Shown here one piece after another: positions 1 to 64,000 of a stretch of DNA of 64,000 nucleotides (position 1 is the stretch's first letter; each line of letters begins with the position of its first letter). The notes below the pieces were generated by a model. It searched no databases. It saw only the letters and a program-made list of their open reading frames with translations, and had not been told where the DNA came from. The DNA is from Verrucomicrobiota bacterium (GTDB lineage: Bacteria; Verrucomicrobiota; Verrucomicrobiia; Limisphaerales; AAA164-E04): positions 640,001-704,000 of the forward strand of contig CP170459.1 in NCBI GenBank assembly GCA_047947115.1. Direction: 5' to 3'. The translations under genes were made by a program, and so were the position numbers.

Positions 1-744
1 GCGCGCCGCCAAAGCGTGAACCTGGTTGGTGTTGTGATCAAGTTTCTCGTGAAGTTCATGTTCAGGAATTTCAGATGCCTGGAACCCATACTCAAAAGCG
101 TGCATCTGGAGAGAGATCTCGGCGGATGAACTGCGACCTTCATTCCAGAGGGTAGATTCGGACCAGGCATAGGATCGGACTACATTTCCATCAATCAACC
201 TCACCCATGCGTGTTCGCGCATCACGACATCCATGCAGAAGAACTGCACTTCTCCCACCACCGAACTGACGTTTCGCATGAAACCATAAAAAGCGTCCAC
301 ATCATCGGATGGGTTGGGCAGAAAGTGGCCGAAAACCAGCACCCATCCTCTGATGGGAGGGGTGATAAACAAATTTCGTTCGGTTGCCTTACAAAGACCT
401 TGCTCCCAGGAACATACTTCTGCATTGGTCACACCCAGCGCGTTGCGTACCAATCCCAGATTGCGGGTCCGGAAGGCCATCCAGCGCCGGGGCTGCCCAA
501 ACACATAGGTAGGTATGGGGTGGGGTGTTTTCCAGAGAGATTTCCTGTTTGTAGGGAGAATGGGCAAATCCGAATGACGTTGCCGACGAAAGACATACAT
601 GGTCAGAAAGAAAACAGCCAGACAACAGGCGAACATCGAACCCAACAAGATGACCGACCACATCAGGAGATCGGTCCTTCCCAACGGATCGCCTGCGGTC
701 AAAGTCTTCAAAAAAACTTGAATGCGTTCCAAAATCGCCATCAT
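1..744 (-). CDS. Hypothetical membrane-anchored protein, partial (runs off window start)
   Basis: Not in the ORF track. Manual translation from ATG 744/741 is open to base 1: MAILERIQVFLKT...MWSVILLGSMFACCLAVFFLTMYVFRRQR (TM segment)...LFITPPIRGWVLVFGHFLPNPSDDVD...HAWVRLIDGNVVRSYAW...LWNEG. Confidence 0.75.
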   Translation of the reverse strand, partial: MMAILERIQVFLKTLTAGDPLGRTDLLMWSVILLGSMFACCLAVFFLTMYVFRRQRHSDLPILPTNRKSLWKTPHPIPTYVFGQPRRWMAFRTRNLGLVRNALGVTNAEVCSWEQGLCKATERNLFITPPIRGWVLVFGHFLPNPSDDVDAFYGFMRNVSSVVGEVQFFCMDVVMREHAWVRLIDGNVVRSYAWSESTLWNEGRSSSAEISLQMHAFEYGFQASEIPEHELHEKLDHNTNQVHALAAR

Positions 745-1000
745 TGCAAAATTATCTCTTCATAGAAGATGATGCGCAGCCGCCCAAACCTACAATGCCC
801 CCGGTTGGCGCACACAAGATCTCGCTTAACGGTGAAAGTGCGACAGAAAGGCGTTTTTTTCAATGCAAAAAAATCAAACTTACTCACATAAACCAATATT
901 CCGTAGAATCATCATGCATCAGCACCCATCACACGTTACATGAACTTAAACAGAATCATCACGTTGGAAAATTTACTCAGGGACGCGCCCTTGTTTTGAC

Positions 1001-1792
1001 TTGGCAATGCCTCCCCTATTAGACTCAGCGCGCATGGCGCCTAACTCCAATTACCAACGACTCCACGCGCAATCCTTCACTCTTTCAGCAGAGCATCAAC
1101 TGGTTGCCGGATGTCTGGTTTCTGCTGGTTTCGAACATTTTCCGCATTTTGTGGAAGATCTGGACAGCTGGTTGCATTCCGAAGAAAAGTTGTATTACGG
1201 GATATTGACCGCCAAGCAACGTCAAACCTCCTACCTGTTGGGGCGTATTTCAGCGAAAAGAGCACTGCTAGAACTTGCGCCCAACCATCCTTATACTTCC
1301 ATAAACATCTGCATGGGAGCTTTTAAGGATCCGATTCCTCATTTTCCATGCGATCGACCGCTGCAAGTCGGTATTACCCATTCCTCAACCATGGCCGCTG
1401 CACTGGCTTTTCCGGCTACTCAACCCATGGCAATCGACATGGAAGATCTTGACAGCAGACGAGCACGGACCATGAAGAAACATTGTGACCCGAAGGAGTG
1501 GAACGACATGGACGCATCCGACATGGACCCAACCTTGCTGTATTCCATACTCTGGACAGCCAAAGAGGCGGTGGCAAAGGTCTTGCGCATCGGGTTAACA
1601 TCTCCCTTGGAACTCATGGCTGTGAAAGAACTGCAAACGCACCCGGAAGGTGGGTGGACCGGATTCTATCAACAATTCACACAATACCAGTTTCGCACCT
1701 GGCTGATAGACCATCGTGTCATCTCGATCGTTTTCCCCAAAAAATCACGCCTGCTTTTCCCGGAAAAGACCCCCATCTTACCCTCCCATTAA
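1001..1792 (+). CDS. 4'-phosphopantetheinyl transferase, Sfp-like
   Basis: SYLLGRISAKRAL, VGITHS, MAIDME and WTAKEAVAK motifs of Sfp-type PPTases; true start may be 1034. Confidence 0.85.
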   Translation: MAMPPLLDSARMAPNSNYQRLHAQSFTLSAEHQLVAGCLVSAGFEHFPHFVEDLDSWLHSEEKLYYGILTAKQRQTSYLLGRISAKRALLELAPNHPYTSINICMGAFKDPIPHFPCDRPLQVGITHSSTMAAALAFPATQPMAIDMEDLDSRRARTMKKHCDPKEWNDMDASDMDPTLLYSILWTAKEAVAKVLRIGLTSPLELMAVKELQTHPEGGWTGFYQQFTQYQFRTWLIDHRVISIVFPKKSRLLFPEKTPILPSH

Positions 1793-1827
1793 ATCGGAAA
1801 CGAACCAACGGCCCCTTCCCAAGTGCA

Positions 1828-4800
1828 TCATGGGGTGCCTTCCGCTGCCCCCGAAGACTTGCCAGAAGACGCCAGTTGATCAATGACTGCGAGAAATTGG
1901 GCGATATCAAGGGGCTTCACCAGATAGTCCGCAACCCCCATGGATTTCAGCCGTGTGATTTGTGAAGGTTGTGCATCCGCGCTTAAAATGCAGATTGGGA
2001 TGTCTTGAGTGGATGGCTGCTTCTTCAATATTTCCACCACCTCGTCACCATTCATATCAGGCAGATTCAAATCCAGAAGAATCAAATCTGGATGGCTCTT
2101 ATCAGCCATCTGGATTCCCTTATTGCCGTAAGCGGTGGACATCAAACGCACATTGGGCCGCAGTTCAAGCAACTGCTTCACAAGGCTCAAATTGTCTTCG
2201 TTATCCTCAATGTAAAGTATCTTGGTCTGATCGAAATTTAAAACGTCCTTCCTTTCAACTATGGATGTGTCCGTTTTAACGGATGTTTTCATTTTACTTC
2301 GAGAAATCATTTTCAGCCCCACCGAAAAAGTGGTTCCTATTCCAGGCTCAGACTGTACCTCAATACTCCCGCCCATGGCTTCGATCAATTTTTTACTCAA
2401 AGCCAGCCCCAGCCCCGTGCCCTCGATCTGGCTCCGCTGCTCAGCACCCAACCGATCAAATGGAACAAACAAACGATCCATTTTCTCCTTTGGAATGCCA
2501 TTCCCTTCATCATTGAAATGGATCTCCAAGCGGTCGCTCTCTGTTTTCTGACATCGGATATACAGTGTGCCTCCGACTCGATTGTATTTGATCCCATTGG
2601 AAATTAAATTCATGAATACCTGCTGCAATCGCCTTCCATCTGCAACAACCCGCGAGTCGCCGGGACACGCCACATCCAGAACCACAGCCGCCTGAAAGTC
2701 GCTTGCCAACGGGCTCAACATGTCAATCCCCTCCCTCAATAAGGGCATTACCAAAACACCATTCGGCGAGAAATGAAGCTGTTCACTTTGAATTCGCTCA
2801 ATATCCAGGACGTCATTGATCAGGTTCAACAAATGTTTTCCCGCCCGATGAATCCGATCGATATTACTCAGTTCACGCGTACCCATGGGGGCCATTTTAA
2901 GCAATTTGGAAAATCCAAGAATGCTGTTGAGCGGTGTGCGCAGTTCATGACTCATGCGTGAAAGAAATTCACTTTGAGCCTTATTGGCAGCTTCGGCATC
3001 ATCCCGCGCTTCTCTGAGAGTTTTCTCGTGCTGATGAACAGAAGTCACATCTGTCATAGTCCAGATTCGATGTGTCAAAGCCCCCGCTCCATCAGACACG
3101 GGAGCCACCTTGATCTCACACCAGATGGAACAACCATCCTTACGATATGCAAGCAAGGTCACTCCAGTCTCTGAATCTGAGTGAATGGCCTTCTTCAATA
3201 CAGTTACATCAGCCGGGTCGGATTCGGGACCCAACAAAATTTCCAGGTCTTTACCAATGATTTCCTCCTGTGAAGAACCAAACATCTCAAGAAACGTTCG
3301 GTTCACATGGATGATGGAGGCCGAATCGGATTCACTGATGACAATTCCATTGCTGGCTGCATTCAAGGCACGATCACTCAAATCCAGCTCCCGTGTGCGT
3401 TCCTGAATGCGCTTTTCAAGCAGACGGTGACTCTTGCTAATGCGGCGCACCCGAAGCCTGTATCCCCCGAGCAGGACGGTTCCCAACAGCAGGAGGACCA
3501 GCAAACGAAAACTTCCGGTTGCCCAAAAGGGAGCCCTGATTATGAAACGAATTGAAGGTTCGATCATGTCCAATTCACCTGAATCTTTTGTGGAAGCCAC
3601 TTCAAACTGGTAGTTTCCTGGAGCGAGATTGGCATAACGCATGGATGTTTTGCTCGAGGGACCCTCCCATTTGTCACTGAACCCGACCAGTCTCCATCGA
3701 TATTTGGAGTGATTGACGCCGCTGAATCGAAGTGAAGAAAAATAAAATTCGACATCATGTTGATTCCATTCAAAAACCTTGGGTGTCGTGTCTTTCTTCC
3801 AACGGTTCAATTCACCAAAATGATGGGTTTGGCCGCTCACCACCATTTTTGTCACGGTTGCAACCGAAGTGGATTCTCCGGAGAATGCAGATGGAGCGAC
3901 CATATCTAAGCCGGATTTGCCCCCAAAAACCAAATTTCCCAACCGATCGACAATAGCAGCCCCCGGTTCGTATTGTTTGTTGACCAATCCATCATTCTGA
4001 TTCAACAACAGCACCGTCCACGGTGAAAATTCGATTCGCAAAAGCCCCTGCCCCGTGCCCGCCCAAACGCGGCCCGAAGGATCTTCCACCAGACTGAGGA
4101 ATACACTGGAAAAACCACTGGCATGGGCATCGAAAATTTGAAACGTGCCTTTTACTCGGTCCATCCAATTCAATCCATTGCGAGTTCCAACCCAGAATCT
4201 ACCAGCCCCATCCTCCAGCATACACCGGACCAGACCGGAACTAATTTTGGTTGGATCGCTCGGATCTGCCAGGTAACGCGTGAATTGTCCGGTTTCCCTG
4301 TGATAACGATTCAGCCCGTTGTCGGTTGCCACCCACAACACTCCGTTCGAATCTTCGTATAAATTCTTGATGGAGTTGTTACTGATCGACAGGGGATCCT
4401 TGGGTTCATTCTTGAACACCTCAAACCCTCCCGTTTCTGTGTCGAGCAGTTTGAGGCCATCTTTGGTGGCCACCCAGAACTGGCCGAAGGAGTCTCTGAG
4501 CATGTCACGAATTCTCCGCCCGCTCTTCAACGTCGACGAAGAAGTATCCGGGTCATACCACCGCCATTGATCGGCAGCAGGATCCAATCGATGAAGACCA
4601 GCGCCATTGGTTCCGATCCAAATCGCACCATCCAAATCCTGAAACAAACTGACGATGTCATCGATCTTTAACCCGCCCGAAACACCATCGCCACTGGTCC
4701 AATGTTTCACCGCATGAGTGGATTGATCAATGCTATACAGCCCGTTAATGGAAGTGCCTACCCACAAGGCACCGTCCCGATCTTCCAACAAAGCCTGAAC

Positions 4801-6003
4801 GTCGAATGCGTGGGGCAAAGGGGATTGCAAATGGTCCCTCCAATCCACCACCCCCGGTTGAAGAGGGCGTACCATGTAAATATCTCCGCGATTCCCACCC
4901 ACCCAAAGCATCCCTTCGCGATCAAAAAAACCACAGGAAGGTCTCGTGAAATCCTGAGGATTGTTACCGGCAAGATAAAAGTGATCAAACTCCTGTGTCA
5001 CAGGATCAAACCGGGTCAGGGCATTGTATAAATTCTGGTAACCAAACCACAACGCACCATCATCAGACAACTCGCAAAAAATCACATCACCATCGAGAGC
5101 TCCGTCTCCTTGAACGCCAGCAGCACCCAAAACCGGAATAGGCATCCACTGATCAAGATCCGGATCCCAAAGTATGACCGCACGGTTATCCATCAGCAAC
5201 CAGACCTGTCCATCTCCATTTCCCACTCCACTGTAAATCCTTCTCGAAGTATCGGACACATCTTCCAATTGCACAGATTGAAGAACCGCAGTCTTTTGAA
5301 CGAGATCCAAAACCATCAACCCTTTTTGGTGAGTGATAACGACAAGCCTTTCAGGCCGGGACGGTTCCCATACCATTTCGACAACCTTTTTGGGTTCGTC
5401 CAGCAACAATGAGTCTCCAGAAAATCCACCGCTGCCAATTCGATGAAATGATTTTGATTCGTAATCCAGGAGATAGATCATCCCGGTACTGGATGACACC
5501 CAGAGATCCCCACCGGGTCCTTGATAAATTTTGTCGATATAAATCTCCTGCCCGGTTTGCCAATCCAGAAGTGGGTCTGGCTCCGGTTGGCACAATTCAA
5601 ACCGCTCCCTTTCGCGATCCATGTAATGGAGAATGCCGTTTTCCGTAAGTACCCATAAATCCCCGGGAACAGGCGCCTCAAGTATGGTCGTGACAGAATT
5701 ATCAGTCAGGGATGCCCCATCCCCGCTATGTGACACATAATGTTTGGTTTCATAACCATCAAAACAAATCAAACCATCCTTGGTTCCGATCCATACAAAC
5801 CCGAAAGAATCCTGTTCAAAACAAGCCACCACACTGAAATCTGTGGAATCCAAAGCTTGAAATCGCTCGGACTTGATCGGTTTCAATGGCACTCCATCAA
5901 TCGTCGCAGCAGACAACAGGTGTGCAGAAAACCAGTAAACAGTAAGAAGCCTCCAAAAAAGATTCGGAGCGGTTGCTGCAAAAATGGAACATAAAAACCT
6001 CAT
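1828..6003 (-). CDS. Hybrid sensor histidine kinase: two-component beta-propeller repeats, Y_Y_Y, TM, PAS, HisKA, HATPase, REC
   Basis: Repeated D..G.LWVGT..GL blades; YRWRLVGFSDKW...YANLAPGNYQFEV; APFWAT plus TM; SHELRTPLN H-box; NLISNGIKYN; GTGLGL; REC LLDLNLPDMNG. Confidence 0.95.
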   Translation of the reverse strand: MRFLCSIFAATAPNLFWRLLTVYWFSAHLLSAATIDGVPLKPIKSERFQALDSTDFSVVACFEQDSFGFVWIGTKDGLICFDGYETKHYVSHSGDGASLTDNSVTTILEAPVPGDLWVLTENGILHYMDRERERFELCQPEPDPLLDWQTGQEIYIDKIYQGPGGDLWVSSSTGMIYLLDYESKSFHRIGSGGFSGDSLLLDEPKKVVEMVWEPSRPERLVVITHQKGLMVLDLVQKTAVLQSVQLEDVSDTSRRIYSGVGNGDGQVWLLMDNRAVILWDPDLDQWMPIPVLGAAGVQGDGALDGDVIFCELSDDGALWFGYQNLYNALTRFDPVTQEFDHFYLAGNNPQDFTRPSCGFFDREGMLWVGGNRGDIYMVRPLQPGVVDWRDHLQSPLPHAFDVQALLEDRDGALWVGTSINGLYSIDQSTHAVKHWTSGDGVSGGLKIDDIVSLFQDLDGAIWIGTNGAGLHRLDPAADQWRWYDPDTSSSTLKSGRRIRDMLRDSFGQFWVATKDGLKLLDTETGGFEVFKNEPKDPLSISNNSIKNLYEDSNGVLWVATDNGLNRYHRETGQFTRYLADPSDPTKISSGLVRCMLEDGAGRFWVGTRNGLNWMDRVKGTFQIFDAHASGFSSVFLSLVEDPSGRVWAGTGQGLLRIEFSPWTVLLLNQNDGLVNKQYEPGAAIVDRLGNLVFGGKSGLDMVAPSAFSGESTSVATVTKMVVSGQTHHFGELNRWKKDTTPKVFEWNQHDVEFYFSSLRFSGVNHSKYRWRLVGFSDKWEGPSSKTSMRYANLAPGNYQFEVASTKDSGELDMIEPSIRFIIRAPFWATGSFRLLVLLLLGTVLLGGYRLRVRRISKSHRLLEKRIQERTRELDLSDRALNAASNGIVISESDSASIIHVNRTFLEMFGSSQEEIIGKDLEILLGPESDPADVTVLKKAIHSDSETGVTLLAYRKDGCSIWCEIKVAPVSDGAGALTHRIWTMTDVTSVHQHEKTLREARDDAEAANKAQSEFLSRMSHELRTPLNSILGFSKLLKMAPMGTRELSNIDRIHRAGKHLLNLINDVLDIERIQSEQLHFSPNGVLVMPLLREGIDMLSPLASDFQAAVVLDVACPGDSRVVADGRRLQQVFMNLISNGIKYNRVGGTLYIRCQKTESDRLEIHFNDEGNGIPKEKMDRLFVPFDRLGAEQRSQIEGTGLGLALSKKLIEAMGGSIEVQSEPGIGTTFSVGLKMISRSKMKTSVKTDTSIVERKDVLNFDQTKILYIEDNEDNLSLVKQLLELRPNVRLMSTAYGNKGIQMADKSHPDLILLDLNLPDMNGDEVVEILKKQPSTQDIPICILSADAQPSQITRLKSMGVADYLVKPLDIAQFLAVIDQLASSGKSSGAAEGTP

Positions 6004-6559
6004 GGTGCAATAACGGAAGAATCCCCCTCATGCAGGAATGATCAAAACATTTCCAACAGGTTAAATCAAAATAATAATAAACCTAGAAAGAAGAACAGCC
6101 TACCGATCGCATGCACCATTACACACGAATCAAAAGACTCTGTGTGGAGCAGATAGCCTTCATCTCAAATTGCTACCATGTATGCTTTAATACTGCCACG
6201 CCCTTCCAATTCGGATACCCCTTAAGAAGTTTTTTCAATTATTCAGGTGCGTGTATTTTTACAATTCTATAACATTTTTCCACCGAGCAACAATACGTGT
6301 CATGGTTTAAACAAAACTCTATGTCAGAAGGATTCAATTGGTTTTTTGGCCTTGAAATGTTCAACCGAATAATAGGATGGTAAAGAGTGAAAGGTGACTA
6401 TATGAAAAATGTGGAGTCATTTGCAAAATTGATTCGATAACCGATGACCAGTCATAAACATGCAGCACCAACGCTCCATTGAGCTGGGAGGAGGGCTCAG
6501 TTCGAAAGTTTTGAGCATGCCCCCGCACATGCAACCTTTATTAGTGCTCTCTACCAAAC

Positions 6560-7117
6560 ATGTACGGATTAGTAAACAAGGCTGTGGAAGGATTGATCAC
6601 TTCCAAATTCGGTGAAGAAACCTGGGAGAACATCAAAGCTGATGCCGGTGTCGATGTGGATATTTTTATCAGCAACGAATCATATCCTGACGATATAACT
6701 TATAAACTGGCAATTGCCGCCAGCGAGAGACTCAACATGCCTCTTGGAGATATCTTGAAAGCTTTGGGCCATTATTGGGTCACCCATGTCGCGGAAAAAC
6801 ACTACGGGGCTATGATGGTCGCGGGAGGATCAACTTTTCAGGAATTCATTGCCAATCTCCCCAACTTTCATCGCCGTGTTCGTATGATTTTCCCCGACCT
6901 TGAACCGCCCGTGTTCACGGTACGAACTAGTTCCGAGCACTCTTTGGAACTTATTTATGAATCAACCAGGGAGGGACTGGAAGATTTTGTCATCGGTCTA
7001 CTGCAAGGCCTTGGAGACAGATACAAAGTAAACATCCACATCCAAAGCGAGCCAATTGAAGCACCGGTTCAATCATCCATCATTACCATGGTTTTGTTTA
7101 AGATCTACTGGTCCTGA
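6560..7117 (+). CDS. H-NOX (heme NO/O2-binding, HNOB) protein
   Basis: MYGLVN...FGEETWENI start; proximal His in NLPNFHRRV; PP.F; YxSxR heme motif (YESTR). Confidence 0.95.
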   Translation: MYGLVNKAVEGLITSKFGEETWENIKADAGVDVDIFISNESYPDDITYKLAIAASERLNMPLGDILKALGHYWVTHVAEKHYGAMMVAGGSTFQEFIANLPNFHRRVRMIFPDLEPPVFTVRTSSEHSLELIYESTREGLEDFVIGLLQGLGDRYKVNIHIQSEPIEAPVQSSIITMVLFKIYWS

Positions 7118-7122
7118 AACAT

Positions 7123-9249
7123 ATGAACTCAAAAATACTCATCTATTTTGATGCAATCAAAAGGCTGTTTCCATTTTTTTTCACAGCTGATTCGCAGTCG
7201 AATATAGTCGAGTTTGGTCCTTCCTTGGCCAAGATTGTTCCCAGGATCAAGCCAGGCATGGCCCTGCGGGATGTTTTTCGGCCTCTGAGCTCCCATGACC
7301 TGGAACTCCTTGAGAGTAACGAAGGACCGACAGGCACACTATGTCTATTCAGTCCACTGGGTTCTGATTTGATTCTTCGAGGTGAGTTTACCCCATTGGA
7401 TGCAGGCACTCGTTTTTTTGCCGGATCCCCCTGGATTCAGGATTCAGCAGATTTAAATCGCCTCAAACTGGAGATCGATGATTTCGCTGTACACGATCCC
7501 GTTCTTGATTTACTGAATGTCATTCAGTCAGAACGCATGGCCAAGTCGGAAATCCACGACCTGGTCCGCCGATTAAAGACCCAGCAAGCTACACTCCAAA
7601 AGGCCAATGAAACGCTGGAAGAGCAAAACCGCACTATTCTTGCGGCACAGGGGGAAATTCTGGTTACACAAGCAGAATTAAAGCTCAAAGAAGCAGAAGC
7701 ACGCAAGCTGGCCCTTGTGGCCAGTCGCACCACTAACGCCGTGATCATCACCGATCCCAAGGGACATATTGAATGGGCCAATGCGGGATTTGAACGCATG
7801 ACGCAGTTCTCCTTGGAAGAAGTTGTCGGAACGAAACCCGGGGAATTGCTCCAGGGCTCGGATAGCCAGGCGAAAGAGATCGCCTTCATGAGGAAAAAGA
7901 TCGCCAAAGCTGAAGGATTTAAAACAGAACTCATCAACTACACCAAATCCGGACAGGCGTATTGGGTTGCGATCGAAGTCCAACCGGTATTTAACAAGGA
8001 GCGTCAACTAACAAATTTCATAGGCATAAGTACAGACATAACCAAAGATCGGAAATCCAAGGAGCGACTGAGACTGGCAAAGCAAAAAGCCGAAGAAGCA
8101 AATCTTTCCAAGAGCGAATTTTTATCTCGCATGAGCCATGAGTTACGCACTCCCTTGAATGGGATTCTCGGTTTCGGAGAATTGCTGAAAATGAGTCCTC
8201 TTACGACAAGGCAGTTCCAAAACGTGGAACACATCATCAAAGCAGGTGATCACCTGCTGGACTTGATCAACGAAGTGTTGGACTTGTCATCAATAGAGGC
8301 CGGTGCTTTAAACCTTAAAATGGAGTCCGTTCAAATATATCATATCATTGATGAGGCAATCCACTTGACTCAAGTTCTGGCAAAAGAAAGGGAAGTAGTT
8401 GTCACACTGGAGACTTCAATTCCCCGCGATTTACATATTAAGGCAGACACCCAACGCATCAAACAGGTTTTACTTAACCTTATTTCCAACGCCATCAAAT
8501 ACAATGTCCAAGGAGGAGTGGTTCAGGTCGGTGCCCAAAAGAGAACCGACTCGGTTTGGAGATTTCTCGTGAAGGATAGTGGCCACGGCATTCCTCCAGA
8601 TCAGATGCAAAATATATTTAAACCATTCGTTCGGATAGAAAACAATCAATCCGAAGCAGAGGGAACAGGACTGGGGCTGGCTCTTTCTAAAAAACTTGTC
8701 GAAGCTATGAATGGGCAAATCGGCGTTCACTCCAACCAGAACCAAGGATGTGTCTTTTGGCTCGAATGCGAAGCAATCACGCCTCAGGATCAGATCAGTG
8801 GCAGCCACTCGCAGCCACATCCAAATCAACTACTTCTTCCGGATGAGACACATACAGGAAGCGTTCTTTACATTGAAAATAATCTGGAAAACCTACAATT
8901 GGTTGAGCAGGTGATGGAGGCCCGTCCCAATGTGAAACTGTTGTCAACAATGTACGGTATGCATGGTTTGCAAATGGCAAGAGAAAAGCAACCAGATCTG
9001 GTCATCCTGGATCTTCATCTCCCCGACTGTCACGGGCGGGAGGTTTTACGGCAAATAAAACAATCAGAAAAGTCCAAAAACATTCACGTGATCATTCTGA
9101 GCGCAGACGCCATGAATGCCACAATCGACGAGATGCGAGAGCTTGGAGCAGACCAATATCTCAGCAAACCATTGAAAGTTTTAAACTTTCTGAAAACTTT
9201 GGACAAATTTCTCCCGCAAACACCTTCCGGGGGAACTGTAAAACCCTGA
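7123..9249 (+). CDS. H-NOX-associated hybrid histidine kinase: HNOBA(H-NOXA), coiled coil, PAS, HisKA, HATPase, REC
   Basis: LFPFFF...GPSLAKIVP and LRGEF...GSPW...DDFAVHDPVLDLL resemble the HNOBA domain of soluble guanylate cyclase; SHELRTPLN; GTGLGL; REC LDLHLPD; 5 bp after hnoX. Confidence 0.9.
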   Translation: MNSKILIYFDAIKRLFPFFFTADSQSNIVEFGPSLAKIVPRIKPGMALRDVFRPLSSHDLELLESNEGPTGTLCLFSPLGSDLILRGEFTPLDAGTRFFAGSPWIQDSADLNRLKLEIDDFAVHDPVLDLLNVIQSERMAKSEIHDLVRRLKTQQATLQKANETLEEQNRTILAAQGEILVTQAELKLKEAEARKLALVASRTTNAVIITDPKGHIEWANAGFERMTQFSLEEVVGTKPGELLQGSDSQAKEIAFMRKKIAKAEGFKTELINYTKSGQAYWVAIEVQPVFNKERQLTNFIGISTDITKDRKSKERLRLAKQKAEEANLSKSEFLSRMSHELRTPLNGILGFGELLKMSPLTTRQFQNVEHIIKAGDHLLDLINEVLDLSSIEAGALNLKMESVQIYHIIDEAIHLTQVLAKEREVVVTLETSIPRDLHIKADTQRIKQVLLNLISNAIKYNVQGGVVQVGAQKRTDSVWRFLVKDSGHGIPPDQMQNIFKPFVRIENNQSEAEGTGLGLALSKKLVEAMNGQIGVHSNQNQGCVFWLECEAITPQDQISGSHSQPHPNQLLLPDETHTGSVLYIENNLENLQLVEQVMEARPNVKLLSTMYGMHGLQMAREKQPDLVILDLHLPDCHGREVLRQIKQSEKSKNIHVIILSADAMNATIDEMRELGADQYLSKPLKVLNFLKTLDKFLPQTPSGGTVKP

Positions 9250-9258
9250 TTCACGCAC

Positions 9259-11583
9259 CTACATTGACGCCTCAACTTCATCCAGAATACGTTGAAAATT
9301 CGGAATATCGATCGGCTTCACCATGTAATCCGCCGCACCGGCGGCTTTGAGGCGTTTGATTTGTGATGTCGTTGCATCCGCACTGAGTATGTAAACAGGG
9401 ATCCTTTTTGTCATCGGGTGGGATTTCAACAAATGTAGCACTTCGTCGCCATTGATATCCGATAAATTGAGATCCAGAAAAACCACATCAGGCACATGTT
9501 GGCGTGCCAAGTCGTACCCCTGACGCCCCTGAATCGCGGTCATCAGTCTGACTCCACCTCGCTGTTCAACGACTTGTTCGATGAGAGCCAGATTATCGGG
9601 GTTGTCTTTCACATACAAAGCCAGCAACCGGTGGTTGCTCTTTTTATCTATCGCACAGGAAGGAGAAGTCATTTCCTGTTGAATCGAGGGATTTTCTTCC
9701 GAGACCAATCTGTCAGGACAACAGAGTTCGACATAGAACCTCGTTTCTTGCCCGATAATGGAGCGAGCCCATATTTTCCCACCCATAGCTTCCACAAGAT
9801 TTTTGGAAAGAGCCAGCCCCAACCCTGTCCCTTCCACCTTATATTGATCACGCTCGGCATCCAGCCGATCAAAGGGTTGAAACAATCGCTTGAGCTTTGA
9901 TTCAGGGATGCCTTCCCCGGTGTTTTCGATGATAATCCTGACCCGGCCCTCTGAGACATGCTCGCAATACATACCAAGTGTTCCGTGATCGCGATTGTAT
10001 TTGATTCCATTGGATGCCAGATTCAGGAAGACCTGACGCAGTCGCTGCTTGTCGGCCAGCACTTCCAGGCCAGGCTGCCTCTTTTCTTGAAATCGAAGAG
10101 TCACATTCAACTCCGTCGCCATGGGACGTACCAAGTCACCCACTTCATAAAGCAAATCCTGCAGATCAATCTGTTCCAGACTGAAGCTGAAATTTCCGGT
10201 TTCAATTCGTGAAATGTCCAATATTTCATTGATCAGGTCGAGCAGATGCAGACCTGCCTGATGAATGCGATGAATATTCGTTTCCGCTTTGCCGGTGAGC
10301 CCGGACATGGACAACAATTTCGAAAACCCGATAATGCTGTTCAGCGGTGTCCTCAACTCATGACTCATTCGTGAAAGAAACTCACTCTTTGCCTTGTTTG
10401 CCTTTTCCGCTTCATCACGCGCGGCGCGCAACGAGGCTTCCTTGGCCAGGGAATCGGTCACATCCACCAGCACCCAGATGAAGTGTGTCAACCGACCGGA
10501 GGCATCCAACACGGGGGCAATGCTGATATCGTTCCATAAAGTCCTTCCATCTTTTCGATAGTGAAGCATGGTCACTTTGCAATCCTGCCCCTTTGATATT
10601 GCACCCGACAATGTTTCCACTGTTTCCGACTTGGTTTCCGCACCCTGTAGAATCCTCATGCTGTGTTGGAGAAGTTCTTCTCTGGACCAAAGACAGGATT
10701 TTACCATGGCCTCGTTGCAATATATGATTTGTCCATCCTTTACCCGGGTGATCACGACACTGTTGAATGCTGAATTCAGAGCGCGATCACTCAAATCCAA
10801 TTCACGCGTTCGTTCCGCGATTTTTTGCTCCAACAATTCCTGAGACTGGTTCAGCTCCAGGTTTTGGGTTTCGATTCGGTCCAGCATGTCATTAAAATGC
10901 CGGATCAGCTGGCCTATCTCGTCATCTCGCATCTGCACCGCCCGCAGTGAATAATTCTTCTGCTTTCCAATCTCCGTCGCCACCGAGATCAGTTGTTCCA
11001 CAGGACGGGCAATTCGCCGCCCCAGAACCAACGCAATCAACATGGACAATCCGGTGGCAAGCAATCCGGCAATCAGCCCACTCTGGAGGAGCCGTTTGAA
11101 ACGGGAGTATATTTCCGCTTTGTCGTGCATTAAATACACCGTGCCCACCGTTTCCCCAGTGGCAAGTGTGACTGAGCGAAAAATTTCAATGGACATATCG
11201 GATTCGAGGATTTGCTCATTTTGAACAATTGGAGGTTTGAATGAAATAAATGTCTTGCGAGAGCGATATGCAAAAACCCTGCCCTCCTTGTCGTAAATCA
11301 CCATGGCCATGATGGCGGGGTCATTCAGCATGGAGTCAAATCCGGCATCCACTTCACCCGTTCCGGCAAGATCCCCCAAATCCAACACCACCTCGCTGAA
11401 GTGAATCATCATAGCGGCATTGACTTTAACTTTCTCCAAGAGTTGCTGCTTTTGAGAACGAAAATTCAGGAACGATGCTATTGCGATCGTGGCCACCACC
11501 GACGACAAGGTCACCATACCCAGCAGCACAAATATTTTGCCCCTGAGTGTTCGGAGAATGGATGGTCGGTATCTAGTCATCAA
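9259..11583 (-). CDS. Membrane hybrid histidine kinase: CHASE8-like periplasmic domain, HAMP, PAS, HisKA, HATPase, REC
   Basis: Two TM helices; DPAIMAMVIYDKEGRVFAY and GETVGTVYL (YfiN/CHASE8-like); HAMP RDDEIGQLIRHFNDML; SHELRTPLN; REC. Confidence 0.9.
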   Translation of the reverse strand: MMTRYRPSILRTLRGKIFVLLGMVTLSSVVATIAIASFLNFRSQKQQLLEKVKVNAAMMIHFSEVVLDLGDLAGTGEVDAGFDSMLNDPAIMAMVIYDKEGRVFAYRSRKTFISFKPPIVQNEQILESDMSIEIFRSVTLATGETVGTVYLMHDKAEIYSRFKRLLQSGLIAGLLATGLSMLIALVLGRRIARPVEQLISVATEIGKQKNYSLRAVQMRDDEIGQLIRHFNDMLDRIETQNLELNQSQELLEQKIAERTRELDLSDRALNSAFNSVVITRVKDGQIIYCNEAMVKSCLWSREELLQHSMRILQGAETKSETVETLSGAISKGQDCKVTMLHYRKDGRTLWNDISIAPVLDASGRLTHFIWVLVDVTDSLAKEASLRAARDEAEKANKAKSEFLSRMSHELRTPLNSIIGFSKLLSMSGLTGKAETNIHRIHQAGLHLLDLINEILDISRIETGNFSFSLEQIDLQDLLYEVGDLVRPMATELNVTLRFQEKRQPGLEVLADKQRLRQVFLNLASNGIKYNRDHGTLGMYCEHVSEGRVRIIIENTGEGIPESKLKRLFQPFDRLDAERDQYKVEGTGLGLALSKNLVEAMGGKIWARSIIGQETRFYVELCCPDRLVSEENPSIQQEMTSPSCAIDKKSNHRLLALYVKDNPDNLALIEQVVEQRGGVRLMTAIQGRQGYDLARQHVPDVVFLDLNLSDINGDEVLHLLKSHPMTKRIPVYILSADATTSQIKRLKAAGAADYMVKPIDIPNFQRILDEVEASM

Positions 11584-11628
11584 TATCGGGCTCTCTAGAC
11601 CTCAGCATAACACCATGTATCACCTGAT

Positions 11629-13643
11629 TTAAAAATTCCACGCCAGTGTTCCATAAACTGACCGCTGGATTTCCGTACTTTGTATGGCAACATAAGGCTC
11701 GCTGAACTCGGAATGGCAAGGCGTTAACAGATTTTTGCCCATAATAGCCAACTCCAGGTTGGGTCTTGGCTGCCAAGCCAGCCTGACATCCAGAGCCCAG
11801 TACGATGGAATCACAATAGGCCCCAAACGAGAGGACTCAATGGCGCGCTCATCCACAAACCGACCAATCACATCCCATTTAACCGAATCCGATACATCCA
11901 GTCTCGATTGAAGATTCAGGATATGTCGAGGCGCTTCCGGAGGCTCGGTTGCCAAATAACCAGCCGGAGTTTCAAAGTCACTGAACTGAAGCGTATAGGC
12001 AGCCATCAGGCGCCACCAATCTGTCAGTTGCAATTGTGGAGCCAATTCAATTCCATAGGTTTCACCTTCCATACCATTCACGAATCCCGCCGACACACCG
12101 GTTGGAGACATCATCGAAAAACCTGTTGTAATCAGGCGATCATAGTCATTGAAAAAAAACGCGACATCCATGGAGAGACATGATCTCAAATTACCCCGGT
12201 ATCCCAGTTCATACGCAAACATGGTTTCCGTCTCAAGATCCCTGTTGCCGTGAAACAACAGAGGAACGCCCCCCCCGGATCGACCGTGACATCAAGATCC
12301 GTGCGGGAAGGAGTACGAATGGCCCGAGTCACAGCCCCCCACATCATGTGGTCGGCACTGGCATTGAACTGCAGCCGAGCACCCGGTTGAAATTCAAAAT
12401 GCGTGTATGAGTTGTGCTCGAACTTGGATCCGACCGTGAGTTCCCATTTATCGGGAATCAATGCCACGGTATCCTGAATAAAAGCGCTGAATAACCGGGT
12501 GGTTCGATGCGGGAGTGCATAATTTAAGGTCGTGGCATGAGGTGAAGCAACACTGTCATAAATTTGACGGTAACCCAAACCCCCGATCCATTGATGGGAG
12601 AGTTCATCTGGACCGGATAAGGTAAAATCAAAGTCGGTGACATTCTGGAGATCATGAACCATGACCGTATCGCGGTCGGATCGGTCGTGATATCCCTGTA
12701 AAGAAAGTCGGGCCCCGGATTCCAATTCATGCGTCACTCTACCCAGGAGATTTCCCCCTTGGATCAACATCAAATCCTTAACCGGAACCACTCCGGTGGC
12801 ACCGACCGGTTTGACATAAAATTCGTTGCGTTCGCGCAAACCATACATATCGCCCTGCAGCGTGACCTGAGTAAGCTCTGTGGGTTCCCAATCGAAACGA
12901 AACCCGCCTTTGCCTGATTCCGAATCATCATGGGCGGGTTGACCGTTTGGGAGGATCGATTCGTCGCCATTGAGATACTTGCCGTAAACGCGCAGATAAG
13001 CCTGTTCGGCTACCTGGACGCCATGGCGCAAGGCCAACATCCCTTGCAACTCGGAACCGTAACCTGCTTTGACGAGTGTGCCTTGTGTATCCCTTGCAGT
13101 CTTTGTGATGATATTGACCACCCCATTCATGGTGTTCGCACCCCATACTGCGGCACCTGGACCGCGGATGATTTCAATGTGTTCCACATCATCCAACACC
13201 ATGTCCACAGAGTCCCAATAGGTGCCGGCAAACAAGGGTGCATAGGCGCTCCTGCCATCCACCATGACAAGGGACTTATTGGCCAAATAACTGTTGAAGC
13301 CACGGATTCCAACGGCCCACGAGTTATTGCTGATCTGGGCGGCATCCACACCGGGCGCCATTCGCAGCGCCTCAGCAATAGAGGTAGCCCCACTTCGCTG
13401 AATGTCCGCCTGGGTAATCACGCTGACAGCTGCAGGAATGTCTCCCACTTTTTGGGGCGTGCGGGAAGCTATTTCAACGTGTACATCCAACAAGTCCTCA
13501 AGTGATAAAGACATCAGATGCTCGGTGAAATCATCATCAGCAAGTCTTTCCTGCTCCGATGCTCCCAGCGGATAAGCACAGAGCAACGTTATGGCCACCT
13601 GGGCGATACGCCTCCATCTGGAATGATTGTTTACATCTCTCAT
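11629..13643 (-). CDS. TonB-dependent outer-membrane receptor, frameshifted at a G8 tract (12269-12276)
   Basis: Signal peptide; LSLEDLLDV; plug PAAVSVIT...IRGF...LVMVDGR...IEIIRGPGAAVWGAN...GVVNIITK; barrel continues in ORF 11629..12258 ending YGTLAWNF (terminal Phe). G9 or G6 gives an uninterrupted DPGG(G)VPLLFHGNRDLE. Confidence 0.88.
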
Positions 13644-13743
13644 AACATAGGTTGGTTTAGTTGACAGATTGGTTGAAACGGGCATGCCTTCAGCCATTTG
13701 TTCAGTGACAAACAGCAATTGACAGAAACCGGGTAGGTGTTCC

Positions 13744-14421
13744 TCATGGATTTGTCCCCTTTTTGAGTTGGCGCGCCAGTTTGATCATCCGCGAATCAAA
13801 CCCCATCCCAGCGCTCTTTGCCGCATTCAAATCCAGGTCAAACCGCACCTGGCCATTCAACAGTAAAAAATTAAACATGCAGTTGGCATTTTCGCCTTCC
13901 CCAAAAGTAAGAATTCCTCGGTCATGGAATCTGGCGTGCCATTCCTGCCCCCCTGTTTTGTGATGATCATCCACAAAGAGAATGGAATACCCTTCTGCTT
14001 CGCTCAATGAAGTCACCTGCTTGACCTTCCAGATGACCTTCCCCACCTTCCTGTTGTGGATGGAACGCAGAAAGACGTTCAGGATTTGCTTATCTTCTGA
14101 CAAAACGGCCAGTGTGATTTCATGATCCTTTGCCGGATCCCGCCCCTTAGGCCAGGAAGTGTAGTCGGCTTTTTTGATGATCATGGCGGCCACTACCTCG
14201 TGAAATCCGCCCGAAATTGTATCAGCTGACACTGTCATGGGATAAATGCACCCGGACGACAACATCATCACCAAACAAAAAGTTACAATAGAAAACCCTG
14301 CTGCAACTCCGTTTCGGAACTTGCAACCGTCCAAAAACTTACCCGGGTTAACTGAATGCCCACACCTTGGCATGTTATAAGAATATGTCAGCCACAGAGC
14401 TGAGTGATAACACTCGACCAC
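13744..14421 (-). CDS. YfiR/HmsC family (DUF4154) periplasmic protein
   Basis: AAMII...YTSWP, SILFV, ILTFGE, FNFLLLNGQVRFDLDLNAAKSAGMGFDSRMIKLAR C-terminal signature; start uncertain (14421 or 14373). Confidence 0.85.
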   Translation of the reverse strand: MVECYHSALWLTYSYNMPRCGHSVNPGKFLDGCKFRNGVAAGFSIVTFCLVMMLSSGCIYPMTVSADTISGGFHEVVAAMIIKKADYTSWPKGRDPAKDHEITLAVLSEDKQILNVFLRSIHNRKVGKVIWKVKQVTSLSEAEGYSILFVDDHHKTGGQEWHARFHDRGILTFGEGENANCMFNFLLLNGQVRFDLDLNAAKSAGMGFDSRMIKLARQLKKGTNP

Positions 14422-14448
14422 TACCCATCGGGCATACTGACAAACTTT

Positions 14449-16050
14449 TTAAGATTCACTCTTGTTTACTACCTGAGTCATTGCTTTTCGTAAGGTCGAC
14501 AATTGTACCGGCTTACGCAAAACAACATCCACATTCCCGGGCTGTGCTCCATTATCCTTCATCTGGTCGGCGAATCCACTGATCATGATAATGGGTCCCG
14601 TCCAACCTTTTTTGCGGATGGAATGTGCCATTTGTTCACCATTGACCAAGGGCATGGCCTGATCAGTAATAATCAAATCAAACTGATCGGCATAAAAAGC
14701 AACCAAGCCTTCCCGCCCATTCTTTGCTTCGGTCACCCTGTGCCCGTCCTGAGACAAAAACTGCTCCACTATATCTCTTACCCTTTCATCGTCATCTACG
14801 AGCAACACGCTGAGGCTGTGATTAAGACATGTTCCGTTTTCAACGGCTTCCTCGTTTTTTCCCAGTGCCAATGGTATCCGCAGTCTGAAAGTAGTTCCAC
14901 AATCAGGAGCCGAATCTATTTCAATATGCCCCCTGTGCTTGCGAACCATTTCCTGCACCATCCCAAGTCCCAAACCGGTTCCATTCTCGCCCTTGGTGGA
15001 GTAAAACATCTCCAAACAACGGGATTTGACTTCCTCGCTCATTCCCGTTCCGGAATCAATGACCTCAATGACTCCATGTTCTCCCTGCCGGAATCCTTTG
15101 ATGGTAATCGTCCCTCCCTTTGGCATGGCATCCACCGCGTTGAAAAGGAGATTGGTGAGAATTTCCCTTAAGTTGGATGGTGTCATGCGGATTCGGGTGT
15201 TATCCACTTCAGTGGAAACGTGAACATGTCGCCCTTCGGACTGTGTCTGATCTCGCCATCGGGGACGTGTCAGGGATACAGCGCCTCGCACGGCGACATC
15301 CAGTTCAACCGTTGGCTCCTGATCATCCTCCTCACTGTAGGATTTATAAAATTCCCGCAGATGCCGTACGATACTTGAAGCATCCTCGGCTGCGGTACTG
15401 ATATTCTGAAATGCTTCCGTTAGCCTGACTTGGTCACTCATCAAGTCCGGAAAACTCAGATATAACTCCGAGTGCCCCATCATGACCGCGATGACATTGC
15501 TGAAATCATGGACAATTCCGCTCGCCATCTGCCCCATGGCCTTGTAGCGCTCCTGAGCCACCAATTCGCTTTGGAATTTCCTGAGTTCAGCGGTACGTTC
15601 CTGGACTTTTGTTTCAAGAAGATCGTTGTAGTTCTGGAGTTGAAGATGAAGCCGACGCGTGCGCAACAGGTTGGTGATACGAAGAATGGTTTCGGTGAAA
15701 TCATAGGGTTTGTTCAGAAAATCCATAGCCCCCAACTTTAAGGCACGTTCACGTGATTCGGGATTGATGTCGGCTGTCAGGACAATGACAGGTAAAAAAT
15801 CATCTTCGGAATGACGCTGCTTTATGTGTTCCAAAACTTCAAAACCGTTAAGGTAGGGCATGTGCAGATCCAGCAAGATCAAATCTGGCGAAAAAGATGT
15901 CAGGACCTCAGCGGCACCGCGGGAATCGGTTAGGCTGGTAAATTGCTCGAATCCGTTCAACTCCAACAATTGTTCCAACTGGTCAACATTGCTCGGATTA
16001 TCTTCTATTATCAGGATTCGCGAATCTGTTAAGTTTTCATTCATGGACAT
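14449..16050 (-). CDS. Cytoplasmic hybrid kinase REC-HisKA-HATPase-REC
   Basis: N-terminal REC LLDLHMP; GQMASGIVHDFSN H-box; NLLFNAVDAMP; GTGLGL; C-terminal REC ITDQAMP. Confidence 0.92.
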   Translation of the reverse strand: MSMNENLTDSRILIIEDNPSNVDQLEQLLELNGFEQFTSLTDSRGAAEVLTSFSPDLILLDLHMPYLNGFEVLEHIKQRHSEDDFLPVIVLTADINPESRERALKLGAMDFLNKPYDFTETILRITNLLRTRRLHLQLQNYNDLLETKVQERTAELRKFQSELVAQERYKAMGQMASGIVHDFSNVIAVMMGHSELYLSFPDLMSDQVRLTEAFQNISTAAEDASSIVRHLREFYKSYSEEDDQEPTVELDVAVRGAVSLTRPRWRDQTQSEGRHVHVSTEVDNTRIRMTPSNLREILTNLLFNAVDAMPKGGTITIKGFRQGEHGVIEVIDSGTGMSEEVKSRCLEMFYSTKGENGTGLGLGMVQEMVRKHRGHIEIDSAPDCGTTFRLRIPLALGKNEEAVENGTCLNHSLSVLLVDDDERVRDIVEQFLSQDGHRVTEAKNGREGLVAFYADQFDLIITDQAMPLVNGEQMAHSIRKKGWTGPIIMISGFADQMKDNGAQPGNVDVVLRKPVQLSTLRKAMTQVVNKSES

Positions 16051-16135
16051 CGTTTCGAAGCGATTCTAACCAAATATTTTCTAAGCACATATAAATTTGC
16101 TACAGCAAATGTCTCCCGATCACCCCACCCCCCGG

Positions 16136-17261
16136 TTAAACCACGGAAGAATGTATCTCACGGATTACTCTGCTTTTCACTTCTGAACTGCTCCCGTACA
16201 GGGGAATGGTCAGATAGCACTCCCGCTGACTGCCCGCAACAACCCGGATGCCCATCCCCCCCCCCATGAGCTTTGGCGACTGTTTCCCAAAATGCGTCAT
16301 CGCCGTCGTGGGAACCGGCCCCCTTCAGCTCCGCATGGGCCATCATCGATTCATTGATGGCGGAAGCCGTATCCGCGACAACACTCTGACTGCTCGAACT
16401 CCTCACGGACACTTCAATGCCCGGCCCCTGCACTCGCTTCATACGAATCCCAATCCTGGCTTTCCTGGAACTTTGCTTAATCACAGTTGTCATCATTTTT
16501 GTGAGCGCTCCCGTCAGAAGTTTCTTATCACCCACCATCCACGCCAGTGTGGAGTCCAATGTGCAATCCAATGTCAAATGTTTGTCGGCAAGCTCGCTGC
16601 CAAGCGACCGACAACATGTCTCCATCAACGAATCGGGTGAAAAGGTGGACAACTTCAATTCCAATGGAGGCGAAGCGATGGAGGAATGCGAATGGTCAAT
16701 GTCCCGACATATCTTTTCCAGTGTGGCGGTTGCAACATGAATGGCTTTCTTCATATCCACATCGACCGAGGAATCATTTTCTGTGACATCCCTACCCAAC
16801 ACCCGCATGGACGCATCCGGATCGTTCTGAGAAGCATAGTCGATCCTGGAATCCTCGCCTTCCCCACAATGACAGAGAGCCTCCAAATGACGCATGCGCA
16901 ACATATTCCGCACACGCTGCCGAATTAAAACCGAACCGGCAGGTTTCTCCAAAAAATCGTCAACACCCGCATCAAAGGCCCTGCCAAGCACTTCATTGTC
17001 AAGAAAAGCCGACGATAGAATGATTGGAACATGTATATTTTGGAAGCGTCTGCGGAATTGCTTCACAAATTCAATCCCGTCCATTTCAGGCATCATTAGA
17101 TCCACCACGACACAATCCGGCCCCAACAGCTCAAGCTCCTCCAAAACTTCGATTGGGGATGTGAAACAAACGACGGAACAGCCCATGGATTTCAGGACCG
17201 CTTTCAGACCGATTTGAACCAACGGTTGGTCATCAATGATGGCTACGATGTCTTGACTCAT
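16136..17261 (-). CDS. Response regulator with degenerate HATPase-like domain; C-terminus frameshifted at G10 (16256-16265)
   Basis: REC IIDDQ...VDLMMPEMDG...EKP; no H-box; GDKKLLTGAL resembles a degenerate N-box. G9 gives AHGGGMGIRV...YLTIPL with stop at 16136. Confidence 0.7.
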
Positions 17262-17535
17262 GATCCTTCTCCAACTTATCCAACACTCATTTAAGACCGG
17301 AGCAATTCTCTCATCCAGCCCTTTTTCGGAAGCATCGGATCATATGACAAAATCGTGACAAAAAGTATCTGGACGCACTAGGATATTTATAAGTTATAGT
17401 AGCTGCAGACGATGACAACCATTTCCAGCACACACTGATCACCACAAATAAAAACGGGAATGCCATGAGACCGGATCTCGCAGACACATCCGAAAGGAGC
17501 ACCTGAACGTAATACCTTTCAATACGGAATCACAC

Positions 17536-20034
17536 ATGAACGGATCAGGATCAATTGATTTTAAAAAGATTGCCGATCATGCCGATCAACCGGTCTTCTC
17601 GATGACCGCAGAGGGGAAAATCAACTATGCCAACCTGGCATTTCAAAAACTGATTTCAAGGTCGCAGGAGGAACTGATGGGAGTGGATTTTCTGGATCTC
17701 ATATCCCCCGACCACCAGGCGATCTGTATCACTCACTTCAAAGAAATGCTGACCCGCCCCACTTCCTCTCGGATTTCCACCTTATTGGAGGACAGCCAGA
17801 AACGGACCCATCCTGTTACAGCAACCTGCCATCCGGACCTGGGCACAAACAAGACGAACTCCATTTATGCATTTCTGGAAGATCAAACCGAACATATAAG
17901 AATCACTGAAATCGCCCACGTCCTTTCGGAGTCATTGCGATTCGCCAGTGAACCCATATTAATCACGGACGCAAATCTGGAGGAACCGGGTCCCCACATC
18001 CTTTTTGCCAACTCAGCCTTGGAAGAAATGATGGGCTACACGAGTTCCGAACTATCCAACCAGTCTCCAAGGATCTTCCAAGGAAGGGAAACTTCCACCG
18101 CATTCAGACGGCAGCTCAAAGAAACGCTTAAAGCAGGAAGACACTTCAGCGGCGAAACCATCAATTACACCAAACAGGGAACTCCAGTACCTGTTCGAAT
18201 GGAGATCGCCCCAGTCCGAAACAAAGAAGGCGCCATCACCCACTTTATCTCGGTCGAACGAAACATCAGTCTTCAGAAGCACCGGGAACTTCAGCTTCAA
18301 AAGGAAAAAGCATCGCTTCGGCATGATGTGGAATCCATCACGAGGGAGATGCGGTTGAAGATGGCAGCCATGGATGCCATGATAGAGGGACACGCCATTC
18401 TCAGGGATAGTTGCTTTATCTACGTCAATCAGGCACACGCAACTCTCTATGGATATGAGGCCAAGGAGTTGCTGGGGAATTCCTGGGAGATGCTTTTTGA
18501 CACATCGGAAAACAAACGCCTCGAGGCCGAAGTGATTCCCTTGCTGGAAGCCCGAAGGCACTGGAAAGGAGAAGTGTGTGGTTGCCAAAAGAGTGGCAGG
18601 TTGGTTCCCATTGAAATGCAATTGACTTACCTCGCGTCAGGGGAACTGGTCTGCACCAATCAGGACATCAGTGAACGTGTCCAGGCACGACAGGCTCTCT
18701 CCAGACAGAATAAAATGCTCTCAGCCATCTCAAATCTCCACATCCAGTACATGACACTGCCTGAGAACATGGCAGAAGGATATTCCAGTTTGCTGAACAT
18801 CCTGATCGAGACGACTCAGAGCGAGATGGGACTGATTGGAGAAGTCCAAACAGATGGGCTCGGAGATCCGCTCCTGATAACGCTTGCATTGAAGGGCATT
18901 TACCTGGATGAAACGGTCAGCCCTTACTGGCAGAAAACAGAAGATCAACAATTTGAATTCCGATGGCCCGACACGGCGCTTGGAGATTGTATCCGATCGA
19001 AGAAAACGATCACAAGCGACGACCCTGTGGACGATCCCACATCAATCGGACTTCCTCCGGACCACAAACCTTTGAGTTCGTTTCTGGTGCTTCCCATTAT
19101 CCGAGGAGAAGACATTCTGGGTATCATCATACTGGCCAACCGCAAACAAGGCTACCCCACAACAACTGTACATGAACTGGCCCCCGTTCTCACCACTTGT
19201 GGAAACATGATCGAGTCAGGCAGGCTAACAAAGGCGAGAGATCAGATTGCCGAGCAACTCAGAAGAAAAACACTGGAATTAAGCCAGGCCAACCTCAAGT
19301 TGCGACATTCCAATAAGATGAAAGATCAGTTCCTGGCGAGCATGAGTCATGAATTACGTACCCCCTTGGCTGGTATTCTCAATCTTTCAGAGGCCCTCAT
19401 GGAAAAAATCTACGGGCCATTAACTCCCCACCAGCTCAAGTATCTTAAAACGATCGAGGACAGCGGACGGCATTTACTGGACTTGATCAATGACATTCTG
19501 GATGTCGCCAAAGTTGAATCCGGACAAATGCATCTGGCATGGAACGAATACAACATTGCAGACGTGGTCGAAAGTGTGAGAAGACTGATCAAAGAAAGTG
19601 CTCAAAAGAAAAAGCACCGACTGAACTGCTTCGTGTCTGATCCGTCAAACCGTATTGTGACCGACCGTAAGCGATTGATTCAAATCCTGGTCAACCTCCT
19701 TTCCAACGCCGTCAAGTTCACACCGGATCAGGGTGTCATCGAACTGTCGGTGGATTACTGCGAGGCCAAGGATGCCTACACCTTCCTCGTTAAGGACAAT
19801 GGACCAGGTATTCCCAGAGATCATCACGACCTGATATTTGAGCCATTTTCGCAATTGGATGGCGGCCTGAACAGATCACATTCGGGCACCGGTCTGGGCT
19901 TGTCACTGGTCAAACAGTTTACCACGGCACTTGGGGGGCAAGTGGAACTGATTTCCGATCTGGGAAATGGCACGGAATTTAGAATTGCCATTCCTCGGAA
20001 ATTCAAGGATCCGATGGAGGTGTGCGAAATTTAA
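17536..20034 (+). CDS. Cytoplasmic PAS-PAS-PAS-GAF histidine kinase
   Basis: Three PAS repeats (INYAN, ILFAN, IYVN); GAF GLPPDHKPLSSFLVLP...LANR..GY; SMSHELRTPL; NLLSNAVKFT; GTGLGL. Confidence 0.93.
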   Translation: MNGSGSIDFKKIADHADQPVFSMTAEGKINYANLAFQKLISRSQEELMGVDFLDLISPDHQAICITHFKEMLTRPTSSRISTLLEDSQKRTHPVTATCHPDLGTNKTNSIYAFLEDQTEHIRITEIAHVLSESLRFASEPILITDANLEEPGPHILFANSALEEMMGYTSSELSNQSPRIFQGRETSTAFRRQLKETLKAGRHFSGETINYTKQGTPVPVRMEIAPVRNKEGAITHFISVERNISLQKHRELQLQKEKASLRHDVESITREMRLKMAAMDAMIEGHAILRDSCFIYVNQAHATLYGYEAKELLGNSWEMLFDTSENKRLEAEVIPLLEARRHWKGEVCGCQKSGRLVPIEMQLTYLASGELVCTNQDISERVQARQALSRQNKMLSAISNLHIQYMTLPENMAEGYSSLLNILIETTQSEMGLIGEVQTDGLGDPLLITLALKGIYLDETVSPYWQKTEDQQFEFRWPDTALGDCIRSKKTITSDDPVDDPTSIGLPPDHKPLSSFLVLPIIRGEDILGIIILANRKQGYPTTTVHELAPVLTTCGNMIESGRLTKARDQIAEQLRRKTLELSQANLKLRHSNKMKDQFLASMSHELRTPLAGILNLSEALMEKIYGPLTPHQLKYLKTIEDSGRHLLDLINDILDVAKVESGQMHLAWNEYNIADVVESVRRLIKESAQKKKHRLNCFVSDPSNRIVTDRKRLIQILVNLLSNAVKFTPDQGVIELSVDYCEAKDAYTFLVKDNGPGIPRDHHDLIFEPFSQLDGGLNRSHSGTGLGLSLVKQFTTALGGQVELISDLGNGTEFRIAIPRKFKDPMEVCEI

Positions 20035-20047
20035 AGCATCGGCCAGG

Positions 20048-21622
20048 TTAGAGGGGCTTAAGTCCGAGTTTGACTACCAAACCGCTCTGCCCCGTCCTGT
20101 TCCTGAATTCCACCAAACCGCCAAATTGCCACACCGCCAGAGTAAGGGTCGCCAATCCCAACCCCAAACCAGGAACGTTGCCGGTCGGATCCTCCTCAAT
20201 CTGAGTGTAAGGCCGTGCCAACCAAGTGAGTTTGGATGCCTCCACCCCTGGTCCATCATCCATGAAAACCAGTTCCAGAAAGGAACCGCTGTCTACCCGG
20301 ATGTCCACCCGGACGGAAGGTGCTTGATCAGGGTGAAACTTAACAGCATTGTCAAACAATTCCCGAATAACCATGGAAAACGCCTCCTCGGAGATACGAT
20401 AACGGACATCGATTGCTTCAGCCATGACATTCACTTCAAGCTGTTTTGTCATCGGAATCACATCACAAACCTCTCTGATGATCTGCTCCATCCGCAACAC
20501 CCGCATGCCATCAACGACACGACGGAAACTGCGGGAGACAGATGTGTGATGCAAAATTTTCTCTACGTGAGTATGAAGCGAGCCCAACGCTTCGACGGCG
20601 ATTTGTAACATGCTATCCGTTTCCTCGGAAGGATGCTCTGATACCTGATTTTCTACAATGAGGCATTGAATCGCCATGATTGCCTGATGAAGCGGCGTGT
20701 TTAGTTTGTGACTCATGGCCTGCTGAAAACTCATCCTCTCCCTCGCTCGTGCAATCTTGTCTTCGATATCACGAATCTCAAACCAGACAGTCCTACGACC
20801 GCAATGATACTCCCACGAAATGGGGCGGAACAGAAACCAGCCTCCACCATCGTCATCCGCCGAACAAAGCCAGACAAAACGGGGCTCTTCATTATCCCAG
20901 TCCCCATGAATCTCGAAAGCATTGTGCGGGCGGGTAATGGCTCGCTTTTGTTCGAAAACTTGAATGAGAGAATATCCTGTCTTCAACTGCGCCTCGTCAT
21001 TCGGAACCCCCAAAATCGAACACCCCCTTGGGTTCGCCCATAAGATTTGAAAAGTTTCATCCACTTCGATGAATCCGGACAAGGAACGGTTCATCGCTCG
21101 TTCCGCCTTGAGCCCGGCTTCCGTAATCCTACGTTGCCGGTTGAGTTGGATGAGATTCCGAACTCGCGTTTTCAACACCCCTTTGGGAAAGGGTTTTTGG
21201 ATCAAATCATCGGCACCCTTTTCAAAAGCCAGATGGATCTCATCCGTATAGTCCAGGGCGCTCATGAGTAGAATGGGTGTCGTATCCAGTACCGGCAGGC
21301 TTCTTAACTGTTCCAAAACCTGATACCCGTCCATTTCAGGAAGCATGATGTCCAACAGGATCAAATCAGGAAGCCGGGATTCCGCCTGACTGATCGCATC
21401 CTTACCGTTGGAACAAGAAATGATCTGGCATTCAAGTGGCGCCAGCAAAGCTTCAAGACTCATCAATACGACCGGATCGTCATCGACAAGCAAAATGGTA
21501 GGGTGATGGAGTTTGGGGAATTTCTGCAGATCAGAGTGCAACATGGGAAACGCTAGTTGGCAAAGCTGTTCACAAATCCATCCACTCCCTGACAAACCAG
21601 GGAAAACGACTCGTTCCAACAA
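20048..21622 (-). CDS. REC-PAS-like-histidine kinase
   Basis: REC LLVDDD...LLDIMLPEMDG; variant H-box MSHKLNTPL; ELFDNAVKF; DDGPG; GLGLGL; start probably downstream of 21622 (e.g. 21544). Confidence 0.85.
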   Translation of the reverse strand: MLERVVFPGLSGSGWICEQLCQLAFPMLHSDLQKFPKLHHPTILLVDDDPVVLMSLEALLAPLECQIISCSNGKDAISQAESRLPDLILLDIMLPEMDGYQVLEQLRSLPVLDTTPILLMSALDYTDEIHLAFEKGADDLIQKPFPKGVLKTRVRNLIQLNRQRRITEAGLKAERAMNRSLSGFIEVDETFQILWANPRGCSILGVPNDEAQLKTGYSLIQVFEQKRAITRPHNAFEIHGDWDNEEPRFVWLCSADDDGGGWFLFRPISWEYHCGRRTVWFEIRDIEDKIARARERMSFQQAMSHKLNTPLHQAIMAIQCLIVENQVSEHPSEETDSMLQIAVEALGSLHTHVEKILHHTSVSRSFRRVVDGMRVLRMEQIIREVCDVIPMTKQLEVNVMAEAIDVRYRISEEAFSMVIRELFDNAVKFHPDQAPSVRVDIRVDSGSFLELVFMDDGPGVEASKLTWLARPYTQIEEDPTGNVPGLGLGLATLTLAVWQFGGLVEFRNRTGQSGLVVKLGLKPL

Positions 21623-21628
21623 ATGAAA

Positions 21629-22027
21629 TCAAACAGGTAGCTCCTTGACTTTGCTTATGATAAAACCAAGCAACTCTTGCAATTTGATCGGCTTGGACAA
21701 ATAGAAGTTGGCCCCCGCCTCCAAACAACGCTTGGCATCCCCATCCATGGCAAGCGCAGTCAAAGCAACAACCAGCAGGTCCCGAATATCCTTTTGCTCG
21801 TGTGAACGAATAATCCGCATCACTTCAATGCCATCCATACCTGGCATCTGGATATCCAACAATAAGATATCGGGAAGGTTTCCTTCCTCGAGATGTAAGA
21901 GGCATTCCTTACCATTATGGCAGATGCTCACATCGAGTCCCGCAATGTTCAGGTAGTCACCAATGATCGAAGCATTCAACTCATGATCATCCACCAGTAA
22001 CACCCGAATGTCTTGGTCCATGGGCAT
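21629..22027 (-). CDS. Single-domain response regulator (CheY/DivK-like)
   Basis: LLVDD, LLDIQMPGMDG, ALTALAM.GD, SKP. Confidence 0.93.
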   Translation of the reverse strand: MPMDQDIRVLLVDDHELNASIIGDYLNIAGLDVSICHNGKECLLHLEEGNLPDILLLDIQMPGMDGIEVMRIIRSHEQKDIRDLLVVALTALAMDGDAKRCLEAGANFYLSKPIKLQELLGFIISKVKELPV

Positions 22028-22041
22028 AATAAAGAAATTTC

Positions 22042-23573
22042 GGGTCTTCTCAAAAAAGAGTGGGTAAATTGAGCACGTCGGGATGCCCTATCGCTCTGTT
22101 CCAGTCCAGTAAAACATCAGCATAACTCCCCCGCTGACGCGGAGTCGGCCTTCGGCACTTATATGATGTTTTCCTGGACTTCCACGACGCGAGAGGGCCT
22201 ACGGGTGGTGTGGTTTTTCTCCAAGAAAAACCCAGAGGATTTTTATTCGAAAAGCATCGGCAATCTCCTCAACATGGCGTCGCCAAAACAAACCTCGTCA
22301 AAGAGTGCCGATGCTGTTGAAAACCTTGCTCAATCGTTGCCATAAATTCAAATCCTTTGTCTATCGCCAAGCATGCTTCCAGGAAGTTGAAGGAGTCGAA
22401 GCTATTGTCGTAAGCGTTGAACCACGGCAAAACAGCCGCCCAGTATGTTCAAAGTGCAATCGTAGTGCTTCCACCTATGACCATCGTCCTGGAAAACGAA
22501 AGTTTCGATTCATCCCCTTATGGGGGTGGCCGGTGTTTCTTGAATACCGGATGCGAAGAGTTAACTGCCCCAATGACGGTGTTGTCATCGAATCGGTTCC
22601 TTGGGCCAAAGGAAAAAGCCGGATAACCTGTGTCATGGAACACTTCCTTGCACAGTGGGCTCGGAAACTTTCATGGAAAGAAGTTGCCCAGACCTTTGAA
22701 GTCAGTTGGCAATCGGTGTATCGGTCCGTTGCTTCCATTGTTGAATACGGCTTGAAGCACAGGAGTTTGGACGATATTAATGCCATCGGAGTTGATGAGG
22801 TGCATTTTGGAAAGGGGCAAAAGTATCTGACGGTGGTTTACCAGATAGATCAAGGCACGCGCCGATTGTTAAGCGTCACCAAGGAGAGAACCGAGCAATC
22901 CCTTCGGGATTTTTTTAAGATCCTCACTCAAAAGCAACTTGAGTCCATTCAATTTGTTTGTTCGGACATGTGGAAACCTTATCTCAATGTGATTAAGGAA
23001 AAACTCGAACACGCCCTCCACGTGTTGGATCGCTTCCATATCGTAGCCAATCTGAACAAAGCAATCAATGAAGTCAGGGCGGTCGAAGCGCGTAAGATGC
23101 GTCAGGACGGATACCAGGAAGTGCTTAAACACACCAAATACTGCTTTCTCAAACGTCGTGAGAACCTCACGCCCAATCAAAAGATTAAGCTGGAGGAAGT
23201 CCTCCAGTATGATCTGAAAAGTGTTCGGGCATTTTTGCTCAAAGAAGCATTTGAGTTCTTTTGGAATTACACTAGCCCATATTGGGCTGAGTGGTATTTG
23301 AACAAGTGGTGCACCAGAGCTATGCGCTCACGTCTGGAACCCATCAAGAAATTTGCCAGCAGCCTACGAAAACATCAGCCGCTGATCCTGAATTGGTTCA
23401 GGGCCAAAAAGACTATTTCGTCGGGAGTTGTTGAGGGTTTGAACCGCAAAATAAATCTGACTACCAGAAAAGCCTACGGCTATCGTAGCTTTGAAGTGCT
23501 TAAAATAGCCCTTTTTCACACAATGGGTGAACTACCCGAACCTAAATTTACCCACAGATTCTGAAGAAGAGGC
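22042..23573 (+). mobile_element. ISL3-family insertion sequence with 8-bp target duplication GAAATTTC
   Basis: Imperfect terminal IRs GGGTCTTCTCAAAAAAGAGTGGGTAAATT / GCCTCTTCTTCAGAATCTGTGGGTAAATT; GAAATTTC at 22034-22041 and 23574-23581. Confidence 0.92.
22305..23564 (+). CDS. ISL3 family transposase
   Basis: Zinc finger CSKC...CPND; IGVDE; SDMWKPY; DRFH; EGLNRKI...RKAYGYR. Confidence 0.95.
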   Translation: MPMLLKTLLNRCHKFKSFVYRQACFQEVEGVEAIVVSVEPRQNSRPVCSKCNRSASTYDHRPGKRKFRFIPLWGWPVFLEYRMRRVNCPNDGVVIESVPWAKGKSRITCVMEHFLAQWARKLSWKEVAQTFEVSWQSVYRSVASIVEYGLKHRSLDDINAIGVDEVHFGKGQKYLTVVYQIDQGTRRLLSVTKERTEQSLRDFFKILTQKQLESIQFVCSDMWKPYLNVIKEKLEHALHVLDRFHIVANLNKAINEVRAVEARKMRQDGYQEVLKHTKYCFLKRRENLTPNQKIKLEEVLQYDLKSVRAFLLKEAFEFFWNYTSPYWAEWYLNKWCTRAMRSRLEPIKKFASSLRKHQPLILNWFRAKKTISSGVVEGLNRKINLTTRKAYGYRSFEVLKIALFHTMGELPEPKFTHRF

Positions 23574-23708
23574 GAAATTTCTTGCTTGGTTTATGGTCGG
23601 CACCAGGCTCTTAGTGCCATTGTTATTTCGCTATATTGAATCAGATCAAAGCCGGGCACGTCAGAACGATGCAGTCATCCTCTCATCAACAGCATCACTC
23701 CTGACATA

Positions 23709-24446
23709 CTAGCCCTCTGCTTTTTCCTCATGATGCAAAACATACCCTCCCCCATGCACTGTTCGCAGGTAGATGGGATGCTTGGCATCGGGTTCTATCT
23801 TTTTGCGGATAGCAACAATGTAATTGTCCACAGTCCGACTGTTCGGAGCATAAGTAAACTTCCAGACAGAAGCCAGCAGATCATTTCGTGAGACGACTTT
23901 TCCCTTGGCCAGATAAAGAAACTTCAGAATCTCGCTTTCTTTAAGATTCAGTTCGATGGAATCACCTCCTGGTGCGGTCACTCTTCTGAGCGAAAAGTCT
24001 ATCTTGGTTTGTCCCAGGTTGATCTCTGTTTCTTCCACCGTGTCGATGAATCGACGACGAAGCATTGCTTCGATCCGGGCCAGCGCTTCTTTATAAGAAA
24101 TTGGCTTTACCCAATAATCGTCGGCCCCGCAATTCAAGCCCCCCAACTTGGAATCAATATCTCCTCGACACGTCAACATGACGATTAAATGAAGAAATCC
24201 CGCGGCGCGCAGTTTTTCGACGACTTCATCACCCTGAATATCAGGCAGCATCCAATCCATCAAAATAATGTCCGGATCTTCCTTCATCCCAAGCTCCAAA
24301 GCCCGTTTTCCGCAATTGGCACCCAACGTCCTGTATCCCTTGATGTCAAGATAATCGATCCAAGACTGAAGCAATTGAGGCTCATCTTCCACCACTAAAA
24401 TGGTGGCACGTTGATGGGTGGTTGGTTTCTGTTCGGTATCACTCAT
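23709..24446 (-). CDS. OmpR/PhoB family DNA-binding response regulator
   Basis: REC LVVEDE...MDWMLP...GADDYWVKP; winged helix SRTVDNYIVAIRKKIE...TVHGGGY. Confidence 0.95.
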   Translation of the reverse strand: MSDTEQKPTTHQRATILVVEDEPQLLQSWIDYLDIKGYRTLGANCGKRALELGMKEDPDIILMDWMLPDIQGDEVVEKLRAAGFLHLIVMLTCRGDIDSKLGGLNCGADDYWVKPISYKEALARIEAMLRRRFIDTVEETEINLGQTKIDFSLRRVTAPGGDSIELNLKESEILKFLYLAKGKVVSRNDLLASVWKFTYAPNSRTVDNYIVAIRKKIEPDAKHPIYLRTVHGGGYVLHHEEKAEG

Positions 24447-24520
24447 CCAACGAAACGTTGTTACAAATCCGGATGCTTTTCAAGGCCATTCGGCATCTGA
24501 TCGCCTCAATTCAATCCAAA

Positions 24521-24542
24521 TTTGTCACGTATTTGTAAAGAT
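24521..24542. promoter_or_regulatory. Putative OmpR/PhoB-type tandem binding site
   Basis: 11-bp-period direct repeat TTTGTCACGTA-TTTGTAAAGAT about 75 bp upstream of the OmpR-family gene. Confidence 0.35.
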
Positions 24543-24556
24543 CACTGAACATAAAA

Positions 24557-25903
24557 GGTTTTCGACAATTCCAGTGGAATTAAATTAAGCCGGGATTCTG
24601 AGTTTGCCGGCTACAAAGTAAAGCATAGTGATCATGTATACGGATGAGCGAAAACCTCTGGCCTTCCGCTTGACCGCGCTGAAAACGCTATTCAATCCTT
24701 CCATGAACGCTGTGGTCAGTTTCTTTTTCCAATGAGCAAGTATACCTTCCAAGTGACGTTCAATACTGTTTGCCACCTTGATCATTGGTTCCAACAAGTC
24801 CCCTGAATTTTTCGCCCTTCGTTTTACCCATCCTATCCATTTGACCATGTTTTTTCGCGCTGTAACCTCATTGCGACTGCGATAGACTTGTTGGAAATTT
24901 AATCGCATCTGGTAGGCGATTCCGGTTACTAAATTCTTCAAATCCAATTCCTCTAGCTGCTGGGTTTGACTCTTGGTTAGATTGGAGGGATTTTTACGAA
25001 ATATCCAACGACTTGCTTTGAGCTCCTTTTTGGAATCCTTGTCTCCTTGATTTGCTTCGGCTTTGCGCACTTTATCGACTGCGTCATTGACCATGGCCAC
25101 AGCATGATACTTGTCGAATACAATCTCTGCGTTGCCTAGATTCTCCCTTACTCCCTTTTGATAGGCCGGACTCATATCGATGGCAACTTGAGTGATCGCT
25201 TTTGGATGTCCGTTGTGCGCATATAACGCATCTGCAAAGCGTTGGAATGTTTCAGCGTCTTTGCCCTCGGTGGCAAAAATGACTCTCTTCTCCATCAAAT
25301 CAGCAAACACCGTCAGGTAATCATGCCCTTTGCGTGCAGACAATTCGTCCGCACCGATCCAAACCACTTCACTCATATCCAACTTTGAATAAGCTTCGTC
25401 GACATGGGCAAAAAGAATGCGCCACATGCGTTGATCACACTCTCCAATCAGTCCTGATGCTTTACTAACCGGCATCTCCCTCATCAATGCCAACGCAAAC
25501 CTCTCAAACGCCTGAGTAAAATGTTTTCCTTTACCCTCCCAGGGAACTTTAACCCGATAGGTTCGGTGACAAGATGGGCATTTGCCGCGAGGCACATTGC
25601 AGAGAATTTCAGATCGTTTTCCAAATACATCCATATGTCGCCAAGACCTTGTTTCGGTGTGATCGTAACAGGTAATCCCAGACGATTTGCAGGTCTGATG
25701 GGGACAAACTTCTTTCTCCCAGAGTTTGTCAGTTTCAGTAATAACCATGAAAAACTTTTCCGTCTCAGAATCGTAGTCAACGCCTCGAACTTCCCAACAC
25801 TCATCTAGTCCCAGCAATCCATGTATGGTCTTCTCAATATTCATGGAGCCATCATCTCACGATAGTTCCAAATGCTCAATTCCACTGTTTTTGTCGAAGA
25901 ACC
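24557..25903 (-). mobile_element. ISL3-family insertion sequence (second, divergent from the first)
   Basis: Terminal IRs GGTTTTCGACAATTCCAGTGGAATT / GGTTCTTCGACAAAAACAGTGGAATT; no clear target duplication. Confidence 0.85.
24585..25844 (-). CDS. ISL3 family transposase
   Basis: WRHMD, CPSC, IGADE...KGHDY, IDMSPAY, FDKYH, EGLNS...KRKARGFR. Confidence 0.95.
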   Translation of the reverse strand: MNIEKTIHGLLGLDECWEVRGVDYDSETEKFFMVITETDKLWEKEVCPHQTCKSSGITCYDHTETRSWRHMDVFGKRSEILCNVPRGKCPSCHRTYRVKVPWEGKGKHFTQAFERFALALMREMPVSKASGLIGECDQRMWRILFAHVDEAYSKLDMSEVVWIGADELSARKGHDYLTVFADLMEKRVIFATEGKDAETFQRFADALYAHNGHPKAITQVAIDMSPAYQKGVRENLGNAEIVFDKYHAVAMVNDAVDKVRKAEANQGDKDSKKELKASRWIFRKNPSNLTKSQTQQLEELDLKNLVTGIAYQMRLNFQQVYRSRNEVTARKNMVKWIGWVKRRAKNSGDLLEPMIKVANSIERHLEGILAHWKKKLTTAFMEGLNSVFSAVKRKARGFRSSVYMITMLYFVAGKLRIPA

Positions 25904-25993
25904 AAAAGAATGAGTATCTTTTCCTAAAATCACGCTCCGGATCCCACCCCTTTTTCTTCCCTGACAAACAAATTGTAGGAACGGAAAACTTTT

Positions 25994-26021
25994 TGTAACC
26001 CTTGCCCCGGTGAAATCCGTT
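25994..26021 (+). promoter_or_regulatory. Putative ECF-sigma autoregulatory promoter
   Basis: TGTAAC-N18-CGTT immediately upstream of an ECF sigma gene (AAC/CGT core typical of ECF promoters). Confidence 0.4.
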
Positions 26022-26029
26022 AGAGGACA

Positions 26030-26644
26030 TTGGAGTTGTCGGATTTTGCCGCGACGGCTTTCATGCATTTTGAAAAGGCAAGTGATGAGGAACTGGCCAT
26101 GGATGCCCAAACCGGAAAGCTGGATGCGTATGACGAAATTGTTCGCCGATACCAGGAACGGATTTGGTCTTTCCTATACAAGTTCTGTCCCCACCAGTCC
26201 GAGCTGGAGGACTTGGTGCAGGATACCTTCATCAAAGCCTATAACAATCTGCATCGATGGCAGCCGACGGGAACATTCAAGAGCTGGTTGATGCGACTTG
26301 CGGTGAACACCGGGCATGATTTTTACCGGAAACGCCGCAACGAACCATTGACCATTGCTCAGAAAACACAAAAGGACGCCGAATCGGACCCGTTGGAAGA
26401 GCATTTCGAAGAGGAGGCACACGAAACTCAAGAACACCCGGCCGCCGAATTGGTGGAACGGATATTGCTGGAATTAAAGCCCGACGACAGGGTTGTCGTT
26501 ACATTACAATATTACGAAAAGATGACGCTGCAGGAAATCTCGGAAAAGATGAACTGGAGTCTGGCGAATACAAAAGTGAAATCGCATCGCGCGCGAAAGA
26601 AATTAGAAAAAGCGTTAAAAGCTCATGGCATCGAAACCCTTTAG
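26030..26644 (+). CDS. ECF-type RNA polymerase sigma-70 factor
   Basis: Region 2 EDLVQDTFIKAY...FKSWLMRLAVN; region 4 LQEISEKM...KVKSHRARKKL; start may be ATG 26063. Confidence 0.93.
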   Translation: MELSDFAATAFMHFEKASDEELAMDAQTGKLDAYDEIVRRYQERIWSFLYKFCPHQSELEDLVQDTFIKAYNNLHRWQPTGTFKSWLMRLAVNTGHDFYRKRRNEPLTIAQKTQKDAESDPLEEHFEEEAHETQEHPAAELVERILLELKPDDRVVVTLQYYEKMTLQEISEKMNWSLANTKVKSHRARKKLEKALKAHGIETL

Positions 26645-26940
26645 CAAACCCAAGTCCTTTTCGGAACTCGTGGATCAAAGCCGGGCGGACATCCCGAAGT
26701 GTCCCGACCTGCGTTTTTCCATCCGCCAGCGCCTCTCCCACGCGCCCAAACCGGAAGCGCCCCCCTTGGGCTGGATGGATATCATCCTCCAATGGGGATC
26801 CATCGGACGCGTCAAGGCCGGCTTCGCCATGGCTTTTACAGCACTGATGTTGACATCCTATATGGAACTGACTCGACCGGAACCTCAACAAAGACCATCC
26901 GGCCCCCCCCATGCGTATCATGCAACAACTTGGCAATTAA
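26625..26940 (+). CDS. Putative anti-sigma membrane protein (frameshift at C8, 26903-26910)
   Basis: Overlaps the sigma gene; one TM segment. Removing one C gives ...PPMRIMQQLGN* ending at 26940, 3 bp before the next gene, instead of a 119-bp overlap. Confidence 0.6.
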
Positions 26941-26943
26941 TCA

Positions 26944-27471
26944 GTGAATTCCAAACGTCCATACTTCATCGCTGCAGGCATCTTGGCCGGGGTGTTCCTG
27001 CTAGGCTACCTTGCGGGCATCTCCAGCTATCGCCCCATCAAGGAAGCCTTGACGAAGTATGAGATGACTCAACAGGTCGGACCTCAAGATTTTCTCAACA
27101 GCATAAAAGTCAACATCAAGAAAAACCTGAATCTCACCGAAGATCAAGAACCCAAAGTGGACGCCATCCTGGATAACATGATCCGACGCATCCAACAGGT
27201 TCAAGGTGGCTTCTTCCGTCAGAACGAAAGCATTCAATTCGAGGACATGGATGAAATAATGGAGATCCTCGATGAAACCCAAAAAGCTGAACTTCAGAAA
27301 AAAAGAGAACGTATCGAAGCCTCACCACGTGGCCGACCACCGGGCGGGGGATTTGGGCCCCCACCTGGTGGAGGCCCACCTCAAGGTGGAAGACCTCCTC
27401 AGGGTGGACCCGGCGGCATGGGCGGCCCGCCACACCAGGGCCAAGTCCCTGCTCAAAACCCAAACGAATAG
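26944..27471 (+). CDS. Membrane-anchored helical periplasmic protein (Spy/CpxP/LTXXQ-like) with Gly-Pro tail
   Basis: N-terminal TM; LNLTEDQ and ILDETQK motifs; GRPPGGG/PPQGG repeats. Confidence 0.6.
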   Translation: MNSKRPYFIAAGILAGVFLLGYLAGISSYRPIKEALTKYEMTQQVGPQDFLNSIKVNIKKNLNLTEDQEPKVDAILDNMIRRIQQVQGGFFRQNESIQFEDMDEIMEILDETQKAELQKKRERIEASPRGRPPGGGFGPPPGGGPPQGGRPPQGGPGGMGGPPHQGQVPAQNPNE

Positions 27472-27484
27472 CGCCAACAACTCG

Positions 27485-27793
27485 TCAAAGCGACCAGGGA
27501 TAGACGGTGTGCACATGCCCGCACTTGGGGCAGTTCAAACCGTGAACTGCTTGCCCTTTTTCACCCCTGTGTTTATTGGAATCCTGCCAACTGGTGAAAT
27601 TCGCGCCCAGGCAAACAAGCATGGCGAACGCGACGATCCCTGACACCACCCACCATTGCATAACCAGGCAAATCAGGCACAAGCCCAGCAACAGCATATT
27701 GATAAAAAAGAAACACCCCGGAGGAGAATATACCCCAGGCGATGGAGAAAGCCAATTTGCGGAGAAACGGGTCTCACACTTTTCACAAATCAT
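27485..27793 (-). CDS. Small membrane protein with two CxxC motifs
   Basis: CEKC at the N-terminus, two TM helices, CPKCG at the C-terminus. Confidence 0.6.
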   Translation of the reverse strand: MICEKCETRFSANWLSPSPGVYSPPGCFFFINMLLLGLCLICLVMQWWVVSGIVAFAMLVCLGANFTSWQDSNKHRGEKGQAVHGLNCPKCGHVHTVYPWSL

Positions 27794-27880
27794 GATCTAT
27801 TCCTCGTCATCGTCTGTCAAAAATGTCCAATCACATATTTTCCCAACTGCGGATAAAACAAACGGTTGGGACAAGTTAAC

Positions 27881-28600
27881 TCACCACCACTCCCAATCAA
27901 TGTCCGGTTTCACATTCACCCAATCCAGGAATTCCTCTGGCCAGTGAACGGTTTCCACATGCCCATCCCCAAAGGTCATGTTGTAGCGTGTTTGCCCCTT
28001 AAAATTATGCCAAACGCTGCGCTTGTCGGTGACTCCCCTGTTACCGTGCCAATGCCAGTCGCCCTGGATGACTTTGGTGGTCGGTTTGAGTGCCACTTCA
28101 CTTCCTTTGATGGGTGTGGCTTCGGGATCCCCCTTGTTGTAGGAACTTAACCCCAACACACGTTTCACACGGAAGGCATTCCACCAGGCTGCACGATAAC
28201 TGTTTCCCAAAGCAAAGAAGACATTGTCCGTTTCCTGCAAAGCATCGCCCTTGTCGGACGGACAACGAAACATATTCTTGTCACCATAGCGATTCAACGG
28301 TCGCTTTTCTTCGGGAATATCTCCACGAACAACATTGTTGCCGCGATTGGTTCCCGTGATGCCTCCAATGGATGCAATCCCCGGCGTGAGCGGATACCAA
28401 TCATCGTTGTCATCCACATACATCATGTAAGCCAATGAGATCTGGTGTTGATTGCTGGCACAAGCCGCCTTCTTGGCCTGTTTCTTGGCGTTCGACAAGG
28501 CAGGCAATAACATGCCGGCAAGTATGGCAATAATAGCGATCACCACCAACAATTCGATCAGCGTAAATGCACCAATGCGCAATGGAGCCGGAGATTTCAT
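27881..28600 (-). CDS. Prepilin-type N-terminal cleavage/methylation protein with H-X9-DG motif (DUF1559-like)
   Basis: [36 protein letters not shown]...[10 protein letters not shown]. Confidence 0.92.
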
Positions 28601-28711
28601 GGTCAGATGCTAATTCCACCATACCCATTCCAACAAGCACGGAATCAACATACCTTTACCACATCTGCTTTCCCAAAACACTACAAACACCGAAGAACGA
28701 ATGTGCAACTC

Positions 28712-28744
28712 TGGAGTGCGGTGTGCAGCACCGCTCTGGATACG
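28712..28744 (+). repeat. 33-bp REP-like palindromic unit (left arm)
   Basis: TGGAGTGCGGTGTGCAGCACCGCTCTGGATACG; exact reverse complement at 30598-30630; internal hairpin GCGGTG-N5-CACCGC. Confidence 0.85.
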
Positions 28745-28815
28745 GTCCACAAACCCGAGTCGTGTTCAAATACCTAAGCCGTGTCTATGCAGTTTATCCG
28801 CACCACCGCAGACGC

Positions 28816-30331
28816 GCATGCGCGTCAGGATAAAGCCAGGAGGTTTTGTTCATAGTTTTGACGAGATCGTTTGTCATATTTGCATTGGTATCTCATTTGT
28901 ATAGGGATAGCATCGCTGACTTGTACATTCCACGCTTCAAAACACAGAGCCAAAAAGTAATCTCCCAGTAGAGCAGCCACTTTCAACATGCTCAAATGCG
29001 CCGCGTTGCAAGTCTGCCCTGGGGCAAGCCAGTCACGCTCTATCAAGTTTGTAAGAACGGTAATAAAAATGAGTCGTGCACAAACCACTATCCGGAGTTG
29101 CTCTGCAGAACCGTCAGGAACCTCGGTGATACGAAAATGGCTTTTCCATGCCTTAAAAATGGTTTCTATCCGCCAGCGCAAACCGTAGATCTTTGCCACT
29201 TCTTTTGCTGTGCATTCGTTCTGGGGAACATTGGTTGTGAATATCGCCCAACCAAGCAACTCCAACCTTTGGGCATTGGGCTTTCGCCTTTTATCACGAT
29301 TGCTCTTGGCTTTGCGTCGCCGTTCTGCCGCGATCTCATCGGGAAGTTTGATGGCCACCAATCGCACGGGTAACTGCTTATCTGAGAGCAAAACATCAAA
29401 GTCCAAATTTCCTAATCGTTTCAGTTTTTTGAGTAAATCGATTTTTTCTCCTGTGGCTGGGTCCCTCACTTCGATATCCAATCGGATTCGACTCAAATAA
29501 TAGGCTCCAGCGTTTGCTATCTGTTGGAATGATTCTATCACGAAATAGACCAAGTCACGCAGTATTAAGTCCCCCTTACGTATGACTTTCAAAATATCAT
29601 AAGTTGCGGTTTGGTCGTTACGTCTAAATCCACTTATCCCGAAGTAGAGGAATTGTTGATTTTGTATATCCTGAATGGCTTGTATTTTCAGCGATGCAAT
29701 TTTGGAACCACTTTGATTAGCCGAACCGGGAAAAGCAGCCGCCAGTTTCGAATTTACTTTGATGGTCGTGCTATCATGAACAAGGATTCGTGGAAATCTA
29801 TTGAACTTGTTTGGGACGTTGCGGCCATTGTCTTTGGATTTGGCGCTTAATACTAGCGCCAGGATGCATTGAATATAATTCACAGCGCCCTGGTTCATTC
29901 GTTCCCACAATGACTGTTTGGCAATAGTATTATTGCTCAAAATTCCCAACAAAGTCGCCCATCGACTCAAACTTGCGGTGCCTTGGCAAACCAATAGAAT
30001 AGTCGCTTGTAGAAAAAATTCGGGCATTATTTTTCGCGGAGTTCGCAGGACAAAGCCGGTGGCGCGAGCAAGTGTCTGGAAATCGAAATCAGCGAACCAA
30101 CCGGTTAATGTTTGGGCACATCGGTGCCATTCATGAGGCAGGGAAACCCCTTGTGAATCTGGGAGTAAAGTCAAACATTTGGGTTGAGGTCTTGTTGTGT
30201 GTTGAAGATCTGAAGATGATATTGTCTGACAAGGATTTGTTGGAGAGTCATTCGGAAAAGCAGAAAGCAAACTGTACATAAAAGTACAGCTTTATCGTTA
30301 AAAATAATCATTTTTATCCTGACGCGCATGC
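28816..30331 (-). mobile_element. IS4-family insertion sequence
   Basis: Perfect IR GCATGCGCGTCAGGATAAA at both ends; GCAGACGC duplicated at 28808-28815 and 30332-30339 (exact ends ambiguous by 1-2 bp). Confidence 0.88.
28825..30279 (-). CDS. IS4 family DDE transposase
   Basis: DSTTI, RDLVYF, YYLSR, YREK signature YGLRWRIETIFKAWKS. Confidence 0.92.
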   Translation of the reverse strand: MYSLLSAFPNDSPTNPCQTISSSDLQHTTRPQPKCLTLLPDSQGVSLPHEWHRCAQTLTGWFADFDFQTLARATGFVLRTPRKIMPEFFLQATILLVCQGTASLSRWATLLGILSNNTIAKQSLWERMNQGAVNYIQCILALVLSAKSKDNGRNVPNKFNRFPRILVHDSTTIKVNSKLAAAFPGSANQSGSKIASLKIQAIQDIQNQQFLYFGISGFRRNDQTATYDILKVIRKGDLILRDLVYFVIESFQQIANAGAYYLSRIRLDIEVRDPATGEKIDLLKKLKRLGNLDFDVLLSDKQLPVRLVAIKLPDEIAAERRRKAKSNRDKRRKPNAQRLELLGWAIFTTNVPQNECTAKEVAKIYGLRWRIETIFKAWKSHFRITEVPDGSAEQLRIVVCARLIFITVLTNLIERDWLAPGQTCNAAHLSMLKVAALLGDYFLALCFEAWNVQVSDAIPIQMRYQCKYDKRSRQNYEQNLLALS

Positions 30332-30355
30332 GCAGACGCCGGATCTACGAGTTGT

Positions 30356-30493
30356 CACAGATTTACGCAGATATAGAAGGAAGATCCATTCGAATGGCAG
30401 CTGAAATTTGAGACACTATTTGGTGAATCACTTTGATGAGATCAAATCTGGCTTTATACCCAATATCTGCGTTCATCTGCGCCATCTGCGGAT
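30356..30493. repeat. CAGAT/ATCTG tandem inverted-repeat element
   Basis: CACAGATTTACGCAGATA ... TATCTGCGTTCATCTGCGCCATCTGCGGAT; same family as 41731-41878. Confidence 0.7.
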
Positions 30494-30597
30494 TCCTAAT
30501 TGAATGATTACGGCTAAGCCGTGTGCTTTTACATGAGGGGGTATCGTCAAGGGGAATAGAATGCTGAGGATACATGGTGACGGTAACGTTTCCCTGG

Positions 30598-30630
30598 CGT
30601 ATCCAGAGCGGTGCTGCACACCGCACTCCA
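30598..30630 (-). repeat. 33-bp REP-like palindromic unit (right arm)
   Basis: Exact inverted copy of 28712-28744. Confidence 0.85.
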
Positions 30631-30836
30631 AAATAATCCTTGGTAAGACGAACATTCTTATTGGAACGAACCATACCGGAAGGAAATCCAGCTCGTTGAC
30701 AAGCTGACGGGCAAGTAGGATAATGCTCCCGGTTCCCATGATCCCAATGAAAGGACTGAATCAACATTCGGCTTCCGAACTCAAACACGACGCTTTAAAA
30801 ACGTCGCGCCAGGACTGTGCCCAAAATGGCTTGGTT

Positions 30837-33317
30837 ATGGGAACTCCATTGATTCACTTAACTTGGGTGCTCATACTCATGGTGGGAACATCGCATCTAC
30901 ATGCAGACGAAACCAAGCATTGGGCCTTTCAACCTATTACCCATCCGGTTCCCCCTTATGCGGAAACCAATGATTGGGCACAAAACAACCTGGATCTTTT
31001 TGTACTGGATTCATTGCGGAAACATAACTTGCTCCCCTCCCCGAAAGCATCCAAACGCGAACTCATTCGCCGTGCGTATCTGGACCTGACAGGTTTACCT
31101 CCGTCCTTTGACGATGTGAAAGCATTCGAACAGGATGAAGATCCCGACGCGTTCCAGCAAACGATCGACCGCTTGCTGAACGATTCTTCCTATGGCAAAC
31201 ACTGGGGACGTCATTGGCTGGATGTCGCCCGCTATGCCGATGCCAAAGGATACGTGGACGCCGGCGAACCAACATACCCGTTTGCCTATACCTACAGGGA
31301 CTATGTGGTGGATGCGTTCAACCATGACAAACCTTTCGCCCAGTTCGTCATGGAACAAATCGCCGCCGACCGGTTACCAAAACCATCAAACCATTCAAAC
31401 GCGCTGGCCGGTCTGGGCTTTCTGACAGTGGGTTCGCGTTTCAACTTCTTCCCTCACGAAATCATCGATGATCGGATCGATGTGGTCACTCGAGGCTTTC
31501 TCGGATTAACAGTGACCTGCGCCCGTTGCCACGACCACAAATACGATCCGGTCACCAGCGAAGATTACTACGCGCTCTACGGCGTTTTCATGAACAGCCG
31601 GGAACCAGTGTTGGATACTGTTCCCGTGGTCCAAAAATCAGAGACGTCTTCAGAAAAAGAATGGAAAAAATCCATCCATGAATCAGCTGGTGCCTATCGC
31701 AAATTGCAAAAAGAACAACATGAGCGTGTCATGTTCGAGATGCGAGCCTGGGCCAAAGACTATTTGAATTACATCGTCCAAACCACGCCACGACACCGCA
31801 CCCAGGATCAACCCGACCTCGTTACCGAACGGGGCATGATCCGCGAAGTGTCCGCCTATGCCGGTGGAGCCGTCAAACCCTGGAGACGTTTCCTGGAAAC
31901 CCAAACAAAGGAAGATCCGGTGTTCGGTTTGTGGGCGGGACTTTATGAGCTGGATGGAAAAGCCATCCCTTCTTCCTACGCCGAGGAGTGGAAGCGTTTC
32001 AAAGATATGCCCAATGCCAATCAACTCGTCGTCCAATTCTTCAATGACCGGACAGTCGGGACCATGGCGGACGCAGCCGAAATTTATGGAACACTCCTGG
32101 AGGACATCGACACCCAATGGCGCGAGCTGTTAAAGTCGAATCCGGAAGCAGAACGTTTGGTGGCAGAAGAAAAGGAAGCCATCCGAGCCAAACTCTACGG
32201 ACCCTATGCGCCAGCCACTATACGAATCGACGAAGCCATTGACTACCTGACACTGGATGAAAGCGTCGCCATTCGAAAGGCCCATGCCGAGACGGAACGC
32301 GTGTTCCTGAAACATTGGCAAGAAGTCGCGGCACGTCCTATGATGCTGGAAGATCGTGATCAGGTCCTCGTATCACATGTGTTCCATCGAGGCGATCCCG
32401 ATCAACCGGGTGATCCTGCCCCCCGTTCGATTCCTGCTGTCTTGGGAGCAACCTCCAGCAGGAAGATTGAACATGGCAGCGGACGCCTGGAATTGGCTGA
32501 GCTGATATCCGATCCCGACAATCCCCTTGCGGCCCGCGTTTGGGTGAATCGGATTTGGAACTGGCATTTCGGACGCCCCCTGGTGGCGACTCCGAGCGAC
32601 TTTGGTGTGCGAAGCCAACCCCCGATTCATGCACAACTACTGGACTACCTTGCATCTTTCTTCCTTGCTTCAGGGGGTTCAAGCAAGGAATTGCACCGTT
32701 TGATTCTTGGCTCAGCCACCTGGCAGCAATCCAGCAAAGATCGCGCAGCATGTCGCGCACATGATCCGAACAATAACTTGCTTTGGCGCATGAATCGAAG
32801 ACGTCTCACTTTCGAGACCGTTCGTGATTCCATGTTGCAGGTTGCCGACAAACTGAAAGACAGCCCCGGAGGCCCGCCTCTTAAAAAGAGTCCACAAGAT
32901 CCTGAGAACAACGTTCGTACGATATACAATTACATCGACCGGGAAGATCTGGACGATGTCTTCCGCATCTTTGATTTTCCTAGCCCCGACATTTCAGCAC
33001 CGCACCGCACCGAAACCAACGTCCCTCAACAGGCCCTCTTCCTTTTGAACAGCCCGTTCGTGCTCTCGCAAGCAAAAGCCATCATTGGAACATTGCCCGC
33101 GCCTTTGGATGCAGCCCTGACATCCAACGCTTGTCAGCAAAATTTGAAACATCTATTTCACCTGATCTACCAGCGGGATCCGGCACCGGAAGAATACCGT
33201 TCCTTGGAGAACTATTTGAAACAGCGTATCCCCGATACTAACCAGGATCCGGCGCAGGCTTGGTCGGAGATCGCACAAACCTTGCTACTATCGAATGAAT
33301 TTCAATTCCTGGATTAA
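30837..33317 (+). CDS. DUF1549/DUF1553 (PSCyt2/PSD1) domain protein
   Basis: HWAFQP, LIRRAYLDLTGLPP, WLDVARYAD, CARCHDHKYDP, NPLAARVWVNRIW, PQQALFLLNSPF, LLSNEFQFLD; ORF track start is 30723. Confidence 0.93.
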   Translation: MGTPLIHLTWVLILMVGTSHLHADETKHWAFQPITHPVPPYAETNDWAQNNLDLFVLDSLRKHNLLPSPKASKRELIRRAYLDLTGLPPSFDDVKAFEQDEDPDAFQQTIDRLLNDSSYGKHWGRHWLDVARYADAKGYVDAGEPTYPFAYTYRDYVVDAFNHDKPFAQFVMEQIAADRLPKPSNHSNALAGLGFLTVGSRFNFFPHEIIDDRIDVVTRGFLGLTVTCARCHDHKYDPVTSEDYYALYGVFMNSREPVLDTVPVVQKSETSSEKEWKKSIHESAGAYRKLQKEQHERVMFEMRAWAKDYLNYIVQTTPRHRTQDQPDLVTERGMIREVSAYAGGAVKPWRRFLETQTKEDPVFGLWAGLYELDGKAIPSSYAEEWKRFKDMPNANQLVVQFFNDRTVGTMADAAEIYGTLLEDIDTQWRELLKSNPEAERLVAEEKEAIRAKLYGPYAPATIRIDEAIDYLTLDESVAIRKAHAETERVFLKHWQEVAARPMMLEDRDQVLVSHVFHRGDPDQPGDPAPRSIPAVLGATSSRKIEHGSGRLELAELISDPDNPLAARVWVNRIWNWHFGRPLVATPSDFGVRSQPPIHAQLLDYLASFFLASGGSSKELHRLILGSATWQQSSKDRAACRAHDPNNNLLWRMNRRRLTFETVRDSMLQVADKLKDSPGGPPLKKSPQDPENNVRTIYNYIDREDLDDVFRIFDFPSPDISAPHRTETNVPQQALFLLNSPFVLSQAKAIIGTLPAPLDAALTSNACQQNLKHLFHLIYQRDPAPEEYRSLENYLKQRIPDTNQDPAQAWSEIAQTLLLSNEFQFLD

Positions 33318-33322
33318 CCGTC

Positions 33323-34744
33323 ATGAAACAGCACCCAACCTTTGAACAGGTCATATCGAGAAAACGCTTTCTGACTCGGTCAGGCATGGGGATGGCCGCG
33401 CTTGGATTGCAATCGCTCACCGGAAGGGCCAGTCAGACAATCCCGATTGCCAATCCGCTCGCTCCAAAACCCTCTCATTTTGCCCCCAAGGCCCGGCACG
33501 TCATCCATATTTTCATGAATGGCGGTCCGTCACATGTCGACACTTTTGATCCCAAACCCGAGCTCACCAAGTATCACGGAAAACCACTTCCCAATCCGAA
33601 CCTCATCACCGAACGCCTCACAGGAGCTGGCTTTGCCTCCCCCTTCAAGTTCACTGAATATGGAGCGAGCGGTATTCCCATCAGCGAGTTGTTTTCCGAC
33701 CTTGGTCCACACGCCGACGATTTGTGTGTGATACGATCGATGCATTGCGACGTCCCCAACCACGAACCTTCCCTCATGATGATGAACTGCGGAGACAATG
33801 TATTGTCCCGTCCCAGCATGGGGTCCTGGTTGACGTATGGATTAGGAACCGATAACCAGAACCTGCCCGGCTTTGTGGCGATGTGTCCCGGTGGTTACCC
33901 GGTCAAAGGACCCGACAATTGGCGTTCCTCCTTTTTGCCGGGGATTTACGAAGGAGCCTATATCAATTCGGAACATACCGAGGTGGAGCAACTCATCCAG
34001 CATATCAAGCATCCGAGCCTGGACAAAACCGCCCAGCGTCGACAGTTGGATTTGCTGCAGGAACTGAACAAACGTCACTTGGATTTCCAGGGACCCGATC
34101 CCGGACTGGAAGCACGCATCCTTAGTTACGAACAAGCCTATCGCATGCAACTCGAAGCCACGGACGCATTCGACATCCAGCGCGAACCCGAATCCGTCCG
34201 GGAACGTTACGGCGACACCGCCCAGGGAAGACAATTACTGATGTCGCGTCGTCTGGTGGAACGCGGTGTTCGCTTCGTCCAACTCTGGCACGGTAAATGG
34301 CAACCCTGGGACAACCACGACGCCATCGAAAAGAATCATCGCCAACTCGCAGGAGAATGTTCCAAAGGTATCGGCGCACTGTTGACCGATTTAAAAGACC
34401 GGGGACTCCTCGATGAGACACTGGTGATCTGGGGCGGCGAATTCGGACGCACGCCAACAGTTGAACAGAACGGCAAGGGGGAAAGCAAACTCGGACGCGA
34501 TCACAACCACTACGGATTTTCCATGTGGATGGCAGGCGGTGGCGTCAAAGGCGGAACCGTCTACGGAGCCACGGACGAGTTTGGTTTTCGTGCTGTTCAC
34601 AAACCCACTCACGTACACGACCTCCACGCCACCATCCTTCATCTGATGGGTCTGGACCACGAACGATTAACCTACCGTTACGCCAGTCGAGATTTCCGTT
34701 TAACCGACGTGCATGGAAACGTGCTGCACGAACTGATCGCTTGA
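33323..34744 (+). CDS. DUF1501 domain protein
   Basis: Tat-like SRKRFL; FMNGGPSHVDTFDPKP; RRLVERGVRFVQ; WGGEFGRTP; GRDHN; RLTDVHG. Confidence 0.93.
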   Translation: MKQHPTFEQVISRKRFLTRSGMGMAALGLQSLTGRASQTIPIANPLAPKPSHFAPKARHVIHIFMNGGPSHVDTFDPKPELTKYHGKPLPNPNLITERLTGAGFASPFKFTEYGASGIPISELFSDLGPHADDLCVIRSMHCDVPNHEPSLMMMNCGDNVLSRPSMGSWLTYGLGTDNQNLPGFVAMCPGGYPVKGPDNWRSSFLPGIYEGAYINSEHTEVEQLIQHIKHPSLDKTAQRRQLDLLQELNKRHLDFQGPDPGLEARILSYEQAYRMQLEATDAFDIQREPESVRERYGDTAQGRQLLMSRRLVERGVRFVQLWHGKWQPWDNHDAIEKNHRQLAGECSKGIGALLTDLKDRGLLDETLVIWGGEFGRTPTVEQNGKGESKLGRDHNHYGFSMWMAGGGVKGGTVYGATDEFGFRAVHKPTHVHDLHATILHLMGLDHERLTYRYASRDFRLTDVHGNVLHELIA

Positions 34745-34774
34745 TGCGCTGCGATCCATTTGCTTGGAATATCC

Positions 34775-35950
34775 ATGAAAATTGAAGCCGTCGATTTCTT
34801 CTACCTGACCATGCCCATCATCAGGGACATCGGCGACGGTAGCCAGGATGCACTCCTGGTGCGGATTCAAGCCGATGGCCACGAAGGTTGGGGGGAATGC
34901 GAAGCCTCACCACTTGTCACCATGGCAGCCTGGAATTGCCCGATGTCGCACAGCGCCTGCAAACCTGTCAGCGCATCCGTGCTCGGCCACTCCCTCAATG
35001 ACCTGAAAGACATCACCCGTATCCATCAACTTGTCCGCAAACAAAGCCTGGACCTGCTTCAGACTGACCACCTGTTGAGTGGCATCGATATCGCCCTGTG
35101 GGATCTGATGGGCAAGAAACTGGAGACGCCGGTCTATCGACTACTTGGATACAACCAAGCCTTTCCCAAACTTCCCTATGCGTCACAACTCTTTGGGGAC
35201 ACTCCCCAGCAGACACTCGAAAAAGCAAAAGCCGTAAGCGCCAATCACTATCGCGCCGCCAAGTTTGGTTGGGGGCCGTATGGTCAGGGAACAGTTGAGC
35301 AGGATCACGACCACGTCCACGCCGCTCGCGAAGGGCTGGGACCGGACGGAATTCTCCTGATCGACGCCGGAACAGTTTGGCAGGACGACGTGGAGGCAGC
35401 GTCACAACGTCTAAAGGCTTTACAGGAATGTCGGGTGACATGGTTGGAAGAACCCTTTATCTCGGCAGCCTTGGGAGCATATCGTCAACTTTCGTTGAAA
35501 AGTAATTCCGTCAAACTGGCAGGCGGAGAGGGATGTCACCAGGCACATCAAGCATTCAACATGATGGATTATGCAGGGCTGGGTTACATCCAAATTGACA
35601 CCGGCCGCGTGGGCGGTATTTCCCCGGCCTTTCAAGTGGCCCAAAGAGCAGCAAAGCAAAATGTCACCTATGTAAACCACACCTTCACATCGTACCTCGC
35701 ATTGTCCGCATCCATCCAACCCTACGCTGGCTTGGAATCACATCAAATCTGCGAATACCCCGTCGAAGCAACGACGCTGGCAAGAAAGTTGACACAAACG
35801 TCCATGATTCCCGATGAAGATGGAATGATCACAGTTCCAGAAGCTCCAGGGCTCGGGTTGGCTATCGATCCGGAGACAATCGACCGTTACCGGCAAGAAG
35901 TTCAGATAAAAGTCAACAATCGCATCGCTTTTGAATCCACCCGCAGGTAA
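34775..35950 (+). CDS. Mandelate racemase/muconate lactonizing enzyme family (enolase superfamily, acid-sugar dehydratase-like)
   Basis: GWGE, SGIDIALWDL.GK, KFG, IDAG, WLEEP, AGGE, PEAPGLG. Confidence 0.9.
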   Translation: MKIEAVDFFYLTMPIIRDIGDGSQDALLVRIQADGHEGWGECEASPLVTMAAWNCPMSHSACKPVSASVLGHSLNDLKDITRIHQLVRKQSLDLLQTDHLLSGIDIALWDLMGKKLETPVYRLLGYNQAFPKLPYASQLFGDTPQQTLEKAKAVSANHYRAAKFGWGPYGQGTVEQDHDHVHAAREGLGPDGILLIDAGTVWQDDVEAASQRLKALQECRVTWLEEPFISAALGAYRQLSLKSNSVKLAGGEGCHQAHQAFNMMDYAGLGYIQIDTGRVGGISPAFQVAQRAAKQNVTYVNHTFTSYLALSASIQPYAGLESHQICEYPVEATTLARKLTQTSMIPDEDGMITVPEAPGLGLAIDPETIDRYRQEVQIKVNNRIAFESTRR

Positions 35951-35971
35951 CCCGAGACGTTGGAACGAACA

Positions 35972-35996
35972 GGTAGAGCGTGGCGTCTCGGCGCGC
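35972..35996 (+). repeat. GTAG-type REP-like unit
   Basis: GGTAGAGCGTGGCGTCTCGGCGCGC; related inverted copy at 45003-45027. Confidence 0.55.
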
Positions 35997-36112
35997 AAAC
36001 CTCATGACTTCCATCCCCTGCTTGTCACCTCCCGATGGAAAACCCAACCGCTACCCAACCCCCATCAATCCGTGCAGCTATCGCTAACGGCAACGGATCG
36101 AGATCCACGCAG

Positions 36113-39100
36113 TCACGGGATAAACTGCTCCGATCTACCTGAATTCACTATTTTAAATTTACTATTCAAAAGGTCTTCAGGCCGAATGAACCCCTTTTGA
36201 TCTTTTGTGGCAGCACGAACAGCTTTCACCTGATCAGGTTCAACAACGCTTGCCTTGTTTCCAAACGAATTGCGAACATACGTCAACACGGAAGCAATTT
36301 CCTCATCGTTCAAGCCCTTGAAAGGTGTCATTGGCACCAGCCCCAGATAGTGTTTCCCCTTCACATCGATTGGTCCCAACAATCCGTGAAGCGTCAGCGC
36401 AATCAATCGATCCGGACTTTCCGTCACCCATTCGGAACCGGCCAATGGCGGAAATTGAGCGGCGGGCAAACCCATTCCGTTTTCCTGATGACAGGTGATA
36501 CAATGACCCTCGCGCCGATAAATCTCAGCCCCTTTCTCAAACCGTTCCTTGGCCATACCTGTAAGCGTCGTTTCAGGAGGGGTCCATTTTACCATTTCGA
36601 TCACACCACCTTTCAAATGTGTCAATGCAGTCTCAATCACTGGACGTAATGTATCATCAATGGGCAGCGCCGCAGCCGCTTCCACAATCGGTAAACCAAC
36701 TGAAGGCTTCAGCCAGGAAGCAGCAGCAACAGCCTCCAGTCGAACACGTCCATGCGGATCCTTGGCGGCCAACTTGAGCAGGTCGGCAGCCCGGCTGATT
36801 TTATGGTGGTTGTAACGAACAACACGAACAGCCGCCGCTCTGGCTTTGAAGTCGTCGGCCTGCAACAACCGATTGACCAGGGAAACATCAATCTGATCAA
36901 ATCCCCAACCAACCCACATGGCTTCCACCAAGTGATGTTCAACTTTCGGGTCGCTGGCATCCAACCGCTCGGTCCAGGCTTTAAGCGCCAGCAATACCGC
37001 GCCGGATGAACGTCCACGCAACTCTCGTCGAGTGCGATAACGTGTTCGGTATTCGGGAAGTTTCAAGTTATCCAATAGTTGCGGGATAGATGCACCGGCC
37101 ACTTGGGCGGGTTGGATCAGTGGACGTAATGGATAGGTCATGCGATAGATGCGCCCATGTTCATGATCACGCAGCGGATCACGCGCGCTGTGCTGCATGT
37201 GCCCCACAAGGACATTGTGCCAGTCCACCACATATAAGGATCCATCCGGCGCGAATTCCATGTCAACCAGACGAACGTTTCCATCGGAACTTTTCAACAA
37301 GTCCTGACGATGATGACTTCGGAAACCCGTTCCATCATCGATCATGGCGTGTTGTTTGGTACCGAGAAATCCAATCGTGTTGTGAATCAACAAATCCCCC
37401 TGCATTTCTTCCGGAAAATGTCGGCTCGACACAAACTCCAAACCAGAGGTTGGCCGCACCCGATGAGCCTCCTCGATCAGATTCGGGGGCAATGGAGCAA
37501 AGGACCCGTAGGGCACGGAAACACTACCCTGCACCATCCACCGCACATTGGGATCGGAAGTATCGGCGAAAAAGATTTGGCCCCATTCATCAACCGCTGT
37601 GCCCCATGGATTGGGAATGGACAAACGTGTGGTACGTTCGAGATGCTTTCGCACAGGATCAAACCTGAAGAACCCTCCGTTCGAACTACGGACCGGACCG
37701 TAAGGTGTTTCCACGTTACTATGCAAGAAAGTCCCTTCTCCCATGTAAATCGCTCCGCTGGGGTCGGCACAAAAAGCGCTGATGACATGGTGAGTGTCAT
37801 GATCGTCAAAACCACTCAAGATGGTTTCCTCTTTGTCAGCATGATCGTCTCCATCGGTGTCCGACAACAAGATCAGATGCGTCCCCTGCGCCACATAGAC
37901 ACCTTCGGGAGCAAACTCAAACCCGGTCGGCAAATGCAGTCCGTCAGCGAACACCGTTTCCTTGTCGGCTTTACCGTCGTTGTCGGTGTCTTCAATGATG
38001 AGCAACTTGTCGTCGGGTTTGGCATCGCCGGGTTGGTAATGAGGGTAGGTCGGCATGGTGGACACCCAAAGTCGTCCGGCATTGTCAAAAGCCATTTGGA
38101 CCGGATTGGCCAGGTTGGGAAACTCCCTCTCCGAAGCGAACAGTTCGATCTTGAACCCCTCGGGAACGGTCATGGTTTTCAAAGCTTCATCACCGTAACG
38201 GTAATCAATGCTGCCGTTCTTGGCGCTCGGACGATAGTTCGTTTCGATGGTTGGAAGTTCGTGGGTTTGTGTATCAGCTTGTTCTAAATCAAAAACGCTC
38301 CCCTCCAGCACCGCCCAAATAGCCTGATCCCGGTTGTGCGTCATCTCATCCAGCTTGATGAGTTCATGCGGATAATTGTCCGGACCAAAAGGCCGATGCC
38401 GACGACCGTAGACATGCACCCCGTTTGGAATCTTATATAACTTGTGCCACATCCAGTTCTTTTCGTGCACTGCCTCACGGAGCACTTGAACATCGGTATC
38501 TTTACCCTGATAGGATTTGAACAATGCATCGGCCAACCATCGTGAAAGGTTGGCGTAACCGGATTCATTCAACTGAAAACCATCGATGGTCAACGGTGCC
38601 TCAGTGTGGTCATACCATTGTTGGCTGGGAGCAAAAGCATTGATGAACAACACGTCCATTTCCTGAGCCACATCTTCCATGGCGGCTGTGTATAGAGCCA
38701 GATTGGCGTTTTCGATTTGGCCATCAGGAGTATGATGGGTCGCGGACAAATCTTCAAATGCGATTGGCGAAACAAGGGCCAGCTGTGGCGATCCGATGCC
38801 GTTGTAGGATTGTGAACGCGTATGCTGAACAAAATCCCGCAGCTCGCTTTTGAAGGCACCCAAACCTTCCTGCCCGCGAAACGATTCGTTGTATCCGAAA
38901 AATGCAATGATGACATCCGCCTTCAAACGGGTCAGCCATGCATCGGGCGATTCATACGTGCCGTAACCAGCATGACCGGAGCCCCAACGATCCTTCGCAT
39001 CCGACAAAGGTTCATAATACTTTTCCGCACCAGGAAAGGCCCAGGGAGAGGGGCGACCCGAGTGTGGACGAAATCCGGGAGTGTTCCCTTCATCCGCCAT

Positions 39101-39352
39101 GTTGCGGATGACCAGGCGCTGACTTGGGTGGCGTCGATAGATCTCCGTTTCAAACAGCCCATAACGCGTCATGCGCGAACCCAGGCCATTTCCCAAGAGC
39201 ACCACGCGCGAGCCTTCACTCAGTTCAAATTTTTCGGCACCATCCATCGATGGCATACCGAGAAAAAGGACAACGACAGGAAACATCCAAAAGTTGATCA
39301 CACAATGTCGGAACATGAGGATGATACTAATTAGGTCGGACTTGAGGCACAA
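36113..39352 (-). CDS. PVC-type heme-binding CxxCH protein: SGNH-like domain, dehydrogenase-like beta-propeller, HEAT repeats, cytochrome c
   Basis: FFGYNES (SGNH-like); VPEGFKIELFASE, NPVQMAFDNAGRLWV, DTDNDGKAD, APDGSLYVVDW; CITCH...PPLAGSEWV...YVRNSFGN; start probably 39316 or later. Confidence 0.9.
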   Translation of the reverse strand: MCLKSDLISIILMFRHCVINFWMFPVVVLFLGMPSMDGAEKFELSEGSRVVLLGNGLGSRMTRYGLFETEIYRRHPSQRLVIRNMADEGNTPGFRPHSGRPSPWAFPGAEKYYEPLSDAKDRWGSGHAGYGTYESPDAWLTRLKADVIIAFFGYNESFRGQEGLGAFKSELRDFVQHTRSQSYNGIGSPQLALVSPIAFEDLSATHHTPDGQIENANLALYTAAMEDVAQEMDVLFINAFAPSQQWYDHTEAPLTIDGFQLNESGYANLSRWLADALFKSYQGKDTDVQVLREAVHEKNWMWHKLYKIPNGVHVYGRRHRPFGPDNYPHELIKLDEMTHNRDQAIWAVLEGSVFDLEQADTQTHELPTIETNYRPSAKNGSIDYRYGDEALKTMTVPEGFKIELFASEREFPNLANPVQMAFDNAGRLWVSTMPTYPHYQPGDAKPDDKLLIIEDTDNDGKADKETVFADGLHLPTGFEFAPEGVYVAQGTHLILLSDTDGDDHADKEETILSGFDDHDTHHVISAFCADPSGAIYMGEGTFLHSNVETPYGPVRSSNGGFFRFDPVRKHLERTTRLSIPNPWGTAVDEWGQIFFADTSDPNVRWMVQGSVSVPYGSFAPLPPNLIEEAHRVRPTSGLEFVSSRHFPEEMQGDLLIHNTIGFLGTKQHAMIDDGTGFRSHHRQDLLKSSDGNVRLVDMEFAPDGSLYVVDWHNVLVGHMQHSARDPLRDHEHGRIYRMTYPLRPLIQPAQVAGASIPQLLDNLKLPEYRTRYRTRRELRGRSSGAVLLALKAWTERLDASDPKVEHHLVEAMWVGWGFDQIDVSLVNRLLQADDFKARAAAVRVVRYNHHKISRAADLLKLAAKDPHGRVRLEAVAAASWLKPSVGLPIVEAAAALPIDDTLRPVIETALTHLKGGVIEMVKWTPPETTLTGMAKERFEKGAEIYRREGHCITCHQENGMGLPAAQFPPLAGSEWVTESPDRLIALTLHGLLGPIDVKGKHYLGLVPMTPFKGLNDEEIASVLTYVRNSFGNKASVVEPDQVKAVRAATKDQKGFIRPEDLLNSKFKIVNSGRSEQFIP

Positions 39353-39409
39353 GATTGGAAGATCGAAATCTTGAATTGACTATACTGTGAGTCAGTTCAA
39401 ACTTTTCCA

Positions 39410-40606
39410 ATGCATCTCAAATGGGTTAATCGGGTATTCTCAATGACTACCTTTCTGTCAAAAGGAAATTTTCTTATTGTGCTGGGTGCATTGTTCTTTA
39501 CTCAAGCCAATGCGGAAACTCAAACCGAACCTTCCAAACCAAAGGACTCCTGGCTTGTTGGAGCCCATTACTATCCCTGGTATGGAGCCCCCCGCAATGA
39601 AAACGATCGCGGCTGGCTACGCAAGGCATTGCGCGGAAGACTGGAACCCCGACAGCTACCCGTCTCTGGTATCTACGACAGCCGCGATCAAGAGGTAATC
39701 GGAACACACATCGAGCAAAGTATTTACGCAGGCATTGATTTCTGGTCAGTCAGTTGGTGGGGCGCGGGAAAGCGTGAAGATCAAACACTGCTCGAACATA
39801 TCCTTACCCACCCGGAGGCCGGTAAACTGAAGTACGCAGTTCTTTACGAATCCACCGGACGTCTCGGGAGTTTTGACAATCCTGATTACTCCAACCTGAT
39901 TCCAGATTTCACCTATATGAAGGAACACCTTTTTTCGAATCCACACTACCTCAAGATCGACGACAAACCCGTTGTCTTCATTTACCTGACCCGAGTTTAC
40001 TTTCGACATCAAGGGGGAGAAACCTTGGCAGCATTGCGGGAGGAATTCCCAAATCTGTATTTGATTGGGGATGATGTGTTCGGCCCTCGATATCGCCCCG
40101 AGTACGCCAAACAATGGGATGCGATCTCCGCCTACGATATTTACGGGCAATCCATGCAGAACGCCGGAGCCACCCGCAAGGGCATCGAACGTCTGCTGAC
40201 CAATTACCGAAACGCACAGGAAGCCGCCCATGCAGTCGGAACAGCCTTTGTTCCAGGCATCGCTCCGGGATACAACGATCGTGCGGTGCGAAGCGGACAT
40301 CCCGGTCGGCCTCGCTATTTCACGGATGAACCCGGTTCAAAAGAAGGAGACATTTTCCGGGCCATGATCGAGGAAGTGGCCAAACCCTTGTCCGATCCAA
40401 AGGCCCAACGCATGTGGACGATCACCTCCTTCAACGAATGGTACGAAGACACGCAAATCGAACCCACCGCCGGCGACCAACCCGCCACCACCAAAGACGA
40501 TTCGGACTCCGGCGAATACTACACCGAGGGGGACCTTTATCCTGATTATGGGAACTTGTATTTGGATATTCTCAAAGAGGCATTGGAGGACTCGGACAAA
40601 GAGTAA
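39410..40606 (+). CDS. Glycoside hydrolase family 99-like protein
   Basis: Signal peptide; AHYYPWY; YDSRD; GIDFWSVSWWG; ITSFNEWYEDTQIEP catalytic motif. Confidence 0.85.
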   Translation: MHLKWVNRVFSMTTFLSKGNFLIVLGALFFTQANAETQTEPSKPKDSWLVGAHYYPWYGAPRNENDRGWLRKALRGRLEPRQLPVSGIYDSRDQEVIGTHIEQSIYAGIDFWSVSWWGAGKREDQTLLEHILTHPEAGKLKYAVLYESTGRLGSFDNPDYSNLIPDFTYMKEHLFSNPHYLKIDDKPVVFIYLTRVYFRHQGGETLAALREEFPNLYLIGDDVFGPRYRPEYAKQWDAISAYDIYGQSMQNAGATRKGIERLLTNYRNAQEAAHAVGTAFVPGIAPGYNDRAVRSGHPGRPRYFTDEPGSKEGDIFRAMIEEVAKPLSDPKAQRMWTITSFNEWYEDTQIEPTAGDQPATTKDDSDSGEYYTEGDLYPDYGNLYLDILKEALEDSDKE

Positions 40607-40722
40607 GGCAAGTAAACGAGACTACTGGTAGCAGGTATCGTATCGATGCGCATCCTTGTGGTATTCGAATTTCCATTCCACTCACAATGGAAAGCCTGCA
40701 AACAACCACCAGCCAAGACCTT

Positions 40723-41706
40723 TTATCTCAACTTCTTGAGCGCCTCATCAATATCCTCAGGAATCGGCGCTTCCAGCTCAACCCTTTGTCGTGTTGCCGG
40801 ATGGGTAAACGATAAATTCCAGGCGTGGAGTAATTGACGTTTGGGTTGAAATCCAAGCACTTTGACCAATCTGGAGGTAGCCTTGCTTCCGTAGGTTTCA
40901 TCACCCAACAACGGATACCCGAGGTGCTTGAAATGTACGCGAATCTGGTGCGTACGCCCCGTGTGCAAAACAACCTTCACAGACGTCGCATGGTCGCCGA
41001 AATGCTGCATCACCTCGTAATCAGTGATTGCTTGCCGCCCCCGTTCGACAACCGCCATCAACTTGCGCTGACTCGGATGCCTCGCAATGGGCGCGTCAAT
41101 CGTACCTTTCACAGGTTGCACACCACCGCACACCACCGCCAGGTAAACTTTACGAACCAAACGGTTGGCAAATTGCTCGGCCAGGGATTGGTGGGCCGTA
41201 TCGTTTTTGGCCATCACGATACAGCCGCTGGTATCCTGGTCCAAACGATGTACAATACCCGGACGAGCAACACCGCCGATACCGCTCAATTGTCCGGCGC
41301 AATGATGCAATAATGCGTGCACCAACGTGCCGTTGTCATGACCTGCCGCCGGATGCACCACCAAACCCGGCGGTTTGTTGATCGCGATCAAATGTTCATC
41401 TTCAAACAGCACATCCAATGTCATCACTTCAGGAATGAGTTCCAATGAACGTGCCGCAGGGGGCGTAACTTCGATCCGCTGCCCGGCCTTGGGTTTCATG
41501 CTTGGTTTGACCTTTTTATCATCCACCAAAACGCATCCCCCTTGAATCCAGCGAGCAATCGTCCCCCGGGAAAAGTCCGGCATTCGTTCGTGCAACCATG
41601 CATCCAGTCGCGAAGCCAATGCGGACGTCTCGACAGTGAATGAAGAAGGTTCGTGCATCCCACACTCATCATCATGTTCACCGTTCATTGAAGAATGCTC
41701 CCTCAT
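40723..41706 (-). CDS. rluD: RluA-family pseudouridine synthase (RluD)
   Basis: S4 domain RLDAWL; NKPPGLVVHPAAG; GIVHRLDQDTSG; TGRTHQIRVH; ATG 41706 preceded by AAGGA. Confidence 0.92.
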   Translation of the reverse strand: MREHSSMNGEHDDECGMHEPSSFTVETSALASRLDAWLHERMPDFSRGTIARWIQGGCVLVDDKKVKPSMKPKAGQRIEVTPPAARSLELIPEVMTLDVLFEDEHLIAINKPPGLVVHPAAGHDNGTLVHALLHHCAGQLSGIGGVARPGIVHRLDQDTSGCIVMAKNDTAHQSLAEQFANRLVRKVYLAVVCGGVQPVKGTIDAPIARHPSQRKLMAVVERGRQAITDYEVMQHFGDHATSVKVVLHTGRTHQIRVHFKHLGYPLLGDETYGSKATSRLVKVLGFQPKRQLLHAWNLSFTHPATRQRVELEAPIPEDIDEALKKLR

Positions 41707-41730
41707 GATAAAGGATTCCTTAAGCTGTTG

Positions 41731-41878
41731 ATCCGCAGAGGACGCAGATTTGCACAGATACTGAGGGGTAATCGAGGCTCGGAGGCCGAATCTCCCGAAA
41801 CGACCAAGTGAACCCTTGCGACATGCCAATATCCTGCTTCAAGGCATATATCTGCGTACATCTGTGTCATCTGCGGAT
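41731..41878. repeat. 148-bp MITE-like element with 30-bp imperfect CAGAT inverted repeats
   Basis: ATCCGCAGAGGACGCAGATTTGCACAGATA ... TATCTGCGTACATCTGTGTCATCTGCGGAT, between lgt and rluD. Confidence 0.75.
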
Positions 41879-41897
41879 AAACAAAAAAAGTTCAAGG

Positions 41898-42680
41898 TCA
41901 GGATGTAGGTTGATTCGAAGTCCGTTTGGTTTTGGAACAGAAGAACCACAATCCCAAACCGGCGGAAAGGATGAGGATCCCGGTCATTTGCCCTGGCGTC
42001 AATACACCGAACCGTTTCGAGGGATCATAATCACCCCGGAACAACTCATTCACCGCCCGCAAGACAGCATAGGCAAGCAGGTAGGCGGCAAAAATCTGGC
42101 CGTCGAACTTCTTCCTGCGATATAGCCAGGCCAAGCCACCATAGAGAGCAAAATTGAACAAGGACTCGTAGATCTGGGTGGGATGCACCCGGTCGGGATG
42201 TGTGACGTGATCAAAGGGAAACTGGATGGACCAAGGTAGCGCGCATACCTTGCCATAACAACACCCGGTCATCAGGCACCCCAAACGACCAAAGGCATGG
42301 CCAAGCGCAATGCTGGGTGCCAGTGCGTCGGCCATCTTCCAGGTGGGAATCTTGTTCTTTCGGACGTAAAAAATCCCACACAAGACAGCTCCGATAAATC
42401 CTCCATAGAAAACCAAACCTCCCTGCCGGACCTTGAAAACATCCGTCCAGGGACCGCCGGCAAAATCATCCTGCCAATAGGTGATCACGTAAAGGATACG
42501 CGCACCCACCAAACCGCCGACAATCAGCCAGGGCCCGATATCGGCGACCGTTTCGGAATGAAGCCCGTCCAAAGGAGCGCGTCGGCTTGCCGTCCAGAAT
42601 CCTGCGACAAACCCCAACGCAACCAAAATCCCATACCAATGAATGGAAACACTCCCAATGTTAAACGCAACAGGATGCAC
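41898..42680 (-). CDS. lgt: Prolipoprotein diacylglyceryl transferase
   Basis: IHWYG, VGARILYV, GGLVFYGG, GRLGC...GCCYG, HPTQIYES. Confidence 0.95.
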   Translation of the reverse strand: MHPVAFNIGSVSIHWYGILVALGFVAGFWTASRRAPLDGLHSETVADIGPWLIVGGLVGARILYVITYWQDDFAGGPWTDVFKVRQGGLVFYGGFIGAVLCGIFYVRKNKIPTWKMADALAPSIALGHAFGRLGCLMTGCCYGKVCALPWSIQFPFDHVTHPDRVHPTQIYESLFNFALYGGLAWLYRRKKFDGQIFAAYLLAYAVLRAVNELFRGDYDPSKRFGVLTPGQMTGILILSAGLGLWFFCSKTKRTSNQPTS

Positions 42681-42758
42681 GCGGCCAACCTATACGCGGT
42701 GATGAGATACTTCAATGGAGAAAGAACGATGGCAATTCGAACTGATAAACATGCCTTC

Positions 42759-42861
42759 GGTAGGGCTGCGCTGCTGAGCGGCCGCGAACGCACCTACGGT
42801 TTAGAAAGAGCCCTGAAAGATTTCGAACGCGCCACCGGACACGCGACAGCGTGTCCCTGCC
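42759..42861. repeat. REP doublet (GTAG/GCAG palindromes)
   Basis: GGTAGGGCTGCGCTGCTGAGCGGCCGCGAACGCAC (32/35 identical to 61822-61856) facing the hairpin GGACACGCGACAGCGTGTCCCTGCC. Confidence 0.7.
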
Positions 42862-42894
42862 GAACACCCTGCCAAAACGCTCGCCAATCGACCG

Positions 42895-44844
42895 ATGCTG
42901 TGCTACCAACGGTTCATGCATTCCACACTGATCATGTTCGCAGGTCGTTTGTTGTTGGCCTGTATCGCTTTGACGCAAGCTACCGTTATAGGTGCCCATA
43001 TCGAAATCGGCCCCATGCTTGGCCATGTCGGAAGCGATGAAGCCCGGATCTGGATCAAGTCCTCGCAAACGGCCAGCCTGAGTGCGGTGGTGAGCACTCA
43101 GGCCGATCTTTCCGACGCACGCCGGGTCGACGGCCCCGTTTTAGGTTACCAAACGGACAACAATGGTCATGTGCAAATCAACCATTTGGCCCCCTCCACG
43201 CAATATTACTACAACATCCTGCTCGACGGCCAACCGAGCCTGACTGCTCCCTACCCTTCCTTTAAAACCGCACCCGAGCATGGAGAACCCACCCATCTCC
43301 GATTTGCATTTGGTTCCTGCGTCGGACACGTTGGACAATTGTCCGCGGCGGCCTGGGGTGAAATGGCAGGAGACAAGGACATTGAGATGCTGCTCATGCT
43401 GGGAGACAACCACTACGCCGACTCCACCGATCCCGCCGTTCAACGAGCCGCGTATTACGACCATCGAAGTGTGTCCGGATTTCTGGACATCGTTCGACGC
43501 ACGGCGGTTTATGGCATTTGGGATGACCATGATTACGGCCCCAACAACAGCGACCGAACCGTGGAAGGCCGTCAGGAAACACTGGCAACGTTCAAATCCA
43601 TGTGGGCAAATCCTTCTTATGGCGAACCGGACAATCCTGGTACCTATTATCAATTCAGCTATGGTGACATCGAATTTTTCATGCTGGACGACCGTTACTA
43701 TCGCTCCCCCAATACCGCCAAGGACGACGACTCCAAAACCATGCTGGGCAAACGTCAATGGGAATGGTTGAAACAAGGACTCAAATCCTCCAGAGCCAAA
43801 CTCAAATTCATCGCCTCAGGAAGCGAATGGCAAAAGAACGGCCACGTGGATTCCTGGACCAGCTTTAAACGCGAACAGCTGGGTTTCTTTGATTGGATCA
43901 ATGAAGAGAACATCGAAGGTGTGATCCTTCTATCCGGAGACAGGCACTTCACCGGCGGCTACCAGATCAATCAACGCATCATCGAAATCACATCCGGCCC
44001 CTTCGGCTCCAACAACTATCCCACGCCAAATTTGCCCGAGATGTTTTTAAATCACGGAACGGGCAAACTCTACTGCGTGTTTGACATCGACACGCGGACC
44101 GAGGAACCAAAGGTCATTCTGGAAGTATTCCGCGCAGGTGAGGGATTGATCGACCGACGGGATTTCACAATGAACGAAATCAACGGTAAAAACCGATTGG
44201 CAACCCTGCCTGTTCGCCCAAGAGCTGCCAGCGAAGCACCTAAAGAATCCGAACTGCCACTCATTCGAAAAGAAGATTTCGAAAAAGGGGCAAATGACTG
44301 GTCCCCGACCGACTCAAACGCCTGGCGCGTCTACACTCAGGACGGAACCAAAGTCTACAGCCTCCATCGCCCAAGCAAATACACTCCCAAACACCGCAGC
44401 CCATTTAACTATTCATTGCTCAATGATACGATCGTGGGCGATTTTGATTTGTATGCGCGTGTGCTGACCACCCAGCGGGATTACGGTCACCGCGACATGT
44501 GCCTGTTCTTCGGCTGGCAAGATCCTGAACATTTTTATTATGTCCATCTCGGACAAAAAACCGACGATCACGCCAACCAGATCTTCATTGTGAACGATGC
44601 TCCGCGCATCAAGATCTCAACAAAAACGACTCCCGGAACCCCATGGGACACCGAATGGCACACCGTCAAAATCAAACGCCGAATTGAGACGGGACTTATC
44701 GAAGTTTACTGGGACAATATGGAAGAACCAGTGATGACCGCCGAAGACAAATCATTCACCTGGGGAAAAATCGGACTAGGTTCCTTCGACGACACCGGCA
44801 ACTGGGACGACATCCGCCTCTACGGAGTAGCGACCAACAAATAG
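42895..44844 (+). CDS. Alkaline phosphatase D (PhoD) family protein with C-terminal ConA-like beta-sandwich domain
   Basis: GPMLGHV; FGSC; GDNHYAD; WDDHDYG.N; LDDRYYR; SGDRH; C-terminal WHTVKIKR...GKIGLGSFDD. Confidence 0.88.
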   Translation: MLCYQRFMHSTLIMFAGRLLLACIALTQATVIGAHIEIGPMLGHVGSDEARIWIKSSQTASLSAVVSTQADLSDARRVDGPVLGYQTDNNGHVQINHLAPSTQYYYNILLDGQPSLTAPYPSFKTAPEHGEPTHLRFAFGSCVGHVGQLSAAAWGEMAGDKDIEMLLMLGDNHYADSTDPAVQRAAYYDHRSVSGFLDIVRRTAVYGIWDDHDYGPNNSDRTVEGRQETLATFKSMWANPSYGEPDNPGTYYQFSYGDIEFFMLDDRYYRSPNTAKDDDSKTMLGKRQWEWLKQGLKSSRAKLKFIASGSEWQKNGHVDSWTSFKREQLGFFDWINEENIEGVILLSGDRHFTGGYQINQRIIEITSGPFGSNNYPTPNLPEMFLNHGTGKLYCVFDIDTRTEEPKVILEVFRAGEGLIDRRDFTMNEINGKNRLATLPVRPRAASEAPKESELPLIRKEDFEKGANDWSPTDSNAWRVYTQDGTKVYSLHRPSKYTPKHRSPFNYSLLNDTIVGDFDLYARVLTTQRDYGHRDMCLFFGWQDPEHFYYVHLGQKTDDHANQIFIVNDAPRIKISTKTTPGTPWDTEWHTVKIKRRIETGLIEVYWDNMEEPVMTAEDKSFTWGKIGLGSFDDTGNWDDIRLYGVATNK

Positions 44845-45002
44845 ATCGACCAACCCGATCCGCCCTTATGGCATCCCTTTTCTAAACTACCATCCAGGGG
44901 AAAACCCTGAAAACTCTTGTGTGGATCAGTGTGTATTGTGGGATTTTGAGAACCCCAGACTTCCCAAACGGAAGTTAATGGCAATTCGTAAATCACAAGG
45001 AA

Positions 45003-45027
45003 CGCGCCGAGGAGGTCACGCTCTGCC
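45003..45027 (-). repeat. GYAG-type REP-like unit
   Basis: Reverse complement GGCAGAGCGTGACCTCCTCGGCGCG, similar to 35972-35996. Confidence 0.55.
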
Positions 45028-45067
45028 TGACCGCACCCTCACCGAGCAATTCACTATTTTAAATTTG

Positions 45068-46204
45068 TCAGCTCGGCCAGTTTTCCAGCATGTCTGCCAG
45101 ATCAGTGACGGTCGGACTTTTGCCACTGCGTACATAGAATCCGCTAGTGCTCACCCCCGTCGCCAAGGATTCGCGATGACTCAAACCAAGCAGTCGCCCC
45201 AGACAGAATCCGGCATTGAAATGATCTCCCGCTCCGGTAGTAATAACCGGATTGGGGACAAAGGGCCCGTCCATGGACACCACTTCATTTCGATCGGAGG
45301 CAACAGCATACCTCACAGGATGGACCACGATGGTATCCGCTCCGACCTGCTGATGAAGTTGGGCTACAAATTCCATCAGCCCCTCCCTGGTATTATCAGG
45401 CACTTTCAACCCCAATACTTCACCAATTTCATAAGCCTCTTTTTCATTCAGCCCCAACACCACAGAAAAATGTGATTGAAATCCTCCAATGATGTTGAGG
45501 GCTTCAAGAATGTCTTCATTGGGACGTTTTTGGGGATCACACAGATCAAAGAAGATAGGTTTTCGTTCGGATTTCCCGGGGCGATCCTGCGTTCCCAACA
45601 CCTCGCTTTGCACCTTCTGCCAGATCTCGCTCATGAATGGCATCATGGTCCAATTAACAAAGGCCACCAGATCCGAACCGTTCAACAGAGAGGTGAAAAG
45701 GTCTTTGCCCATGCGCTCAACAATTTTGTCCCAACGCACATCATTCAATGGAGTGAGTTTTCCCATCAACAGTTTGCCATCCTGAAATTCATAGGCATCG
45801 GTATGCCCTGGGTTGGCAATACTGTAAACTTTGCCGGCCTTGTCGACCAGCGGCTGAAACACGGGGAGCACATCAGGGTACCCGAGCGCCCCGAGGTAGG
45901 TCACCTTGATGCCCGCCTGGGCCAAAGCGTTGGCCATGATGGGACCATTGCCTCCCAACTTGATCCGTTGGGTGACCAACTCCATGTTGGTGCTGCGACC
46001 CGATGCTTCGGCAATACGGTCGGCATATCCCTGGATGGTAGGGATACGTTCAAAACGCCCCACGTCCAAACGTTTGTCCACCACGTGAATAATCTCGTCC
46101 ACAAAACCATCCAACCCCACAAAGGCGGAGGACCGCTTCACCACATCAATCTTTTCACGCAATGTGGCCGCCACGCGCAAGCGAATGTCATTTTGATCGC
46201 TCAT
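45068..46204 (-). CDS. PfkB/ribokinase family carbohydrate kinase
   Basis: GGNGPIMANAL, LNEKE, TTGAGDHFNAGF. Confidence 0.9.
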   Translation of the reverse strand: MSDQNDIRLRVAATLREKIDVVKRSSAFVGLDGFVDEIIHVVDKRLDVGRFERIPTIQGYADRIAEASGRSTNMELVTQRIKLGGNGPIMANALAQAGIKVTYLGALGYPDVLPVFQPLVDKAGKVYSIANPGHTDAYEFQDGKLLMGKLTPLNDVRWDKIVERMGKDLFTSLLNGSDLVAFVNWTMMPFMSEIWQKVQSEVLGTQDRPGKSERKPIFFDLCDPQKRPNEDILEALNIIGGFQSHFSVVLGLNEKEAYEIGEVLGLKVPDNTREGLMEFVAQLHQQVGADTIVVHPVRYAVASDRNEVVSMDGPFVPNPVITTGAGDHFNAGFCLGRLLGLSHRESLATGVSTSGFYVRSGKSPTVTDLADMLENWPS

Positions 46205-46212
46205 GATATTTA

Positions 46213-47160
46213 TCAGTCAGCTGAAACACCCAGATCGGAAAGAATCCGTTCCAATTCATCATCGGAGAAAAACCGGATCTCCAAACTCCCCTTCCCTTCA
46301 ACGTACTTCAGCCGGACTTTTGTATTGAATTTTTCAACCAACCGCTGCTCCATGTGAGCCACGTGCACATCCTTCTCATTGCGAGTTACCGGATGTATTT
46401 CCGCCTCCTGCCTGGCAGTCTTCTTTTGATGTACATCGCTGATCAGAGATTCGGTCTGACGAACACTGAGGCCTTCCTTGAGAATCTGACGGGCGATGGA
46501 GACCGCTTGCTCTCTGGAAACAAGGCCCAGAAGAACCTTCGCGTGACCGACGCTCAGTTTCCCTTCTCGAAGGTGCTGTTGGATTTCATCTGAAAGCTTC
46601 AGCAATCGCAGTGCATTGGCAACCGCTGCACGACTCTTACCCACTTTAATGGCCGCCTCTTCCTGCTTCAACTTGAATTGTTGAATCAATTGCTGGTAAC
46701 CAAGAGCTTCTTCGATCGGGTTAAGGTTTTCGCGTTGAAGATTTTCGATCAATGCCAGCTCCAGCACTTCCCGATCGTCCGCTTCACGCACGACGATGGG
46801 CACTTCCTTCAGTCCGGCACGTTGGGAGGCTCGCCACCGACGTTCCCCGGCGATCAATTCCCAATGATCGACCTTTTTCCGAACCACCAGAGGCTGAATG
46901 AGGCCCTGCTCGCGGATTGAATCTGCCAGTTCCACCAAGGCCGATTCTTCGAAATGACGGCGCGGCTGAAAGGGGCAGGGCCGAATATCGTCGATCGGCA
47001 AATGACTGGGCGAGAGACTGGCAGCTGGTGCGGCATCCTCCGATTTGGATGGGGCAACAGTCGAGGGCACCTCGGCAGGTTTGGGCTGCGGAGGTTTTAC
47101 GGATGATGCGGCGCCTCCCAGGAGTGCGCCCAGGCCTCTGCCTAAGGGCGTTTTAGACAT
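46213..47160 (-). CDS. parB: Chromosome partitioning protein ParB/Spo0J
   Basis: LGRGLGALL; QPRRHF; LIAGERRWRA; ENLQRENLNPIEEA; HTH KSRAAVANALRLL; GHAK. Confidence 0.96.
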   Translation of the reverse strand: MSKTPLGRGLGALLGGAASSVKPPQPKPAEVPSTVAPSKSEDAAPAASLSPSHLPIDDIRPCPFQPRRHFEESALVELADSIREQGLIQPLVVRKKVDHWELIAGERRWRASQRAGLKEVPIVVREADDREVLELALIENLQRENLNPIEEALGYQQLIQQFKLKQEEAAIKVGKSRAAVANALRLLKLSDEIQQHLREGKLSVGHAKVLLGLVSREQAVSIARQILKEGLSVRQTESLISDVHQKKTARQEAEIHPVTRNEKDVHVAHMEQRLVEKFNTKVRLKYVEGKGSLEIRFFSDDELERILSDLGVSAD

Positions 47161-47169
47161 GTATGCAGA

Positions 47170-47676
47170 TTGGAAGACGCCGGACCTCTTGTCAAGCGGC
47201 GGACCAAGTGGGATTTGATTTTCCCTGGAATCAAGCTAAATATGGGGGCGATGAGCACAAAGAAAGAGCGTATGCGGATTTTCGCTGAAACATTCACGGA
47301 CTGTGGATCCTGGGATCCGCGTTACTGGGGCTATTTCAAGACCTTCAACGAAGGCCGATTCTACGAGGCGCACGACGTGCTGGAAGACCTCTGGCTCGAA
47401 TGCCGCGACACCCCCCTGGACACATTCTACAAATCCCTCATCCAACTCGCCGGCGCCTTCGTCCACCTCGAAAACAAACGAGAACGACCTTCCCTTGCAC
47501 TCTTTAATCTGTGCCAGGGTTACTTAAAGCCTTTAGGCGACCATTGCGAAGGCCTGCCATTGACAGAGATCCACCAGCTGATCGATACCTGGAAAACACG
47601 CATCCAAACCCAATCAATCGAAAGCGCCCACCAATTGCTCCTTCAACACAAACCTCTCCTGGAGCTGCCGGGATAA
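47170..47676 (+). CDS. DUF309 domain protein
   Basis: FNEGRFYEAHDVLEDLW...YKSLIQLAGAFVH; start probably 47242 or later. Confidence 0.85.
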   Translation: MEDAGPLVKRRTKWDLIFPGIKLNMGAMSTKKERMRIFAETFTDCGSWDPRYWGYFKTFNEGRFYEAHDVLEDLWLECRDTPLDTFYKSLIQLAGAFVHLENKRERPSLALFNLCQGYLKPLGDHCEGLPLTEIHQLIDTWKTRIQTQSIESAHQLLLQHKPLLELPG

Positions 47677-47748
47677 AAGAAATGCCTCTTGCCATTCCTC
47701 ACAATTTCAATACGGAGCTAAACCAACGTTTAAGTTAGACTACATTCA

Positions 47749-48077
47749 ATGTCCAGCAACTCAGACTCCACAGAAAAACCAATACCCCCCAGACCCTCAC
47801 CTTGATGGAGGAGCTGGATATGGGCTATGTCTACCCTCCTGACGCCGGACCAGCTTGGCGTGCCGCCTGTGAAGCAGGAGTGGATATGGCGCTGCTGGAA
47901 GACAAACTCGCCATGACACCCTCAGAAAGATTGGAAGCCCATCACAAGGCAATAAATCGGGTAATGGCGTTGCGTGATTCAATGATCCTTTCCTATGAAA
48001 CAATGGGGCGTGAACATGATCTGGTTGCCGTAAGGCAGTTGAAGGCGATTCAGGAAAGGAAGCAACGAGGAGAATAA
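47749..48077 (+). CDS. Small antitoxin-like protein, possibly fused to a nucleotidyltransferase C-terminal remnant (frameshift at C6, 47785-47790)
   Basis: AWRAA.EAGVDMALLE.KLAMTP.ERL; paralog of 57826..58134; one extra C joins ATG 47749 to ORF 47802. Confidence 0.5.
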
Positions 48078-48134
48078 AGGGCATTCCTTCTTTTTTTGCC
48101 TCATACTCAGGCACGAAACCACAAAGTTAAGAAA

Positions 48135-48279
48135 ATGCGATTTAGCTTAAACAACCGAGTATTGGGACTTTGGTTGGTCATTTTTGGTTGTTGACCATCT
48201 CGGTAGGATTGAAGCTGGCAAATACAGGGCCGCCTGTCAGTGAACCGCCAGAATTTGAGAATGCCAATGCCGACAATGA
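48135..48279 (+). pseudogene. Truncated, frameshifted copy of the 5' end of the gene at 58162
   Basis: MRFSLNNRVLGLWLVIF versus MRLNLTKRVLRLWLVIL; similarity ends at about 48279. Confidence 0.7.
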
Positions 48280-48489
48280 GAATGATTGAAGAGGCCAGTC
48301 AGGACACCGGACAATGATTTTCGAATTTACCGCAAGTCCGATCGGCGCATGATTACCCTCATCCTGCCTCAGTGGGCCTGATATCGTTCTTGACACTCCT
48401 TCAGGCCAGCGCAAGACTCCCTACCATCCCAGAGCGTTGATGTCGGTTAGTGTCTGACGATAAATAAAAATTGAACTCTTGAGGTAATC

Positions 48490-49833
48490 ATGCTGACGAT
48501 TCCAGGCCATCGGCCTTTTCAATTGTGTGACGGTGTCTCACGCCGTGACTTTCTGCGCATCGGGTCGGTAGGACTCGGAGGGGTCTCTTTGCCGGGACTG
48601 TTGCGCGCTGAATCTCAATCAGGTATCCGCCGTTCCCACAAAGCGGTGATCATGGTCTTCCTGCCCGGTGGTCCATCGCATCAGGACATGGTGGATTTGA
48701 AGATGGAAGCGCCATCGGAGATACGTGGCGAATTCAACCCCATCTCTACCAACGTGCCCGGCATCCAGATCTGCGAACACCTGCCGCTTCTGGCCAAGCA
48801 GATGGATAAATTCGCCCTTATTCGTTCCATGGTCGGCGCACTGGATCGTCATTACGCTTTTCAATGTTTGACCGGCCGCCATCAGGGGAACGAACCACCC
48901 GGTGGCTGGCCCTGCATGGGCTCGGTTCTCTCCAAGCTTGAGGGCCCGGTGGATCCCGCCATCCCAGCCTTCGTCGGCATGTCGCCAAAAATGGGGCATG
49001 TGCCCTGGTCCGACAATGGGGTTCCGGGATTTCTCGGTGTGGGGCACGCACCTTTCCAACCCAACAAGGGCGCGGGGAAAGATGACATGGTTCTCAACGG
49101 GATCTCTCTTGACCGCCTGGCAGATCGACGTGCTTTGCTGGCGAGCTTTGATCAGTTCCGACGCGACACCGATGCGAGCGGCATGATGGAGGGGCTCGAC
49201 ACCTTCAATCAACAGGCTTTCGGGATCCTGACTTCCAGTCGCTTGCTGGAAGCGATGGACATCGAAAAGGAGGATCCCAAGATTCGTGAACGTTACGGAA
49301 AAGGAGATCCCAAAAACCGCGACGACGGCGCTCCCAAAATGATGGAACATTTCCTGATCGCCCGCCGTCTGGTGGAAGCAGGGGCGCGTTGTGTGACGGT
49401 CGGGTTCAGTCGCTGGGATCATCACGGTCGCAACTTCGACGCGTTGCGTCAGGATCTGCCATTGCTGGATCAGGGATTAAGTGCGCTCATCGAAGATCTT
49501 TACCAGCGCGGTATGGACAAGGATGTGTCAGTGATCGTCTGGGGGGAATTTGGCCGCACGCCTGTCATTAATAAAGACGGTGGACGGGACCACTGGCCGC
49601 GCGTCAGTTTCGCCATGCTGTCGGGAGGCGGGATGAATACAGGTCAGGTGATCGGGGCCACCGATCGTTTGGGGGGCGAGGCAGTGGAACGCCCCGTGCA
49701 GTTCGGAGAGGTATTCGCGACGCTCTACCACAATCTGGGCATCGATGTGAACAAGGTGACCATTCCGGATTTTACCGGACGCCCGCAATTCCTGGTGGAC
49801 AATGGGATTCAACCCATGAAGGAATTGGTTTGA
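48490..49833 (+). CDS. DUF1501 domain protein (Tat signal)
   Basis: [49 protein letters not shown]. Confidence 0.93.
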
Positions 49834-49855
49834 AATTAGTTTCCTATTCTTTGTC

Positions 49856-52420
49856 ATGACATCGTTCCATCCAATGCGTATGGTCACCCATCAAAGCTTC
49901 TTGCTGGGATGCATCCTTGCTTTCCAGTCGCTGACAGCTGTGTGCGAAGAAGCACAGCAAGCGGAGGTTTTGCCGCGTTCACTGATTTTCCATTGGAACA
50001 CCGAATATGATCATCCTGCTTCCGACACCTTGGTATTGGACGGTGGCGATCGCCACCAACAGATACTTTTAACCGGCACCCTGACGGATGGAACCGTGTG
50101 GGATTACACACGCCGGGCGACCTATGTCACCGAACCTTCCGGGGTTGCGCACGTGGATGACCAAGGACGTATTGTTCCCGTTGGAAACGGGCGTACGGTT
50201 TTAAGCGCGCAGTACGGTGAGCACCTGGAGTCGCGACTGAGCATTGAAGTCAAAAACATCGAAACAATCCGCCCATTGAATTTTTCCAACCAGATTGTGC
50301 CCATCTTCACCAAGACCGGCTGTAACGGAGGAGGATGTCATGGTAAAGCGGCCGGTCAAAACGGTTTTCGGCTTTCGCTGCTTGGATTCGAGCCCGAAGA
50401 AGATTATGGGTTTCTGGTGAGCGAAGCCCGCGGCCGCCGCGTGTTTCCGGCTGCACCGGACCGAAGTCTGCTCCTGTTGAAGGCCACGGGCGAACTACCC
50501 CATGGTGGCGGCAAACGGATGGATAAAGAATCCGACGAGTATCAGCTCTTGAGACGTTGGATCGCTCAGGGCATGCCTTATGGAAATCGAAACGATCCGA
50601 CGGTGGAGCACATTGAAATCATCCCACAGGAACGGCTCATGCCTTTGGAGAGCGATCAGCAGTTGGTGGTATTGGCGCATTACACTGATGGTGGCGTGGA
50701 GGATGTTACCAGGAGAGCGCTCTACGAATCCAATCAAAAGGACATCGCCGAAGTCGACAGTCAGGGATGGGTGCAACTTCGTCAGCAACCCGGTGACGTA
50801 GCCGTCATGGTGAGGTATGATGGTCATGTGGGGGTTTTTCGAGCAACTATTCCGTTGGGAGCGCCCATGGATACGCTGCCCAACCCCAACAATTTTATCG
50901 ACGAAAAGGTCTTTGCAAAACTTGAAAATCTCGGCATTCCGCCATCAGGACTATGTGACGACGCCACTTTTATTCGGCGCGTGACATTGGATGTTGCTGG
51001 CCGATTGCCCACTGAGGCTGAAACACAAGCATTCCTGACCGACACGCGACTCAACAAACGCGACCGATGGATCGATCACCTTCTCGACGGTCCTGATTAT
51101 GCGGATTACTTCGCCAACAAATACAGCGCGCTCCTCCGCAACCGTCGCGACAACGATAAAGAGAAGCGGGGATCGTTTGCGTTTCATAGCTGGATCCGGG
51201 ACAGCTTTTACGACAACAAACCCTACGACCAGTTTGTCCGGGAAATCCTGACCGCTTCAGGGGAGATCACACAGAACCCGCCGACAGCCTGGTATAGGGA
51301 GGTCAACCAAGCACAGGAGCAGCTCGAAGACACCGCGCAACTCTTCCTCGCCACCCGATTGAAATGCGCCCAATGTCATCACCATCCTTACGAACGATGG
51401 AGTCAGAGGGATTATTATCAATTCTCCGCTTTCTTCTCGCGTGTTGGCAGGAAATCGGGAGGCCACCCTGGAGAGGAAATCATCTATCATAAAAGCGGCC
51501 GCGCCTCGGCAACGCATCCGAAGTCCAAAGAGAACCTCTCACCAGCCGGTTTGGGAGCTACCCCGGTGAGTCTTGAACCGGAGGAAGACCCGCGTACGGC
51601 GCTGGCCGAATGGATCACCCAACCGGAAAACCCGTTCTTCGCACGCGCCCTGGTCAATCGCTACTGGAAACACTTCCTCAACCGCGGACTGGTCGAACCG
51701 GAGGATGACATGCGGGATACGAATCCCCCGACCAATCCGGAATTATTGGAGGCTTTGGCGGAACATTTTGTTTCCAGCGGTTTCGACCTGAAGGATCTGG
51801 TGCGCCAGATTTGTCGGTCCCGAACCTATCAGGCAAGCGCCACACCCAACGAGTTCAATGCCATCGATACCCAACATTTTTCACGTCATTACCCTCAGAG
51901 ATTGGAAGCCGAAGTATTGCTGGATGCCGTTGATGAAGTAACCGGTACCGGCACGCATTTCACCGGACTGCCACCATCCTTCCGGGCGGTACAATTGCCG
52001 GACAACAGTTTTAATCAGGACTACTATTTCCTGACCGTTTTCGGACGCCCCGAATCGGCCAGTGCCTGCGAGTGCGAACGATCGATGGACGCAAGCCTGG
52101 CGCAAAGTCTGCACATGTTGAATTCCAAGTCCATCCAGGAAAAGATCCTGTCCGAAAGCGGCACGGCAGCCGGTTTTACCAATGATGATCCGGGAAAGGA
52201 TAACGACAACATCCGAAGCCTCTTCCTCTCCGCTTTGTCCAGGGAACCGACCGATGCCGAAATGCGCCAAGCGAAGGATTACCTCCATCGTTCACCACGG
52301 ATTCGAGTGGATGAACAAGGGCAAGCTCTACCGCCGGATGATAAACGTGATCGCAGGGAATCATTCGAAGATCTGATCTGGATGATGTTGAACATGAAGG
52401 AATTTCTGTTCAACCACTGA
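49856..52420 (+). CDS. Ig-like plus DUF1549/DUF1553 domain protein
   Basis: GCNGGGCHG; DATFIRRVTLD; CAQCHHHP; NPFFARALVNRYW; SACECER; KEFLFNH. Confidence 0.92.
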   Translation: MTSFHPMRMVTHQSFLLGCILAFQSLTAVCEEAQQAEVLPRSLIFHWNTEYDHPASDTLVLDGGDRHQQILLTGTLTDGTVWDYTRRATYVTEPSGVAHVDDQGRIVPVGNGRTVLSAQYGEHLESRLSIEVKNIETIRPLNFSNQIVPIFTKTGCNGGGCHGKAAGQNGFRLSLLGFEPEEDYGFLVSEARGRRVFPAAPDRSLLLLKATGELPHGGGKRMDKESDEYQLLRRWIAQGMPYGNRNDPTVEHIEIIPQERLMPLESDQQLVVLAHYTDGGVEDVTRRALYESNQKDIAEVDSQGWVQLRQQPGDVAVMVRYDGHVGVFRATIPLGAPMDTLPNPNNFIDEKVFAKLENLGIPPSGLCDDATFIRRVTLDVAGRLPTEAETQAFLTDTRLNKRDRWIDHLLDGPDYADYFANKYSALLRNRRDNDKEKRGSFAFHSWIRDSFYDNKPYDQFVREILTASGEITQNPPTAWYREVNQAQEQLEDTAQLFLATRLKCAQCHHHPYERWSQRDYYQFSAFFSRVGRKSGGHPGEEIIYHKSGRASATHPKSKENLSPAGLGATPVSLEPEEDPRTALAEWITQPENPFFARALVNRYWKHFLNRGLVEPEDDMRDTNPPTNPELLEALAEHFVSSGFDLKDLVRQICRSRTYQASATPNEFNAIDTQHFSRHYPQRLEAEVLLDAVDEVTGTGTHFTGLPPSFRAVQLPDNSFNQDYYFLTVFGRPESASACECERSMDASLAQSLHMLNSKSIQEKILSESGTAAGFTNDDPGKDNDNIRSLFLSALSREPTDAEMRQAKDYLHRSPRIRVDEQGQALPPDDKRDRRESFEDLIWMMLNMKEFLFNH

Positions 52421-52445
52421 CCCTGAAAGAAACCTTTCCGTTCGA

Positions 52446-54737
52446 ATGCATCCGATGACTCCATTCAGAAGAAAAAGGTTCCTGCCGGGTCATGGACCAG
52501 GGATTCTTGGAAAGGTTGCAATCCTGGCCGTGATTTTGAACTCCTTCTTATTCGCATGGTCACCGCTTCAGGCCCAGTTGCCACAGGCCCGTCTGGACAC
52601 CATCTTCCCACCCGGCGGCAAACAGGGAACGGAAGTTGAGATACGCTTGACCGGAGAGCATCTGGATGGGGTGATGCAGGTTTTATTTTCACACCCGGGC
52701 ATTCAATCCGACATCAAACCGGATGAATCTTCCGCTCATTCCACACCACCTTCCTTTCACATTTCGATTTCGGCTGAAGTTCCTCCGGGTTTTTATGAAG
52801 TGAGAACCGCAGGATATTTTGGAGTTTCTAATCCACGTTGTTTTGTCGTCGGCACCAAAGCCGAAATTCAAAAGCAGGGCAAACCCCATCATCCAGAACA
52901 GGCGATCAAAGTACCTCTCGAAACCATTGTCAATGGCACCGTCGATCCACAGGCCATTGATCATTTTGTTGTGTCATTGGAAGCAGATCGTTCTTACACG
53001 ATCGAATGCCTCGCGAAATCGATTGATTCAAAACTGAACCCGTCCTTGATCGTCCTTGATCCAAAAGGCCGGGAATGTGCCCGGGCCCGGTCCGGAGGGA
53101 TGGTGCATTTCCAGACTCAACATGCTGGCTCTTACATCATCCGTCTTCACGACACTTTGTTTGAAGGAGGCGCTTCTCACTTTTACCGACTGCGAACGAC
53201 AAGTCTTCCATGTATCGATTTGGCTTTACCAATCAACGGCGCTCCAGGACAAGCGACATCGCATGTCCGGACCTTGGCTACAGAACCCGCGCAGGCGGAA
53301 ATGGAATCCAATGACGTGCCCGAACAGGCGCAAACGATTCAATTACCTTGCGAACTGTCCGGTACTTTTGATCCCTCTGGGGACGTGGATCGATTTCAAT
53401 TCGAATCGAAGAAAGGAGATACGTGGTGGCTGGAAGTATTTTCCCACCGGATGGGACACCCCACCAGTCCTTTTCTTCTTGTTCAAAGAATGGAGAAGCT
53501 AGCGGATACCACGATCACACTACACGACATCAAGGAAGTCTACGCACAGACGAAAAATCCCTTGGGTCGGGCGCTGGATCTGAGTCATCGAGATCCGGAC
53601 TGGCGTTTTGATGTGCCACAGGATGGAATCTATCAGGTGAGACTCAATGATTTGTTTCAACACTCCGGCGCTCCCGGCACTCATCCATACCGGCTAAGCA
53701 TTCGAAATCCACAACCCGATTTCACCCTGATCGCCGTCACATCCCACCCTCAACCAATCAACAATGATGCGCGTACCATTCGCCCCAGTGAACCATTGTT
53801 GCGACAAGGAATGACCTGGCCCTTGGAAGTTGCCGTGATTCGACATGATGGTTTCAATGGACCCATCAAACTGGAATCATCCGGTTTGCCGAATGGAATC
53901 AAGAGCGCGCCGGGCCGGATCGCTGAAGGTGAGGATCGAGGGTGGATTTTCCTGACCGCATCCACCAACGCCCTTTCATCATGGAAATCGATTTCGATTA
54001 CAGGCAGCGCTTCCATCGGTGACAAGGATGTGGTTCGACAAGTCAAAAGCGCCACCACCCTTTGGACGGTGGACGACTACAACAACACCCCATTGGAACA
54101 ACGCCTGGCAAACGCTCAATGGGTGGCCACTGTTGCGGAAGAAGTCGCGCCGATTGTGATCACGCCCGTAGAACCGATCATCCAGATCGCCACCGATCAA
54201 AAAGTGGATATTCCCCTGACGGTTCAATGGAATACCGGAGCGGAAGCTGCCCTCAAGATCAAACCCGTTGGCATTCCTTCCGCGGAAAAATTGCCCGAAC
54301 TGGAAATCAAACCCGACCAGTCCAACTACACCTATTCCTTGAACTTGAACGAGCTGAAATTAGCCTCGGGAAATTACTCCCTTTCATGGTTTGGTCAGAC
54401 AAAAGTCAAATACCGCAACCAACCACAAGCAGCCGAGCACTTCAAAACCAGGTTAAAGGAAGCGGAGGCCCAACTTAACGAAGTCAAAGCAGCAGCACAG
54501 GCAGCAGAGGCATTACTTGCCCAGGCTGGAGATAACGAGGAGCAACAACAGAACGCCCAACGTGAACTGGCATCAGCCCGTCTCAAACTCAAAGATGCGG
54601 AAACCAATCAGTCCACCGCAGCACTGCAAGCCAAACAGGCCGAAGAGCGCGCCAAACAGCGAGATGTTGATTGGATGGTTTATGCCGCACCAATCACTCT
54701 TCACCTTTCCCCGGCACAATCCAAGGAGGAACAATAA
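52446..54737 (+). CDS. PPC (pre-peptidase C-terminal-like) repeat protein
   Basis: IFPPGGKQGTEVEI; GVSNPRCFVVG; E.ESND; GDVDRFQF; QPDFTL; C-terminal coiled coil. Confidence 0.8.
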   Translation: MHPMTPFRRKRFLPGHGPGILGKVAILAVILNSFLFAWSPLQAQLPQARLDTIFPPGGKQGTEVEIRLTGEHLDGVMQVLFSHPGIQSDIKPDESSAHSTPPSFHISISAEVPPGFYEVRTAGYFGVSNPRCFVVGTKAEIQKQGKPHHPEQAIKVPLETIVNGTVDPQAIDHFVVSLEADRSYTIECLAKSIDSKLNPSLIVLDPKGRECARARSGGMVHFQTQHAGSYIIRLHDTLFEGGASHFYRLRTTSLPCIDLALPINGAPGQATSHVRTLATEPAQAEMESNDVPEQAQTIQLPCELSGTFDPSGDVDRFQFESKKGDTWWLEVFSHRMGHPTSPFLLVQRMEKLADTTITLHDIKEVYAQTKNPLGRALDLSHRDPDWRFDVPQDGIYQVRLNDLFQHSGAPGTHPYRLSIRNPQPDFTLIAVTSHPQPINNDARTIRPSEPLLRQGMTWPLEVAVIRHDGFNGPIKLESSGLPNGIKSAPGRIAEGEDRGWIFLTASTNALSSWKSISITGSASIGDKDVVRQVKSATTLWTVDDYNNTPLEQRLANAQWVATVAEEVAPIVITPVEPIIQIATDQKVDIPLTVQWNTGAEAALKIKPVGIPSAEKLPELEIKPDQSNYTYSLNLNELKLASGNYSLSWFGQTKVKYRNQPQAAEHFKTRLKEAEAQLNEVKAAAQAAEALLAQAGDNEEQQQNAQRELASARLKLKDAETNQSTAALQAKQAEERAKQRDVDWMVYAAPITLHLSPAQSKEEQ

Positions 54738-57700
54738 TGAAATTTCCGAATGGCAACCGCATGTGCCACCTGAAGGGCTCATTGTCAATCGCAGTTGCGA
54801 TTCTGTGTCTGTTTGCTTCCGTCGTGATGGCCGGTCCGGACGCGGGCAATTTAAAACCTGTGGATTTCGAATCAGAACTGCTGCCCGTTTTTAAGGCAAA
54901 TTGTCTCGCCTGCCATTCCAGCAGTAAAGCAAAAGGCGGACTCAATCTGGAAACTCCACAGACCATTCTGAATGGCTCAGATTCGGGTGTGGCGGTGGTA
55001 CCGGGGAAAGGGAACGAAAGCTTTCTATATCAGGTCACAGCGAATCTGGTGGAAGACACGGTCATGCCGCCAAAGGATAACAAATCCAATGCGTTGCCTT
55101 TCACCACATCGGAACTGGAGCTGCTTCGGCGCTGGATTGATGAGGGAGCAAAAGGAGAAGTGCGCGGAACTAGGACGCTTCAATGGCAGGCCATGCCACC
55201 CGGTTTGCAGGCCGTTCATGCGGTGGCACTCAGCCCGGATGGTTCGCTTGTTGTTTGCGGTCGTGCGAACCAGATCCACGCCTATCATGTCAGTTCCCGA
55301 CAGTTGGAGGCACGGCTGGGGGATCCTTCCCTTGCCGATTCCAATATCTACGGTATGCAGGGAGCTGCACATTTGGATTTTGTGCAATCGCTGGCTTTCA
55401 GTCCGGACAGCAGACTGCTTGCCTCGGGTGGTTACCGGGTTATCAAATTGTGGAAACGAACCTTTGAAACTGAGGCTTCTCAGGCAGAGTTAAAAACTTT
55501 TTTCTCGAACCAGACATGTTGTAGTTCCATCACTGCAAACGGCAACATCGCTGTCCGGGACATTTCCATTCAACGTCCTCGTCTGGAATTTGGAATAACC
55601 GGTCACCACTTCGCCTGTGCTGAAATATCCCCCGATCATGCGCTGCTAGCGGCAGGAAGTCTTGAAGGAAATTTATGCCTTTGGCGACTCGTTGATGGGC
55701 AATTGATCCACCGGGAAAAGCAGGTCGGAGCGGTACGCTTCATCAAGTGGTTGCCCGATCAGTCAGGTTTATTTACCGCGGGAAGGGATACTCTCATTCG
55801 AAAATGGACCCTCACCAACGAGGTTAAAGATTCCATGCGCTTGCAAAGTGTTTGGGAGGCCCATGAAGGAGAAGTACGGACATTGGATCTTGTTTCCGAT
55901 CCCATTCCCTTTTTGGTATCGGGTGGAACGGATGGTTCGCTGAAATACTGGAGCTTGGAAGATGAAGCATTAAATCAAACCATCACCACTGACAAAGGCA
56001 TAATCCGAGGCTTCGTGTTCAATGAAACGAAGAACCAATCGATCACATTGAGCGACAATGGTTCCCTTCTGGTATGGAATGTGGAAACTGGCGAGCAAAT
56101 CATGGAGATGCAGCCCCATTCCAAGGAAGGCCAAAACCTCGCAGCCGCAGAACGAAAACAAGCCATGGTCGAGTCGTGGTTGAAGGCGAACCAAGCCGAT
56201 CTCAAATCCCTTGAGGATGAGTCCACCAAGGCAAAGGAACGTCAAACAAAAGCCAAAGAAGCCCTGGATGCCGCCGAAAAGCAATTCAAGGACAAGGAAC
56301 ACGCCGTTCATCTTGCCTCAGAAAAAGCGAGTCAGGAACGGCAGGTATTGAATCAATTACAAGACGACATTCAAAAAGCAAGCGAAGCATTCGAACTCGC
56401 CGAAACAAAAGCGAACGAAGCAAAGGCAAAGGCTCTGGAAGCTGCCCATCCATCTGAACCACCGGACGAAGAGAGCCATGTCGATTTTCAATCATTGGAG
56501 GTCCTCATCAAGGAAACGGCAGAACAATCGTTTGCTGCAGGACGTGCAAAAGAAGCCTTCGATCGCATCACTGCCAATAAGGACGAAAAGCTCGAGCAGC
56601 TACAGAAAGCGGCAGAAGAATCCGAGAAACTAATCAAACAACTGGAAGGTGAATTGGCGCCCCTCAAAATGACATTCTCACTTGCCAAAACAGAATGGAA
56701 CCTTGCCACCCAGTCCGAACAAAGCAATGCGACCGCTCTGGAACAAATGCAGCATACGATTGCCGAACGCGAGCAACAATTGAACATGGCAACCATGGAG
56801 GTGGAACAACACCAAACCGCGGCAAACCCACTTTCAATCGGCGACTGGATGCTTTCGGTTTCATTGGATGGCACCATGCTGGCCGCCGTCTCAGCGGACG
56901 GTTCGTGGCGCACCTGGAACATCATCGACGGCACCCCGCTCGAGTGTGGACAACTCAACGCCCAAACGGTCGATAAGGTCCTTGCCAGGCCGAACGGGAA
57001 CGGATGGCTGATTGCGAGTGACAACAGCTTGAGTGTCTTAAACTCCAAACCAACCTGGGTGCTGGATAGCATCCTCGGCACCGGCAATCACGATTCCCCC
57101 ATACGCGATCGAGTCAATGCACTGGCTTTTTCACCGGACGGCACATGGTTGGTTGCCGGCGGAGGCGAACCCAGTCGAAGCGGTGAATTGACGATCTGGA
57201 GCATGGACCATCGCACACTAGCCCAAAATCTGGACCGCATTCACAGCGATGCAATCCTAGGATTGGCCTTTTCTCCGGACGGACAGTTTCTGGCTTCTGC
57301 CGGAACAGACAAGTTCGCCCGTGTCCTGGATTGGCAATCGAAAAAAATCCTGCTGAACCTCGAAGGTCACACACACCACGTCATGGACGTCGCATGGAAA
57401 GCGGACGGAAGACAACTAGCCACCGCCGGAGCCGACAAAGTCGTAAAGATTTGGGACTACCCATCGGGCAACAGAAAGAAAAACGTGGAAGGATTTGAAA
57501 AAGAAATCACAAGCGTTTGCTTCGCCGGATTGAACGATCAACTGATCGCCGCTTCCGGAGATGCCACCATGCGTCTGGTCAACACTGAAGGAAAAGAAAT
57601 CAGAAGATTCGAATCCATCCCGGACTTCCAACAATCCACCTCCATCACTCCAGATGGAAACCTGATCGCGACGGGTGGTGACGATGGGAGCATTAGGATC

Positions 57701-57748
57701 TACCATGCCGACCGAAACCAACCGGACCTTGTTTTCGAGGCTCCGTGA
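54737..57748 (+). CDS. Planctomycete cytochrome c (PSCyt1) plus WD40 repeat plus coiled-coil protein
   Basis: VDFESELLPVFKANCLACH; WIDEGA; many LAFSPD/WD blades split by a long coiled coil; TAATG overlap and AGGAGG RBS. Confidence 0.9.
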   Translation: MKFPNGNRMCHLKGSLSIAVAILCLFASVVMAGPDAGNLKPVDFESELLPVFKANCLACHSSSKAKGGLNLETPQTILNGSDSGVAVVPGKGNESFLYQVTANLVEDTVMPPKDNKSNALPFTTSELELLRRWIDEGAKGEVRGTRTLQWQAMPPGLQAVHAVALSPDGSLVVCGRANQIHAYHVSSRQLEARLGDPSLADSNIYGMQGAAHLDFVQSLAFSPDSRLLASGGYRVIKLWKRTFETEASQAELKTFFSNQTCCSSITANGNIAVRDISIQRPRLEFGITGHHFACAEISPDHALLAAGSLEGNLCLWRLVDGQLIHREKQVGAVRFIKWLPDQSGLFTAGRDTLIRKWTLTNEVKDSMRLQSVWEAHEGEVRTLDLVSDPIPFLVSGGTDGSLKYWSLEDEALNQTITTDKGIIRGFVFNETKNQSITLSDNGSLLVWNVETGEQIMEMQPHSKEGQNLAAAERKQAMVESWLKANQADLKSLEDESTKAKERQTKAKEALDAAEKQFKDKEHAVHLASEKASQERQVLNQLQDDIQKASEAFELAETKANEAKAKALEAAHPSEPPDEESHVDFQSLEVLIKETAEQSFAAGRAKEAFDRITANKDEKLEQLQKAAEESEKLIKQLEGELAPLKMTFSLAKTEWNLATQSEQSNATALEQMQHTIAEREQQLNMATMEVEQHQTAANPLSIGDWMLSVSLDGTMLAAVSADGSWRTWNIIDGTPLECGQLNAQTVDKVLARPNGNGWLIASDNSLSVLNSKPTWVLDSILGTGNHDSPIRDRVNALAFSPDGTWLVAGGGEPSRSGELTIWSMDHRTLAQNLDRIHSDAILGLAFSPDGQFLASAGTDKFARVLDWQSKKILLNLEGHTHHVMDVAWKADGRQLATAGADKVVKIWDYPSGNRKKNVEGFEKEITSVCFAGLNDQLIAASGDATMRLVNTEGKEIRRFESIPDFQQSTSITPDGNLIATGGDDGSIRIYHADRNQPDLVFEAP

Positions 57749-57761
57749 TTCTGGTTAAAGG

Positions 57762-58358
57762 CTCTTCATCATTCCGCTCAATTTCACGATAGAGCTAAGT
57801 CAACACTTCAGGTAGACTTCAATCAATGTCCGGTAACTCACACCCTACAGAAAAAGGCAAAAAACTCCAGACCCTTACCTTGATCGAGGAGCTGAACGGG
57901 GGCTATGTCTGCCCTCCGGTCGCCCGACCAGCCTGGCGCGCCGCTTATGAAGCAGGGGTGGATATGGCGCTGCTGGAAGAAAAACTCGCCATGACACCGG
58001 CTGAAAGATTAGAGGCTCATCACAAAGCAATAAACCGGATCCTGGCTTTACGGGATTCAATGATTCAAGGAAACGAAACGATGGGACGCGAACACGATCT
58101 GATTGCCGTAAGGCAGTTGAAGGCGATTCGGTAAAGGCAGCAACGAGGAGAATGATGGGGTTTGTTGTTGTTTTTGTCTCACACAAAAACAACAAGACAC
58201 AAAGTTCTGATGATGCGATTGAACTTAACCAAAAGAGTATTGAGACTTTGGTTGGTCATTCTTGTGACGTTGACCATCTCGGTTGGATTGAAACTGGCGA
58301 ATACAGAACCTCCTCTCAATGAACCGTCAGAATTTGAGAGTGCCAATGCTGCCAATGA
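57762..58358 (+). repeat. ~600-bp diverged direct repeat, copy 2
   Basis: Colinear with 47686-48279. Confidence 0.9.
57826..58134 (+). CDS. Small antitoxin-like protein, paralog of 47749..48077
   Basis: Same motifs; TAA replaces the GAA codon of copy 1 near the C-terminus. Confidence 0.5.
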   Translation: MSGNSHPTEKGKKLQTLTLIEELNGGYVCPPVARPAWRAAYEAGVDMALLEEKLAMTPAERLEAHHKAINRILALRDSMIQGNETMGREHDLIAVRQLKAIR

Positions 58359-59289
58359 CAGCGCCCATTTGGACATCACCCTGGACGAAATACTGGCTGC
58401 GAATAAAAAACGTGATGCCCTCGTTTTTACCGAAATCCCTGAGCATGCCATGGCTCCTTCCACTCGTTACAGGATCGAATTTACTGCGACGACCGCCGAC
58501 TTTTACCCTTATCGGCCTTTTGATTATTATCATGTAGATGGATGGATCGTAACAGCTCCTGAAGGGGTGGTATGTTCAGTGGACTATCGACCGGCTGTTC
58601 CGATCACCTATATCAAAGGATGGTCATCCGCCGAAAGAGAGCAACGGACAGGCATCACTACTGGCTACACCCACAGGGAAGGGGTCATGTATCTCACTCT
58701 GAGGAAAAAGTTACTCTTTGCACGTAGCCGGACCAAAGCGGCTTCATTGAGTGTTAGTGAACAGTGGTCGGTGAGCGAAAACAACAAACCCGAACGACTG
58801 GAACCCATCGTCCAAGTTTTGCATACGGCGCCTTACTTCGAGCAGTTGCAAATGTTGTGAGCTCTTGGATTCCTGGCTTCAGAGAAACTGGCGAATCCTG
58901 TGGAACAACGCCAGGAAGTCTATGTGAGCAATGGAAATCTGGAGAGTCGCCACATCATCCAAAATCCCAATGGCAACAAAACAGCAGTAGAATACGACAA
59001 AGATTGGCCTGCCTTGGTTCGCAGTCTGGAGGTCTTTCGCCAAAATCGCCAACTGACAAGGTGGTCTGTTAAAACGGAAGGAACCATCCTCGCCGGAAAT
59101 TTGGTTCTCCCCAGTTCCGGAAAATGGTCCACCTACTCATATCGGAATGATGAAAATCATGACCAGGTTCACGATGAATCCTTCTGGCACGTCGAAATCA
59201 AGAAAGCTGAAACCCTTTCACCAAAGCCAGTCCATGAATGGCCCGAATTCCTCGAAGCAATGAAGGTGATTGAACAAAGCAAGAATTAA
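58162..59289 (+). pseudogene. Secreted/membrane hypothetical protein interrupted by an in-frame TGA (58858-58860)
   Basis: ORFs 58162..58860 and 58900..59289 are in the same frame, with an open 13-codon linker between them. Confidence 0.55.
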
Positions 59290-59327
59290 GTATTGATGTT
59301 CTGTCATTTTAGTATTACCATGAACGC

Positions 59328-59558
59328 ATGCCAGTTGTTTCTGTCAAATTAGATTCTCAAGAATTCCAAAGGTTAAAGGCAGAAGCTAGCCGTTTGGGCA
59401 TTTCTCAATCCGAAATGATTCGACAAGGATTGAAAACAGTCATGGAAAACAAGGCTAAAACATCGCTTGCAGATCGAATGCGGGATCTCATCAACGATGT
59501 GAAAGCTCCTGAAGATCTTTCAACAAATCCCGAGTACTTGAAAGACTATGGCAAATAA
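59328..59558 (+). CDS. vapB: CopG/ribbon-helix-helix antitoxin
   Basis: VVSVKL...A..LGISQSEMIRQGL; DLSTNPEYLKDYG tail; overlaps a PIN gene. Confidence 0.8.
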   Translation: MPVVSVKLDSQEFQRLKAEASRLGISQSEMIRQGLKTVMENKAKTSLADRMRDLINDVKAPEDLSTNPEYLKDYGK

Positions 59559-59967
59559 GATCATCGTCGATTCAGGTCCACTGGTTGCCTTGTTAAGTCC
59601 CCGGGATCGTGCACACGAATGGTGTTTGAGCCAAATAGAAACTTTCGAAGAACCGTTGGTGACTTGCGATGCTGTCCTTTCCGAAGCTTTCTTTTTGTTG
59701 AAACGTCACGCTGACAGGGGTTCAGAGGAACTCATGGAAATGATTCGCAGAGGATTGGTTCGATCTATGTTCAGTTTTTCGGAAAAGGAAGACCGAATAC
59801 TGTCCATCATGAAGAAGTATGCCAAACTACCCACCTCTTTTGCTGATTCGTGCCTGGTAGCCATGGCCGAGCAGTTCAAAAACGCCAAGGTTTGGACCCT
59901 GGACAGCGATTTCCGAATCTACCGAAAAATAGATCGACGCCTCATCCCACTTATCATCCCCTATTAG
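59548..59967 (+). CDS. vapC: PIN-domain toxin
   Basis: IIVDSGPLVA, VLSEAF, SFADSCLV, WTLDSDFRIYR acidic PIN residues. Confidence 0.9.
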   Translation: MANKIIVDSGPLVALLSPRDRAHEWCLSQIETFEEPLVTCDAVLSEAFFLLKRHADRGSEELMEMIRRGLVRSMFSFSEKEDRILSIMKKYAKLPTSFADSCLVAMAEQFKNAKVWTLDSDFRIYRKIDRRLIPLIIPY

Positions 59968-60204
59968 AGTTCCCCATTCCACCCCAGATACCGCCCTTGC
60001 CCTGTGAACTTCCATTTCTTAGTGGATTGTGGTTGAAAAACATAATCATCAACCGGTTTTGAAGAGAGTATACGGATCAAGGTTTGGAATCGAATAATAG
60101 AAATGGCTCCACGGTATCACCCACCTGTAAATCCTGTTCATCTCGCGGTAGCTGTCAAAAAAATTTGTCCGGTTTTGCTCCGTTTGTCCATATTCTTATA
60201 GGAA

Positions 60205-60663
60205 ATGGAAGATTGGAAACAATTAGCCGAATACGTAAAGTCCGGATCGGAATCCGCCTTTGAGTCGGTGGTCAACGAACACCTGCAGATGGTGTACGCC
60301 ACCGCCTTGCGCAAGACCGGTAACAGGGATGCCGCCGAAGAGGTGACCCAATCCACCTTTATCGTGTTGACGGAGAAGGCGAAAACCCTCACCCCATCGG
60401 GTTCTTTGGGGGCCTGGCTTCATCGGACGGCTTTGCTGAAATCCAAGGAACGCATTAAAAAGGACATCCTCCAAGCGGAACGTCTGCAGAAGCTGAAAGA
60501 ACACGGAATGCCTCGACCCAAAATCCAGAAGAATCCCAATCCCTGCGCGACCAATTCCAGGCGTTGCTCACAGCTGAAGAAACGGCAAGATTTGCGGACG
60601 ATCCTGCGGAAACTTTTCTACAAGGTATACCGGTCGCACAGAGAGGGCAATTCTGGGAAATGA
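60205..60663 (+). pseudogene. ECF sigma factor N-terminal fragment (region 2 only)
   Basis: SESAFESVV...MVYATALR...AEEVTQSTFIVL..KA...LGAWLHRTA; no region 4; C-terminal ~50 aa look out of frame. Confidence 0.7.
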
Positions 60664-61826
60664 TGATGGAGGCATTGAATGATCCTGAGTTGCACGTCAG
60701 GATTCGGGCCATGGGTTTGTTGCCCTTAATGTGGCCGCAACATAAGGAAGCATTGCCCTGGATCGAAGAGAAGTTGCGAGACGGTACCATTCAACCGGGT
60801 AAATGGATGGATAAAACCTTTTACGCCCTCAGCCAAATTTTGACCGAGCCTCAGGAGTACGCCAGCATCGTAGGTGCTCTGATGGAGACTTCGGAAGAAA
60901 TAAAACATAACGCCGGTTTTCAAGCTCCGATCATGATGGCAAAATTTAAAGATAGACCCGATGAAATTCGATCATTGCTGAATCCGTATTTAAAGGATGA
61001 AAATCCATCCAACCGTATGTTGGCAGCCCAGATCCTGGCACAGACGGAAGGTTCCGCGCCAACGGAAGCCATTGAAATTCTCGCTGGCTCCCTACAACCA
61101 GACCGGGATATTGAGGATGAAAATCAACGACTCACCTTAATGATTCTCTGGAAACTGGGCGCCAAGGCAGACACAGCCGTCCCTGCTTTGATGCAACTCG
61201 CGGACGCCAATCCGGATTGGGGCGAAATGGTGGATGTCCTGCTCAAAGCCATCAAACCCGAAGAACTGCAAGGCCACGCCATGCGCACGCCTTTGCCATC
61301 GATGACACCCGAAGCGCAGGCACTGATTGCTGAACTTGAATCCAATCCAAACACCCTCCAGACCATCATCCAGCGCATCGAATCCAATCAATTCACCCAA
61401 TCCGATGTCCTCGCGCTCGCTTCGTTGGAAACCGAAGCCAAAGCAGCCGTACCATCCCTGACATCGAGATTGAATGCTTTAATTGAATCGAATCCCCAAC
61501 AAGCCATGGAAGTCGGCGCGGCACTCGAAAGAATGCAACCGAACCTTCCAAAACCATTGCTCACCGCCTTGGATTTGGTGCCAGTCATACGAGAAATCAA
61601 CACGCAAACCGTTAACAACCCAAACAATCCTGAGGTAATGGACGCATTTCGTGAATGGTCACGTAACTTGATACAGTCCTCCCAGGGATTGATCCGACGC
61701 GAGGACATGGCAGCACAGGCATCACAATTGAAAGACATCCACCCCGACCTCTACCAACAATGGATCAAAGGCCTGATCAAACAGGATACCAACTGGAACG
61801 AATACCTCGAAAAACAATCCCGGTAG
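60564..61826 (+). CDS. HEAT-repeat-like protein, possibly the detached C-terminal extension of the ECF sigma
   Basis: EALNDPELHVRIRA, LKDENPSNRMLAAQIL, LGAKADTAVPAL, AKAAVPSL. Confidence 0.65.
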   Translation: MLTAEETARFADDPAETFLQGIPVAQRGQFWEMMMEALNDPELHVRIRAMGLLPLMWPQHKEALPWIEEKLRDGTIQPGKWMDKTFYALSQILTEPQEYASIVGALMETSEEIKHNAGFQAPIMMAKFKDRPDEIRSLLNPYLKDENPSNRMLAAQILAQTEGSAPTEAIEILAGSLQPDRDIEDENQRLTLMILWKLGAKADTAVPALMQLADANPDWGEMVDVLLKAIKPEELQGHAMRTPLPSMTPEAQALIAELESNPNTLQTIIQRIESNQFTQSDVLALASLETEAKAAVPSLTSRLNALIESNPQQAMEVGAALERMQPNLPKPLLTALDLVPVIREINTQTVNNPNNPEVMDAFREWSRNLIQSSQGLIRREDMAAQASQLKDIHPDLYQQWIKGLIKQDTNWNEYLEKQSR

Positions 61827-61856
61827 GGCCGTGCTGCTGCGCGGCCGCGAACGCAC
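61822..61856 (+). repeat. GTAG-type REP unit supplying the stop codon of the HEAT gene
   Basis: GGTAGGGCCGTGCTGCTGCGCGGCCGCGAACGCAC; near-identical to 42759-42793. Confidence 0.7.
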
Positions 61857-61946
61857 ATGCCGTATTCGAAGATCTATACACTCATTCGAACGCATCACAA
61901 CCACATCGCCATCGCATCCTGTTTATCCTGTAAATCCTGTCCAAAA

Positions 61947-62960
61947 TCACGCCTCCACCAACATCGTACCATCCCCCAACTCAACCATCGTGATTTGATT
62001 TGGAAGGAATGTGTCGATCACGGACAGATTGGTCCATGCATGGGAACTGCCTTTGGCCATGCGGTAGCGTCCTTTTCGGCTGAGCGCCAGGGGTAGCATC
62101 AGTTGATCGGACAAATACTCTCCCACCGGCGCATCGCAGGTCATGTATTCGCGAATTTCATGGATCATTTGTTGGATCATTTTCCCCGAAGACATATTCC
62201 GCTGTCCAAACCCGGTGAACACTTCCACATGTTCTCCGCGTTGAATGTCCACCACCACCGCGTTGCCGGGTCCGTGTGCAGGTTTCACGTGCTTGAGTTC
62301 AAAACAATCAACCGGCCAGTTCAGTTTATTTTTCAACATACGGATCTGACGTTGACCGATGTCGTCCGGTAAATGACTCAACAGAATCTTGCCTTTGCGG
62401 GATTGAATCTCTCCCGCTTCGGTCAAGTCCAGTTCCTTCCATTCTTTGACAGGCTGAATCTCAGCCTCCATCCTTCCGCCCCCGGCGAGGAAGAATCCGT
62501 GCGCGATCAATCGCAAGGAAACCTCCCCGCCCATCCCGGCCAAAGCAGGCCGAAAACACCGATCGAGAAAATCAAACGAAGGCGCCATCGGATGATGAGT
62601 CCCACCTTCCAGCACCAGACTAGAAGGCACATCCGCCAACATCAAAGCGGGCAGAACGGTTTGGAAAACCAGGGTGACACTCCCTGCGGAGCCGACTGAA
62701 AAGGTATAATCCCCTCCCTTGATCTCCCCAGGCGCAAAGGTTAAATCCGTGGAACCCAATTCGGCGCCACTCATTCTGGCACCGGATACTTCGGCCGCCG
62801 CTCGCACACAGGTCAGGTGCTGCCGCATCAGACCCGGTTTCCGGCGGCCGGCACGTATCCCTTTGATACGAAAAGGCAATCCAGTGATCATGGACAAACT
62901 CAACGAAGTCCTCAGCACCTGTCCCCCGCCTTCGCCCAATGAACCATCTATTTCAATCAT
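61947..62960 (-). CDS. rtcA: RNA 3'-terminal phosphate cyclase
   Basis: MIEIDGSLGEGGGQVLRTSLSLS; KPGLMRQH; GGTH; GPGN; YLSDQLMLP; starts 1 bp after the rtcB stop. Confidence 0.95.
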   Translation of the reverse strand: MIEIDGSLGEGGGQVLRTSLSLSMITGLPFRIKGIRAGRRKPGLMRQHLTCVRAAAEVSGARMSGAELGSTDLTFAPGEIKGGDYTFSVGSAGSVTLVFQTVLPALMLADVPSSLVLEGGTHHPMAPSFDFLDRCFRPALAGMGGEVSLRLIAHGFFLAGGGRMEAEIQPVKEWKELDLTEAGEIQSRKGKILLSHLPDDIGQRQIRMLKNKLNWPVDCFELKHVKPAHGPGNAVVVDIQRGEHVEVFTGFGQRNMSSGKMIQQMIHEIREYMTCDAPVGEYLSDQLMLPLALSRKGRYRMAKGSSHAWTNLSVIDTFLPNQITMVELGDGTMLVEA

Positions 62961-62961
62961 A

Positions 62962-64000
62962 TTAATCTTCCGGCCTTTCTCCATGAGGTGCCATTTTGAC
63001 AATGCGCGGATCAAACTGACCGAGGATTTCGACCAAATCGGACTGGGCACCCATCACCTGATGGATGTCTTTGTAAACCATCGGCACTTCGTCCAGACCA
63101 GCTGACATCAAAGTAACCTGTTTCTCCTTCAAAAATTTTTTAACCGGCGCCCATTCGAAGGACCGCATCGCCTTGGTGCGGCTCATGACGCGACCGGCGC
63201 CATGAGATGCCGAGTTCAAGGATTCAGCGCTTCCTTTCCCCCGCACAAGGAATCCCGGTGAAGCCATCGATCCCGGAATGAAACCCAGGACACCTTTACC
63301 GGCGGGGGTTGCTCCTTTACGATGCACAATCAATTCGCGCGCCTGCCCGTCGATCTCATGCGTCTCTTTCCAGGCAAAGTTGTGGTGGTTTTCAATATCC
63401 AGAAGGCATTCCACCCCGAGGTATTCCAAGACATGACGATGAATGCAGGCATGATTGGCGGCGGCATACTGCCCCATCAATTCCATCGCATTCCAATACT
63501 CGACGCCTTCTTCGGAATCCAGATCCAACCAGGCCAAATGTTTCAATTCACGTGGTAGTTCGGGGTGTGCCTTCATGGCCAGTTTACTATACGTATCGCA
63601 AACCTGCGCCCCCGTTCCACGGCTTCCGCTATGGCTCAACAAGGCCATATAAGTTCCGGGTGCGAGCCCTTTCACTTTTTCTTTCAGCTCGAAGGTTCCG
63701 AATTCCACAAAGTGGTTCCCGCTTCCGCTCGTTCCGAGTTGGCTCCACGCCTTGTCTTTCAAACGATGGGTCACCGGGCTCACATCCCAATCCGCATCCA
63801 TTACGTCGTGCGCCCGCTTTTGTTTGAAGGATGCGCCGATACCGAAACGGGTCTCGGCATTGATGGCCCCTGCAAGGCGATCCTTCTTACGATCCAAATC
63901 CTTCACCGGCAAATCCACCACCGACAATTTCATCCGGCAGGCAATATCAACCCCCACCGCATACGGAATCACCGCGCCTTCCGTCCCCAACACCCCTCCG
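62962..64000 (-). CDS. rtcB: RNA-splicing/repair ligase RtcB, partial (5' end outside window)
   Basis: VGVDIAC, GSGNHF, HSGSRG, HHNFA, HRKGATPA, PGSM, SASHGAGR. Confidence 0.95.
   Translation of the reverse strand, partial: GGVLGTEGAVIPYAVGVDIACRMKLSVVDLPVKDLDRKKDRLAGAINAETRFGIGASFKQKRAHDVMDADWDVSPVTHRLKDKAWSQLGTSGSGNHFVEFGTFELKEKVKGLAPGTYMALLSHSGSRGTGAQVCDTYSKLAMKAHPELPRELKHLAWLDLDSEEGVEYWNAMELMGQYAAANHACIHRHVLEYLGVECLLDIENHHNFAWKETHEIDGQARELIVHRKGATPAGKGVLGFIPGSMASPGFLVRGKGSAESLNSASHGAGRVMSRTKAMRSFEWAPVKKFLKEKQVTLMSAGLDEVPMVYKDIHQVMGAQSDLVEILGQFDPRIVKMAPHGERPED

Follow-up and report, generated by a model that had tools for sequence, protein, structure and literature searches.

A divergent three-gene locus of a widespread, putative envelope sensor with a split TonB-dependent receptor, and a predicted YfiR-docking element at the receptor N-terminus

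The window analyzed here, a 64,000-nucleotide stretch of a Verrucomicrobiota genome, carries at positions 9259..14421 genes for a YfiR-like protein, a TonB-dependent receptor (TBDR) and a histidine kinase, all on the minus strand (Table 1), as proposed in an earlier reading made from the sequence alone. The gene order is YfiR-TBDR-kinase, in contrast to the TBDR-YfiR-sensor order usual in the family. The YfiR-like protein, likely to start at ATG 14373 and presumably equipped with a cleavable signal peptide, matches PF13689 (cut-off 24.9 bits, E 1.4e-21), and the TBDR matches the Plug and barrel domains. The earlier statement that yfiB, GGDEF and tonB are missing from the surroundings also proved correct. 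The operon lacks a gene for a YfiB-type OmpA/Pal-like lipoprotein, and neither of the two OmpA-domain genes of the genome (at 913,772 and 4,975,869) is close to a yfiR; the single GGDEF match in the genome lies outside the locus, where the kinase output is HisKA-HATPase-REC, and the two TonB-domain genes are located elsewhere, as are the ExbD genes.

Table 1. Features of the three-gene locus (positions within the window).
Feature	Position	Strand	Remarks
YfiR-like periplasmic protein (DUF4154)	13744..14421	-	PF13689 77.5 bits
TBDR 5' piece: signal peptide, N-terminal motif, plug, most of barrel, out-of-frame tail	12186..13718	-	510 aa; Plug + barrel matches
N-terminal motif of TBDR, predicted YfiR-docking element	13470..13520	-	residues 42-58 of intact allele
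G8 run at TBDR frameshift	12269..12276	-	
TBDR 3' piece: remaining barrel, C-terminal Phe	11629..12258	-	209 aa; PF00593
Hybrid histidine kinase: TM - periplasmic PAS-like (CHASE8-type) - TM - HAMP - PAS - HisKA - HATPase - REC	9259..11583	-	frame intact

All three families are curated in NCBIfam, namely as NF053590 (TOL_0244-family TBDR), NF053591 (TOL_0243-family YfiR-like) and NF053592 (YfiR-associated sensor kinase). The copy described here is a divergent member of this widespread, putative three-gene envelope sensor. Its YfiR-like protein scores 71.1 bits against NF053591 (cut-off 125) and 18.9 bits against NF053586 (sequest_YfiR; cut-off 85) and is about 20% identical to family members; the family profile matches the solved YfiR structure at E 3.5e-15, and an ESM Atlas search returned DUF4154 clusters only. 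A conserved E-Y-x-V-K stretch has been lost from YfiR in this lineage. As a marker of TBDR-linked YfiR proteins this stretch was rejected, being present in 14 of 20 proteins without a TBDR and in 100 of 116 with one. Of the four cysteines of P. aeruginosa YfiR (C71-C110, C145-C152), not one has an equivalent, and the mature domain contains one Cys at another place, confirming that the usual Cys pair is missing; redox control of this YfiR copy is therefore unlikely, and we rejected it. Among 99 family rows, the C71 column holds Cys in 22 and the C110 column in 75; the 145/152 pair does not occur.

For the kinase, described earlier as a CHASE8/HAMP enzyme, the HAMP-PAS-HisKA-HATPase-REC part stood up to analysis, but CHASE8 (PF17152) gave no direct match to this protein at E<=0.01 (13.7 bits versus a cut-off of 27). 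Its sensor region reaches 116.1 bits against NF053592 (cut-off 194), and the AlphaFold model (pLDDT 90.7) predicts a TM / PAS-like domain / TM / HAMP arrangement, with WalK-type sensors as nearest structures. CHASE8 is matched by 96 of 105 aligned sensors. By transitivity, that is through its homologues and the model, the sensor is classified as CHASE8-like, in agreement with the earlier reading.

The receptor, treated so far as one gene, keeps its family assignment but not its integrity: it is divided into two ORFs in different frames, broken at the G8 run, a split that had been overlooked. The 5' piece, with a likely start at ATG 13643, covers NF053590 positions 2-396 (432 bits) and shares 96% identity with residues 1-457 of the intact allele P0003; the 3' piece covers positions 406-604 (138 bits), again with 96% identity, to residues 460-671 of P0003. 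Owing to the split, plug, complete barrel and C-terminal aromatic residue are not united in one chain here, but they are in P0003. The intact allele itself scores 577.5 bits against NF053590 (cut-off 645), and many yfiR-linked TBDR relatives likewise stay below this cut-off.

Because the TBDR is frameshifted, this strain probably has a silent relay, or the TBDR was mis-assembled. We lean slightly towards an ON-OFF switch alternating reversibly between G8 and G9, or towards an assembly error, with the whole receptor still being made, rather than decay. Near-identical TBDR alleles are mostly intact: five of the seven with the G run are in frame, the other two (this genome and the independent JGI contig P0126) share an identical shifted tail, and four further alleles have an interrupted run. 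The in-frame alleles encode Gly-Gly-Gly-Val at this place, which, read back from the protein, would correspond to nine G. Moreover, a frame change was found in just 1 of the 173 orthologues checked in this genome, likewise at a homopolymer. When metagenome contigs were searched for an exact 22-base match to the G-run region, none was found. Decay is nevertheless frequent in the lineage: in the congener, the TBDR orthologue stands alone as an orphan and contains an in-frame TAG, the alleles P0128 and P0150/P0151 have their breaks at different sites, and the second outer-membrane partner barrel of this genome carries one deletion and two stops. As both outer-membrane partners are broken, the input to the sensor is probably cut in this strain. 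Being divergent and broken, this copy is a poor model system, and intact relatives are preferable; culturable carriers include Geomonas limicola, Thiocystis minor and Thalassolituus oleivorans.

In many phyla, genes for the receptor, YfiR and a CHASE8-type sensor occur as a linked set. The expectation that close TBDR homologues co-occur with yfiR was confirmed at 69 of 79 TBDR-homologue loci, 63 of them with yfiR plus sensor and 6 more with yfiR; 6 of the 10 loci without yfiR end at a contig edge, and 4 of the 79 family TBDRs, all bearing the N-terminal motif described below, have no yfiR within ~6 kb downstream. Among 61 related genomes, which are kin and not independent, yfiR occurs in 27/27 that match NF053590 at E<=1e-40, and such a match in 0/24 without yfiR. 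Conversely, an outer-membrane partner is not obligatory for yfiR loci, since none was found at 8 of 70 such loci in relatives and at 12 of 40 in a second class, that of a Methylococcaceae genome. At four loci, TBDR and YfiR lie next to GGDEF sensors. The sequence-only reading had combined the replacement of YfiB by the TBDR and of the cyclase by a kinase in one scheme; the kinase output is indeed present here, but because TBDR and YfiR also feed GGDEF sensors, the two swaps are independent of each other.

Neither a long N-terminal signaling domain nor an anti-sigma or ECF sigma factor gave a Pfam match in the 12 proteins scanned between 1828 and 22027, consistent with the proposals that the receptor lacks a long signaling extension and that the system is distinct from FecA/FecR/FecI; what had escaped notice is a dedicated, very short extension. 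In TBDRs of the family, a short helix (DLxxLSLEELM) comes first and a TonB-box-like strand, I-x-V-T-S, next; this strand is conserved in the family and divergent in this copy. About 15 residues separate the signal peptide from the motif, and the predicted structure of the intact allele shows helices at 39-44 and 48-52 and a strand at 55-57 (pLDDT 60-70). A PSSM built from family members gave a median score of 29 in 150 family TBDR entries, while the highest score among 56 other TBDR entries was -0.5; some of the loci overlap. Outside the training set, 25 of the 1375 ORFs from the 40 loci of the second class scored >=12; apart from one 5' fragment of a TBDR these are all TBDRs, and the motif always lies just behind the signal peptide, while five yfiR-linked TBDRs of this class scored <12. 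L-S-x-E is a common helix cap. For this reason, and because most of YfiB helix 35-44 is invisible in the YfiB-YfiR complex as depicted in PMC4887326, a likeness of the motif to that helix was dropped.

The same motif was found on a second type of barrel, unrelated to the TBDR, of ~350 aa, with a weak PF13557 match, no plug domain and no model in NCBIfam. Setting aside loci with an unseen N-terminus or a contig end, the motif replaces the N-terminus of this small barrel at 15 of 15 assessable loci where the barrel directly precedes yfiR, versus 0 of 46 where it starts with the usual HAPIGVMGDH segment. The motif-bearing small barrels number 24 and fall into 9 clusters at 70% identity.

In addition, the motif co-varies with YfiR. 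The best of all TBDR-by-YfiR column pairs combines motif position 44 with YfiR position 73 (z 10.5; shuffled maxima 6.0-7.1): with Lys at 44, YfiR has Glu/Asp at 73 in 25/25 cases, versus 2/61 with other residues, and out of sample in 2/2 versus 1/18. Small-barrel pairs, none with Lys at 44, have an acidic residue at 73 in 0/19. On the TBDR tree this amounts to only four changes, with agreement in 4/4 independent pairs (p=0.125). The YfiR tree offers only two supported pairs, one agreeing and one uninformative. Acidic residues at 73 also track sensor positions 60 and 108 and are thus partly a clade marker; YfiR-by-sensor co-variation did not rise above shuffles. Position 73 aligns one residue ahead of Q88-A89-N90 of P. 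aeruginosa YfiR, described in PMC4887326 as part of the pocket for F48 at the YfiB N-terminus.

From these observations, the N-terminal helix of the TBDR is likely a YfiR-docking element, and the portable motif together with its co-variation lends indirect support to the notion that the TBDR stands in for YfiB. We propose, with a probability of roughly 0.55, that the receptor captures YfiR via this short helix and so frees the inner-membrane kinase from repression. By analogy to YfiBNR, YfiR would sit on the periplasmic PAS-like domain of the sensor and keep it off. Binding of an extracellular ligand to the TBDR may undock the N-terminal box region into the periplasm, as in BtuB, FecA and FoxA, whereupon the helix is predicted to bind YfiR at the surface used by the N-terminal loop of YfiB. 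Capture of YfiR at the outer membrane would release the kinase, the HAMP domain would switch, and the kinase may phosphorylate its own or neighboring receivers.

Two other explanations deserve to be weighed against receptor capture of YfiR. The TBDR might import a ligand that YfiR or the PAS-like domain then binds in the periplasm, without any receptor-YfiR contact and with the motif serving gating or TonB coupling. The predicted TBDR structure, an ordinary plugged barrel near Cir and BtuB, and the retained TonB-box-like strand suit such transport, as do the weak binding of vitamin B6 and Trp by P. aeruginosa YfiR stated in PMC4887326 and the sevenfold induction of TOL_0244 on n-C28 alkane, interpreted in PMC6304351 as that of a transporter. 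We nonetheless consider it unlikely, as it leaves unexplained both the motif-YfiR co-variation and the presence of the motif, only beside yfiR, on an unrelated barrel without a plug. The same tag on two unrelated barrels would instead be in line with the helix binding YfiR while the input is barrel folding or localization: unassembled barrels would titrate YfiR and the kinase would report outer-membrane biogenesis stress, much as YfiBNR is described to respond to envelope stress. Plug and barrel, however, show strong conservation among phyla, with 53 columns invariant in an alignment of 25 sequences, beyond the need of a passive reporter, and at three loci (L130, L138, L173) a single YfiR is shared by paralogous TBDRs arranged in tandem, pointing to several ligand inputs; an assembly reporter thus appears still less probable. 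Against ligand-driven capture stands the small barrel, for which ligand gating is less obvious, as it lacks a plug.

More tentatively, and at slightly less than even odds, a portable peptide of ~15 residues at the mature N-terminus may turn outer-membrane barrels into receptors that capture YfiR, and this in two or more unrelated families. This would constitute a separate trans-envelope route, in more than 12 phyla, by which an extracellular ligand acts through a soluble adaptor on histidine kinases and c-di-GMP enzymes, with receptor-adaptor specificity residing partly in the Lys/Glu pair. Alcanivorax dieselolei OmpS (B5T_01485), a TBDR reported to initiate alkane sensing and 40.3% similar to TOL_0244 according to PMC6304351 and PMC5174103, is possibly a member of such a receptor-YfiR system, which we regard as a lead only.

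It had been stated that similar trios occur elsewhere without a mechanistic account. Our literature search, in which subscription journals were sparsely covered, indeed found no paper on the mechanism of the trio; yet the trio is already curated in NCBIfam, and a kinase output without yfiB is published. The NCBIfam models are the best-scoring ones for the TBDR pieces, YfiR and the sensor region, and the three genes are adjacent, but this copy differs in that all three fall below cut-off, in gene order and in the split TBDR. Table S4 of Malone et al. 2012 (PMC3375315) lists YfiR-YfiN[PAS/HAMP] cores with kinase output and without yfiB in Opitutus, Acidobacteria, Rhodothermus and Dechloromonas, a set that includes a Verrucomicrobium. 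Receptor and motif are not described there, 'TonB' occurring neither in the main text nor in 8 supplementary files. The main addition of our analysis over the known trio is the evidence for a docking element at the receptor N-terminus.

As in FecA/FecR/FecI, FpvA and FoxA (PMC11658791), the TBDR would signal via an element just before the TonB box that becomes exposed by ligand, although this element comprises ~12 residues versus a domain of ~79 residues, and a soluble YfiR and a phosphorelay would take the place of the membrane anti-sigma and the ECF sigma factor. The signaling known for TBDRs runs via ECF sigma factors; if outer-membrane receptors also had a direct line to two-component and c-di-GMP networks, this would account for the occurrence of the cassette in many environmental bacteria and provide the missing input for YfiR-sensor pairs without YfiB. 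With YfiBNR of P. aeruginosa and E. coli, also met under the names TpbB/DgcN, AwsXRO and HmsCDE, the trio shares a periplasmic YfiR-fold protein, an inner-membrane sensor of the TM-PAS-TM-HAMP type, the proposed principle of outer-membrane sequestration and a predicted docking surface beside the YfiB region-I pocket. It differs in having no OmpA-type lipoprotein, no GGDEF domain and none of the four cysteines, and in that its partner in the outer membrane is an integral barrel exposed to the exterior.

The window's trio lies on the minus strand of a host genome whose sequence is a single 6.08-Mb contig, the window spanning positions 640,001–704,000. The sequence-only reading of co-oriented genes for a YfiR-like protein, a TonB-dependent receptor (TBDR) and a hybrid kinase was borne out as to the genes' presence, with the amendment that the TBDR is split over two frames at a G run; an intact allele, P0003, covers both pieces end to end at 96% identity. 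Its assignment of a CHASE8/HAMP sensor held in part: the kinase periplasmic domain misses the CHASE8 profile, 96 of 105 aligned sensors match it, and the sensor model (pLDDT 90.7; best fold matches, WalK-type sensors) comprises a TM segment, a PAS-like domain, a second TM segment and HAMP. In line with the surmised lack of the usual Cys pair, none of the four P. aeruginosa YfiR cysteines occurs in the window YfiR, and the locus, as had been seen, lacks yfiB, GGDEF and tonB, the OmpA, GGDEF and TonB genes of the genome being located elsewhere, as are its ExbD genes. The YfiR-TBDR-kinase order was not seen in the other tabulated loci.

Features of the trio and its surroundings (window coordinates)
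Feature	Position	Strand
YfiR-like gene	14421-13744	-
TBDR piece, first frame	13718-12186	-
TBDR piece, second frame	12258-11629	-
Run of eight G at TBDR frame break	12269-12276	
Hybrid kinase of the trio, 774 aa	11583-9259	-
H-NOX protein (PF07700)	6560-7117	+
HNOBA-PAS hybrid kinase, directly after H-NOX gene	7123-9249	+
Propeller-sensor kinase	6003-1828	
Dense two-component island (at least 6 kinases/hybrids, stand-alone receivers, OmpR-like regulator)	1828-24446	
Receiver, then degenerate kinase-like region, end apparently out of frame; Pfam matches REC only	16158-17261	-
Transposase-like ORFs next to the island (by eye, two ISL3-like, one IS4-like)	22305-23564, 24585-25844, 28825-30279	
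ECF sigma-like ORF, apparently split over two overlapping frames	60205-61826	+
Adjacent RtcB-like and RtcA-like genes (by eye)	61947-63993	-

The TBDR frameshift might reflect phase variation, an assembly slip or gene decay. Within the 12-member P0003 cluster, the G run is read through in 5 alleles and interrupted in 4, the former being in line with phase variation or a slip. The shifted tail is common to the host genome and P0126, an allele on an independent JGI contig; frame changes elsewhere are rare (1 of 173 orthologues), and the host genome is not generally frameshifted. In line with decay are the second partner barrel of the genome, a pseudogene, and the congener orthologue (L253 8430-10439, G001:C111), an orphan with an in-frame TAG and 60% identity over the 5' piece. 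The signalling island is largely absent from 7 congeners, which gave short matches only. Further split TBDRs of the family were encountered at L053 3720-5922, L058 12158-14213 (break also at a G run), L407 2250-4312 and L403 5214-7324.

The supposed co-occurrence of TBDR homologues with yfiR was evident in the gene-neighbourhood survey of 79 loci with a TBDR alignment, taken from the 80 top-ranked among at least 616 and labelled as about 14 phylum-level groups: yfiR and a sensor are present in 63 loci and yfiR alone in 6, the contig breaks off in 6, and yfiR is lacking in 4. Among 61 related genomes, 37 contain yfiR, and these include all 27 with a match to the TBDR family NF053590 at E≤1e-40. 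Counted by eye, the relatives' 70 yfiR loci have a TBDR (47), a small barrel (12), a cut upstream region (3) or neither (8). A kinase C-terminal output is present in 119 of 127 sensor ORFs. In the class of a Methylococcaceae genome (40 loci drawn from 51 matches), 28 loci hold a TBDR or part of one, and in 4 loci a TBDR and YfiR occur together with a GGDEF sensor; thus, input and output of the relay have been swapped independently. Variant architectures include a 909-aa YfiR fused to kinase-receiver (L437 3520-6246) and a double YfiR in tandem (L167 2414-3775).

Ordinary TBDRs of the same genomes have a signal peptide and then a plain TonB-box-like strand; in yfiR-linked TBDRs, the motif DLxxLSLEELM is inserted before an I-x-V-T-S strand, and the receptor model contains short helices at 39–44 and 48–52 and a strand at 55–57. 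A motif PSSM splits the groups (median 29 for yfiR-linked versus a maximum of -0.5 for other TBDRs), and outside the training sample 25 of 1375 ORFs scored ≥12, every one a TBDR start. The N-terminal motif is also present in another yfiR-linked TBDR subfamily (L052, L065, L066, L086, L101 and others), which shares about 20% identity with the main one. At the second yfiR locus of the genome, and in congeners, the upstream gene encodes an unrelated barrel (weak PF13557 match) with the same motif at its start. In further loci of this small-barrel family (n = 79), setting aside 7 at contig ends and others without a visible N-terminus, 15 of 15 assessable motif-bearing copies sit ahead of yfiR, versus 0 of 46 with the usual HAPIGVMGDH start. 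Intact motif barrels number 24 (including 10 copies from an earlier set), with fewer independent cases because these form 9 clusters at 70% identity. The second yfiR-sensor kinase locus lies at G000:C1:4475126-4479056 (L041 5627-9556); an internal deletion and two stops disrupt the small barrel there, and congeners carry intact copies.

Co-variation computed over the whole TBDR (99 paired rows) was strongest between motif position 44 and YfiR position 73 (z 10.5; ten shuffles, 6.0–7.1). Across the 86 rows with a motif score ≥5, Glu/Asp at 73 accompanies Lys44 in 25 of 25 and other residues in 2 of 61; out of sample, the figures were 2/2 versus 1/18, and 0 of 19 small-barrel pairs had either Lys44 or acidic 73. 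Position 73 aligns adjacent to Q88-A89-N90 of P. aeruginosa YfiR, described as forming, with S57, the pocket receiving YfiB F48 (PMC4887326); YfiB and YfiN reportedly share one YfiR face (PMC4655355). Against the pairing, the TBDR tree shows no more than 4 changes (p = 0.125 by sign test); of 2 supported pairs on the YfiR tree, one agrees; and acidic residues at 73 follow sensor columns as well. The co-variation is suggestive without amounting to proof.

Having established composition, linkage and motif distribution of the trio, we favor, at a probability of roughly 0.55, a model in which YfiR would repress the sensor, as in YfiBNR, ligand binding would expose the receptor N-terminal region, as in BtuB, FecA and FoxA, and the helix is predicted to capture YfiR at the YfiB-type site, freeing the kinase. 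That sensing follows transport seems unlikely, and that the trio reports assembly stress, slightly more so. The interest of the trio rests mostly on the helix as a testable predicted docking element.

In its cytoplasmic part, the trio's kinase shares 47% identity with the corresponding part of the propeller-sensor kinase and 37% with that of the neighbouring H-NOX-associated kinase, suggesting that several inputs probably share one phosphorelay. Three island kinases have a paralogous PAS-HisKA-HATPase-REC core (37–47% identity) with differing sensors. HPt had no match within the window and two elsewhere in the genome. The H-NOX/HNOBA-PAS genes, likely an NO-sensing pair, converge on the trio's kinase with 10 bases between stops.

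The trio is real and already catalogued, without mechanistic description: NCBIfam 20.0 models cover all three genes, each the best family match in the window, with all three scoring under their cut-offs, and our literature search found no mechanistic study of it. TOL_0244, namesake of the TBDR family, is reported to be induced on a long-chain alkane and 40.3% similar to OmpS, a reported alkane sensor (PMC6304351/PMC5174103). Malone 2012 (PMC3375315, including Table S4) described yfiR-yfiN pairs, including one in Opitutus, that lack yfiB and have kinase outputs; the text examined makes no mention of TonB. The window trio is not a YfiBNR member, because the GGDEF domain, YfiB and YfiR cysteines of that system are all missing, although it likely works like YfiBNR. 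In FecA, a signalling domain precedes the TonB box (PMC11658791); the motif helices of yfiR-linked TBDRs hold the same position.
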